Source: Sphagnum compactum
Taxonomy: Eukaryota
DNA: 64,000 nucleotides
NCBI GenBank assembly: GCA_965153455.1
Contig: OZ234493.1
Coordinates: forward strand, 22,868,213 to 22,932,212
Direction: 5' to 3'
The notes below the pieces were generated by a model that saw only the letters and a list, made by a program, of their open reading frames with translations, had not been told where the DNA came from and did not search any database. Below, in pieces: positions 1 through 64,000 of the stretch; positions within the stretch are counted from its first letter, which is position 1, and every line of letters starts with the position of its first letter. The translations under genes and the position numbers were made by a program.

Positions 1-1845
1 CGCGTGGATCAGGAGGAGGAGGAGGAGGAGGGCAATGCGAGTTATTCTTACTCGGTCACTATCCCGAAGTCGAAAACTACTGTATTCCAGTTATCTGTCC
101 GATACGTGTCATGCGGCGCGTCTTTTCGGTTGGCGTCCAACATATTGAGCTGCACGTACGATGTGCTGCACAACCCTGTTCTGCGTGTTTGCTCTCGCCA
201 TGATGTCGCCAACTACATCAGAGTTGTGTGTGTTGTCAACTTGCAACGCATTGCTCGCCATCTGCGTCGTGCATGGGCATTTTCAATTGCGCTGGACTCT
301 GCAACTCATCAAAGCACCTCGTATCTTGATGTGCGCTTTCGAATCTTCATGTCGGCCTTCTATAACATTGTTAACCTACATGCTGTTGCGCTTCCAATAT
401 TCGATTAGCACACTGGCGAGGTCATGTTCCAGATGGTTGTATCTTTCTTAGACGTTCTTCGCCCCGGTTGGAAGGTTCATCTACTTGGTGTGTTTTCTGA
501 TGGAGCCCGCAACATGACTGGCCGTGTTTCTGGTGTTGTCACTCGCCTCAGCAACGCGATGCACACCGAGTGCCCTCTGACTCGAGTTTGGTGTGGAGTG
601 CATCAATTAGATCTCGTTATGGAACACATTATGGACACCATCATGAAGGAGCGCTTTTTTACTGTCATGACCGGATTTATCACCCACTTGACACGGCAGC
701 TAAATCTAATCACGGATATGAAGACAACGTGCCCTCGTGTCGTCAATCGTTGGCTATCCACGGAGAAGGTCATTAAGTGGTTCAAGATTCATCGGCCATA
801 GTTGCTTGCGCATATCGAGTCTAAGCAGCCACCTTCCACTCCACCTCGCCTATGGTGGGTGTCTTTGCTTGCCATGCATCACTTTACCTCGAGGACGACA
901 ATCACGTTTCGCACGATTCAGGGATTGACGACGCTGTTGGATCAACAGCAAGCTGCCCTGGTTGGTTTCGTCGCCTCTCTCATGGAGGATGTTGGCGTCA
1001 CTGGGCCGCTCTCTGTTGAAGCGATTGCGAATCTCGACGCATCGAGTCACGTCATCAGCGACCGCTATGCAGTTCCATTGTCTTCTGTCTGTGAGTTCGT
1101 CAACGGCCTGGCTTCCTGGGTTGATTCTATTGTTGACGAAGCCGATGAAGGCCAGCGGAGCGAGCTCTTCAACGACATCGCTTATGTTTATGTCACTGCC
1201 TGCGATCGTATCTCCGAGCTATCTGCCTATCGCGATGAAAACAACAACCCGCTGGCCGATCCGTCTTCCTTCCCACCAGTGTTACCGCACGAGCTCGTCA
1301 AACTATCCGCTGCCGAGTTTATTTGCAAGATGCGCCGTTACAGATACCGATTGGAGCAGCGTTATTCGAGTGAGCATATTGACATTATCGCCGACGAACA
1401 CAAGCAGCTGCTCCATGCTTACCGGACTGAGCAAGTCCTCCAGCAGAGCATCGATGCGCTGTCTAGTCAATCAGCCTTCAGGATGGTTGGAGTCTACTCG
1501 GTCGCCGATTCCCGAACCTGATGGAGTTCTGTGGTGTGATTGCGACCCTGTTTCCTGAGACCAGCACGGTTGAGTCTGACTTCTCGATTCTGCATTGGGA
1601 GAAGGATGCATTTCGCAAGAGCCTGTCATACTTCGGGTTGGAGGGCGTGCTGCAGGCGAAACAGTGGATGTTCATTGAGCAATTCAAGCCCTGATTTGCA
1701 TTCATTGAGCAGTTCGAGCCCTGATTGGCACTCTAAACGCTTAATAAAGCTTACATTGACACACCGCCTAAACTAAGGTCTCTCGATGCGACTAAATCAA
1801 GCTAATTTAGGTAATATAGGCGCCCGCCTAAACTAGACAAGCCTG
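1..1845 (+). mobile_element. hAT-like DNA transposon (3' part): disrupted transposase plus right terminus
   Basis: One reading frame from 1 to ~1480 broken only by TAG at 406 and 799, then a 1-nt frameshift to DGWSLLGRRFPNLMEFCGVIATLFPETSTVESDFSILHWEKD...* (ends 1694). Motifs FSIALDSAT, GVFSDGARNM, WCGVHQLDL and STVESDFS match hAT catalytic D/D, CxxH and dimerisation motifs. The end reads CAGGCTTGTCTAGTTTAGGCG on the - strand (TIR-like, ends 1845), with subterminal CGCCTAAACTA twice. Confidence 0.8.
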
Positions 1846-4800
1846 CACATATCCATTTGTGCTTATGATGGGTGCCATAACCATTTTTCGAGAAAATATT
1901 TTCATATTTAGTTTTGTGATATGGATTGGTGACAAAGTCAATCGAGCTGGGTGCACATTTGAGAAGATGTCAAAAGATGAATGTGAATTTTTTACAACCA
2001 AATTAAGATGAATCATCTCACCTAGTTGATAGGGGCAAAATCCCGTGAAACTACTATATTTTATAATGATTCTCAACAAAAAGACACGGATGAGAACCCA
2101 TCCACAAGAAGTACAAGGCAAAGAAAATCCCAGAAACATTTGTCACAAAAGCACATAATAATTAGGACACCACTAATACACTCGGAAAATAGAGACCATA
2201 ACATTAGAAAGATATCATCTACCACAAATCAACTAGTGATGGAGGTACACTAGATGGACGTACAGTAGCTGCGATGTGTGGAAGAAATGAAGAATGCCTC
2301 CTAAGTGCGACAGCATGCTGTAAAATTGCTATGGCCTACGCATGCTAGAAGGTAGAGTTGCAAATTATATATATTAAAGGACGTCATGAAGCTTCCCCTT
2401 AATCCGTCCCGTCATCCATCCCATCATCCAACCGGACGGACATTTCATCCATCCCGTCATCCGTCTATTTAAGCCGGATGTATATACATAAACACAAGAA
2501 TGTATGGAGGAAGGTAGTCAGATTAGAAGACCCAAATTTGGTAAAAAATTAGCAGTTTTCATGAAAGAACCTATACTTTAGGGTAGGTTCTTTCACCCAG
2601 TTATTTGATTCTTTTAGGATCCCGTTTAATGGCACAATCTGGTTCTATGACTTCTGAGCATCCTCAGCTAAGGACAGAACCTGTTAATTTGATACTTTGA
2701 GAGACCACCGGTCAAGGGTCTGTATACCTGACCCTTACCCACCGGTTCTTTCTTTGAAAAAGAGAGATGGCTCAACACTGTATACCAGTCCACTCTCTAA
2801 CAAATTTAAATTCAAACAACCTTCAAGGTTCTTAAAACCTCCCAAAAAACAAATTTTACCATCAGATATTTGTCAAATGGTTTTCTCTGATATCACAACA
2901 GCCAGCTATGTGAAACCAGTTCTTTGATTAGGGTTATATGAATAGAAAAATTAACTAGTTAGTAATTGTCAACAAAACCTAACCTTAACATTAAACTCTA
3001 ACCATAAGCTAAAACCCCAACCCGAGAACTCGCCCTATTTCTCATAATTGGTCACATAATTGGTCACCAAGGTGAAACCATATACTAACTCATTTGAGGT
3101 TCATCCATAACTGAGTAATTAACAGGCATCCAATGGATGGTGTGCTGGTGGGTGCTGGTTCACTGTGGCCCTATGGGTTTCAGATAGCAGCAAGTGGCCA
3201 AACCATTTGGGAAGATGCAAAAGTGGTCCCATGATATGATTATATATTATCACTGAGAGTGTGGTTTCCCACATTCTCAACATTTCTGTGCACCAAATGA
3301 AAAGAGAATCAGGGGCCAGCTGATGAAGAAGAAGTACCACCTACAACCTACCTCATGTGCACTTGGCTTCCTCCGTGCTCCAAGTGTGTGAAGCCAGTGG
3401 TCATAGGTAATGTTGTGTCTTCGCTTGCCTAGTGATGAGTTTTGTCTCCATTTTTGCTCTTGATTGTTATGAATAGAGAGGTACCCACAACTCATGGAGT
3501 TGGTTAGGTACCAAGTTAGTTGAATAGCAGGTTTGTGCAGGGTCTTTGCCGAATAATTATTTAATTTTGAAAATTTGACAAATAAATATTCTCAAATAAA
3601 TCAAAAGATTCTTCATTTTCCTTCACAAAGTTTTTTTTCTAAGTGATTTTTTTATAAAAAATTCAGCATGTTGGAAAAATAATATATTTTGTGTCAAACC
3701 TGCTATTTAACTAGGGTATTTTGTGTAGGTGAAAATGTGAGACTAACACTGCTATGAAAAAACAAAACTTGACAACCAATGAAACAAGGCAGCAGGGAGC
3801 AAAGAGGACCATGTTTTTCTGTCTGGGGAGACAGAGGTGAGGACTGGGACTGATTTCTTGGAGATCATGTTTTGGGTTAGGGGAGAGAGGTCATGTTATA
3901 CGGCTATACTCCCCTTATTGAACTTGGCAGCCTTCTTGATTTGTGTTCTGCATGATTTTTGCATGATTCATGTTTTGTTGTTCTGTGCTCAAAAACAAAT
4001 TGATATGTTCTGTTGTGGCCAAAAGAGGGGTAAATTAGAAACACAAAGCTTTCTTTCAATTGCTGGTACCATTGTCCATAGCGACTGACATCTACTTCTA
4101 AACCCTAAGACTTAGGTGAATCAGAACACTTTGGAATCACTCTCATTGAGCATCCAATGACTAACTTATGGCATTGCTTCACACCTTTACTCGTTGAATC
4201 CCGGAAGTTTTCACAAGGAAAGAATTCCAGTATCACCCCAATCCTTGAAGAACCCAAGATCAACAATTTTCGTCCCAACCTCAAATGATTGAACTGGCTG
4301 CAAATCCCAAACTCAAAGCTCCAATCGAAGCACTCACTTCCACTCATCCCAACTCCCCAATTTCCTCTCACTAGATACAATGCAATGAAGGAAGTTGCTC
4401 ATGAATCCTCTAATATTTTGCATCATTTTCACCACCATCCTATAAGAAGCTTACTACGTAGAATTTTGTATCTCTAACACAACAGAATTGCAGAGAACAA
4501 TACCATGCACCAAGAGCATTCATCTCTCCATGCATTTCAACTTACACTTATTCTACCCTTAGTTACTAAACATACAATTCAGCCATCGAATATTTAGCTC
4601 TTCTTTCGTCATTTTTTAACCAACCACACTCGCTTAGTGGAGCTGCCATCCTTCAAAAATTAACAACTAATCATCCTTATATATTCCAATCCACCAATCG
4701 GAACCTTGATCCCACAAGACATCGTGAAGAACAAAAACCAAAACCACACAACTAGCAAGTTCATCCTCCAAACAAGACGCCCACATTTTCCTTTCTCCAT

Positions 4801-5689
4801 GAATGCAAAACTTGCAAGCATAAAACAAAGCAAACACACACACTATTTTGAACAACGCCTGATCGGCGTGCTCATGAACAATCACATTGAACCATCAACC
4901 GCCAGTTTAAAGCAAAAAGTGGTTAACCTTTTTAACTTTAGAGTTCCTTTTTGGTCACACTATAGCTTTTCATGCCATTTGAATCCACCGCCTTAGGGAA
5001 GTAGGATCTAGTTAATACCATTAGTCTACTTCATACCATTTGAAAATGTGTTATTGAATGGGGTTTAAAGGATTTTAGAGGCAAGAGAAAAGAGAAGGAA
5101 CAAGGGAGTTGGTGACCACCTAGATGCTAGTTTAGTGAACTAATGATAATGAACTCTTAATAGTTCCTTGAATTAGATTATAAAACATTTTCAATTCTAT
5201 TTTGCAACTAGTTGTTTTTATGATGATTATGACAATGACTTGCTTATAAGAAAACAAGTTTCCTACCTTTGAACACTTTAAAAATATAACTCATGTAATT
5301 TCTCCATTTGGTCCCATGATCCTTTACAAGCATATGCTTTTCATGGTCCCATAAATTTGACAACAAATGGACATGAAAAGGATATGCACTTTAACCTTCC
5401 ATATGTTTTCATGTAAAAACATCAATCACCATTTGGCCACATTCTACATCATAATTTTGAACCACAAAGGCTCATTTACATGATATTCTTTCCATGAAAC
5501 AAAATTTTCATGTTCATGTCTCAAATTTGATCTAGTTTGAATGTCTAACTCATCCTTTTATTAAGCGAGGTAATTTTGGATGATGAAAGCTTGCAAATCA
5601 TCAATAAAACCAAACACCCAAAAAAGGGGGGGGCGGATAAGTACAAGATGAAAAGACACGAGTTTTGGCAAATACAAAAACCTCCAAAG

Positions 5690-6720
5690 AAGGCTAACCA
5701 TTAGGGGAACAAGAACAAATCAAATATCGAAACGCCCCCCCCCCTCCCCCCCCCCCCCCTTCCCTTAAAGTCGTGAAAAGCATATTAAAGGGAAAATGGA
5801 GGAACACCTAAAAAAAACACCTAGCCTAGAAGAACCTTCACCTATAATAACAACACATTTTGAAATAGAAGTCGCATATGTTTGTTGCAATGCCATCAAC
5901 AGCTTCTACCTATAAAATGAATGTAAAATTAAAAGAAGAAGGTTTTCAACACCTTTTGTTCACCATGCCATGTTAGCACATTGATGAAAAAACTCGTTGA
6001 CATGTTGATGCAAACACCCAAAGACCTCTAAGGCTAAAAGGGAGAAACATGTCCATTGGATAACAATCACAATGAAAGCTATCCTTAACTTGAATTGTGA
6101 TTGTTGCAACAACCCCACAAAATAAAGTTACCTATGAAACCAAATTTACTTGAATGTGGTTAGCGATGATGACATTAACCAATGTCTAGACACCATCCAC
6201 CAAAACCACAATGTCAACTTGTCGATTAAAAGAGTGAAAAGTAAGCGACAAAAAAATGTGGGTTTATTCACGTAAAACTGAAATCTTGCATCCCTCGCAA
6301 TAAACACAAAAACATCTTACACAACATCATGGAAAATTTTATTCTCCCCACCATGGGTGCAATGAAAAACTTGAATACCATAAGGTCCAAAAGTTGGCCA
6401 CAAATGTAATGTCATAAACCAAAGGCTAAAAGATGGGGGGGGCCAAACTAAAAAGGAAAAGATCGTTGGGTGAACAAATAGTCATGCCCTTGCACCCAAC
6501 CCCGCACAAGATTTCAAACACATTCAATGTGAATTAGAAGGCAAATAAGAGATGATGTTTAAAAAATGGTCATGCAATCTTTTTGAAATATTTCCTAAAG
6601 TCGATTTGCTCCTCTTTGTACCAATTGTTTGAATGAAGTACGCACGTTGCCACCACTAGGGAAGAAGTTCCCGTGTCAACATCAAGTGTGTTTGAAAGGA
6701 TAACAATCTTGTACTACTCA
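5690..6720 (-). mobile_element. Degenerate CRE-type non-LTR retrotransposon, 3' fragment (CCHC + restriction-like endonuclease)
   Basis: Minus-strand remnants ICGQLLD...FHCTHGGE...HDVV.DVF..IARDARF and RQVDIVVLVDGV.TLVNVIIAN, collinear with the copies at 12.2 and 14.7 kb. Confidence 0.6.
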
Positions 6721-9700
6721 TTCCTATTCCTTTCAATAAGAATGGACAAAAGTCCAACAATAAGTTAAAGGTTATGACATGGGTAACTAAACCTAACTCC
6801 TTTGATAGGTCATCAGAACAATGCTCTTTACAAAGATGAGACCTAACCCTTCACTAAAAATGAAAAGATAAACTTGCCAACAAACTAGGAAAGCCTTTTG
6901 TTTAGTTTCCTTTGCTTTCTCACATTAAGATCTCCCAAATCAAAGGTCCCTTATATATATACAGTAGTGAAAATAATAATATTTAAAAATTTGACATTAC
7001 ATTAGATAATGAAACTAGTGGGCTTGAGAGGTCCTTTTAGATTTTGGCATATTTTAGAATTTTTGGCAACTCCAAAAACTACTCGTTTAATGCCTAACCA
7101 TCCTAGGTATTAGGGTATTAGAAAGGTCTCAATGAGTACAATTGTGAAAAGTGATTTCGAATACCATTATAACAAACAAATGCTTGCCAAGAGGAAAATA
7201 AATAGAAAATACCAATGACGAAAAAATATGCATATTTTAATGAATATACAAAAGGAAAATTTGTAAGATTCAACCAACTACAAAAGAAACTAGGATTGGC
7301 AATCAATTGGAAGGATAAATTTACATTGTTTCTTGGGTGCAAGGAGCACAACTTTGACATTTAGATGACATAGTCCTTGAATTTGCACTTTGCAACATGG
7401 GTTCAGATATGAAATGGGAATATGCTTTGCATGGACATCCACCCATAGAACATGAATTTTTGAAGAAGTTGTAGGAATATTATTTGCATATAAGCAACTA
7501 GGGTAGAACAGTTGATGAGCGATCACTTAAGCGCTCAAGGCAGGTTGGATCCAAGGAGAGAGCTTCGTTGGTTTTAGTGTCCAAAAAAAACTTGAACCCC
7601 TCCTATTGACACATCTAACACACTGAAAATCATAAAAATCAAATTAAAATTGAAAAACTTAAGGCTTCCAAAGTCGAGGGTGTCAAGAATTCAAAAAAAC
7701 AAATCACTAAAAACTACAATGCCTAAACCGATCACCCAAAAAATTCCTTGTATGTTGTTCTATTGCTATTAGAGTTCCAAGATGATATCTAGAACTGATG
7801 GTGACGCTCATATAGCACTTTAAATTGTTTTAAATGAACAAGAAATGAGAAAGTTAGAATCTTTGAAAGTAAGAGCGGTCCAAAGAGAAGAAAAAAAAGG
7901 AAAAAAAACATGTTTTATGAGTTGGAAAGCTTATTTTTCTTCTTGTTATCTTTTCATTACTCCTTTTCAGTTGCACTTCAAAAATGATTTCTAGAATTTG
8001 AGGTAACAGCTCCCATAACATTTAAATCACTCAAAATGAAGCATAGATGATGAAGATCTAAAGAAGTTATTGGTGATAGGGGAGTGATCGCTGATGGGCA
8101 GTTGTACCCTAGTTGAAAAGGTAACATGTTGAAAAACTTTCGAAGTCAGGTCACTTGTTACCAAGCTAATAGGTTTCATTCAATCTGATTGCATTATGAT
8201 ATTTGGTGGCTGCAAATCTACATGGTTGGTGATCGGTGTACAGTAATTGTTTGGAGGGAAACAGGTTATTGAAACAACAAGGTAGATTGTGGAATGTTCA
8301 AGAATTTTGCAACTAACGATTCTTGGTTGTGATGCTTAGAAGGCCACTAGCAAAAGATATGGGGTGTGGGAATAGTGGACATATGCAAATTGTCTGGAAA
8401 TACCTAGTCTTGACTCTTAAGAAAACTTGATTCCGGAAGGGCAAATATTACTCATTATAATGGGCTGCAATGTGCCAAAAGGCCTACAAGTACAAGGGAG
8501 TTCCAATATCACCTATATGATAAAAAAATACCATATTGGTGTTTGTTTGTGGGAGTCCTTTGTACTTAGTACTTACACTACATACTTTCTCTGCCCCTTG
8601 TACATGCACATAGAACATAACCCCCCCTTACAAACCTGGTGGGGGAAAATTATGGTGAACAGTAATGAAACTCTTGTTGTACTAAAAATATTTGTTTACA
8701 CTAAAACCAACCTACTTCTTTGCTGGAGTGGCCCTTCATGAGGCAAATTTTGTGGTCAATAAATTCCTCGAAATAATTGAATAGCCTAGCAAGAAAGCTT
8801 TGTGTAGATTTTACAGAGCCCCATTGAGTTTTTCTCCTTCCGAGTAACAATTATGGCCTCACAAGAGGCCTTGAACTAGCCTTGTCTTATTATATGATAT
8901 TTTTTTGATACAGTCAAGAAATCTCCCATATATTATACCTAGTCTCAATTTACAGTTTGTCTGGAAATCTCCCAAGTTTGTTGAATATGTTTTGTTTTTT
9001 AGTGATTTTCTTCCCTCGGAACATCATCCTTGCTATGTTAAGTGAGGTACTGACAATGTCATGGACTTGGACAAACAAAACTCAGGACAAGATGTGAAAG
9101 TAGACTTGGCAAGATGTTAAACACCCCTGTACGAACTTTACGGGGGGTATCACGGTCACTATAGACTTGACAGATGCGCAATGTCAACTGCGTTATCACA
9201 TGGATCCAAAGTGCAGAGATAGCTTGAAAGCTATTCGTATTGGCTCCATGATATGTATAAAACCCACAAGGTCCCCCAAAAAAAAATATTAAATAAATTA
9301 TTCCACTTCCTCATGATGTAAATCTGCCACACTTTTATTCCAACTTGCCAATCATCCTTAAATCTAGGAATGATGCTTTTTCCATGTTTCTCCCACTTCC
9401 TAAAAAGTTCCTTTTGGGCAAGTTGACCCTGGGAGTATGGGACCCTGTTCTTTTAAACAACAATAGCATTCATGATACTAAAAGTGTTGACTTCACATTG
9501 TGTGCAAAATTCGGCATAGCTAGCCAAAAAAAGCCCAAGTCAAGTGACCTTTCTTGTAAAGATCATCAAGTTTTCTAACATATTTGCAGGGCATCGTGTT
9601 GTTCCAAAGCCGACTTTGATCTCCCAGAAATGCCTCATTTTCAAGAGGGGCTCTTCTATCTTACTCACGTATCTCCCATATTTTCACAGGGATCTTTCGT

Positions 9701-9826
9701 TTTTATTAGTCATGTCTGTTGTTTATAAGGAAATTTCTTGGATAATCATGTTCGTCAAAACATGAAGAAAAATTATTAATGTCAATTTTTCTCAAGTTGG
9801 TAATACCCTCTGTCAAGGGCTTTACA

Positions 9827-10198
9827 TCATATATATTAATTCAGTAAGTCTGTTTGTGACGGAGGTTTTGGGGAGTGGGGGAAGGAGAGGCCGGTGAAGC
9901 AACGGGTGATAGGGCTTGGTAACGGGGCGAGGAGGGGCCAGCATGGGGGGGGGGCCAACACGGGCGAGGGGGGGCCAGCACGGGGGGGGCCAACATGGGC
10001 GAGGGGGGCCAACACGGGGCAGGAAGTTAATTATATATAACAGGAGAACGGGGGGGGGCCAGCACGGGGCGGGAAGTTAATTATATATAACAGGGGAACG
10101 GGGGGGGGGTCGACGGGGTAAAGAACTGGAGTGGGCAATGGGAAGGACCGGGCGGGGGGGTAGCTCGACGGGTGCATTATGCACCGGGTTCACACTCG
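9827..10198 (+). mobile_element. Non-autonomous Helitron-like element with internal G-rich tandem repeats
   Basis: Starts A|TCATATATATTAA and ends with the hairpin GGTGCAT-T-ATGCACC (10171-10185) followed by CTCG|T (a CTRR-like end), inserted between A and T. Interior has GGGGCCA(A/G)CACGGG repeats and a ~60-bp tandem duplication. Confidence 0.6.
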
Positions 10199-10243
10199 TG
10201 TAAGGTAACACCCTCAGCTGGGCTGTGGGCCTTACCAGAATAA

Positions 10244-10562
10244 GGGCCCATTCACAAGACAGAGCTGAGGTGGGCCCAATTCCGACTATGCCCACAGCCA
10301 AAGGGCATTGTATGGCATAAAAATTGAGAGATTTTTATTTTTCATTTATTTCTGGTGATACCCATTGTGTATCCTCTGAGTATCATGGGAAAAAACAGCA
10401 CACGGCATTTTGGAAAATGGAATGTCCACATGTGCTAGCATTTCATTTTTCAAAATGGCCTGTAGGTTCTCTACAAGCATGCATCTGTATATACTAAAAA
10501 TCTGGGCAGAGGTTTTTACAATAAGAAGGCCGCCCACTCAGGTCTTTGCCTCGCATGGGCCC
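10244..10562. mobile_element. Tourist/PIF-Harbinger-like MITE
   Basis: Imperfect TIRs GGGCCCATTCACAAGACAGAGCTGAGGTGGGC and (reverse complement) GGGCCCATGCGAGGCAAAGACCTGAGTGGGC. The left flank is TAA but the right flank TTG does not match. Confidence 0.45.
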
Positions 10563-10873
10563 TTGGACCTCTCTTGTAATGCATTTGGTGGAGGCCCTTA
10601 CCCTACACTTAATACTCCTAGCCTTTGCATGATAGCCACTACCATATATCATCAGCTTTTATACTAAGCATTAATGCAATCACATTGCAAAATCTTTTCA
10701 AAACTTTTGTGATTTACCTTTTAAAGTTGAAGCTCACACAAATACTTAGAAATGAACCTCGTTAGTGGGGGTCCACATTTCATTATGGTCTAGCAATAAC
10801 ACTTTTTAATATGTATTGAATGGATGAGACTCATTTCAAATAGATTATCATTCAACAAAGTTATCCATAAAGT

Positions 10874-11232
10874 TACCCTCTCTCTCACCCCCTGTCCCTT
10901 CTGCTTTCACCCCCTATCCCCTCTTTCAATGGTATCTGCAAAGTAATCAAATTTTATTAAATCTCAGTATGAAATGCTGAAACTCAGCATTTAATGCACA
11001 AGGTTCGAGAGTAATTATACAGGTAGGAGCAGTAAAAATATATGTAGCAGCAGTGGAGACACTCAGGAAAAAGAAAGAGGGGATGAAACTCAGTTTTCCA
11101 CCAAAATTGGTGGAAATCTTATTTTGGGTCCCAATTATTTCGTTCTGTAAAGTTTCATTCCCAGTTACACATTTGATGCCCCGTTATGCGAAAACTGGCC
11201 GTTCTTGCCCCTTAATCGCCTGACTTTACTGA
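10874..11232 (+). repeat. ~360-bp dispersed repeat, copy 1
   Basis: Aligns end to end with 19822-20186; contains the CCACCAAAATTGGTGG palindrome. Confidence 0.85.
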
Positions 11233-12299
11233 AAACTTTAACATATGAAACAAATGTGGTGAAATGTTGTTAATATAATTGTTAATGAAATGTATTTGGG
11301 TAACTACCTATACTGATGTATTTGGGTCATCCACCACATGATGCCCATTGGGTAAGGAGGGCCACCTTTCATGAGAAAAAACATAAAAAGGTATTAGCAA
11401 ATTCATGGTGACTCCAAAATGGCTATGAACTTGGCTGAGCAGAAAAAGTGAGTAACCCATCTCAACCATTTCCACCAAGGCTTATTGAAAGGAAAGCACT
11501 TGCTTTATGGCATCTCGGTTGGTGTGCACACTTTTACATAGCGTGTTTGCAAGGTCTCGAAGATGTTTGACAAGATTCCCTAAAATGAACTTCTTTTGCA
11601 GACTAGTTGTCGAGAACTAGTTGTTGAGAAAAGAAATCGATCTGAATTTCATAGGTTCATATGAGTGTTGATCAGGGTATATAGACGACCATCTAGTATC
11701 AAGACTAGGATAGAGGACCTTACCAATGTTGTGAGGGTATGTGATTTGTAGGGTTAGATATGGGGGGTTCAAGTTCATTTGACTTGAACTCAAGTTGACA
11801 CCCTTTTGTTGGAACCAACACAAAGATCAGCCCATGAAACTAGTTTTTGCTAGATTTGGAACTGAAATTAGACACATGAAAAAACATTCTTGAACATAAT
11901 CTTTAGGCAAAAAGTTGATTTAAAAAAATAAATCGATAAGTAAGTTAAGCATTGTAATTAAATATGAAATCTAACCAATTGTTTGTGCCGTATTTATATA
12001 AACCCTTGTTATAATTTATTATAAAATTTTGTACCCATACAATTTCTAGTATTAGGAGTGCGTAATGTGTACATAAAATCAGATTTTTTTATTCAAATGG
12101 GCTTGAAAGTTCTTGAGTTTTAAAAAAATGTGTTAAAATCAAAATTAAAAAGGTTTAAAAATTGAAAGATCCAGGCTCAAATCCCCCACCCCAAGAACCT
12201 TCGAAAACAAGGATTGAATGATGAAACCCTGACAAATTTTATGAAACAAAGCACCCAACATAGGGGGAAAAGAAAAACAAAGAAAGAGGACCCAAGTCC

Positions 12300-13930
12300 A
12301 AGTCAAAAGTGCAAAAATTTAAAGGGGTCACAGAGGCCCAAAGGAACAAATTATGTTCCAAAGCCCCCACTAATTGCAAGAAGCATGTTGAAGAAGGAAA
12401 GGAAGGGAAATTTGACACTGTAGTAACCCTAGAAAAGCCATCACCTACTACAATGGTGCACTTCAAAATAGAAATGACTCATGCTTTTTACAAGGCTATC
12501 ACCATTCTTTGCTTATAGAAGGCACAAAGAACTGTCAAAGGAAGGTCATGGATACCCTTTGCTAGCCATATCATTGACATGACTTTTGTTTCTATAAATG
12601 CCATTAGCTGATAACAATGATGTGAACCCATTGACAAAAAGACTCAAAGGAAGGTGGTGGAAGGATATGGGTTTTGCTTACACGAAACATGAAATCATGC
12701 GTCTCTCGCCAGGCGAAAACATTTCAAACCACATTGTGGGATGCAATTTTTTCCCCACCATGGGAGCAATGAAGCAAGTGGGTCCCTGTAGGATTTTAGG
12801 GCTAGCCACAATGTAATGGGTCACTTTGAGAGTTAAAGGATGTGGAGGTCGAGCTTGGTGCACAATGCAAAAGAGAAAATATCAAAAGTTAAACGAAAAG
12901 GCGGAATGATTGGGTGAGCAAAAAGTCAAGCGCCTACCCTCGCACCCTTGCAAGACCTCAAACATGCGCAGTGCGAAATAAAAGCCATGTCAAAAATGAT
13001 GTTGGGGAAAAAATGGTCATGCAATTTGTTTAAAATGCTCTCTTGAAGTTGATATATCCCCTCTCAATAAAATGCATGAAAAAAGAAATGAATATCACTA
13101 TGTTCAAGGGAAGGAGTTCTTGCACCAAGTTCAAATGGGCCTAAAAGGGGAATGGATTGGAATTGTTGGCACCTACCACCTCTAATCAAAACAAGCAATG
13201 ATTCAATAGGAATCTGGCAACAATGACAAGTGCAATAAGTGCCCAACCCCCAAACAAGCCACTAATGTAATGAGCTCTGTGGAAATGAGGTTGATCCCTC
13301 ACAAAAGATGGGGAGAAAAACCTATCGACACATTAAGGGGGCCTATAAGCAAACCAAAAAACCTAAGCCCAAGAGTTTTCCAAAAACCTACACGAAGGTC
13401 AAATCGAAAGAGGTGAGTTGACATCAAAAGACTAATAAAAAAAGGAAACAACAAAATAAATATGGTCTATAAACAAAACATTGAAAAAGGACCCCAAAAA
13501 CAACTTGGACATCCCTTAACTTTGAAAGCACCTTTGCATGGCGAACATCCTCGTCTACTGCATCTTGCAAGAAAGAAGGAAACTCAAACGAGATGCCCAA
13601 AACCCTAATGCCATTTGACAGGCAAAAAAAATCAACAAGATGAAAGAAACCAAAAGGCAAACAAAAAGCCAACCAAGTTGAACACTTGCAGGGCTTAACC
13701 ACAAGTCCCACAAAAGTCAACTAAGAAACAATATGGCCAAAAAGAAAATGAACGATAGAAGTTGAACCAATGATGTGAATGTCCTCTAAAAGCGAAGTGA
13801 AAATGCAAGAACGAAAAACCCCTAAAACATTGCAACACACAAAAATAGACCAACGCAAAAAATCAATGAATAGATCACCTTAACACATGCCCTCCAAATA
13901 GTGAATGACTAATAGATTTCCCAAATGGGA
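12300..13930 (-). mobile_element. Degenerate CRE-type non-LTR retrotransposon fragment (RT end, CCHC, REL endonuclease)
   Basis: Minus-strand remnants of the RT motif region (..SLLEDIHIIG, ~13770-13800) and CG..K..TGTHLLHCSHGGK (~12750-12815), homologous to the 14.7-18.7 kb copy. Confidence 0.6.
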
Positions 13931-14699
13931 TGGTTGGAAGTTCTATTCAAAATTAAGAACTTCACAATAGTGAACCCTACATACCAAAATGGTATGACTT
14001 GTGGCAATTACAACCTTATTCCAATATTAGTGTAGTTGGGATCGAGGAACGTGGTTGACTACCCACTTTAGTAGGTAAGAATTTCAAGTGCCAATTACAA
14101 ATGCCAATTCCAGTTACTAAAAATTGGATCCCAACGAAGATTATTTTCAAAATTGGAAGTGGAAATGTTTTTTTTTTGAAAAACCAGACTTGGAACTAGG
14201 TTCTTAGTTTTACTTATGTATGGAATTGGAATTAGAACTAGAACCATAACAAAGGGATCAGAACCAATAGTCAACTATTACAGTTAAGGCTTGGTTAACA
14301 AGAACCATATCTAAACATGACCGCTTTAAAAAATATGAATTAGACTTGAAATCTTTATTTTCTTAAAAATGGATTTGAAACAAGATACTAAATTCTATTT
14401 ATGTGTGGAACCACAACCAGGACCAAGACAATTCCAATTAAATTTTCAGAAAACTAGAATTTAAGGTCCCTCATAAAAATAAAGAACCACTTAGCACAAA
14501 TAGGGACCTGAGGTTATACCAGGAATATATCTTCCTCATCAAGGCCAAAAATCAATCCTATAGTTAATACTAGGGCCAGGTTTTTATGAAAGTTTAATAA
14601 AAGACCCAATACCATGATTGGGCTAGTATGTAATTTTTAATACCAAACCCCAACAAAAATCCAATAAAAGATCAATGGTTACAACCATCACAAGGGAGA

Positions 14700-17600
14700 C
14701 AGGAAGGAAAGGCCAAAGAAATGCCAAAAGACGAACAACTCGCAAGAACTAAGGAAAGGGAAAAAATTAATTCCCTTCATGGTAGGAAGTTATCTCACCC
14801 ACAGCCCCTTTATTGTCACCTACATGCAAATCATGAGATCTAATAGTAGTGGGGGGTCTAGAACAAGCATCACTTGCTAACACAATCGTCCTTTTTATAA
14901 TAGAGGTTAAAACATGCTGAAGAGTAATACTAACATGCTACTTGAAAAATTGAATGTAAAAAGACAAGCATAAATGACCTCCCGATCATCTCTCGTGGAA
15001 AAGACAAGCACATTCTTTGATGAAATGATCCATCTCGGGTTTAAGTGCGTCGTGCACCTTCAAGGCCATCGGAATAAAATGGTGCCCCTCATGAAGCCTT
15101 TTATACTTGCAGATCTTAACAATGGCATTAAGTTCTGCCACTACACTTGCTAGTCAACTAGTGACACTTGAAACCATCATCTCCCGCATCGGGTCAATAA
15201 CCCCACATTGGCAACGAAAACTTGGTCCTCTTGGGTCCTGTAGAAATAAACTTGTAATGAAACTCTTGATGTAAAGACATATCACCGCTTTCTCCATATA
15301 GCGTGCCCACTCTCTCGAGCAAAGGCATACATGATGTTTCGAATGGCATCATGTGTGGCTATCCATTGACCTTCAAACGGGCAACAAACTAAGTGCATGC
15401 CAGATGCATCCAACTCATGTCCACACTCACATGTGAGAAGATTGAATGTCGAAGGATGAATCAAACTGAGTTGAAAACTCAACGTTAAAACGAAAGTAAA
15501 ACGTGTGATGCAAAACGAACGGATAGATGGCCTAACAACCAACTATAATTCTGCACCCTTACCCGAACAAGAACGAATGTGGGCTTTGGATGTTGAGGAA
15601 ATGAAATCATCCTCCAAGATAGACCTAAAGGATGTGTCATGGTGGGTGTCCATCAAAGATGCATGTACACTTAGAGCATCGAAAATTGCCAAACTCTCAA
15701 AAGAAGGGTGCATCACTCTAGTTGTAAGAGGAAAGCCAATTCGCACTTCACGTAAGCATGATTGAAGCAAATGTGGGCCCCCCTCGACCTGAAAAACATA
15801 CTCTTCCAAAATGGGTCTAATGAAAATACGAAACCTAAAGCACAAATACAAAGCCACTAGAGCCCAACTCCTTAAAAAGGCAGATGGGGCACAATCCTCC
15901 ATAGAGAGAAGGCCTATACCACCAAAGGATATTTGACGCACCCCCAACTCCTTTGATGGGCTCAACTGTGAGTCCAAATGATGAAAATAGCGAAAGGACA
16001 AGGAGTTGGGGCACACTCCCTGGCTCGCAGCACATTAGGGGTAAAGGGGCGTGCTAGAGTTCCGGGATGGGGACTAGGAAGAGTGACAAGCAAGTCAATT
16101 ACTCACACGGACTTGCACAAACCAAATAACAAGTTGGTTAGTGCGTAGTTGGAGCACTTTTGGTGCACAGACGAACCACGGGCAAACACGAACTCACAAG
16201 ACTCACCACGCCCAAACTTGTGGGAAGCCACCACCTTCCCCGTTATAGTATTCTTTGTGTCTGGCCATGGGGCCAGCACCCAAATGTCATTTTATCCCAA
16301 GACTCCCAAGTTGGAGTCCCGAAATTCCCTAAATTGGGGTTCCTGCGACTTTGAAGACCCATAACTTTGTGTTCAAACCTCTGATGGAGATGAGGTTTAA
16401 AGCAAAGTTATAGCCCTTGTCAAGAACTTTCCAACAGTATGTGGCATGCCATCTTCAAATAAGGAAATCAGGGCGATTCTTGACTTTTAGTGGTCGGGAG
16501 TCAAACTGCCAATTTGACTTCTGGCCCTTCTTTTGGCCATAACTTATGTTTTAAGGACCTAAATGAGTCATGCGAGCTCATTTTAAACATCTACGTTCCA
16601 AGATATTTTCAATGATATAAAAAACTTTTCAATCCAATGAATTTTGGCCCCTGCAATCGCCTTCTGAAAATTTGGGAATCCATTAGGACTCTAACTCCCA
16701 AAGTGGGAGTTCACTTGGGAGTGTGGGGTTCATTCCCTCACACTATCCTACACTCCTGGGAGCATGAAATGTGACTCCCGGGCTCATTTTTGGCCCACAC
16801 CTTTATAAGCCCTTGCTTTAGTCGCGAACCCAAGGCTAATGTTGCGACAATATTGGTAATCGAGCCTTGATGCCTCGCTAAAGGGCCCTGAAAAAACTCC
16901 CACGATCCTGGACCCATAATGTCCCCACATACTTACATAATTTTTTTATTAAAACCTGCTAAAAAAGACAGGAAAGAAGAAGAAAGAGATATTATTTATG
17001 TGAGATAAAAAGGTCAATGAGTTATGCATGAAGACAAAATGCCCAAAGCAACCCAGGCATCTCCCAAGAGAGGAAAATCATCGATATGTGCCACGTTTAG
17101 AGATAAAACTTCATCTAAAATAAACATGGCAAAATCCTAAGAACCCATTAGCACACCCAAAATGCGTAAACCATCTGTGACCAAAGTGTAACCCTGAGGA
17201 ATCTCTATGCCTAGAAAGATCCTAGATGGACTCCAAAACTTGTACTTTGACACTTTGACCCTAAGCCCAATTAAAGCTAATTGGGTCGAAAGGTGGTCAA
17301 AGGCGCGCGTAATTTCATTCATAGGCCGCACGATGTGGGTATCATCCACTAGGGATGGTAAGACACAACTAGGGGCCCACGTGATGGTCTTCAAGAAGAT
17401 TCAATAATGGGCCAAAACAAATAAAGGACCCCCTAGGGGTTACCCTACCTCGTGCGTGAAGATGATTCAATAAAGGTGACCCCCTCCACATGCCGCCCAT
17501 GTTGGTAGTAAAGAGAAGAATGAACACTATAAAACAACTTGGTAAAGGGGACAATGTTTGCCAAAGGGCCCCCGACATCACACAATTTTCCAAATATAAC

Positions 17601-18700
17601 AACTTGAAAAAAGTTATTTAAAGCATTTCGACGTTGATGTGCTTCACGACCTAATCAGGGTGTAAGTCGAAGAAGGTTCGGAAGTCGAAAAGGATGGCCT
17701 CACAATCTCCAGCAGTTGATACTCCAAACTGATGGGGGGATAAGTGCTCCTAAAATGGCCCCCAAAGCAATAGGACAATGGAGCAACTAATAAGTCGAAA
17801 AAACACCTCGGTAATAAAACAAAGACCACTAGTGTCCTTTACCATTGCTAACAATTTGTTAGCACCCAACACTAGAGCCACCAACCTAGGGATATCCCCA
17901 CGAGCAACAATAGTCGTAGCTTAGAATAATTCCAAAAACCGTGAAAATGGGTCCTCTAATATGAAGCATCCCGAAAAATACCCATATACCATCCTAGAAA
18001 GCCCACCCGAAAACAAATGGGGCGCAATGGCTAAGGTTTGGGCAAACATAGTCCTATCCAAGACAAAAGTGTGTTTAGGTTGATAATCAAAAATAGGTGG
18101 AGGTACAAGGTCTAAAGAAAGGGGGTGCAGCTTGCGAAGGGCAACAACGATGTCCTCCGAAGGAATAGCTAGTGTCATGGGCTGGAAAGCTCTGGTAGCA
18201 TGACTGTACTCATTAGCTCTCCCTAACATTAAGCATCGGCAAAAACAAATGGACAAAAAACTTCCCATGAAGGGTGAAAACAGGGCGTTCATGAGGCACG
18301 AAAAGACTCTTTTCGAAGACCAGCCACCCACCATAAACCTCTTGAAACGAACATAAACCTTTTGACAACCTGAACGACCCCTTCTAGTATAGTGCAAACA
18401 TTAATGAAGCAACAAGAGGAAAAAAAACCATGCCAACTCATCCGTCAGATCTCGAACAATTCTATCAAGGGGTAAGTGAAAAGCCTACCTAACCTCGTCA
18501 TGGATGACTCGAGGGATCCTATGAAACAAATGAGGGCACGCATAACAAGACTCAAACAACTCCAAGATGGAATTAGATTGAGCTGAAAGCCAACCCCAAG
18601 AAGCAAAAGGAATAGAACCAAGAAGAAGCATAGGAGGGGAGGACACCTGCAAAGATAAAACAACTTGGTTAGCCTGGTAAACGAGGCGGATATCTTCTAA
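14700..18700 (-). mobile_element. CRE-type (restriction-like endonuclease) non-LTR retrotransposon, degenerate, interrupted by a solo LTR
   Basis: RT motifs HLSPHQFGVST, NVE..FNN, G.PLGGPLF and PSLVDDTHIV; ARLPI/SFGGIGL split by the LTR; zinc finger CECGHELDASGMHLVCC...HDAIRN; REL-like KYKRLHEGHHFIPMALKVH. Many stops and frameshifts. Boundaries approximate. Confidence 0.8.
15934..16849. mobile_element. Solo LTR (TG...CA) with 5-bp TSD ATATT
   Basis: Begins TGACGCACCCCC, ends GTTGCGACA; ATATT lies on both sides (15929-15933 and 16850-16854). Homologous to 45881-46770. Confidence 0.9.
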
Positions 18701-19821
18701 AGTGAATATAAGCCCAACATTGGTTCCTATTCTATGTCATAATAATCTTGGTGGAAATGTATGGTGTATTTTGAGGGCTCTTTCCAACTTGCAAAACAGC
18801 AAGAGGTTTTCAAAAGCTTTAAGGAAACAGAGAAAAATTTTGTTAGCTAATTTGAACTATTGTTGTGCAAGGAAAGTTTGTGTAAGTGCATTTGCACCTT
18901 TGGCCATTATGTAAAGGCACGAATAGCCTTCCTCTATACAAACACTTCACATTTTGTTAGTGAGACTTACAATATAAGAAGTGAAACTTAGCATAACAAA
19001 ATAAGGTGAGTAGAGTGCCTTGAAAACAAAATAGTCGATTTTGTTGACTTCTTCAACCTTTGCAAAAAAAAAATGTCATATGCCAACACTTAATTCCCCA
19101 TAAAGAAAAATATCTAACCAAACATCAACAACTCCCATAGGAAGGGAAAAGAAAAGGCAACAACCACTTTTGTTCTCTCTTTTGCTTTTAAGAAACTTTC
19201 TGGCATATGGAAAGAAAGAAGAAGGGCCCCCAACAATATTTGTCTTGACATGTGCCCACAAGAGAGGAGTAATGGTGCAGCGGTTATTAAGGAGTTCATG
19301 AGCACATGGCAAGCTTCTTAGAATAGAAAAAATGGAGTTTAGAAATTGCAGTATGTGGGACCTTAATGTTTTCATGACCGCCCTACTGCATCCCACCCCA
19401 AAAGAGTGCTTCATGCTTCAATGATGACCCCCATCAATAATCCTGTGTTGTTGATTTTGTGTTATTGTTGTTACTTGTACCACCACAATGGAACTTATTG
19501 GGTCTGGGCTTTTATCATCAGTTGAAGTTCCCCCATATGCACATGCCCCCAAAAATGTGCACTTTCCAACACACAATGTTCTAATCTAATTTGCACACGG
19601 GACAAGGGCTCACTTTGCAATTGGATTGAGAGCTTGAAATTTGAGTTGCAATTGGGCATTGAAGTTTGTTCAATTGAATTTTGTTTGTCACGCAAAATGC
19701 AAACATAATTTTCTTTTTGTTGTTAGGAAATTGGGCCACAACTTCTCTCCATGTTGAGTGAGTGGATCAGAGAATTGGGGGGAAATAAAATTCAGGGATA
19801 ATAATAAACTTCTCTGTTAAG

Positions 19822-20186
19822 TACCCTCTCTTTCACTCCTATCCTCTTTGCTTTCACCCCCTATCCCCTCTTCAGTGGTATCCGGAAAGTAAGGAAATTT
19901 TATTAAATCTTAAAACGAAATGTTGAAACTCAGCATTTAATGCACAAGGTTCGAGAGTAATTATAGTAGTTGTACAGGTACGAGCAGTGAAAAATATATG
20001 TAGCAGCCATGGAGGCGCTTAGGAAAAAGGAAAGAGGGGATGAAACTCAGTTTACCACCAAATTTGGTGGAAAAACTAGTTTGGGTCCCAGTTATTTCAT
20101 TTTGTAAAATTTTCATTCCCAGTTACCCATTTGATGCCCTATTTATGCCGAAACTGGCCGTTCTCGCCCCCTAATCACCTTACTGA
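19822..20186 (+). repeat. ~360-bp dispersed repeat, copy 2
   Basis: Direct repeat of 10874-11232. Confidence 0.85.
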
Positions 20187-22905
20187 TAACTAAATAACTT
20201 ACATTAACTTGTTACTCCACTTTAGGTATCAGAAAATGCTTTTTTGGATGGATGGCAGACTTTATGGCATCCCCACCCTTTTTCCTAGGGAAAAATAAAC
20301 TTAGTGATATGGGTTCAGGAAATCCCATCACTAAGATTTGCTAGGGAAGGAACTAACTATGAGCCTCAGAACTCTCTGAACTTGCCCATACTCAGACTCC
20401 TGAACACCCAGAGACTGAAACAAACTATTCTCGACATTTGGGAGTACCACAGTAGGTACTCATTTGGAGACTCCTTATCCGCCCCCACCACTGGGAACAC
20501 TGGCTCTGTGTTTTATAAAACTAACAATTGTCCAAAGCCAGACAAGAATTTTCAAACAAAAAATTTAAATTTTTTTCAATGTATTGTAATTTCAGTAAAA
20601 ATTGCAACATTTTCCAACATTCCTGGTTGTCTCCTGCACTACATATATATATATGTCCATGGCATTCTGGTCTCTTTTTTCTGTCATGTCGAACTTGTTT
20701 CGCAGTGCTCCCAACATTCTTGTCAAGTCTCTTGGGGGAGATGTGGTCGGGTGGGTTGGGGGTGTTGTGCATGCAAAGTTCCCCCCTTAAACCCAACCAA
20801 AACTGAATTTTGGACTGAGGAGAAGACCAACAACACTGGCCCCCAAGCTCAAGCTCAAAGAGATTCAAGATTCAAGTTTCGGGGGAATTTTTCACCCCTT
20901 GCTGAAATCGAAAGAAACTTCATGTTGTCAGATGTCCCAAATTCATTGCCAAAAGATGTTGTTTGCAACCCTATAAAAACACATAACCTTTGGAATAATT
21001 TCTTCTAGAAAAATTAACATTCACCAAGCAAGTTTGATCAATTGTCTCTTTTCATTCTTAGGGCTACTTTGTTTTTCTTTCCAATGGTGGATACCTAATT
21101 GTTGTAATTAGTGCAACATGTTCACATGCTTACTTACCCAAGGGATTCAATAGGCATTTCCATCCCCCAGTCCCCTCAAAAATTTTGACAATGCAATGAC
21201 CCCATCAGAATTATGTTGGCTAATTTTGTTGGCTAGTATAGCAAACATTTAAAATAACCTCGTGGTAAATTGGAACTCAGTGCCAAATTGCAAGGTGGTG
21301 GTACACCACTACAATCAATTTTGTACACTATGGAATGGTCCCAGTAGACGTCTTCCACTTAGGAGTGTGGTGAGCCCGGTGACGCAGTCCTCTTGGTTTG
21401 GTGTGTTAACTGGTTCTACCAGGGCCTGTTCCAGTGTGGAAATCGGTGTTCCACAGTATCAGTTCAACATAAATAACTAACTATAGTGTTCCTTGGTTCA
21501 TATCACAAGTGGAACTTGCAAAACCAAAGTTGCAACCAGCAGATGACCACCTACATATCCCACCTAAGGAAAAACCTCAAAAAAGTATCTGAATAAGACA
21601 CCACCAGGGTTCCATTAGGTACACCCTTCTCTGTCTTTAAGGTAAAACCAATTATGTTAACATAAGCAAAACCACAAGTGTAAAAAGTACTGACAATATT
21701 GTGAGTTCAAATAGTGTACCAGTACTAGATCGAATCCCCAAACCTGTTGCTGAACTATGGGTATGTATCAAGCCACTACTAACCTAGTGGGTGCGTGGGG
21801 TGTCCAGATGATTGTGGGTTCAATTCATCACTATGCCCATTTTATGGGTACTTGAAGTCTGGGTACTTGAAAATTTGTGAATCACATAGACATACACAAA
21901 TCACAATTTAGGGCACTAGCAAGACAATGCAGCATAAAAACTACGACTTATTCTCCCCTTTAGTGAGCCAATTTCTCATGTTCAATCAATGATTCAGTGT
22001 GGGTGTCAATTCTGTAGACCTAACAGGCAGGCCTTGCTGATCCTCTTAGGTCTTATTCTCCATTTCAATCAACAAATTCTCATGTTCAATTCAGCACAGG
22101 TGCCAATTCTGTACACCTAACAGCTGTTACGGGAGTGAGCACTCTCTAGTACATTCAAGATGGGGAGGAACTATCATGTGTAAAACCATAATACTACTAT
22201 TTGTTGGAAACATCCTTTGAATGCACAAGCTCATTTTGCAGATTCTCTCCTCTCCACATTTATGTATATTATTAGGTCATGGCCATTGGGAGGACCCAGC
22301 TTAGTGGCAGGTGGTCACAAGCTTAGTATTATCAGAACAACTTGGGCAAACTGAAAAACGCACCTCATGGAGCTCAACCTCTTCAGAAGAGGACATTATT
22401 ACAAACCAATCTGGTGGTGAGCTTCAAACTCCACACTCCTTGGAATTCCAAAGACCTAGGAAACTTTGAAGCATCCGGTCATCACCCCTTCTTCACTCAT
22501 CTTTATGCTCAGTGAAGAGACATAATCTTCTCTCTTGTACAAAAAGTCACTCCTGAAGCAGGTTGTCTCAGTAGCAACTTGTAATGAAAGTCAATGCAGG
22601 TTTGAGAGATCCAACTCACAATCAGCAGGATTTCACATGGTTCAACATTTGTACAGGAAAAAACAGTGAGTGTTTTGTTGGGCTGTGCATGATGCACCTG
22701 CAAAGATCACACTTTGCTCATTAAATTGTACCTCAAAATTGATAACCAGCTCAATTGTGTGAAGAGGCAAAGAGCCAGGGCACAGTTGAGGAACCCCAAG
22801 TCCCACAAGCAAAAAACGTTACATGGCTTTAAAGCCAAAGCACCCTGTCAAGCATATTAGAAAAGGTTAAAGAAGTGGCCCTTCAGATGCATACATACCA
22901 GCAGG

Positions 22906-24691
22906 TCAAGAAGACACTGGTGCCCCCAACAAAAGAAACCGCAAGTGTGACAGCTCATGTGTGCGTACATGCAAAAGGTCGTCTGTTGAGGCACCCTCCT
23001 CATCCATTGATCTTGTCGGAATGTAAAGCCCATGACCTTCATTCTGGTAGAAAGATGTTGGATCCTCACAAAAGCGAGTTGACTGAAAAATACCCACACC
23101 CTGCACACACAAAAGAGGACACAAAATAACGCGCAGCAGTGCAAGAAGAGACTTGCCCTACCAAATGCTTGAAATGATAGCAATGTAAATATACAACCTG
23201 CACAAAGACATTCTATCAACAAAGATCGTCACTCATGCCAACCAAAATGGGAACAGAAACTCATCCATGGAGCATTCCTGCAAATGTGATGTGCAGGATT
23301 ACTATTGAAAGAGAGAGAAAAATCACCTCAAGAATGTACACCACTATGCCAAAGGAAGCCAAGAGTGGAAATGTTTCTGCTGAACCTGGCCTCATTGATA
23401 TGTCAAGCATCAACTGCCCCCACCACCAGCAATAAAACCAATGAGAGACAATGCATTCTTAAAAACAAACTGTGAAGGATAGATAGATAGATAAATAAAT
23501 AAATTTCCAAAAAAACTGAACATCATCACCATTCCAGCACATGCAAAATAATCAAACCCAAAAGGCAGCATGTGTAGATGTCTACTGGTAGAAAGATGTG
23601 AATCCTCAGTGTCTGAAGACTTGTCCCATTTTCTCACTTGGCACCACAATTGTTAAAATTGCAGAAGACAAAGAAGGATCGAGCTTACAAGTACAATTGC
23701 AGAAGATGACGAAGAAAGAAGAAGAAGAAGAAGAAGAAGGGTGGAGCTTACAAAGTCATGTAGAGGTGGAGGAATGGAAACCCTACTGAAAGTGCCTGCC
23801 ACAACTCTCACAGCAGCTCCTCCTTCAAGTGAAACTGAAGTCATTGCAGATACTTCTCTGGCATGTGAGATTGTAGGAAAAACAAGACTCTTAGGGTTAG
23901 GTGCTTCTTGCTGCTGCTTCAGGGAATGCATACTCGATTCCATATACAACTGAACACCATGTCGAGGTTCACATTCTGCACCTTCTTCTTCTACTACTAC
24001 TTCTTCATTGCTATGGTCTGAATCTGAGGAGCTAGACGACGACGACGATGATGATGGTGATGATGATGGTTCATGATCACAGTAGTAGATGAGAGTCTCG
24101 AGCAAACTATCAGAATCCCGCCGCAAATGTATGCCGCTACTGGTGTTAGGAGACTTGAAGAACTCATCAAGTACCAGAAGCTTGCCCACACCTGCCAGCC
24201 AGCTGCAGCCATGGCGTCAGCCCTTGGTGAGACAGACAGACAGACAGACAGAAGGGAACCGCAAGAGCAATTCTGCACGCATGTCACTCTTTGCAATCCA
24301 TCTCGAGAGCGGAAACAAGGAAACAAGGAGCAGGAAAACAACAGCACGGCCCGCACATACCATGAACATCGGCAGCACCAGCACCAGCACCGGAACCTCC
24401 TCCTCCTCCCACGATGCGCACGAATTCAGATCCTTCCGCGACTCGTGAAGCGGTGAGCAATGAGATTCCAGAAGCTCTCGCTCTCGTCAGGCTGCCAAAC
24501 TTCCCACCACAGCGCGCACGCCCGCCATAGCCACGGCTGGTGGAAGAGGTGGGATGATGAGCCTTCTTCATGGAAGCAGAAAACAAAACACAAGAAGGGA
24601 CCAACGCTGCTGTATGAACAACACAAATTGCAACAGCCCTGGCGGCGACGACGCCGCAGCTCGTCACTGCAGCAGCAGCAGCAGCAGCCAT
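22906..24691 (-). CDS. Divergent pirin-like (bicupin) protein with probable plastid transit peptide
   Basis: Exons 24691-24361, 24191-23752, 23413-23327 and 23100-22906 join in phase through GT-AG introns. Pirin-like motifs: AEGSEFVRIVG, LLVLDEF, ETLIYY, HGVQLY, AVRVVAG, LMLDISMRPG, VVYILEGVGIF, LRFLLLGAP. The N-terminus is Ala/Ser/Arg-rich. Confidence 0.72.
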
Positions 24692-25068
24692 GGCTCTCCA
24701 CACACAGTCTACTACTGCCTAGTGCGACGACGGCTTGCAACGACGATCAGATGCGATCGGCTTTCGCGGGCGATGAGAATCTCCTGAAAGATCTCGAATC
24801 TGGCGAAGTCTTTGTCGACTTCCAAGTGTGTGCTTTCGTATGGCCCCGTCAGGTGCTTGCTGTCTCTCGACAGAAATAACCATGCAATCGCTCCAAATGG
24901 CAAACGCTAGTCCCCTCGATCGTCTTCTTCTTTGGACGGGAGGAAGAAGAAGAGGTGAAGAGGATTATGCTGTTGCTGCTGTTGCGGTTGTGAAGGGGGA
25001 GTACAAGATCATCAGGGAAGATCGGCAAGCTGGATTCTCAGGAGGAATCGGGGGGAAAGGCGCGCGTC

Positions 25069-25278
25069 ATGTTGCGCGTGCTGTTGCTGGGAGCGGGTGC
25101 ACTGGGGGCGTTCCTGGTCGGCAAGAAGGCTCTCGGCGCTTTTCAAGAGAAAGCCGCGGAGCGTGGCGGAGGCAATTCTCCCATTGACGTTCTTGCACGC
25201 GGTCTTACACATGTTCAGGCTCGTCTTGGCCCCTGGTCCATGCGCGACCTCACTCTTGGCCTTCTTGCCATATCCAAG

Positions 25279-25319
<41 letters not shown>

Positions 25320-25599
25320 CTCGGACATCCGTTTTGTTGTGCGCAGCAAGCATGCACGTGTAGGGCAGCTGCTGCTGCTGCTTCTTCTTCTTCTTCTCCT
25401 TGAACTTTTGTTCCTGAAGATGCAAGCAATGGTCTGACATTTCACAATTAAGAGAGAAACAAAGCTGAGAGACTGCAAGAGGAGGAATCAACAAGAGACT
25501 CCTAAAACCCTAGCAGCTTCCTCAGAATCCAAGAAATCAGAGAATTCTTCAGCCCTGCGGTATGGAAAAAGCAAAATTAGGAAGCCATCTATGTGCATG

Positions 25600-25646
<47 letters not shown>

Positions 25647-27688
25647 GTGTCCATTGCAAGCACAATTTTGCACTGATGATTCTCTGATGCATTCTTTCTC
25701 ACTCTTCTCTCCCCACATCTATCACCATGCTGATTCAACAAACCCTTCTGAGCTTTCTTCAATTTCTGCAGTTTTCGGAATTGTAAACAAGCCATGCTCT
25801 GTGACCCCTACAAGATGGCGGATGATGATGGGAGAGAGAAAAACCAAAGGAAAACTACTACTAAGCAATTGTCAGTGGTCTGTAGGTCACAGAGAAGGAC
25901 TGTCTGCCAGTGCCAGGACAGCCTGCGGAGTCATTGATGCAAGATGCTCAGTTCTTAGAGCGTGCACAACACTGGCGGGCAATGGCAGAAGCTGTTTATG
26001 CACCTGATCCTGCTGCATTTTCTCTGTTGAGTCATCGACCAGAATCAGCAATTGTTGGAGCAGAGTGGACAGCCGATCCAAGCTCCCTTCGACCAGCCTT
26101 TGCTGTATGTGTTGATGCCCCTTATAGTGCTGTCATCCTGGCTGTCCGTGGCACTTCTGAGGTATGGATTCGTCATGTTCCATCACGTGACTTTACTAGA
26201 TCTTTGGAGTGTGTGATGATGCCTTGAGGTATCAAATTCAAACTGGCAAATGAAAGGCACTTGGGTGATTATAAGGATTGCAAATGTTTGAATGGTTAAT
26301 GAGAATTGTAGTCCCGGATGAATTGCTTGTGCAGATAAGTAGCCAAGACTGATTCATATCGATTGCCAATTCTCAGGTGATAGATCTGCTAGTGAATTCA
26401 GGGGCATCAATGGAACCGTTCCTGGAGGGTGTTGCACATGGTGGGTTTGCACACGCTTCTGAACAGTTGTTAGAAGAAGTAGCACCCATCATTGATCGGG
26501 CTTTTGCCGAGCACGGGATGGCACAAACAGAAGTCAAACTCGTGATTGTTGGCCACAGCTTGGGTGCAGCCATTGGCATCATGGCAGGTTTGAAGCTGCG
26601 GGAAAAGTTCCCAAATTTAGAGTGCTGGGCTTTCTCAACTCCAGCTTGCTTGACGTTGGAGTTGGCACAAAAGTGCAGGGACTTTGTAACCAGCTTCATC
26701 TCAAATTATGATATTGTTCCAAGGTTTTCGCTGCACTCAGTGGAGCTACTTCGGAAACAGGTTTGCAGTTTTGATTGGGATCGTGCTGAAAAAATCCTGA
26801 AAGATGATGAGGACTGGAAGAACATCAAATCAGCATCTGAGGCAATGAGAAAATGGCAGGAAACACAGAAGGGGATTGGTGAGACCGTCCAGAGTGCACA
26901 GGATGGCCTCTGTGAACAGGTGACATGTATTCCTGTTCTAGATTCTTGAATGAGTTTAATCTCTTGATGCATGTTCATCTGACCAACTGCAACAGTGTAA
27001 ACTAAGTGGGCAAACCAGGATTGAACTGGACCATCGCAATCTGTTTCAAAGTGTCCCAATCTGTTATTAGACAGTAGAGCAGACCATCCCAATCTGTTTC
27101 AAGGCATTGTTAAGTGTCCAAATGAGAAACTCCTAATGAGAATAAGAAGAGCAAAGCTGGGTTCCCATTGACTGAAAAAGTTTGGGAATTTGTATATTGG
27201 TATATCTGTTGTGTAGCAGAATAGCTAGCCCCTCAACGCAGGGGTTTTGTAATGTGCAGATGGAGAATGTGCATGAGGCATTGGGAAACAGAGGAGCAGA
27301 AGGCAACAAAAAGGACCAATCTCCAGGTGGAGAAAAACATGGGTCCGAAGATGATGGAGAAGATGATGAAATACAAAACAAAGAAGAGAAAGAGGAGCTT
27401 CCACCACTGTATGCACCAGGAAGAATACTAGTACTGGCAGCAAGTCCACCAGGGTGTGGTAAAATGCCAGAGCAGCGGTCAGGTGTGGCAGCAGAACGGA
27501 AATTGGGGACATACCCAACATTTGAGGAGGCAAAGAAAGTTCAGTGGGTCATGCATGAAGCTGACCAACTGGAGGTTGAGGAGATAGTTGTATCACCATG
27601 GTGTATTACTGATCACATGCTTGGTAACCTTAGTGAAGGCATCTACTACTTGCAGCGCCAATGTAGCCCAGCTTTGCCCCCTGGGTAA
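25069..27688 (+). CDS. Lipase class 3 family protein (diacylglycerol lipase-like)
   Basis: Exons 25069-25278, 25886-26161, 26377-26919 and 27260-27688, all phase-0 GT-AG junctions. Motifs LAVRGT, AHGGF, VIVGHSLGAA (nucleophile), NYDIVPR (Asp), LYAPGRI and DHM (His); hydrophobic N-terminus. Confidence 0.9.
25284..25316. repeat. (CT)n microsatellite at the 5' end of lipase intron 1
   Basis: Pure CT run just after the donor; similar runs occur at 25601-25642 and 30233-30259. Confidence 0.9.
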
Positions 27689-28139
27689 CTTCCTAACTGT
27701 TTATCTTCCAGATACTAGTGAAAGATCCTTTGTAAGCAGGTTACTTAGACCTTATTGTAATCTAAAAGCTTCAAGTTGTGGAGGCAATGAAGAGGAGTTG
27801 TGCTTCGCATTGCTCACAAACACATTTGCTTTGCAATCCCCCACACAATGTGAACTCTCAAGTGTGAATGTTGAAGTTTACAAGAATCTTATTCCAAAAC
27901 ATCACAAGGGAATCTTGTAGTCCATAGTGGGTTGCTTTCTCTTCACAAAATGCGTCAGACTTTTGTGTTTTCCGTGTGTGTGAAACCAGTCATCAGCTGG
28001 CAATAGAAAGCTTGAGTAGAACAAGCATCCTCAACAGATCCAGCTTGCCTTTGCCCTGACTGTAGTCTAAAACTATGTGAATCTCATTTGTGTTGAGAAC
28101 AACTACCGGAACCTTCAACCCCTTAAAGATCTCTCTATG

Positions 28140-28461
28140 GAATCAAGGAAACCAACAAGGAGATTCAGGAAGAAGATGCAGCAGAATTCCCTAGAGATCT
28201 AACAAGATGGCCCCATGGAATCAAAGAAAGAAAACAACAAAAAGCTCCAGGAATATTCAGGAGAGATTCCAGAGATTCCACCTGGGTCTCCCCCACCCAC
28301 AATTGGAATCAGAAAAGGAAACGATAATTGGAGATTCAGGAATATCTATCCGACAGACAGACAGATTCAAGAGATCCTCCATCAAGGATCTATCTCCCCA
28401 TGGAATCAAAGAAAAACAAGAACGTAGGAGATTCAGGATGAAAGATCCAGCAGAGAGATTC
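28140..28461. promoter_or_regulatory. Dense GAATC/GATTC motif cluster plus GAATATTC upstream of the FSP1-like gene
   Basis: Eleven GAATC/GATTC pentamers in ~320 bp and the palindrome GAATATTC at 28251-28258, 370-700 bp upstream of ATG 28835. Confidence 0.35.
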
Positions 28462-28834
28462 CAGAGACCGATCACGATTAGAAATTTTCCTGCCTGCTGT
28501 TTGTGCACCTCTTCCCTCTCTGGCGAGAGCATGCGTCGAGGGGCATCATGAGATGCTCTCTCTCTCGCTCTAAACCTCCTCGTCGTCGCAAAAGAGGGGG
28601 GAAACGTGAAAGGCAACCGACGCGTCCAATGGGTCGGAGTAGTCCGTCCTACCCGCTTTCTCCATAATCAAATCCAGGAAGGCTCATCTCGATCTCTAAT
28701 GCTGTGCCCAAGAGGAGAAGCGGACGAGAGGACTCAGTAGGAGAGCCTGGAGCTAGCTCGCTCCCTGTTGCGTATGCTGCCGATACAGCAGGGGAAGAAG
28801 AAGAAGAAGAAGAAGAAGAAGAAGAGCGGAGACG

Positions 28835-30226
28835 ATGGAGGAGGGAAGGAAACGAGTCGTGGTTGTTGGTGGTGGTGTTGCCGGCAGTCTGACTTCCAAG
28901 CTTCTTGAAAATGCGGCTGATGTCACGCTTGTAGACCCGTACTCTCTCTCTTTCTCCGTGCACCCTTCTGTGCTTGTCATCACGATTGTATGTTTGTTCT
29001 GATTCCAATCATCAACCCAAGAAGCTCAGTAGGTTTCCTGGATCTCCCTAGCGTTTTCTTCAATTGTCAGCAGTTGCACAGTAGTTTTGAAAGCCAAAAC
29101 AAAAATGGAAAACAGTAACAGACAATGGAGAAGAACATCATTGATTATGAAGGAATTTTGTTTCAATACTCAGACCCTGAAGGTTATGAAAATTCCCAAG
29201 GGACGAGGAAGAAAAGATTTGGGCTGACCAGAGATCATCTTCTCTTCTATCACTTCTCTTTCTTCTTTTTTTATGCTTTTTGGGTTACACAAGCTCCCCC
29301 CCCACCCCCCACTGTCTTCCAATAGTTAGGACAAAAGCTCTCAAGGAGCTGGATCAGTCTTTCTCTTTTTTGAGTCACTGTTCTTTGTACCAGAAAGAAG
29401 CATATCCTCAAACCCAGTAGGCAGGCAATTGCTGTGTGTAAATCTCTCTGCATTCTTGTATTCTTCTTGCTTCTGCTCTTCTGATTTGTTACAGCCAATT
29501 TGCAACAACAATTTCCATTGAATGGGGGTGGGCAGAGCAATTAGGTTGCAAAAGATAAGTGATAGAAGAGAAGGTGCCCTTTGATCACCCCAAATCTTTT
29601 CTTCCTCTACCCTTGGGAGTTTCCATAACCCCTAGGGTCTGACAATCAAAACAAAAATCCTTTGTGATCACTGATGTTGTTCTTCTTCTCCATTTGTTTG
29701 TCGCTGGATACAATTTGTCAAATAGTTGTATTGTAGAAATTTGTTTAACCCTAATTCTTGGGAGGTGGTTGTTGCCAAGAGCACATGAATCTGAGCTTTT
29801 CAGGCTAGAGTTTGCTATTTTCTCCTGCTGTAAAAAAATAAATTCTTTCAACCCACTGCACCATTGCTTCATTACTCTCTCTGCTTTTCTCTTGGCTGAT
29901 AGTTTGGATTTTGGGATGGGGTGATGGAGGGGGGAAAAAAGGACAGAAAGGATTATTTTGAGGTGCCCTATGCAGCATTGAGGTGTTTAGTGGAGCCTGC
30001 TTTCTCAGAGCGCTCGGTGATGACTCATAGCTCATACTTGAAGAAGGCCAAGGTGGTGATTAGTACTGCCAAAATCGCATCATCAACTCAAATTATAACT
30101 GATGATGGAGAAATTGTTCCATACGATTTTCTGGTCATCTGTACAGGCAGCTCATACACAGGCCCCAAGACCAGACCTGAGCGAATTCAAGAGTATTGGA
30201 AAGGTGGGTGGACTTATAACAGAATG

Positions 30227-30264
<38 letters not shown>

Positions 30265-32953
30265 TGTAGCTCTCCCATATCCCACATTAAAAGCCACTTT
30301 TTGCTCCAAATTTGGCTCCACTTATTCTAGCTACTACATCATGGAGTTGCTAAATTAAGAGACAGTCTAGTAGTTGGAAAATTGGCAACTACTAAAATAG
30401 TTTCATGTATGATCAACATGTTTGCATTCTAAGGAATTTTCAGAGGCAAAAAATGGTGGTTTTCTCATGGATGGTAAGTCCAACCCAAGAATGGTTATAA
30501 GGCTAGAATTGTTTCCCAGAAGCTGATGAAAACTCCAATTTGGCTTTCATGGTAGAAAGAATAATAGACAGTGAGAACTTGAGGAGCTTCTATCCAGTAA
30601 ATACTTAGTTTAACATAAAAGCTCTTGAAACTTGGGGAGGTGAAATGACTTGGTGAACATATTGCTCACTGATCAAAAATAGATGGCACATGATAATCCC
30701 TGGATATTCCAGATGAAAATGTTGGAAATAAACATTCCAGAAATTGGAGATTAAACTGTATGATGCATTCAGCTGAGGCTTACACGGTTGACCTGCATGC
30801 ATGCAGCTAACAGCAAGGTGGTAGCTGCACGATCAATTCTGATCATGGGAGGTGGTCCTGTTGGGGTTGAGATGGCTGGTGAGATGGTGACTGACTTTCC
30901 TGACAAGAAGGTCAAAATTCACTTTCTCACCTTCTGATTAACCTGCTGTTTCTTTCCTTATTACTTCTTCTAACTTGCAGGTTGAAAAAGGTTTCGCTCA
31001 ACAGAAATATGGAGGTCCATATATATAGAGGTACGTTTGCAGGGGAAGAAGGTAGATAGATAGGGTTCATAGGTAAATCTGTAGATAGGTCTGAATGACT
31101 CAGACAGACACACAAATATTTTTATTATACAGATTTCATGCTAGTTGCTGAAATCCAACTCAACACTAAACTAATAGATTGAGAGAATCTGTGGAATACA
31201 AATGTAACTCTTTCCTTAAAACTTGTATATATTAATGGATTGAAGAATTTTGCAAGTATGAAGTTACAGGATGTATTCCAAGCTTTGGTTGATTGGGTTG
31301 GTTGGATGGTCTATGAAGGTGACCATAGTGACGGCAAGTAGTCGGTTGCTGACATTTCTTGGTTCTAAAGCATCCAATAAGTGTTTAAAGTGGTTCAAAT
31401 CCAAGAAAGTGGATGTCATCTTCAATGACAAGTGAGAGCGAATTTAGATTTCATACCCACCCATCTACCCATCTGTGCCTCCATTATTCATTAAAAAAAT
31501 GTTTGAGGTGATCACAGTGAAGTGTCCAAGTCTCAGAACTTGCTCATCATGTTCACCACAAATTCTGATCTGTGATCTATTTTGTTATTACATTTTCAAT
31601 TCAAATTTCTCATCATGCATTTAGTCATTTAGCAGCATTTGTCATGATTTACCACAAGGTTTTGTAATATTGTGACAATTGTTCTTCCCTCCATTGTGAC
31701 AAAATAGGGTAAACCCAGATAGCAAATCGGGTTCCACATATACCACAAATGCAGGCATGAAAATTGAAGCAGATATTCACTTTTGGTGTATTGGAAAGCG
31801 GTTGGGCAATACCTGGATAGAAGAATCAGACTTCTTTGAATATGTAAGGGATGGAGAAGGCCGCTTGAAGGTTGATGCTAACTTGCGGTTGCTGAATATG
31901 TCAAATATTTTTGCTGCTGGAGACATCACTGATATCCAGGTATCATTTATTCATCACAATATGCTCTCTGGTTATTTTTCCTAACAATAGACATGACCAC
32001 ACGTTTCACATTTGTATAGAGATCAATTGAAGCATTTTATGATATTCGCAATTTTCCTCTGTTATTGGAAAAATCTGTAGTGACAAGGATTGTGGAGGTT
32101 AATGTGTAGGGGAAGGGCAGTGCCAGAGGGCATTCCTCTCTTTGTCCTCCCACCCTCATTCCCTGCGCACATTCCCAGTTTCAAACAAGGAACACCGTCT
32201 AGGCTGCCCTTTCCCAATCTAAATAACCTGGGCACTGGGCATTTTGTTTTGCAAAACACCCCTGTGCAGGGCAGGCCAGTATGGTGGGCCCTCCTGCTCA
32301 TGAGAAATTACATTTCATAATTTCCTGCTTGGAGGACCTGCCTTACTGACCTGCCTATTACATGGTAATGTCCTGTGGGCACTACAACCCAACTGAACCA
32401 AGGTAGTCACTGCATCAGAACTAAGGTCAAGACCGAGGCAGGCCAGTACAGTGGGCAATTACACCTCGGCAGGGCATTACCCTATAACCCTACATGTAAA
32501 ACATTGACCTAATTTGAAAGGAACCTGTTGGAAGGACCTTACAGATTCATTAGTACCTCCCAGCTTGCTAGAAATGTCTGTGAAGGGAAGAACCTGCAAA
32601 ATACAAAGAAAAAATTAGGTCAATGTTTCACAAATAATATGAACAACACCTGGACACCAAATTCTTAAAACAGTAATGTTGTTTACTTACAGGAGATCAA
32701 ACAAGGATATTTAGCAGGGAAGCATGCAGGTGTTGTAGCAGAAAATATCAAGAAGCTAATCAAGGACCCAACCAGTACAAAACTGACACACTATGAGCCA
32801 ATGGTCAAGGCCATGGGCATTGTCAATCTAGGGCGCAAGACGGCAGTTGCCCAGCTTCCTTTTGGCACTTTTTTGGGCTGTCTTCCTGCCATGCTAAAAG
32901 GAAAGGACTTGTTTGTTGGAAGTGTCCGCAAGCAACTTGGCCTACCTAAATAA
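28835..32953 (+). CDS. FSP1: FSP1/AIFM2-like FAD/NAD(P)-binding oxidoreductase
   Basis: Exons 28835-28938, 29947-30203, 30807-30910, 31319-31431, 31708-31939 and 32693-32953 join in phase. Motifs RVVVVGGGVAG, DPKDYFE, YDFLVICTGS, ILIMGGGPVGVEMAGE, NIFAAGDITD, EIKQGYLA, LGRKTAVAQLPF and KGKDLFV. Confidence 0.92.
30970..31133 (-). mobile_element. Possible mini-Helitron in FSP1-like intron 3
   Basis: Minus strand begins A|TCTGTATAATAAAAATATTTGTGTGTCTGTCTG and ends with a GTTGA...TCAAC hairpin followed by TTAG. Confidence 0.35.
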
Positions 32954-34067
32954 GCAACTTCTGTTCTTCCTTCTTATCATGGCTTCTGCATGAAATGAGT
33001 CAAAATCTGCAGCCTACAAAAGCCAGAAATGTGTGATAAGTTAACAAATGGGAAAAGGCAGGCTGTTAAATTTGACCTGAGATTAACCTCATGGAAAACA
33101 GAAAATGAAGAGGTTACCATAGCCAATTTTTGTCAAATCACACAATGCAAAGAAAGATGGAAGCCTTCTCAAAAAGTCAATATTGCAAAGCCTGGGTCTT
33201 TTCTGGGTTCTAGAACATGCTATTCTTTTCCCCCAGCATTTCCATAATGTTTACATACCATTGAGCGGCCACAGGTCATGTGAAGCACCTGATTGCTGCC
33301 ATTATACTTGTCTTGAGACTCATTTCTGTCACAGTAGATGCACTGCAACAATCTTCAATTGGTATTACTGGTGAAAATAACAAATACTTGCATTTCACAA
33401 GTTTGCAATTCAATGCCTATTTCTTCACTTCAGAAAAACAACCATACCTCAACTTTGTAGGGACCATGGCATCATCAGTGGAATTTAGCCAGTTTTAATG
33501 CCAAAAAGATCTTGGCACAGATATCAGATTCACTACATGACCTTTCAATACCCACGATATTACATTCTAGTGCAATCAGTTGACAAAGGGTGCATGAAAT
33601 TATCAGAACAGCAGTGACCACAAATATTAATAGCAGTTTTGAAAGTTGAAAACATTGTGAAGATCTTGAGGTGCTGCCTATGACTGCACAGGTAGCCACC
33701 ACAAATCAGGTAAGTTTGATATTGGCAAATCATGTAGCATTTTCAAATATATAGAAATACTGGGGGTTATTAGATGCAGCCTGATCAATGTCAAGATCGA
33801 AGAACAATTGCAAGTCAAGACAACAAATAAACCTTCATACATGTTGAGAACTTCATCATACTTACAATTTATGTCAATCTATGTTCTGGCACCACAGAAA
33901 TTCTGGTCCAGGTGAGATGCACTCTTAAGCAATGAACTGAAGTTTAATCAACTAACCAATGACGCCCCATAATTTTTTTATCCTCCACAGCTACAAGACA
34001 CCAACTTCTGAGTTACCAACAATTTGAGTAGAGATGCAACTGTAACAATCTCAAGGATTTCCAACTT

Positions 34068-37022
34068 TCAATACGCTGTAAGTGAAGGTATCACCAAATC
34101 AGCATTCCACTTTGAAATAGCAATTAGCTCAGCATTTGGTCGATCATTATACCCCACCTGCCATCACAAAGAGAAAAGTAAAAGTATTATTAGGTGATAA
34201 TCTTTGGCCATCCACATGGAATTGACAGTGAATATCAGGTTCAGGCATCCCAAACAGTGTTCTATATTGGCAACACACTTCTGTATTAGAGAACAATCAG
34301 TTACAGGGAGCACTACAAGGTTGGAGCACTACAAGATAAGTGCAGACAGTCATGACCAAAGTCAGAAATAGGGAAATCTTACACGCCATTTAGCCACTTC
34401 AGATGTCTTTCCTGCATCCAGAACCATATTTCACTCCATATCAGTTCTCAACTGCAAACTGCTGATGAAAGCAACCAGAATCAAACCGATAAATTGCTTT
34501 AGGTCCCTGGAAGCTTTTGATACTGTACAAGTTTGCCCAACTCAAATTGGAGGCTCTTTTTGACCATATTCAGGAGATGCTTGACGACATAAAAGAAGTA
34601 TTTCTGCTGTGTCTCTTTCTGACATGTGCATCACTACTTTACATGTTTGAAACTGCAGAGCACTCATACTCCTAACAGGTTACTTGACATGCCTGTTGCA
34701 ATGTGCCTCTTCTCCACCCTGTTCATTGCCTCCTCAATGTCTATCTCTATAAACCTGCACCGTACTCAAGAATGTATGCATCACAAACATGTAACTTGTG
34801 TGTATTTCTTTTGAAGAAATCCCCTTTGAGCCATAATATCAAGAACCCTTATAGCCTTGAGCATGAGAGCATTTCCAAATAGCAATTAGCTCAATCTCAG
34901 CCTTTCCACAGATTTCAAGACCTTTATTGAGACAATCTTGAAATCTCCAAAACCTCCAGGAATTGAAGGATTAAGCTAGGTGCATGAATGGTACCATCGC
35001 TCATCAAAAATCGATTCCAGATCTTTCCAATCGCCTTCTGACAGCAGTAAATAGTTGCCCTCCACAACCACCACTTTATGCCTGCATGAAGAATAAAAAT
35101 TATAGAGCCTGCTCAAATTAATGTCGAACACCGAGGGATCATAGCTGAGTTTGACCTGTTCTTGAACATTGATTGCCTAAAGACAGTGCAAATGATGCAT
35201 ATGCTACAAAAGTTGAATTGAAATGTGGAAGCTAGCCAACACCACATCCTAGGCTAGATCTAGCTCTATATTCCACAGCACAAAAGAAATAACGCCTCCT
35301 ATTTCTAGCTGCATCTAAACAAAGAGGCACAGTGCAAGTCACAGCATGTTACAGCCACTTATAAACCAGTTAAGAACACGTGTACTGGATTAAAGGTCTT
35401 TTTCTCAACAGCAAATGGAGGCAGGTGATAAACATACTGGGGAGCTACATAAATGTCCTTCTCCACAGGGTCACCTACTCCATGGTCAAATGATGGCATA
35501 TACTCCCACCCCTGCATTCATGCCTGCTTCCTTTCAATAGCCTTGCAGGAATCTTGATAAACGAATATTGTACATATGGACACTGCTACAAGTTGAGACA
35601 AACCAATAGTATGAGCTCCATGTGATGGATAGGCCTGTTTTGGGATGGTGGGCCATCAAGGTTGATGAGGTAGATCACCTTCGCACCTGGATTCGTAAAT
35701 TTTCAAGGTGCTTCACAAGCATTGCTGGATTGAATGTCCATGGAGCTGCAGATCCACCACCATTGCACCTTCTTGAATTCAGTTCTTGAAGAATTCATAA
35801 CTCTGCTAATACACATCAGAACCACAAGATTCAAGCAGTTTTCCAACTCAGCCCTCCATGTGGTTTTCTCTGCTCTGTTTCTCCACTCCAAACCTATGGC
35901 TGACTCATTTTGTGCAAGACTTCTGTGTGTTCCATACCTACGTCACTTTCATCCTCTCAGCACTTCAATGTTCTTGCACAAACAGCATGAGAGGAAAGGT
36001 TTCGAAGTAGAAGAAAACTCAGAAACACAAAGGCCTGAACTCAAGAATTTGCACATTCATCGGCTGTGGTAACACCATTCTATCAATGCTGGTGAGTGGT
36101 GTTCCACATCAACTGCTTTAAGAATTCCACCTAAAGATGCACATTTTACTGACCTCCCCGGCGAGCATGTGCTTCAGTTGGGTCCTGCCAAGACAATGGG
36201 AATCAAACAGCCCCAGGTTATTCATTCTCTGTTTATTGTCATGACAAATTCCACACAACACATCCAGTCTGAAGAAAGAGATCTGACAGACCACTAATAC
36301 CAAGGAAGAGAAATATACTAGATGTGCATTCCTGCCTTTCTATGGTATGGTCATGAAATTAGATGTTGTCTTATGGTTTGATCATGATGGATCCCTTTAA
36401 AGTAGGTTGCCCACCTTTCACTATTCAAATTTGACCACATGACCTTTCTGAAATTTCCAATCAATACTAAAAGAAAATTGACTTCAAGAAAAATGAAGAG
36501 GATACAATTCAATCATAGTCTAAACCCTCAAAAATCAAGAGCTGGGCATGACAGATTGAGTTGAGCAACCTCCATAGCATCAAGCTGCCAGCGATAGAGG
36601 TGGAACCCATCCATTGGCACAGCTATAGCTATTTCTGCATATGTACCCAGCTCAGCTGAAGAAGCTTTCTCACTATGGGTCTCATGCCACAACATGTTCA
36701 ACCTCGCTACCACCTCTTGTGCCACAGTTGACTTGCCTGCCCCTGGAGGCCCTGCTATCCCTACAATATATCTGCACCCCTAGTATCAGTAGGTGCTCAA
36801 GAATTCTGTGGCAGCCAATAACATTCAACTTGGCTGTCTATACCTCTCATTGCATCAATGATTTGTCACTTGATTGTCTTCAGGAAGTGTAGCCTAGCTT
36901 GTATGGTTACAGGAGGTCTGACCAGATGACTGGCTGTGAGGTCTTACTTGCAACCTGGCTCACACATCAATGCTCCTGCCAGGAGGCGCTGTGCTAGGGC
37001 ATTGTATGTCTCCTCCATTGAG
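34068..37022 (-). CDS. P-loop kinase of the uridine/pantothenate kinase-like YFH7/YggC family (5' exons not resolved; probably extends to ~38.1-38.8 kb)
   Basis: Exons 37022-36948, 36771-36570, 36184-36154, 35745-35687, 35511-35438, 35081-34995, 34754-34693, 34411-34383 and 34157-34068 give IVGIAGPPGAGKST, PMDGFHL, AHARRGAPWTF, PSFDHGVGDP, VEGNYLLL, RHIATGK and YNDRPNAELI. Confidence 0.9.
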
Positions 37023-39086
37023 CTGTTCAAAGGTTTCCAGCCAATTAGCTCATTCTAAGCTGCCATTAACCAAAGCCCTGTCACCATTGAAGGATCACAG
37101 TTCCACTAGCTATTCATTATTTAGCAACAATTGATAATCGTGTGCAGAAGGAAGGTCTCAGGAAAGATAACACTTACCTTGAATGCAAGATATGAGGTTC
37201 CTCTTGAACACTGCAATGGCACTGCACCTTCCCATATATGCCCATTTGAATAATTCCCTCATACACCAGACAACTAATCTTCACCAGAATGCGGTGGATT
37301 TGGATGCAACCAGATCTAAGCATACAGCACACTAACACTGACAGACACATGTGAAAGGGATTGAACTGGTCATGACTCTAAATCCAAAAGCCTTCCTGGA
37401 AATGCTGCACAACCTGGTGATGGGAAGATTTTTGTCCTTGAGAGTGTGATAGCAAATCTAAAGCCAGTCTTCCTAAGTGCCCATTCCATATTAGCTTTCT
37501 TAGTGCAACATGATGTTGTGCTGCACTTGATATTGATAGCTCCCTCTGCCCTGCATACCAATCCACACATTCAGAACATCACTTACAAGAGGTTCATAAA
37601 AATAGGTCATTGTTGCTGATATTGGCCCCCCTGTCAGTGCAATTCTCTAAAGAACTAGATGTGGACAGGAAATGACTGAAAGCTCTCCTGATCCAGCACA
37701 AAATGCCTTTCCTTGGTACCTGAAGCACAAAAAAATTGTTGTTTGATATATGAGAGGAAGCACATTCAAACCTGGCCAACCAAAGGGTTCTACACAGGAA
37801 GCTTGAATTTGCTTGGTACTAGAATTGCCAACATAACCATGCTTGTATGCAGATGTACTAAGGTGACAACAAAACTTCATCATTGTTGCAAGTAAAAAGT
37901 AAGAGAAATGCTTGCTCCTGGCTCAGAGTACAACCCTAGAACAGTCAGCACTGTAGTCAAGATAGACCTCAGTTTCAAGTTTGGCATACCTAATGAAGGA
38001 AGTAACATTTGTGTTTCACTGCGATATGAGCACAGAGGAGCACGACTGCATGGTTGGTCACCAGCTTGCATTGCTAGCTCCCATCTAGAGAACAAACATC
38101 CCACTGGAATCATTACTTCCACTAAATGCAAATCTGCATTAGTTCAAGCTGTGACTGTCCCTGTCTACAGAAATCTAGGATGATGTGCAGGTTTACAAAT
38201 GAAGACGAAATCTAGATGATGATAACAGGCAGTCCATCAAATGCTATCACATGATGCAGGTTGGAACAATCCTTTCCCCCTTCCCGGCATGATCAGCTGC
38301 GATGGAGCATAATTCAACTTCTCATTGAAATTTCCCCACTTCAACCTTCTCACTCCCGCTTCAGCTTCGCCTGAGGAACAAGTCCCGGCAGGCTTTCAAC
38401 ATCCCGACGTTGTCGCCAGTACAATTCCGGTACGGATCAGTTGTGATGATCACCAAAAAAGTTCCTTTTGTGACTAAATTCCTCTTTTGTGAAATGGAGT
38501 ACGGATCTAAGAGAATCAACCACACCGCCCCCAAAAGATGCTGCATCCTCCTCTTATCCTCATCTCTACACACTCTCCCGCAAGAGCATAACACTAGACT
38601 AAATCTCACAAACTTCCAAACTAGTTGAAGAAGAAGAAGAAGAAGAAGAAGAAACAACTCTCTTTCCCACCCCCAAAAAAAGACACGGAATTTATGGAAA
38701 AAACACCAACCTGGAGATCAGACGAGGCTGCTGCGCAATCCACGCCATCCCGCAGCTTCTTCTTCCCAGCAATCCTGAAATCCTGCAACGAATTGATCGA
38801 TCGAGCGATCTAGGGCGGGTGTCGAGTCGTGCACCTCAGCTCACTCTGCAGACCCCGTGGTGCAAACAACGACCAAAAAACAACAGAGAACAAACAGCAA
38901 AGGAACCAACAGTGAACGGTCCAGAATGTTTTATCGTCCCGGGAAAGGAGACATTGGACGGTTCAGATCTTCCAAGACTACGATTGATAACGCAAGGAAG
39001 AAGGAACCTGAGACACGACAGAAACAATCTCATCCGTCTGGACGAGACAACACTATCATCTACGAACACCATCATCCAGAAGTACA

Positions 39087-39412
39087 AATTGGGAGGGATA
39101 TTATGCCTACTCGTCAAGGATGGGAAGGAAATTATTCCTACTTGTAGGTGTAAGAACCCTCCTACTATTGAGAGTAGGCATAAGAACCCTCCCATTATAT
39201 GCCTTGTGATCTACGGAGGTTTGGTTCATGATAAATTTTGCCTTGTGCGGAATGATAGATAAAGCCCATTGGTGGGGGACATTCCCAAAATGCGAGGCCA
39301 GACTCAGCTATTGCCTCATCATAGGCCCCTTATTTTTTGAATGCCCCCCACCCTCAAGCTTTATCTTACACTAAAGGTCTGGTGACACTTGGAGGTGGAC
39401 CTTCTTTTTGTT
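39087..39412 (+). repeat. ~325-bp direct repeat, copy 1, with internal inverted repeat
   Basis: Aligns with 42017-42339; a partial third copy lies at 41788-41820. Inverted repeat TTATGCCTACTC...GAGTAGGCATAA. Confidence 0.85.
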
Positions 39413-40467
39413 TTGCCCTAACTTTGTGAGAAGGGTACCAACCATTGAGATCACATCATTTTTCATAACTTCTCTTATTTTATGTCCACATCCATAGCAC
39501 TATGTCAATGATATCTTGGCAACGCACTAGTGCGGTCACAATTGTACTCCAAAGGTCTATTCCTTTTCACACAATTTTTCATCAATGTCAACATCTCTTC
39601 CTCAATGGATCTTTGTGTTTCTCTATTTTTTTCATCGTTGTTGCTACAAAGTTCGATTCTTTGTCAATATCGACGTTGCCTCCTCAATGGATCTTTGTGT
39701 CTCTCTATTTTTTTTCATGGTTGTCACTACAAAGTTCGACTCTTGACAAGCATCACCTCCTCAATTCTTCATCAATTTTTCTTTGAGTTTTTTTATTTGA
39801 TTTGCATTGTGTTTATTTTTCATCGCTTGTAATCATTTTTTGTCATTGTTGTTTTTACTCTCTTTAATGTTGCAAATGTTTGTTTATCTTTGTGTTATCA
39901 TAAATTTGTGTTGAAGCTTCAAATATTTTCAACAATTTGTGGTTTAAAATTCTTTTTGATGAACTTATTTCATCACCTTATCATTGGATTCTATGCAACT
40001 CTTCTTTTCATCATTGTCCCTTGGTGAATGCAAACTTTTTGTTTCTTTCCAAAAAAATTTCTTTTTATTCTTTTTTTTTGTATTCTAATGATTTTTTTTT
40101 ATACGCATTATGTTATTTGTCATCGTCATTTTTATTTTTCTGGGGTAGTTCATTTTTGTCATTTTTCACATGTTGTTTGTAGCTCATCTTTTCAATTTCA
40201 ACTCAATACGGATAATGAGCAATTTGTGATCGCAATGGGCACAATCTTCTTCCTCACATAATGTTGCAACTTAGTTGGGAAAGAACCCAATCATTTTCAT
40301 CAATTTTTCTTTCAACTTCCAACATTGACAATGTGATGATTTTTCAAACTTTGATTACAACTTTTGTTTTGCACCTTTTGTAGTTGTCTTGCAACTTAAA
40401 TTTAATAGGTTTTTATCTTAATTATTGGGTGAAGCAACATAGCACAATTTGATTTTTTATTTTTGAA

Positions 40468-40665
40468 TTGATAGAGTATGATGGTAATCATTGAATTCAA
40501 ACTTTTCAAATGTCAAAAGAAACCCTCTTTGACATAGCCAACAAGTTGAGACCATTAATTGCCAACTCTTGTGGAAATTAAGGTGACTTATGTAATTTAC
40601 AATCCTTTTCATGGCTCAAACTTGTTAACATGTAATGAGTTATTTGCAATAGACATCAACTATTG
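40468..40665 (+). mobile_element. PIF/Harbinger transposase remnant
   Basis: Reads LIEYDGNH*IQTFQMSKETLFDIANKLRPLIA...IKVTYVIY..HGSNLLTCNELFAI, matching the Harbinger N-terminal FRMS and HTH region. Confidence 0.6.
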
Positions 40666-42016
40666 GGTTTTAATAAAAACAACAACAATCAAGTTTACAA
40701 ATTTATCTCACAATTCAACATAACCCAATTTGATATGTCCATCAACGATTTTACAAGTATCATCACTTGTCAATTTCCAATTACATCTAATTATCTCTAT
40801 TGTTTGTGCTTTTGTTTTGTCAAATTTCAATTACATCACATCTTTGCTAGGACCATGAATCTATTGTTCATGTTTATGTTATGAATTGAGAAAATTTGAT
40901 CTAAGTTTTTTTCCAACTCAATATAATCATGCAATATGTGCATCAACAAGGATACAAGTACGATCAATTATCAAACTTCTGATTGCATCATCATATTTCT
41001 ATTGTTTATGAGTCCATTTTGTCAAGTTTTAATTATATCATAACTTTGTTGGTCATCTTCAATTTGTTTTCTCAAATTTCAATTGCATCTTATTTCTACA
41101 TATTATGTGTGAATGTGAATGCTACAAGGGACAACAAGAAAAATCACATAATGTCACACCACATACAACTAGCAATACACAACAATGGAGAGTTGAACAA
41201 GTTGTTTAGGATGTTACTATTACCAACGGTGATCTAATACCCAACATCCACACCACATGTTGCCTAAAAAATATAGCAAAGATGGTAAGGGTGAGGTGGG
41301 TAGCAACAATTCCTCAAAAAATTAGTCTAATCAAATGCTTAATTGAATTATTATAAATAGTGCATTTTTTGAAAATGGATTTTTTATTGCATGTCATTAA
41401 AAAAAAACTCATATTTGCAAGTTCAAATTGCAATTAAAATCTAGTTGTAAATCATTCACGTAGTTGATTTTCCCATTAATTGCATAAATTTAATCGCAAC
41501 CAACATGTAATCACAAATATGATATAAATTATAATATCAACACAATGTACGTGGATGAGGTATATAGTCAACCATATATTTTGACCATATATGTTTTTGC
41601 AACTAATTATCACAATGTGCAACTTCCATAATAATCAATTACGCATTACCACATCCATTATGGATGTCCATAATTTGTGCATTTTAACAAAATTAAAACT
41701 AAAAATAAATTTTTTGATCTCCATCATCCATTATGGATGCATTGATATTGATACACATGGTTAATAAATTTTTGTTACACGGCATAATTATGCCTACTCC
41801 TCAAGGATGAGAAGGAAATTATATAAATAATCAATAAACGTACATCTAATTCTTGCATGCAATTAGCTATTACTTACACATTGATTGTTAGAACCTTGTC
41901 TGTAATTAGCTATTACACATTGATTGACAGTTCACTCAAGATGACGAAAAGCACTTCGAGACAATTTCTAGTGTATGTGGAGGACACCTCATATCCCTCA
42001 ATTTCCCTCCTAAAAA

Positions 42017-42339
42017 TTGGGAAGGATATTATGCCTACTCCTCAAGGATGAGAGGGATTCATGTTTTCTTCTTGGTGTAAGAACCCTCCCACTATTGAGA
42101 GTAGGCATAAGAACCCTCCCATTGTATGCCTTGTGTTTATGGAGGTTCGGTTCATGATACATTTTGCCTCATGTTTTACGATAGATAAAACCCATGGGTG
42201 AAGGACATTCCCAAAATGTGAGGGTGGATTTGGCTATTGTCTCGTCCTAGGCCCCTTGTTTTGTCAATGCCCCCACCCTAAGGCTTTATTGTACAGTAAA
42301 GGTCCAGTGACACTTGGAGGTGGACCTTCTTTTCTGTTT
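42017..42339 (+). repeat. ~325-bp direct repeat, copy 2
   Basis: Homologous to 39087-39412; ends exactly at the Copia 5' LTR. Confidence 0.85.
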
Positions 42340-45300
42340 TGTTAGAAATAAATGAAACTTTAACTCTTTGTCAATTGAATTTGTTAGATTAGATCTATAT
42401 CAGATTAGATTAAATGGAATCTAGTTAGCTAATACATTTATCCTAGATCAACGATATTTTTATCTTGGATTAAAGGTGCTTTAATGCCCCTAATTAGAGG
42501 TGTTCGGTTGCACCAATTTGTACATATCCTTCCTTGTTTCCTGAACTTTTCACTTTTGCATCATCAATAATACCATGTTTATCATGGTATCAGAACATGT
42601 TCGTATCTTTAGGCTTGAATATTGACACCAATCATTATTTAGTCTACAAGAGTCAAGCATGGCTATGGATGCAAACATTTTCTACTTTCTAGTTGGTAAT
42701 GGAAGATGACCAAGATGAAGTGAACAGTGGGCAACATATAGGTCATATAACTAGCGGTGGTCAGACCACAAGTAATGTTTATGGTGCACTTGGCACCACC
42801 ACAACTGTTGTTGATAGAGAAATTTTAAGGTATATTACTAAACGCAGTAAAATTTTAGATTAATTTTTTCCGAATTGTAGCAGGTTAGAAAGATAGTCAA
42901 ATTATCAAGTATGGTCATTCAAAATGACTCGAATACTATAAAGGCATAGAATCTAGAAGTATTGTGTCAATCTTGTGTCACAAAATCAAGTCATAGAAAC
43001 TGAAATTGAAGGCAAGAAGCTTGCCTTGGACACCAATTCAAAATTTGTCTAAGATTTGTTGATCCCTAATCATCTGGCACTACGCCAATTTGTATGAGTG
43101 TTGGCAACATCTCAAGGGACAATACGAACTGAACACCAGTTCACGACAGCTCATGTTGTTGCAGAGATTAATAACATCTCAAAAGAAAGAAACTACAACC
43201 ATGGAAAACTACTTGAAGGATGTCAAAAGCACAATCAACTAGTTGGAAGTTATATCAATTATTATCCTTGAGGATCTTCTTTCCTTGATATTGCCTCATT
43301 CCTTGCTAAAGGAATATCAACTATTCATGAAACTGCTTATCAAAAATGATCTTCTTCCACCATTTACAGATCTTGAATTCAAACTCTAGATGAAACTATG
43401 CAAATCAAGATGGACTTGGAAAAGGAGACAATGGGTGAAATGTTTGTGAAAAAGGGAGTGCCAAACGACAAAAATAATTCATCACATTTCTTAGGAAGAA
43501 AAAAGCCGATGGATTGAAACCAAACTCAGTCCCATAAGAAAAAAAAGCAGATTTACCATCAACAAAGGTCAGTCCACCAAAGGAAAACCCTCATCTAATG
43601 ACACGTGCTTCTTTTGTAAAAAGCATGGACATTGGAAAAACGCTATGAACTGAAGTGGACCATTGAGCAAATGTGGAGTTTCAAAGTATTCAAAAAAATC
43701 AACTAAAATAGGAAATCTAAAGGGCTTTAAGACTTGAAGCAAAAAGTCTTATGAATGTTCAAATATGTAATGTTGAACAATCACAAGAGGGCAACTGAAC
43801 CTTACTCTAGCATAGAAGGCTTGGACATATAAATTTTCAGTCATTTCATGAGTTAGCAAAATCAGGTATAGTCTTAGGACTACCTTGTTTTCCTCATGTC
43901 AACTTCACATGTGAGATCTATCAACTTGGGAAACAAGCTTGTAAGAAATTTCCAAGAAGCACATCCACACCAATGAAACTTCTAACTAGTGCATAACAAT
44001 GTTTGTGATCCCTTTAAACACCCAGCTCGTAATGGCGCACACTATTTGTCACATTTCTTGATGACTACAAACACATTTTAGTGGCTCTTATCAAAAGATT
44101 CAAAAGAATGGCTGAAACAATCATAAATCAAAAGCTAGAAATACTTCGATTCAACCATGGTGGAGAATATTCCTCTATGGAATTTCAATAATACTACATA
44201 AACAATAATATTATTCACGAAGGTTGTAGTGATATACTCTTTAGAATAACGGCACAGCTAAGCGTGTCAACATATCCATCTATGAAACAACGAAATGTTT
44301 TTTTCATTAAAGCCACATGCTTACCAAAGTCACTCAAGAATTTGATTCATGAACAAGCATTCACTTGGAGAAAACAAGATGTTTTTCATCTTCACACATT
44401 CGACACTTGAGTGTATGTTCAAATATTAGCCCATCAACACAACGAAATGAATCCAAAAGCCTCAAAATGTATTCTTTTGGGCTAGGACGAATACACCAAA
44501 GGCTACCATTACTATTGTCCATCCACTATCATCATCTTTCGAGACGTCAAGATTGATGAATTTGAGATTTTTCTTTCAAATATGATAGCTAGAGAAAGTT
44601 TTTCCAATTTTGACTTGCAACAGTGGACTGTCAAATCAAAACCGATCATCGAAATTACTACATCTCACCAAGTAACTTCTGATCCCTCTTTTACTAACAT
44701 TGCATAAAACAAATTTCTCACTAGTCCTAATCTCACACCTCTAAAAAATGCATCTCATACTAGATCATCAAAACTAGTACATTCTGAAATTTCATCCACA
44801 CCTATTTTTTCGCTTGCAAAAACTAACAACTTAACTAGACCATTGAGGGTATTGACCTGTCAAATTGAGCAACCTACATCTCAAGATGGAGTGAAAGATG
44901 TACTGCATCATTCAACATGGTTTAAACGTCCCTTTATATAGTTAGATCAATTTTTTGCGAACCTTGAAAAACACCTCATTTACCAAAAAGTTGAATCTGA
45001 TATTAATTAGCGAGTTACGATGGATGATGAAATGAACAACATCAACAAAATGAAACTTGAACTTTTGTTTTTCTGCCACTGAGAAAAAAACAATCACATG
45101 CAAATGGATTTACAAAATGAAACTTGAAATCAATGGTGGTCTAAATCAATTTAAGGCAAGACTCGTGGCTTAGGGGTGCTAACAAAAACAAGGAGTTGAT
45201 TACTCTGAAACTTATGCTCTAATGGCAAAATGACATGCCATCAAAGCCATGACTGCACTTGCTAAAGCCAAGGGATGGAAAGTGCACCATCTTGATGTCA

Positions 45301-45445
45301 AAACAACATTTTTAAACGGTCGTTTGTAGGAAGAGGTTTTCATGCAACAACCACAAGGTTACGAACAATCAGGTTTCACTAATCTTGTGTGCAAACGTAA
45401 CCATGCATTGTATGGTCTTAAACAAGCTCCTTTTGAATGGCTACA
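42340..45445 (+). mobile_element. Ty1/Copia LTR retrotransposon, degenerate and 3'-truncated
   Basis: 5' LTR TG...CA at 42340-42584 and tRNA-iMet-type PBS TGGTATCAGAAC at 42585. Gag knuckle CFFCKKHGHW; HRRLGHINF; integrase LRFNHGGEY; RT CKWIYK, FKARLVA, QKQGVDYSETYA, HLDVKTTFLNG, ALYGLKQAP. No RNase H or 3' LTR found. Confidence 0.9.
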
Positions 45446-46990
45446 AATTATGTTTCAATGGGGATTAGCAACATTAGGTTGGTTTCATTACAATGAAATT
45501 TCATTAATGGCACATGGTGTTGTCGTATGAAAGAAACAATAACTTTTGTCTTTTTCACAATTCGTTTCACCCATGTTGTTTTTCACTAATCTTTCAATAA
45601 TAAGCCTAGACAATGAACAACACAATTTTGAAAATAAAGACTTGGAAAACAATGGATTAAAAGGTTAGTCACATTTTTCATGCTCGAAGCATTGTTTATA
45701 TAAATTTATACAATGTTGTTTACTCCAATGGTTTTGATGTACCACACCAATGTATTACATATGTTATGGGCATCTTTTCGTTCCAGTTGTGTCAATGGAA
45801 CCTATGAATACATCGCCACTTGGACAAGCAAACATTAGGTTCAACAACGGACACTATGCAATGTTGTCCCAACCATCATATGACACACCTCCAAACTCCT
45901 TGAAAGACTCAACTACGAATCCAAAAGTGAAAATAACGAAAGAATAAAGAGTTAAGGGTATGCTCCCTAACTCGCAACATTTCAAGAGTAAGAAGGGCGT
46001 GCTGGATCTCTGAAATGAAAATTATGACAAGTGACAAGCGGGTCAATTATCATAAGAACTTGCACAAACCAAACAACAAGTTCGTTTGTGCATAATTAGA
46101 GCATTTTTGGTGCATGGATGAACCACAAGCATACATAGATTCACAATACTTACCACGGCCTAGATTTGAGGAAAACACCACCTTCCCCCTTATATTATTC
46201 TTTGGGACTTGCCATGAAGGCTTCACCCAAATGTCATTTTTCCCATGACTCCCAAGTCGAAAGTCTCAAAATTTTCAAAATTGGGATTTTTGCCACTTTG
46301 GAAGCCCATAACTTGTTTAGACCTCCGATTGAAGTGAGGTTTAAAGTAAAGTTATAGCCTTTGTTGAAAGCTTTCTAATGATGTTTGGCACGCCCCCTAC
46401 ACACACCTAAATTGGGGTGATTTTTTACTTTTAATGGTCGAAATCAAATTGACACATTGACTCCCAACCTTTCTTTCGGCCATAACCAAATGGATTATGC
46501 AAACCCATTTTAGACATCTAAGTTTCAAGAGGTTTTCAATGGTATAAATTTTGAATCCAATGAATTTTGACACCAACTCGTTCTCTAAAGATTTGGAACT
46601 CCATAAGGATTCCAACTCCCAAAATGGGAGTCCACTTGGGAGTGTGTGGGTTCATTCTCTCACACTCTCTTACACTTTGGGAGTGTAAATGTGACTCCCA
46701 AATTGCACTATTGGCCCACACATTTCCATGCCCTTGCCTTGGTCGTGAACCCAAGGTTAAGGTTGTGACATCATAACAAATGATTGCTCCATATTTGTGA
46801 ATTGAATTTCCCATACTCTCGGTCGCCTGTTTGGACATCAAATGCCATGAAGAAGGTTCACGAATTTCATCAATGATATCCAAACAAGCTCAAGTTCATT
46901 CCTTGTGGAACTTGTCACTAGAAATAGAAGTGATGCCATAGATGCCAATGCCATGAAGTTCATCCATATGAATGTTCATCCATGACTTGT
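45446..46990 (-). mobile_element. hAT (DUF659-type) transposase remnant split by a solo LTR
   Basis: KYGAIICY|DGWDNIA.CPLLNLMFACPSGDVFIGSIDTTG...IGVNNIV...NCVVHCLGLLLKD rejoins across the LTR. Boundaries approximate. Confidence 0.75.
45881..46770. mobile_element. Solo LTR (TG...CA) with 5-bp TSD TCATA
   Basis: Begins TGACACACCTCC, ends GGTTGTGACA; TCATA lies on both sides. Same family as 15934-16849. Confidence 0.9.
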
Positions 46991-49114
46991 AATGAAATTA
47001 CACCCAACTTTTAATTTAGTTTTAGTGTACTTTCAATTAACTTTTATTAAATTTCAATTCACTACTAATTATTTTTAAATTAATTCTTAGTTCATTTTTA
47101 GTTAACTCTTACCTCATTTTTAGTTAATTCTTAGTTAACTCTCAATTCACTTTTAGTTGAGTTTTAATTCATTCATAATTCACACATGGGTGATCATGGG
47201 TGCACATGGGTCAACATGGGCCACATGTAGGTTGGAAGTTTTTTGAAAACAATCTTTGAACTAGATGCCGAATGGGTATAAATAGAGGTAGAATTCCCCA
47301 TTACCTTTAATCTATTCAACAATAATTTTGGGTACATTTTCTTGTCACAACATTTTATTTTTTGTTATTGCAATAAATTTTTATTGATACCTTATCTTGC
47401 ACATGTGTTTTTGTTTCTTGATTTGGAACTTAAAATTAAGCCGACCTTTGTTCAAGTCCTTGGGAAATCTTATTGTATTGGTTGTCTTTGTGCCCATGAC
47501 ACCAATGGATGTACAATTAACTCTGCAAATTGAAACACCCCAAAAATGAATATCTTGGAATCCATCCAATTAGTCAATAGACATACATTTAAACATATGC
47601 AAGCTACATATATAATGTAAACAAAAAACTATCAAAAATTTGACAAATTTCAACATTTGTTCAAGTTTGATGCATGATGGTGGACATTTGGAACATTTTT
47701 TTAATGAAACGGTCATTCACAATTTGGGTTCCAAAGAAAGGAATAAAGAGTCCAACATTTTCTTAGGGCTATTTTTTTAAATGACATTTAAATGAAACAA
47801 ATTAAAATGAAAAAATTTGAATATTCCAACATAAGATAATTCATGCGGTGCTAGTGATTTTTTGCATGATTAAGCATCAATATTTTGGTTTTCAAGTAAA
47901 AATGTATAAATCATCAAAATGAACTTCTATGGACAACCAAACATGTTTTTTTGCATGATTATTTCATACACATACAACATGTGCTTAGAGCTAGAAATTT
48001 GAATTTCATGAATACAAACAACTAGGAAATTTGTATAATCTTTTTTGACCCTTGCAACCATTTGGTTCAAAATTTCAAGCCTTTAAAATTTTGATATGAT
48101 TTTTTTTTCATTAAGTTTACCCAATGAACATGTACGTGTTTATGAAAAACATGTTTTTCTTGTACAAAAAGCTCAAAATCAATTTGTATGATTTTATACA
48201 TTCCTTTTTATTATTAAAAATGAATTTTTTAAATGATATATTAATTTAAAGATCTCAAAAAGACATTTACATAATATCCAAACTATTTAAAAATATTTTT
48301 ATTAATCCAATAAGACATCAATTTATCTATTATGATACAAAATCCAATGTAATTGTTATCATTTAAATAAAATATAAATCCAAAGTTGGACTTGAAAGTC
48401 TTTTAAAAGTTAAACATTGTTTTTTGGAACCCTAATTGGGAATGAACCCTGAAAAGTTGCAACAAATGATGGTTTATATTCAAACCTATCATTATATATG
48501 TTGTGGAATTGGTGCACATATTAATGATTGAATTGTTTGACGAAATATTATTTTGATTTGTAAGGTTTCTAAGCATCATTATAATCATAATAAAAAGATT
48601 ACAAAATACTAATTTTAATGAAAATTTGTCCTTGAAATTTTACACATATAAAAAAAGCAACCATAAGGAACAATCTTTGTCATTAAAACTTTCAAATGTT
48701 TTTGAAGTCATGGAGTTCACATCATGTGATTTTAAAATTTTATTCATTTATACATTGTGTTACGATAATGTTGATGATAATGAACTTTTTAGGTTATAAA
48801 ATGTTATTCTTTTAAAAATGTGCTTGGGCTAAATGTATTTTTAATCATTTGACAACAATAACTTAAATTTATAAAATAAATCTAAAAATTAAAAATTATT
48901 TTCAAATAAAGGTTTTAAGAAAAATTTATATAATTATTGGTGGTACGTTACAATATAGAGGCACAAATACAAATAAATTGAATATTCATAATTTTTTATA
49001 AAATATTTTAATTTTGAGACCCAAATCAATTCTATACAATTTGTAAAATAATTCAAAATTATTAAAATATTACATGTTATTCCTCTCAACATTATACATA
49101 ATTCTAATTACGCT

Positions 49115-52100
49115 TTAAAAATGAAGCTTTTGGAGTGGATTCAATTGGCCAAGAGATGTAGGTAATTCTTGCAACCTCGAACACCTTCCCAAATCAAGCT
49201 TTTGGAGTGCATTCAATTGGCCAATGGATGTAGGTAATTATTGTAAATTATAACACCTTGATAAATTAAACTCTTGTAATGCAATCAATTCACCAATAGA
49301 TGTAGGTAATTCTTGCAAACTCGAACAATCATTCAAATGAAGGTTTTGGAGTGCATGTAATTGGCCAATAGATGTAGGTAATTTTTGCAATCTTGAACAC
49401 CCCCCCAAATTAAGCTTTTGGAGTGTACACAATTGTCCAATAGATGTACGTAATTCTTGCAAGCTAGAACACCCCCTCAAATGAAGCTTTTGAAGTGCAT
49501 TCAATTGGCCAATAGATGCAGGCAAGTTTTGCAAACTAGAACAATCGTTCAAATGAAGGTGTTGGAGTGCATTCGATTGGCCAATAGATATAGATAATTC
49601 TTGCAACCTCGAACACCCCCTCAAATGAAGGTTTTGAAGTGCATTCAATTGGCCAATAGATGCAGGCAAGTTTTGCAAGCTAGAACAATTGTTCAAATGA
49701 AGGTGTTGGAGTGCATTCGATTGGCCAATAGATATAGATAATTCTTGCAACCTCGAACACCCCCTCAAATGAAGGTTTTGGAGTTCATTCAATCGGCCAA
49801 TAGATGTGGGCAATTCTTGCAAGCTAGAACAATGGTTCAAATCAAACTTTTTAAGTGCATTCAATTGGCCAATAGATGTGGGCAATTCTTGCAAGCTAGA
49901 ACAATGGTTCAAATCAAGCTTTTGAAGTGCATTCAATTGGCCAATAGATGTGGGCAATTCTTGCAAGTTGGAACAATGGTTCAAATCAAGCTTTTGAAGT
50001 GCATGCAATTAGCCAATAGATGTAGGTAATTCTTGCAAGCTAGAACAATGGTTCAAATCAAGCTTTTGAAGTGCATTCAATTGGCCAATAGATGTGGGCA
50101 ATTCTTGCAAGCTAGAACAATGGTTCAAATCAAGCTTTTGAAGTGCATTCAATTGGCCAATAGATGTAGGTAATTCTTGCAAGCTTCAACATCCCCTCAA
50201 ATCAAGGTTTTGGAGAGCATTCAATTGGCCACTAGATGTAGGTAATTCTTGCAAGCTAAAACACTCGTTCAAATCAAGGTTTTGGAGTGCATTCAATTGA
50301 CCAATAGATGTAGGTAATTCTTGCAAGTTGGAACACCCACACAAATCAAGGTTTTGGAGTGCATTCAATTGGCCAATAGATGTGGGCAATTCTTGCAAGC
50401 TAGAACAATGGTTCAAATCAAGCTTTTGAAGTGCATTCAATTGGCCAATAGATGTAGGTAATTCTTGCAAGTTGGAACACCCCCCCAAATCAAGGTTTTG
50501 GAGTGCATTCAATTGGCCAATAGATGTGGGCAATTCTTGCAAGCTAGAACAATGGTTCAAATCAAGCTTTTGAAGTGCATTCAATTGGCCAATAGATGTA
50601 GGTAATTCTTGCAAGTTGGAACACCCCCCCAAATCAAGGTTTTGGAGTGCATTCAATTGGCCAATAGATGTAGGTAATTTTTGCAACCTTCAACACCCCG
50701 CCAAATCAAGGTTTTGGAGTGCATTCAATTGGCCAATAGATGTAGGTAATTCTTGCAAGCTACAACACCCCCTCAAATCAAGGTTTTGGAATGCATTCAG
50801 TTGGCCAATAGATGTAGGTAATTCTTGCAAGCTAGAACACTCGTTCAAATCAAGGTTTTGGAGTGCATTCAATTGGCCAATAGATGTAGGTAATTCTTGC
50901 AAGTTGGAACACCCGCACAAATGAAGGTTTTGGAGTGCATTCAATTGGCCAATAGATGTAGGTAATTCTTGCAAGCTACAACACTCGTTCAAATCAAGTT
51001 TTTGGAGTGCATGCAATTGGCCAATAGATGTAGGTAATTTTTGCAACCTCCAACACCTCGCCAAATCAAGGTTTTGGAGTGCATTCAATTGGCCAATAGA
51101 TGTAGGTAATTCTTGTAAGCTTGAGCACCATGATAAATTAAGTTCTTGGAGTGCATTCAATTGGCCAATAGATGTAGGTAATTCTTGCAAGCTAGAACAC
51201 TCGTTCAAATCAAGTTTTTGGAGTGCATGCAATTGGCCAATAGATGTAGGTAATTTTTGCAACCTCCAACACCTCGCCAAATCAAGGTTTTGGAGTGCAT
51301 TTAATTGGCCAATAGATGTAGGTAATTCTTGCAAGTTGGAACACCCACACAAATCAAGGTTTTGGAGTGCATTCAATTGGCCAATAGATGTAGGTAATTC
51401 TTGCAAGTTGGAACACCCACACAAATCAAGGTTTTGGAGTGCATTCAATTGGCCAATAGATGTAGGTAATTCTTGCAAGTTGGAACACCCACACAAATCA
51501 AGGTTTTAGAGTGCATTCAATTGGCCAATAGATGTAGGTAATTCTTGCAAGTTGGAACACCCACACAAATCAAGCTTTTGGAGTGCATTCAATTGGCCAA
51601 TAGATGTAGGTAATTCTTGTAAGCTTGAGCACCATGATAAATTAAGTTCTTGGAGTGCATTAAATTGGCCAATAGATGTAGGTAATTCTTGCAAGCTAGA
51701 ACACTCGTTCAAATCAAGTTTTTGGAGTGCATGCAATTGGCCAATAGATGTAGGTAATTTTTGCAACCTCGAACACCTCGCCAAATCAAGGTTTTGGAGT
51801 GCATTCAATTGGCCAATAGATGTAGGTAATTCTTGCAAGTTGGAACACCCACACAAATCAAGGTTTTGGAGAGCATTCAATTGGCCAATAGATGTAGGTA
51901 ATTCTTGCAACCTCCAACACCCCGCCAAATCAAGGTTTTGGAGTGCATTCAATTGGCCAATAGATGTAGGTAATTCTTGCAACCTCCAACACCCCGCCAA
52001 ATCAAGGTTTTGGAGTGCATTCAATTGGCCAATAGATGTAGGTAATTCTTGCAAGCTAGAACACTCGTTCAAATCAAGTTTTTGGAGTGCATGCAATTGG

Positions 52101-55100
52101 CCAATAGATGTAGGTAATTTTTGCAACCTCGAACACCTCGCCAAATCAAGGTTTTGGAGTGCATTCAGTTGGCCAATAGATGTAGGTAATTCTTGCAAGC
52201 TACAACACCCCCTCAAATCAAGGTTTTGGAGAGCATTCAATTGGCCAATAGATGTAGGTAATTCTTGCAACCTCCAACACCCCGCCAAATCAAGGTTTTG
52301 GAGTGCATTCAATTGGCCAATAGATGTAGGTAATTCTTGCAAGCTACAACACCCCCTCAAATCAAGGTTTTGGAGTGCATTCAGTTGGCCAATAGATGTA
52401 GGTAATTCTTGTAAGCTAGAACACTCGTTCAAATCAAGGTTTTGGAGTGCATTCAATTGGCCAATAGATGTAGGTAATTCTTGCAAGCTACAACACCCCC
52501 TCAAATCAAGGTTTTGGAGTGCATTCAGTTGGCCAATAGATGTAGGTAATTCTTGTAAGCTAGAACACTCGTTCAAATCAAGGTTTTGGAGTGCATTCAA
52601 TTGGCCAATAGATGTAGGTAATTCTTGCAAGCTACAACACCCCCTCAAATCAAGGTTTTGGAGTGCATTCAGTTGGCCAATAGATGTAGGTAATTCTTGC
52701 AAGCTAGAACACTCGTTCAAATCAAGGTTTTGGAGTGCATTCAATTGGCCAATAGATGTAGGTAATTCTTGCAAGTTGGAACACCCCCACAAATGAAGGT
52801 TTTGGAGTGCATTCAATTGGCCAATAGATGTAGGTAATTCTTGCAAGCTAGAACACTCGTTCAAATCAAGTTTTTGGAGTGCATGCAATTGGCCAATAGA
52901 TGTAGGTAATTTTTGCAACCTCGAACACCTCGCCAAATCAAGGTTTTGGAGTGCATTTAATTGGCCAATAGATGTAGGTAATTCTTGTAAGCTTGAGCAC
53001 CATGATAAATTAAGTTCTTGGAGTGCATTCAATTGGCCAATAGATGTAGGTAATTCTTGCAAGCTAGAACACTCGTTCAAATCAAGTTTTTGGAGTGCAT
53101 GCAATTGGCCAATAGATGGAGGTAATTTTTGCAACCTCGAACACCCCCTCAAATCAAGGTTTTGGAGTGCATTCAATTGGCCAATAGATGTAGGTAATTC
53201 TTGTAATCTTGAGCACCATGATAAATTAAGTTCTTGGAGTGCATTCAATTGGCCAATCGATGTAGGTAATTCTTGTAAACTTAAACACCATGATAAATCA
53301 AGGTTTTGGAGTGCATTCAATTGGCCAATCGATGTAGGTAATTCTTGTAAACTTGAACACCACGATAAATTAAGCTCTTGAAGTGCATTCAATTGTCCAA
53401 TGGATGTTGGTAATTCTTGTAAGCTTGAACACCCAGATAGATTAAGCTCTAGGAGGCTAATAGGTATAGGTAATTTTTTCATATCAACATTTATTGAGGA
53501 ATTAAGGTTGTTGAAGGAAAATTCAAAGACAGTTCGTAGATGATTACATTTTGTCAAATGGAGTACTTGTAAACGAGAACATTTAAACAAATTACTTGGC
53601 AACTTTTGGATCATGCATTCTTGGAGACATAACAATCGAAGGTCATTCAAATTTCGACTTTGGATGAAATTTTCCACCGTAGTTGGTGAGGCTTTTGTTA
53701 GGTCAAACAACCTAAAGTTGTGAAATTCTTTTGATCCATTTTGGAATAATGAGGGCAAATCCTCACATTTTTTCAAAGATATGCCTTCTAAATTTCCCAT
53801 CACCGGTACCTATCACATTCAACAAAGTACAAATAATTGTCAATATGAATAAACATAAAACTTCATTATGATGCCATGTTTTAAAGATATAAATATTACA
53901 TATTTTTTTAAATTTAAAATTCATGGTTTCATTTGGAATTTTGACAAAAAAATATAATGTAAGATTGAATTAACACATGTTGTTCAAACCTGATTATTTC
54001 GCAAATATATATTTGGTTTCCATATAAATCGATTCATTGTAACTTCCATTGCAATATTTCGACCCATGTCTTGTAATTGTTCATGCATGTACAAGCTTCC
54101 ATCTTTTGCCCATTTAATTAAAGATCTGTCTTTTAAATTTTGTAATCGAATCTTAGAGCTACGCGAATTATCTCCATTCCAATACACTCGACGGAGTGTA
54201 CATTTGTTGAAACCAACCAAAAAACAAGCAATATCCAAAAACATATTTTGATGGTCCTTATCCAAGTGGTCATAAGAAATTCGTAATGTTGTCCAAAGCA
54301 CTTCATTGTCAAAGCCCCCTGTTATACTTTGCCCATTTTTCAATGTGTGCAATGCATCTTCCCATACTTCCAAATTCGAACTATCACACAAATAAGAACC
54401 TAATACTTCAAGGCTTAAAGGGAGCCCCTCACAAGCTTTTATAATGTCCATAGAAATATTTTTGACATCATTTACCACATGACTTGCATGTTTGAATGCG
54501 TGGAACATGAAAAGTTCCCTTGATTGTTCTTCGTCCAAGAATGCCATGTCCATTTTTGCAGACTCCCTTACATGATATTTTACGATTTGCCAATTTCGAC
54601 AATTTACGAATATTTTGCTCTTGCAATTTACATTAGTGGCATCCTTGTCAATAAGAAGTTGAAGCAAGGCTCCAAGGTTCTCCGTCTTACCAACATCATC
54701 CACAACCACCAAAACTTTTTTTGATATCATGCATTGTTTGATTTGATCAAGGTCTTCTTTATTCAGGTCTTCATCCTTGTGTAACACTTTATCACACAAA
54801 TCATGTAGAAGTTGTTTTTTGACATTGTTGATGTCTTTTGATTTCACATCCTCCAAGAAGCTAGATTTGTCATATTGGTTGTGGAACAAATGATACATTT
54901 TTTTATTCAAGGTGGTTTTCCCAATCCCACCCATTCCAATTAATGCAACAATAGATTCTTTTTGGAACAGACAATTTATCGCATTTGCTTTATCTTTCAA
55001 TGCCACCTCATAACATGGCAAAGGTGGCATAGGTCGTGTGTTTTGTTTCTGTTAAAGTTCATAAACAAATAATTTGTTATTTTAGATAATGGATAATATT

Positions 55101-58033
55101 ACCCCAACAAATATGGCATGCAATTACGTTATATGATATAATGTTATTATAAAATTATATGAACATACAATTCCAAGAGGTAAAATCAACGTTATTTACC
55201 TTCATAAAAGTTTTCAAACATTCCAATAGTATGGAATAACTTGGATGGTCCTTTGTCGGTGGCTTGCAAATTATCAAGTGATTAGCGTCTTCAACTTTGT
55301 AATTGTTATTGTTTGATAATCGAGTAGCTGAAGCCATTGGGACTAAAATTCCATGTACATGTGCAAAAATTATTTTAGTTGAACAAAGAAGGAAATTTTT
55401 TAAACTTATTTCACAACTAATGTTTATAATTTCAAAAGTTATTGAACAAACCAACATAAGTTTCTATAACATAAAAAATGTTCAACCATGGAACTTAGTT
55501 GGATAGTCAATATGTTTAGATGAAAATCTTACCCATTTATTGTCAATAGGTAATCCTTCACCAAATGCATAAATGTTGAGGTCTTTGCAAATAGCTTTGT
55601 TAAAATCCACTGAAAGTTGTTCCATTTTTGGGTTGAAAGATTTCATATTTTCCAAAAGACGTAATTCGGTTGTATCCTTGGTGATTTGTTGACATTGCCA
55701 TTTGAAATATTTTGATAGATCTTGGGTACCACCAGCATGTGGTACACTATAAAACACCACACCTTTAAGATTGTTCAAGAAAATTTCACAATATTTTTGT
55801 ACTTCAAAATCGAAATCATTCATTGGCCTTTGATACACATGTTTGTGGGCTTCAACCACTAGGCTTTTGAATACAAGACCTCCGAAACTATAAGCAACAA
55901 TTGCCACCGGTTTGTCCCAAAGCATTCGATAACTACAAAATATTTCAAAATGCACCAAAATCCATTAGTAACATTTTTAATGTTAATGTACATGTGTTCA
56001 AAAAATCACAACATCATATATTGTATTTAATGCAATTTGTTAAAATTTAATAGAACAACGTAAGCCATAAGTCCATAACAAATTTGTTTGTAGGTTTTTT
56101 TCCATTTTTCATTTGTCTTCATTAGTCTACTTGTAAAATGTTCCAACCATGTTTGGGTTAATAACTTATTACCCACGAGCATGTACGCATATACTTCCAT
56201 GTGTTTATGGACAAATCATCTTTTATGTGTTACATTGAAAAATATATTCAAATATTAGAATGTAGGAATTCATAAGGACTATATATAATTTTTGAAATTA
56301 AATCTAACTACAAAGTGGATTCAATTTTTGTAAATTATATATATGTAATTGAACTTAGTTTGATTACCAAAGATGAAACTTTAAAAAACTCCCATCACAA
56401 ATTGCCACTACAACCAAATTGGTTTCCCATGGCTTCATAACGAAAACACATATTTTGTTAATGATTTATCGTCAACATGAGAATTAACATGAAAGCCCCA
56501 TTTCATGTTCTCCTCAATGAATTTGAAAGTTCCACAATGTTCAAGTTTTGGTGTCTACCACAATAATGCCCCACATTGAACAATTTATTCAAAGATGTCA
56601 AACACAAGCAATTATATTTAATTGAAACACATGGCAAGGAGTAAGATGTCCATAAATAAGGAAATAGACACACCTTGAATTTAAAACCAAGCTTTGAACG
56701 AGGTTTTTGCCAATTTCAGTCACATCATTGTGGACACTTTTGACATTAGAATCATATGACAGTGACAAAATTCTAATGTTGTCATTCAAGTCCTCCGGGA
56801 TCCACATTTGTGGCCAACATATGCATTTTTCTGTATCATCAATGGATTGTGTTGTCCATGTTTCCTTCCATTCATCATTAATCCCATAAGCAATCCCATG
56901 GAAAAAAATTATGGTCAAATTCGGATTCTTTGAAGTGCAATGATTTAAATCATGTACTGGATATCTCTGCAAAGGAAAAGAAAAAGAAAATGTCAAAAAG
57001 AATCATCAAATAAGTCTAGAAAATAATTTTATTATACATAAAGTTAAAGAAATGCAAGATTCATCGAGAGTACAATCATGATATTTGATATAGTTCATTG
57101 AAAATGTGAAGTAGAACAAGACAATAATCTATGAATTAAACAATAAACATATTCATCTTGCAACATCATTTAAATTAACTTTTAATTCCACAACAATATT
57201 TACAATTTTTTGGGCTTGTTAGTTTCCTCTCAAAAAGTAAAGAAAGTAAAATTAAAAAAAAAAGATTTGCATGCAAATTAAGTTTCAAAATATAATTCAA
57301 GAATTGAATATCATCACATAATGTTATGATGGCATATATGCCAATAAATTTAAGGACTAATGATAAGAATTGGAATCTTCAAATTTTGGATTTTTTAATT
57401 CAAACTATCTAATTTGGTTGATTTTCATTTCACTATGTTTTCCACAAATTCTGACCACCAAGGGCTCCAATTCCTAAGCAACTAGGACACAATCACAAGA
57501 ATAATGTTCAAGAGAATTCTTTAATAATTATGTTGTTGGATTTAGACCATTTTAGAGTTACTCATAATTTTACATTGAAAGTTGCAAACCTTATATATTG
57601 TATATGTGAACATAGTCAATGCCAAGTGACAAATTTTCCTTTCACCAATTCTACTTGTTATAGCAAAGTGAGTCCCAAATGTAAGAGTTTGTTTTGATAT
57701 CACTTCATTTCATATCGATAGATTTAAATGATGCAATGGAAAGCAAGCAAAATGATTGGTACTCAACAAAGAACCTCATAAACTAATGTCAAATTTCAAC
57801 ATGTATCTTTGGAAAGCCCAAGAAAAAGACTTGTGCAAAACGAGTTCAATCATAAAAGCAAGAGGATTCACCACATTGTTGCCTTGTCTAGAGATTGAAG
57901 GAGCAGTTTCACCAGAGATTGAAGGTGTGTTGATCACACCATGGATTGGCATAACATCCCCTTTTCTTTTTTTTGTTGGCCCTTGTGAAACATCAACACC
58001 TTTTCCCTCACGGTGAGAGAATGAATTTTCCAT
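49115..58033 (-). CDS. alpha/beta-hydrolase-NB-ARC-LRR (HNL-type) immune receptor, possibly pseudogenised; first stop at 51506
   Basis: Hydrolase exons 56966-56674 (IIFFHG, CWPQMWIP, RILSLSYD), 55932-55533 (VAYSFGG, FYSVPHAG) and 55352-55200 (DANHLIICKP). NB-ARC exon 55048-53990 (GMGGIGKTT, VLVVVDDV, GLPL, MFLDIACF, MHE). LRR exon from 53809. First exon near 58033 is tentative. In-frame stops at 51506, 50690, 50186, 50009, 49238 and 49115. Confidence 0.85.
49118..53452 (-). repeat. Tandem array of 60 near-identical 72-bp units encoding 24-aa LRRs
   Basis: The GATGT(A/G)GG anchor recurs at exact 72-bp phase from 53401 to 49153 with no indels. Consensus LQxLxLxxCxxLQELPTSIGQLNA. Confidence 0.97.
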
Positions 58034-58569
58034 ACCTCCCACTAGTCAAATTCCATTCATTAACTCCTCTCCTCTATATATTTCCTCTTCACTTTTTGCT
58101 CTCCAAAAACCTGCTAGAAGTCCTATGCCCTCTCAAAAGCATACACGTTATAAAGTGTCTCCATCACAAAACCCATTCTCACAACCTGATTTTTCCGCTA
58201 GCTCTCTGGAATATTGATTCCTTTCCACTTAATGGCCTCCCTGAAATTCCCCCACGCTTCTCTTACTCCTTTGCTTATCCTCAGGCCTCTTCAAGAACTC
58301 TTCTTCTCACATATCTTTCTTCTTTGTTTTCTCCTCTCCTAGAACTCCCTAGAAGGATTGTGCCATGACTGATGACAGAGTAAGCGTTTTGCCGATTCCA
58401 GGCCCCATCACTAATTTGTCTGGGACACAAGTCTATTTGCTTCTCAGAATTGAGGATACAGTTTGCTATTTAACGTTGATCGGTAAACATGCTTTACTGG
58501 TTCCGTCCAGGCTCCATTACTGTGACAATGCTTGTTTTACGCGTTTCCTGTCTGCTGATTTCACCCAGT

Positions 58570-60770
58570 GTCGCTGTGGAGCTTTATTGCAGAGATGATG
58601 TTGCAGGGAAATAATCTTTACTTGCTGACAACGGTGACTATGATTCCAGTAGCTTGAGGGAGAATGAAGCTACATGGACGGTTGTAACAAAGAAATTCGG
58701 AGTGGAAAAAAGTATGTTCTAGAGAGGTAGATATGGTGTAGATATGTGTGGCCATGGGTAAACCCAGCACCATACCATATGCTGGTACCATGGTAGAAAC
58801 CCCAAACTTTCTTTTGTTGCTTCTAATTATTATAACTATCCCACTCTAAAGACTATATTCAGGCCAGTGGTTGTTTTTTTTTGGGGGTGAGGTGTTGGGT
58901 TTTATTTTGTCTTTTTGGTTTCTCAAAATTTCTCATTCTTGTAACCTAAAAAATATGATTTCGACACATATGAAGGACTTTTGTAGAAATATGATCTTAA
59001 ATTCGCCAGATTTTGAAAAGATTAAATTGCCAGATTTCTACAATAGGTTCCAGCAGGTAGCCAATATATAAAAGGATACCTACATTTTTCTATTTTCACT
59101 CCTGGTCTATAGCCAAATTTGGCTAAATCTTCTTGCACGGACAATCACCAGTTTGGCTACACAACACAATTGGAAAGAATATCCTGGATTCAATGGCCTT
59201 GGGAGTTCAAATTTAACATTTGCCACATGGATATAGCCACTAAGAGGCCTCACTAAAAAAAAAGAAGAAAAGAAGAATGTTCCTAGGTAGGTGGTAGTTC
59301 ACTCTGGCAGACATGTAGGCACCATGCACTCTAAGGAGCACTGAGAAACATTTTGTGAAGGTAATGGGTCTATTACTGCAATGATGCAAAAAACTAGGGG
59401 GAAACAAAATGCCCTCCCTGCTCCTGGATTAAAAACTATGCTTTATAAGGTTACCTCCAGATACACTGCAAAATTGACTTGCTGTACAAAAATTTTGGAT
59501 TCAATGACTGAGACAAAGCGTGGAAATTTTGGAAGTATATACCACACACACATACGATATGTATGCTTTGGTTCCACGCCCTTGGACTGCGTGGGTGCGG
59601 CATGGGACCATGGGTTTGAAATGTGTGAATGTACGTCGTATTAGGAGGGTAGATGCTCCCAGCTTTAGAAGCATATACCTGACTATTTCAACTTTGGTTG
59701 TAGGCCAGGAAACAAAGGGAATCATCTTGAAGGTTGGCCCCCCGCTACCTACCGATTTGGAGGGAAAGTCTACTGATGATCACGTGTGGGTAGAGAAAAA
59801 CGCAATCTCCAAGGACACCTAGGTGTATGTATGTAGATCATTCTTGGGCGGGTATTAGAACCTGCCACAAGCTACTCCCGGATATCACCGGTTTAGGTTC
59901 TGAAGGCTCCTAATCGCGGTTCTCAGAAACCACCAAACACCCAGTTTTTTCTGATACATAACCCATGGTCCACAAACACATTTGAGAAAGTCAAATAACC
60001 GCTGGTTCTTCGGTGAAACCTGGCAGTTCTTGAAGGTTTGGAATATCGAGAACCGGAGTTTCTCCGATTCTGAAATGTTTGAAAAATAGGGCGGTTGTTT
60101 TTATAAAAGAAACTCAAGTGTGCCCCAACACTGAGATAGACACGACTGACACGCTTGGGTGGGCCTCACACGTTTACACAACAGAAATGATTTGTGGATG
60201 TGTTGAAAAAGCAGACATTGGTGGGCACAGCACGCAAGTCACTTCGCTGGGAATCAATTGCGACCCAGTCCATTGCTGGCGTAGTCCAGATTGAAGATTT
60301 ATTGAGTCAGTGACGCAGTCAGGTACCAAAAAGATACTTCAGATTTCATGGCATCGTACTGTCACCAACCCATTCTTGACTCAATCAAGATCAAAAGTTA
60401 GTCACCAGTATTTTACAAAACTTTTTGAAAAGAAATATTCTTGGGCGGCCACAGTTAACTATTAATTGTTTGACCTGATTTGATCAAACTGGCAGTGCCA
60501 AGTGACAGGAGGGAGTTGCAACCATATAAGCTCCCAATAGCTGGAATTTTGTGACTTTAAAAACAATTCGACTTGCTAGAGTTGTAGGGGACTTCAATCT
60601 GAATCTTCTGGTACTAAAAATGTGTAATGTGGGTGAGAAATGAGAAATCCCCACCATTGAATTTGGTGCAATTATATGAGATTCGGCCAACTTTCAAATC
60701 TTGGTGTTTTTGAAGCATTTGATTTAGCTACCATAGTTCAAGGATCCAAAAAAATTATAGTAGATGGAAG
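58570..60770 (+). pseudogene. Decayed multi-exon gene of unknown family
   Basis: AG/GT-bounded segments at ~58570-58711, 59450-59560, 59704-59824, 60214-60322 and 60681-60770 join in phase into protein-like text (..KKFGVEKSYLQIHCKIDLLYKNFGFND*DKAWKFWKYIP...HWWAQHASHFAGNQLRP...RFGQLSNLGVFEAFDL) with scattered stops. Confidence 0.35.
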
Positions 60771-61136
60771 GTGGGCATTTGATGTTGGTGAAAAAAGAAA
60801 TTCAACATTTGGACATGTTGAATTCAAAAGAAACGAATGGTCAAATTGCACATACAATGTCATTTACAAACAAGCCCCAAAAAAAAAGCAAGCTATTTTT
60901 ACTGTTTTAGGGCATGTTGTTGAGGCCCAGCGCCTCCCAGAATCCCGCCAACTTGACCTTCAAAACTGGAGATCTTTTTTTTAGTGGCTACAGCAGTCAC
61001 ATTAAGTATAGCTTTTCTGCCACCAATTGGCGATATATGCAAAAGTCATGTGAATGTACATGGCCGCAGTGACAAAATTTACATCAACTTATGGCCACAC
61101 AAGTCAAATTTCACATAGAGGCAGCCCATAGCTTAA

Positions 61137-62346
61137 GGCACGCTTTACACTAGGAGTCCAGGCCCAAAACACTTGGGGCCAACTTTGAGCATTTTTGGCT
61201 TTTTGTTGGCCCCAACTTACTTCTAAATGCTAGAACATTGACGTCAGGGTATTAATAAATGCTGGAACATTGGCCCTTACTTACTTACTTACTTACAATT
61301 TAGCGTCATTAAGTGGGCCAAACAGCGCCCGGGCCAGAGCCCAATTGACGTTAAGTCTAATGAAGCAATTCAGATCTAACCGTCTGACATTACACCAAGA
61401 ATCTAGCAAGGATGCCTTGCTGCTGACAGCTCAGCAATTCAGCCAAAGGTGAGATAGCAGTTAGTGGCAATGAACCTCTAAACCTCTTTCGAACACTTTG
61501 ATAGGCAGGGCAAACCAACAAGAAGTGGTCCTCATCCTCAACTGCACCCAAGTTGCATAATTTGCAATAATGTTGCTGCACCGGCACCTTCACTGGCTTG
61601 ACTTGCCTTCCTAGCTTAATCTGCAACTTGTGATTTGCACAACGAAAACGTGCCAAGCTTCTCCTAAGCTGTGCATTGTCTACCCTGGAGAGGTATTCTT
61701 TGTACCCATACTGTGCTGAGCTATTCAACCCTAGATAGGCTCTCACCCTGCTGGAGTCAGCTACAGCCACTTGATGGTGTACAATGTATTGCCTTTCAGC
61801 CAACTGCTTGAGGCGAGCACATGGTGGCAGCTGATCGTTATCGATGCACAAATTGTACGTCGACAGTCGTTCATTTACTTGTGCTAGCCAACAAGCAGGC
61901 AATCGGCTCTTTCTACCCACAGCATTCTGGTTCCCGAGTAAGATTTTTCGCCTGGCTGCAAGCAACTGCAGCTGTACATCATAGGCTAGCCTGAGCATGC
62001 GATCTGAGTCTACCTCAGAACTGACACGTGAGAAAAAGCGCATGGTCTGTTGCCACCAAAATATTTCTAGGGGAAACCTGCCAAACTCTGCCAGCACGAC
62101 GTAACTGGCCCCAAGGGTTGCAAATTGGTTTCCCAAATTCAACGGCATCCTTTTTTCAGCCTTGGGGTCAATACAAGGCTATAAAGTTCAGCATTTATTA
62201 GTAACTTGAGGCTGATTGAAAATATTTTTTCTATTTCAACCTTGACTGCTAGTGTAAAGCCCTTGAGGCCAATTTCAACTTTTGCACCAATAGGAATGCT
62301 TGATTTAGCTTGAACATTGGCCCTGACTCCTAGTGTAAAGCTCGCC
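61137..62346. mobile_element. PIF/Harbinger (Tourist-like) MITE hosting a LINE insertion
   Basis: TIRs GGCACGCTTTACACTAGGAGTC and GGCGAGCTTTACACTAGGAGTC (20/22 identical); TAA on both flanks. Confidence 0.8.
61277..62105 (-). mobile_element. 5'-truncated LINE (RTEX-like) with (GTAA)n tail
   Basis: Open frame YVVLAEFGRFPL...LARFRCANHKLQIKLGR...CKLCNLGAVEDEDHFLLVCPAY (C-terminal CCHC). (TTAC)5 tail at 61277-61296 and TSD TGGCCC on both sides. Confidence 0.8.
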
Positions 62347-64000
62347 TAAGATTGCATTTATGAAATTTACTTCCATTACTCCTTGCAAGAAATACTGAGC
62401 AATTGCATACTGTACCTACCATTGCTATGGGTACTTCTTTGCCAAATATTTATGTATTCTAGAAAACAAGGTTCTGTAGCTTCAAAATGAATTTTCAAAA
62501 ATTCAACAATTGAGGAAAAGTATGCAATGTACACCTTTCAGCTGTTATTTCTAATAATAACCCAATGGTTGGGACAATAAGGAAATTGTTAATGAGTTGA
62601 GAGTTTAATTCTCAACAATTTCAGCAAATATCGATAAAATTTCTCTCTTTTTTTTGGCAAGACCTCTTGAGAATTATTGCGAGCTGAACATCAATTGTAG
62701 GTATGATGCAGAGCTTGGCAACAAAATTACATGAATGTAGTCTATTGTACAGCATGGAAGGTGGTTGCTTCCAAGGCATGTGATAGTGCAAATTCTGGAG
62801 CATCAATGGTGAGGATCAAAGAAACAATGGGCGTTGGGCTAGAGAACAGGAGACCCTACATGGTGGCAAAAATAAAATAAAAATAAAATCATGGAATATC
62901 ATTTGCTCCACTATTTTTATGTTTCCTTTGAGTTCAATCTTTACAAGTGGTGTGAGATTTATTCTTATTTTGTGAGATGAAAGTACAAAAATGAATCATC
63001 ATCCGAATGGATGATGGGTGAAATTGACTAACAAAATGTAATGTTAGTTGATAGATAAAGCATGACCCCAAGCAATCTATGTTTATGAATGAAATTGATT
63101 TTGATTGATGAATCTAACCTTATTGATTGGAATGAATCAGGTCCAAATACAAGAACTATAATTTTGATGATTGAGAAATGACACAACTAGTTGAGAATTT
63201 TCCTAGTTCACAAATGGATGACTATTCATGGTGTTTCAAGATGAATTTAATTTCATCCATGGAATGTCATCCAAACTTTTATTTCGACCATGAATTCCAC
63301 TACAAGAATATATAAACTTTCATTCATAAACTTGTGTGGATAAATTCCAATCAAATTCATGGACAAATAAAACTTTAGACCATAATCCATGGATGAAATC
63401 AAATTCATCTCAAAACATTGTGAATGTTCATCCAATTGTTTCATTCATCAACAAGGAAAACTTCCATCTATTTGGGTCATTTTTCATTCATCAAAATCAA
63501 TATTCTTGTAGTTGGATATGATTCATACATGGATTTCATCCAATCAATGGGGTTAGTTTTATCCATCAAAATTAATTTTATTCATGGAGATAGATTGTTT
63601 AGGGTCATATTCTATCCATCGACACATATTTTAGTTTGTTAGTCAATCCAATGGTTTTTACAACTAGTTGCATGTAAAATGAACACAATTAAAATGAAAC
63701 AATTGAAAGTATTTTGTGCTTTTGAAACATGTATCAAACAAATACATTGCACAACTACATGTTTATAGTAGTGACAAAAGAGCACTAACCTCACCAAACC
63801 TCTAGAAATTTCCAAAACCCGAATAATGGGCTTAAAACAACGTAACTACCATGTGAGCCCATGAACGTGAATGGCAAACATGTGAACATGAGCTATGAAC
63901 ATGTGAGCTTGGCTTCGTGAACAAAAGAAAATGTTTTATAAAATGTTCTTGCCACGTGGACATAATACTCTTGATGATTCATGAAATTCCTATTGCCACA

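Follow-up and report, generated by a model that had tools for sequence, protein, structure and literature searches.

A stretch of 64,000 nt of DNA (the window) contains a transcribed pseudogene of a plant NLR whose last exon holds 60 consecutive LRR units of 72 bp each, and this array is real and an extreme case of a known type of feature. The locus belongs to a large gene family of Sphagnum-type peat mosses, whose products would act as immune receptors. Most probably, a member of this family expanded its array by duplication and was then inactivated by the loss of a splice acceptor and by five nonsense codons, and it is still transcribed. All coordinates are positions in the window, and the gene lies on the minus strand with the following exons.

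57872..58033, minus strand: exon 1, start codon at 58033 (tblastn with P0006, residues 1-58; ATG and open frame; RNA joint 56966>57872, 32 reads)
56674..56966, minus strand: exon 2, N-terminal part of the alpha/beta-hydrolase domain (tblastn; GT..AG introns on both sides; RNA joint 55932>56674, 77 reads)
55533..55932, minus strand: exon 3, hydrolase core with the nucleophile-elbow-like AYSFG (weak DUF676 match)
55200..55352, minus strand: exon 4, canonical extent (translation; RNA joints)
53990..55048, minus strand: exon 5, NB-ARC and Roq1-type winged helix (Pfam)
53456..53809, minus strand: first part of the last exon, 118 residues ahead of the array (translation; RNA joint 53807>53988, 92 reads)

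Exon 5 gave Pfam matches to NB-ARC (E 3.8e-31) and WHD_ROQ1 (E 1.4e-12), and the LRR region to LRR_14 (E 9.9e-113) and the RPS4B-like LRR_13 (E 5.9e-51). The gene thus has the defining parts of a plant NLR, namely an NB-ARC domain with P-loop, Walker B, GLPL and MHD-type motifs (GMGGIGKT, LVVVDD, GLPL and MHE) and a C-terminal LRR domain. In exon 3 of the window gene DUF676 scored below the cut-off of 20.3 bits (15.9 bits, E 0.0098), and it exceeded the cut-off in the homologues P0001 (21.1 bits), P0017 (25.0 bits) and P0019 (24.7 bits). As to a Ser-Asp-His catalytic triad, the elbow-like AYSFG of exon 3 is the part that was located. The window gene aligns at 85-87% identity to residues 1-285 of P0001, P0005 and P0006, and the closest database proteins are all from Sphagnum, being Sphagnum NB-ARC proteins with up to 88% identity. 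An earlier reading of the letters without database searches (the sequence-only reading) had called the gene a hydrolase-NLR, and this assignment was upheld by the NB-ARC and Roq1-type winged helix in the window and by the DUF676 domain that passes the Pfam cut-off in the closest homologue. The gene is accordingly predicted to encode an alpha/beta-hydrolase (DUF676-like), NB-ARC and LRR receptor, and by its predicted domains it belongs to the bryophyte hydrolase-NLRs (Hyd-NLR / HNL), on which Xue et al. 2012 is reportedly a source.

The array occupies 49136-53455 of the minus strand, entirely within the last exon, and all 60 units are in register.

51512..53455, minus strand: LRR units 1-27 (open reading frame; AlphaFold2 solenoid)
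49136..51511, minus strand: LRR units 28-60, register maintained, five stop codons within
49115..49117, minus strand: stop after unit 60 (LQKLHF*), where the reading frame probably ended originally

Each unit encodes 24 residues of the form LxxLxLxxCxxLQELPTSIGQLNA. Tandem Repeats Finder returned a single array at 49119-53434 with a period of 72, 59.9 copies, 87% matches, 0% indels and a score of 5846, which together with the minus-strand translation bears out the 60 x 72 bp array of the sequence-only reading. The list of dipeptides preceding the Cys was reproduced exactly in 60 of 60 units. Forty-three of the 60 units are distinct, 72% have a twin within 1 nt and 47% an identical twin. Mean pairwise identity is 0.79 over all 60 units and 0.82 over units 1-27, a run of 17 units (units 8-24, 408 residues) reaches a mean of at least 0.85, and the most divergent units are those at the edges of the array.

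Exact repeats inside the array extend to 270 nt, and duplicated blocks reach seven units at 99% identity. The higher-order blocks described earlier were found again: (NE-RG)x3 corresponds to units 11-16, with 270 nt repeated exactly and in register, AR-NE-SW lies at units 24-26 and again at 31-33, CGx4 at units 27-30 and NHx5 at units 47-51. The reported recurrence of units 7-12 as 33-38 also exists, but with other borders, since it is units 6-12 that match units 32-38 (7 units, 504 nt, 5 differences). Comparison of blocks and unit families confirmed that unit-wise and block-wise duplication built the array, and its growth is due to recent internal duplications of 1-7 units.

The number and order of the units, as well as the five stops, were read from the assembly alone, and all or part of them could be artefacts of assembly or consensus calling, through collapse or expansion of the repeat. 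Identical twins at the above frequency and exact repeats of this length are hard to assemble, and the best public run holds at most 0.60 of the words sampled from the unique part of the gene. Such an artefact is nevertheless very improbable. The array keeps its register without an indel over 4.3 kb, its block pattern is non-periodic, and arrays of this kind occur at 69 independent loci. Moreover, misassembly does not produce nonsense substitutions, and the flanking exons and the acceptor lesion were confirmed in contigs of two other runs.

Within the units, codons 12-24 plus 1, 2, 4, 6 and 9 are near-invariant with low synonymous variation, and the bulk of the variation falls on codons 3, 5, 7, 8, 10 and 11, with a little at 14 and 23. 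Per-codon counts thereby agree with the earlier statement that variation is concentrated at xLxLxxCxx and that the other half of the unit is nearly invariant even at synonymous sites; pS is higher at the variable codons too (0.446 vs 0.177). In the AlphaFold2 model units 1-27 form an LRR solenoid with pLDDT ~88 along its length, the best fold matches of the model are long LRR solenoids, and confidence is low for the 118 residues that precede the regular array. Unit positions 3-7 are modelled as beta-strand and 17-21 as helix, so that the variable residues are predicted to lie on the strand and the following loop, in line with the exposed concave-face location proposed from the sequence.

The expected excess of non-synonymous change at the variable positions did not appear. 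Crude counting methods gave pN/pS 0.81 and dN/dS 0.73 for the six variable codons and pN/pS 0.25 for the framework, and about 0.55 and 0.12, respectively, when estimated from young changes. The ratio at the six codons is thus above that of the framework and below 1 (pN/pS 0.55-0.81); omega >1 was not found there, and the claim of positive selection is not sustained. Among young changes within unit families, 10 are non-synonymous and 4 synonymous at the six variable codons, against 3 and 8 at the remaining 18 (Fisher p 0.047), and the framework was thus constrained while the array grew.

The dipeptide at positions 7-8 had been read as a TALE-like code. It accounts for 31% of the pairwise residue differences between units, and positions 3, 5, 10, 11, 14 and 23 vary together with it, in whole-unit types that extend beyond the borders of a unit. 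Variation is therefore not confined to two residues, as it largely is in TAL effectors, and the reading as a code is not supported. The array could still be thought of as a programmed or somatic diversity generator, with either a one-unit, one-target code or a cassette assembly resembling that of lamprey VLRs, and it has the appearance of one: a few unit types are reused in varied orders and a silent tail lies beside the translated part. We consider this scarcely credible given the share of the dipeptide and the co-variation of unit types, which involves at least six positions and extends beyond single units. The neighbourhood of the gene showed neither a recombination signal nor a recombinase or cytidine deaminase, and a lipase was the sole match when the window's 10 other long ORFs were scanned with Pfam. 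Germline tandem duplication explains the pattern fully, and the window copy is broken.

The lesions of the window copy are the following.

55353..55354, minus strand: last two bases of intron 3, AT for AG (sequence; acceptor damaged)
51506..51508, minus strand: stop 1, TAA, codon 2 of unit 28 (CAA in other units)
50690..50692, minus strand: stop 2, TGA, codon 10 of unit 39 (TGG in the unit family)
50186..50188, minus strand: stop 3, TGA, codon 10 of unit 46 (TGT in the unit family)
50009..50011, minus strand: stop 4, TAA, codon 21 of unit 48 (CAA in other units)
49238..49240, minus strand: stop 5, TAA, codon 14 of unit 59 (GAA in most units)

Only the first of the five premature stops had been marked in the sequence-only reading, by a bar. 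None of the five is common to more than one unit, and they are therefore younger than the duplications. The acceptor of intron 3 is damaged since the intron ends in AT instead of AG; AG is present in 40 of 40 related loci that cover the site, and DNA contigs of runs X1 and X3 span 55323-55502 with 0 differences. With an AT acceptor and five in-frame stops the gene is not intact and translatable, and the earlier suggestion that this copy now generates specificity is ruled out by the five nonsense codons and the broken acceptor.

PolyA RNA covers the exons at a depth of ~100, from one strand only, and supports five GT..AG introns. A cryptic acceptor, from which exon 4 starts at 55342 with 10 nt lost and the frame shifted, is used in 28 reads (joint 55342>55533, 190 nt, GT..AG), and an in-frame exon 3-4 joint (55351>55532, 180 nt) is seen in 40 reads. 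About half to two thirds of the reads carry other letters at sites near this joint, and we therefore assign the in-frame reads to a second, closely related copy; some of them could come from the window copy.

GT..AT introns are very rare, which counts against a second possibility, namely that the gene still works. In that case the stop in unit 28 would set the C-terminus of a protein of ~1456 residues with 27 LRRs, the other 33 units would be an untranslated tail, and the AT acceptor would be used often enough for an in-frame message. The 40 in-frame junction reads fit this, as do exons 1-5, which are otherwise intact with the NB-ARC motifs present. Units 1-27 of 60 are free of stops, for which P is 0.05 with five randomly placed stops. 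Related arrays have their first break after a median of ~26 units, and 18 of 36 continue for at least 10 units past it; truncation being common in the family, a 27-unit protein could be normal if splicing were intact. On the other hand, all 40 relatives have AG where the window copy has AT, the frame-shifting cryptic AG is in use, and the proportion of in-frame to shifted joints (40:28) agrees with that of other-copy to window letters at 55661 and 55672 (~2:1). We regard a working gene as unlikely.

The preferred reading, a pseudogene that is still transcribed, would have arisen as follows. Arrays of the family may grow, shrink and reshuffle by in-register unequal crossing-over, slippage or conversion, with the near-constant framework half of the unit as the likely homology substrate, and amino-acid diversity would be tolerated, perhaps favoured, at the concave-face strand and loop residues 3, 5, 7, 8, 10 and 11. 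Very recent duplications of 1-7-unit blocks would have brought the window array to 60 units. We infer that the acceptor of intron 3 then changed from AG to AT, so that splicing would move to the AG 10 nt downstream with a frameshift after about residue 285. The five nonsense codons from unit 28 onwards would have arisen as well. The transcript is still made and polyadenylated.

Arrays of 72-bp units of the same kind were present in 69 of 80 related metagenome loci. The complete non-redundant arrays (n=36) comprise 8-81 units (median 38). Lengths of up to ~80 units are thus normal for this gene family and exceed any among the matches of the two protein searches. Annotated Sphagnum proteins have 3-23 units or no LRR domain at all, and since related genomic DNA carries far longer arrays, inventories of moss NLRs may under-describe the LRR domain. 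Decayed distal tails are common among the related arrays, where lesions are concentrated towards the distal end (combined p 3e-45). Relatives vary in the number and order of their units, both in metagenome loci and in annotated proteins, as the sequence-only reading would have it; repeat-number variation was measured between paralogues and relatives. Segments shared with any of the 80 loci at an identity of at least 97% did not exceed 58 nt, and no recent exchange between paralogues was seen. The metagenome contigs are probably short-read and may collapse or misjoin identical units, which biases any comparison of twin frequencies.

Point mutation, exchange between paralogues and integrated domains are the usual explanations for NLR diversity in plants. 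By itself the window copy, a transcribed pseudogene, is of limited interest. Its significance lies in a bryophyte NLR family with single-LRR arrays of 8-81 units, a fixed framework, a variable concave face and fast turnover in number and order. If the arrays are functional in intact members, repeat shuffling would be a convergent route to recognition diversity in a haploid-dominant, clonal plant, and the family would be a natural source of regular LRR scaffolds with defined lengths. A more speculative proposal, to which we give little weight, is that these peat-moss receptors might correspond, among plants, to the fungal NLRs with "high internal conservation": germline shuffling of single-LRR cassettes would make new recognition surfaces across the family, and the near-identical untranslated tails past the first stop might be a store of units that unequal exchange or conversion could bring back into the translated part.

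TAL effectors are long arrays of near-identical tandem units with almost all variation in one residue pair, each unit corresponding to one DNA base. The window array is likewise long with a hypervariable pair, but its fold is an LRR solenoid and most differences lie outside the pair. The tomato resistance proteins Cf-2/Cf-5 are reportedly rich in near-identical 24-residue LRRs, the copy number of which differs between alleles (Dixon et al. 1996, 1998); they are said to be extracellular receptor-like proteins rather than NLRs, with far fewer conserved units. The same motif, LxxLxLxxCxxLxxLPxSIGxLxxL, with the same constant half and variable xLxLxx, occurs in TAO1-like Brassicaceae TIR-NLRs and in pine, fern and Physcomitrium NLRs (P0133, P0121, P0130, P0137, P0144). 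These were compared as proteins and differ in a TIR or kinase N-terminus, fewer units (18-28) and lower mean pairwise identity (0.67-0.77). Given the regular 24-residue arrays of the angiosperm TAO1-like TNLs, the difference drawn earlier from the far more degenerate LRRs of typical angiosperm NLRs is one of degree.

According to excerpts of Chia et al. 2024 (PMC11218826), Sphagnum is among the holders of hydrolase-NLRs, and the order alpha/beta-hydrolase, NB-ARC, LRR is common to these and the window gene; array regularity, sizes up to 81 units and decayed tails are not described in those excerpts. Conserved tandem repeats within the LRR, as in the window, are also recorded in the portions drawn on for the rice BED-NLR Xa1/Xo1 (PMC7748017) and the melon CC-NLR Vat/Pm-w (PMC10807702), where copy number varies between alleles or homologues, a variation ascribed for Vat to unequal crossing-over (PMC10807702). 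Their units have 93 or 65 residues, with several LRRs each, in 4-7 or 1-7 copies, respectively, compared with a single 24-residue LRR in 60 copies here and 8-81 in relatives.

The fungal HET-E, HET-D and NWD NLRs have high internal repeat conservation, defined in the excerpted text of Dyrka et al. 2014 (PMC4986451) as an identity between repeats of above 85% across a minimum of 100 residues; PMC12222747 is a further source, used in part. By this measure only units 8-24 of the window array qualify, the whole array being at 79%. Near-identical C-terminal repeats, variable repeat number, reshuffling and few variable surface positions are common to the fungal NLRs and the window family, and polymorphism in repeat number, a fungal-NLR trait, was found here between paralogues and relatives. 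In the same excerpts the fungal repeats are WD, ANK or TPR, never LRR as in the window, and positive selection was shown for them, whereas pN/pS of the window array is below 1. The WD, ANK and TPR NLRs of fungi thus share the design of this bryophyte family, as do Xa1 and Vat on a far smaller scale.

The repeat region of the receptor gene was recovered as a single tandem array by Tandem Repeats Finder (49119-53434; period 72, 59.9 copies, 87% matches, no indels, score 5846). In-frame reading of the minus strand from 53809 gave 118 residues followed by 60 units of 24 residues (order as assembled), the start of unit n being 53455-(n-1)*72, counting downwards. The 60 x 72-bp array of the sequence-only reading was thus reproduced, and its list of dipeptides (unit positions 7-8, the two residues before the Cys) matched exactly for all 60 units. 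The near-invariant part of the unit could also be seen codon by codon: positions 1, 2, 4, 6, 9 and 12-24 are near-fixed (LQ.L.L..C..LQELPTSIGQLNA) and synonymous variation is low there too. The bulk of the variation falls at positions 3, 5, 7, 8, 10 and 11, with slight variation at 14 and 23.

The higher-order blocks that had been described are real. A 270-nt exact in-register repeat lies within units 11-16, units 6-12 differ from units 32-38 at 5 of 504 nt, and 3 differences separate units 23-26 from units 30-33. There are 43 distinct DNA units among the 60; an identical or 1-nt twin exists for most interior units and divergence is highest in units 1-3 and 56-60, the usual picture for an array under unequal exchange. 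Growth of the array via duplication of units and blocks is supported. AT-rich short tandem repeats with periods of 10-22 are located at 46953-47817, 1.3-2.2 kb downstream of the array end. Long antisense ORFs on the plus strand (50574-53381; up to 428 residues, SAFNWPIDVGNSCKLEH…) are a by-product of the repeat.

The window holds one NLR gene, with six exons on the minus strand, and no second one was found by tblastn with the database homologue P0006 as query. The Pfam domains upstream of the array are:

53984-55051, minus strand: NB-ARC domain (Pfam E 3.8e-31)
53984-55051, minus strand: Roq1-type winged helix (Pfam)

The P-loop, Walker B, GLPL and MHE motifs of NB-ARC were found, and LRR families match the last exon strongly (Pfam). 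DUF676, the hydrolase domain, scores below threshold in exon 3 of the window, but three homologues (P0001, P0017 and P0019) exceed its curated cut-off (Pfam); the first 285 residues of P0001, P0005 and P0006 align with the window at 85-87% identity. The assignment to the hydrolase-NLRs (Hyd-NLRs) is supported by NB-ARC and LRR in the window and by DUF676 in the homologues. In a protein search the close relatives were all Sphagnum proteins (top identity 88%), the farther ones being from Ceratodon and seed-plant TIR-NLRs. Hydrolase-NLRs are a known bryophyte class, and Sphagnum is among the carriers named in PMC11218826.

Transcription was assessed with the polyA RNA run X22, which carries the same species label as the DNA runs with the highest word shares (sampled words present: 0.50-0.60 in the best DNA runs, about 0.23 in metatranscriptome runs). 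Reads were mapped on 53312-58400 only, i.e. the unique 5' part and two edge units; the array units and their stops rest on the assembly. RNA depth was about 100-fold on exons and about zero on introns. First mates were nearly all on the plus strand, which corresponds to minus-strand RNA in most stranded libraries, and antisense-oriented reads were almost absent within 53312-58400. Five introns were supported by read joints, four of them plain GT..AG.

Intron 3, between exon 3 (55533-55932) and exon 4 (55200-55352), showed two joints: 55351>55532, which is in frame (40 reads), and 55342>55533, which lies 10 nt further, is GT..AG and shifts the frame (28 reads). The in-frame acceptor reads AT in the window, whereas it is AG in all 40 related loci covering the site (40/40); contigs from two other DNA runs span 55323-55502 with zero differences to the window. 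At many exon sites, e.g. 55661 and 55672, around half to two thirds of the RNA reads carried letters other than those of the window, and a second, very similar copy must therefore be expressed. This copy is >95% identical and may be a paralogue, a homeologue or an allele. The 40 in-frame reads would then come from the second copy. Use of the cryptic acceptor leads to loss of frame after about residue 285 and a stop at 308; with the canonical acceptor the frame would stay open up to codon 1457 (unit 28), and codon 2254 would be the stop after unit 60. Five premature in-frame stops were read from the assembled sequence, from unit 28 on:

Unit 28, minus strand: TAA (stop 1)
Unit 39, minus strand: TGA (stop 2)
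Unit 46, minus strand: TGA (stop 3)
Unit 48, minus strand: TAA (stop 4)
Unit 59, minus strand: TAA (stop 5)

All five are younger than the duplications, since each is confined to one unit. With these stops and AT in place of AG at the intron-3 acceptor, present function of the window's copy is not supported, and the locus is a member of the Sphagnum-type Hyd-NLR family that was recently inactivated and is still transcribed. Stops seem enriched among the youngest changes (5 in about 30-42 private changes versus 5.6% expected from codon make-up), although marginally (P 0.02-0.08).

To place the array in its family, metagenome contigs were scanned with the NB-ARC protein, giving 80 related loci at 66-89% identity. 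A period-72 array follows NB-ARC in 69 of them, and the rest end before the array position or are without an array. The 36 non-redundant complete arrays have a median of 38 units (range 8-81); a further pair, L067/L068, looks redundant. In 35/36 the frame is interrupted by one or more stops or frame shifts, natural stop included. The median number of units before the first break is about 26; this break falls inside the last tenth of the array in about 10/36, and is followed by at least 10 units in 18/36; lesions cluster distally far above chance (29 arrays, Fisher combined p 3e-45). The window, with 27/60 units open, is typical of the family in the position of its first break. The frame is open for 60/62 units in one array, for 78/79 in the locus L021:4819-10549, which would encode an NLR of about 2,700 residues, and for 49/81 in the locus L078:8534-14339. 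Annotated Sphagnum proteins contain 0-23 regular units among the best 120 protein hits. The C-terminal tail of P0005 and P0006, two of the closest homologues (…RITYIYW.IECTPKP), is a frame-3 reading of the LRR unit, and their arrays therefore continue past the frame shift, where the annotation of these two proteins ends. Annotation lags the DNA.

The window array is unusual in one respect: 72% of its units have an identical or 1-nt twin versus at most 36% in 46 other arrays, a comparison that is biased because the contigs, probably built from short reads, would miss such arrays. No segment >58 nt is shared at >=97% between the window array and any of the 80 loci, which rules out recent exchange with these paralogues and shows that the recent duplications are internal to the window array.

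Selection was assessed on young changes, defined as deviations from the consensus within unit families differing by <=2 nt.

Young changes by codon class
Six variable codons: non-synonymous 10, synonymous 4, stop 2
Other 18 codons: non-synonymous 3, synonymous 8, stop 1

Non-synonymous versus synonymous changes differed between variable and other codons (p 0.047, Fisher's test), and omega, scaled by sites, was about 0.55 in the variable codons versus 0.12 in the others. Over all distinct units pN/pS (Nei-Gojobori) was 0.81 versus 0.25. The lower values in the other 18 codons indicate purifying selection on the framework during array growth. The variable positions are nearly free of constraint; positive selection on them is not supported, both pN/pS and omega being <1. 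Synonymous diversity is also raised at the variable codons (pS 0.446 versus 0.177). In the constant half pS is 0.18 inside the window array, 0.21 between arrays and 0.20 within arrays, while the mean NB-ARC pS of the window gene versus 59 related loci is 0.23. A special synonymous-site constraint in the constant half is unnecessary, as its pS of 0.18/0.21 is about that of NB-ARC between paralogues. The pool of units and the gene family are of about the same age.

The 767-residue open part was modeled by AlphaFold2 without an alignment (mean pLDDT 79; about 88 over the units, <50 in the first 118 residues). The model is a regular solenoid in which unit positions 3-7 form a strand, narrowing to 3-5 in later units, and positions 17-21 a short helix. 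The core leucines of the strand are interleaved with positions 3, 5 and 7, and positions 8, 10 and 11 sit in the following loop; in established LRR geometry such strand and loop positions line the concave face. Together, model and geometry support the proposed location of the variable residues, which are predicted to lie on that face. Foldseek matches were generic long LRR solenoids (plant receptor-kinase ectodomains, SHOC2, Leptospira LRR proteins), and nothing more specific.

A TALE-like dipeptide code, as suggested by the sequence-only reading, is not supported. Across the units of the window, 14 dipeptides and 35 distinct unit proteins occur, and positions 7-8 account for 31% of pairwise unit differences, the six variable positions for 72%. 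Unit types are moreover linked across positions and unit borders (K14 with H23; H23 with K3 of the next unit). Among 1755 stop-free units of the family entropy peaks at positions 3, 5, 7, 8, 10, 11 and 23, with 155 dipeptides. No sign of recombination machinery was seen by Pfam among 10 other long ORFs of the window. One of them (26353-26949, plus strand) matches class-3 lipase (Lipase_3, E 1.8e-17) and is a gene of its own, about 22 kb away from the NLR; none of the remaining nine gave a Pfam match.

Chains of the same 24-residue motif were retrieved with the array as query from Brassicaceae TIR-NLRs of the TAO1-like type (13-25 units at 0.67-0.70 identity), from NLRs of a pine (18 units, 0.71) and a fern (27 units, 0.77), and from a kinase-NLR of Physcomitrium (28 units, 0.74). 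In the window array the mean unit identity is 0.79 overall and 0.82 in units 1-27. Regular 24-residue LRR chains are thus not confined to mosses. Cf-2/Cf-5 and TALEs are further systems for comparison. No description of these moss LRR arrays was found in the full-text literature, the supplements of PMC11218826, possibly detailing Sphagnum Hyd-NLRs, being outside the scope; as far as our searches reach, the very long self-similar single-LRR arrays of Sphagnum-type Hyd-NLRs are undescribed. The fungal NLRs with high internal conservation follow the same logic, but according to PMC4986451 their repeats are WD, ANK or TPR, never LRR. Among plants, near-identical 93-residue repeats in 4-7 copies are reported for rice Xa1 alleles (PMC7748017), and for melon Vat 65-residue repeats in 1-7 copies, ascribed to unequal crossing-over (PMC10807702).
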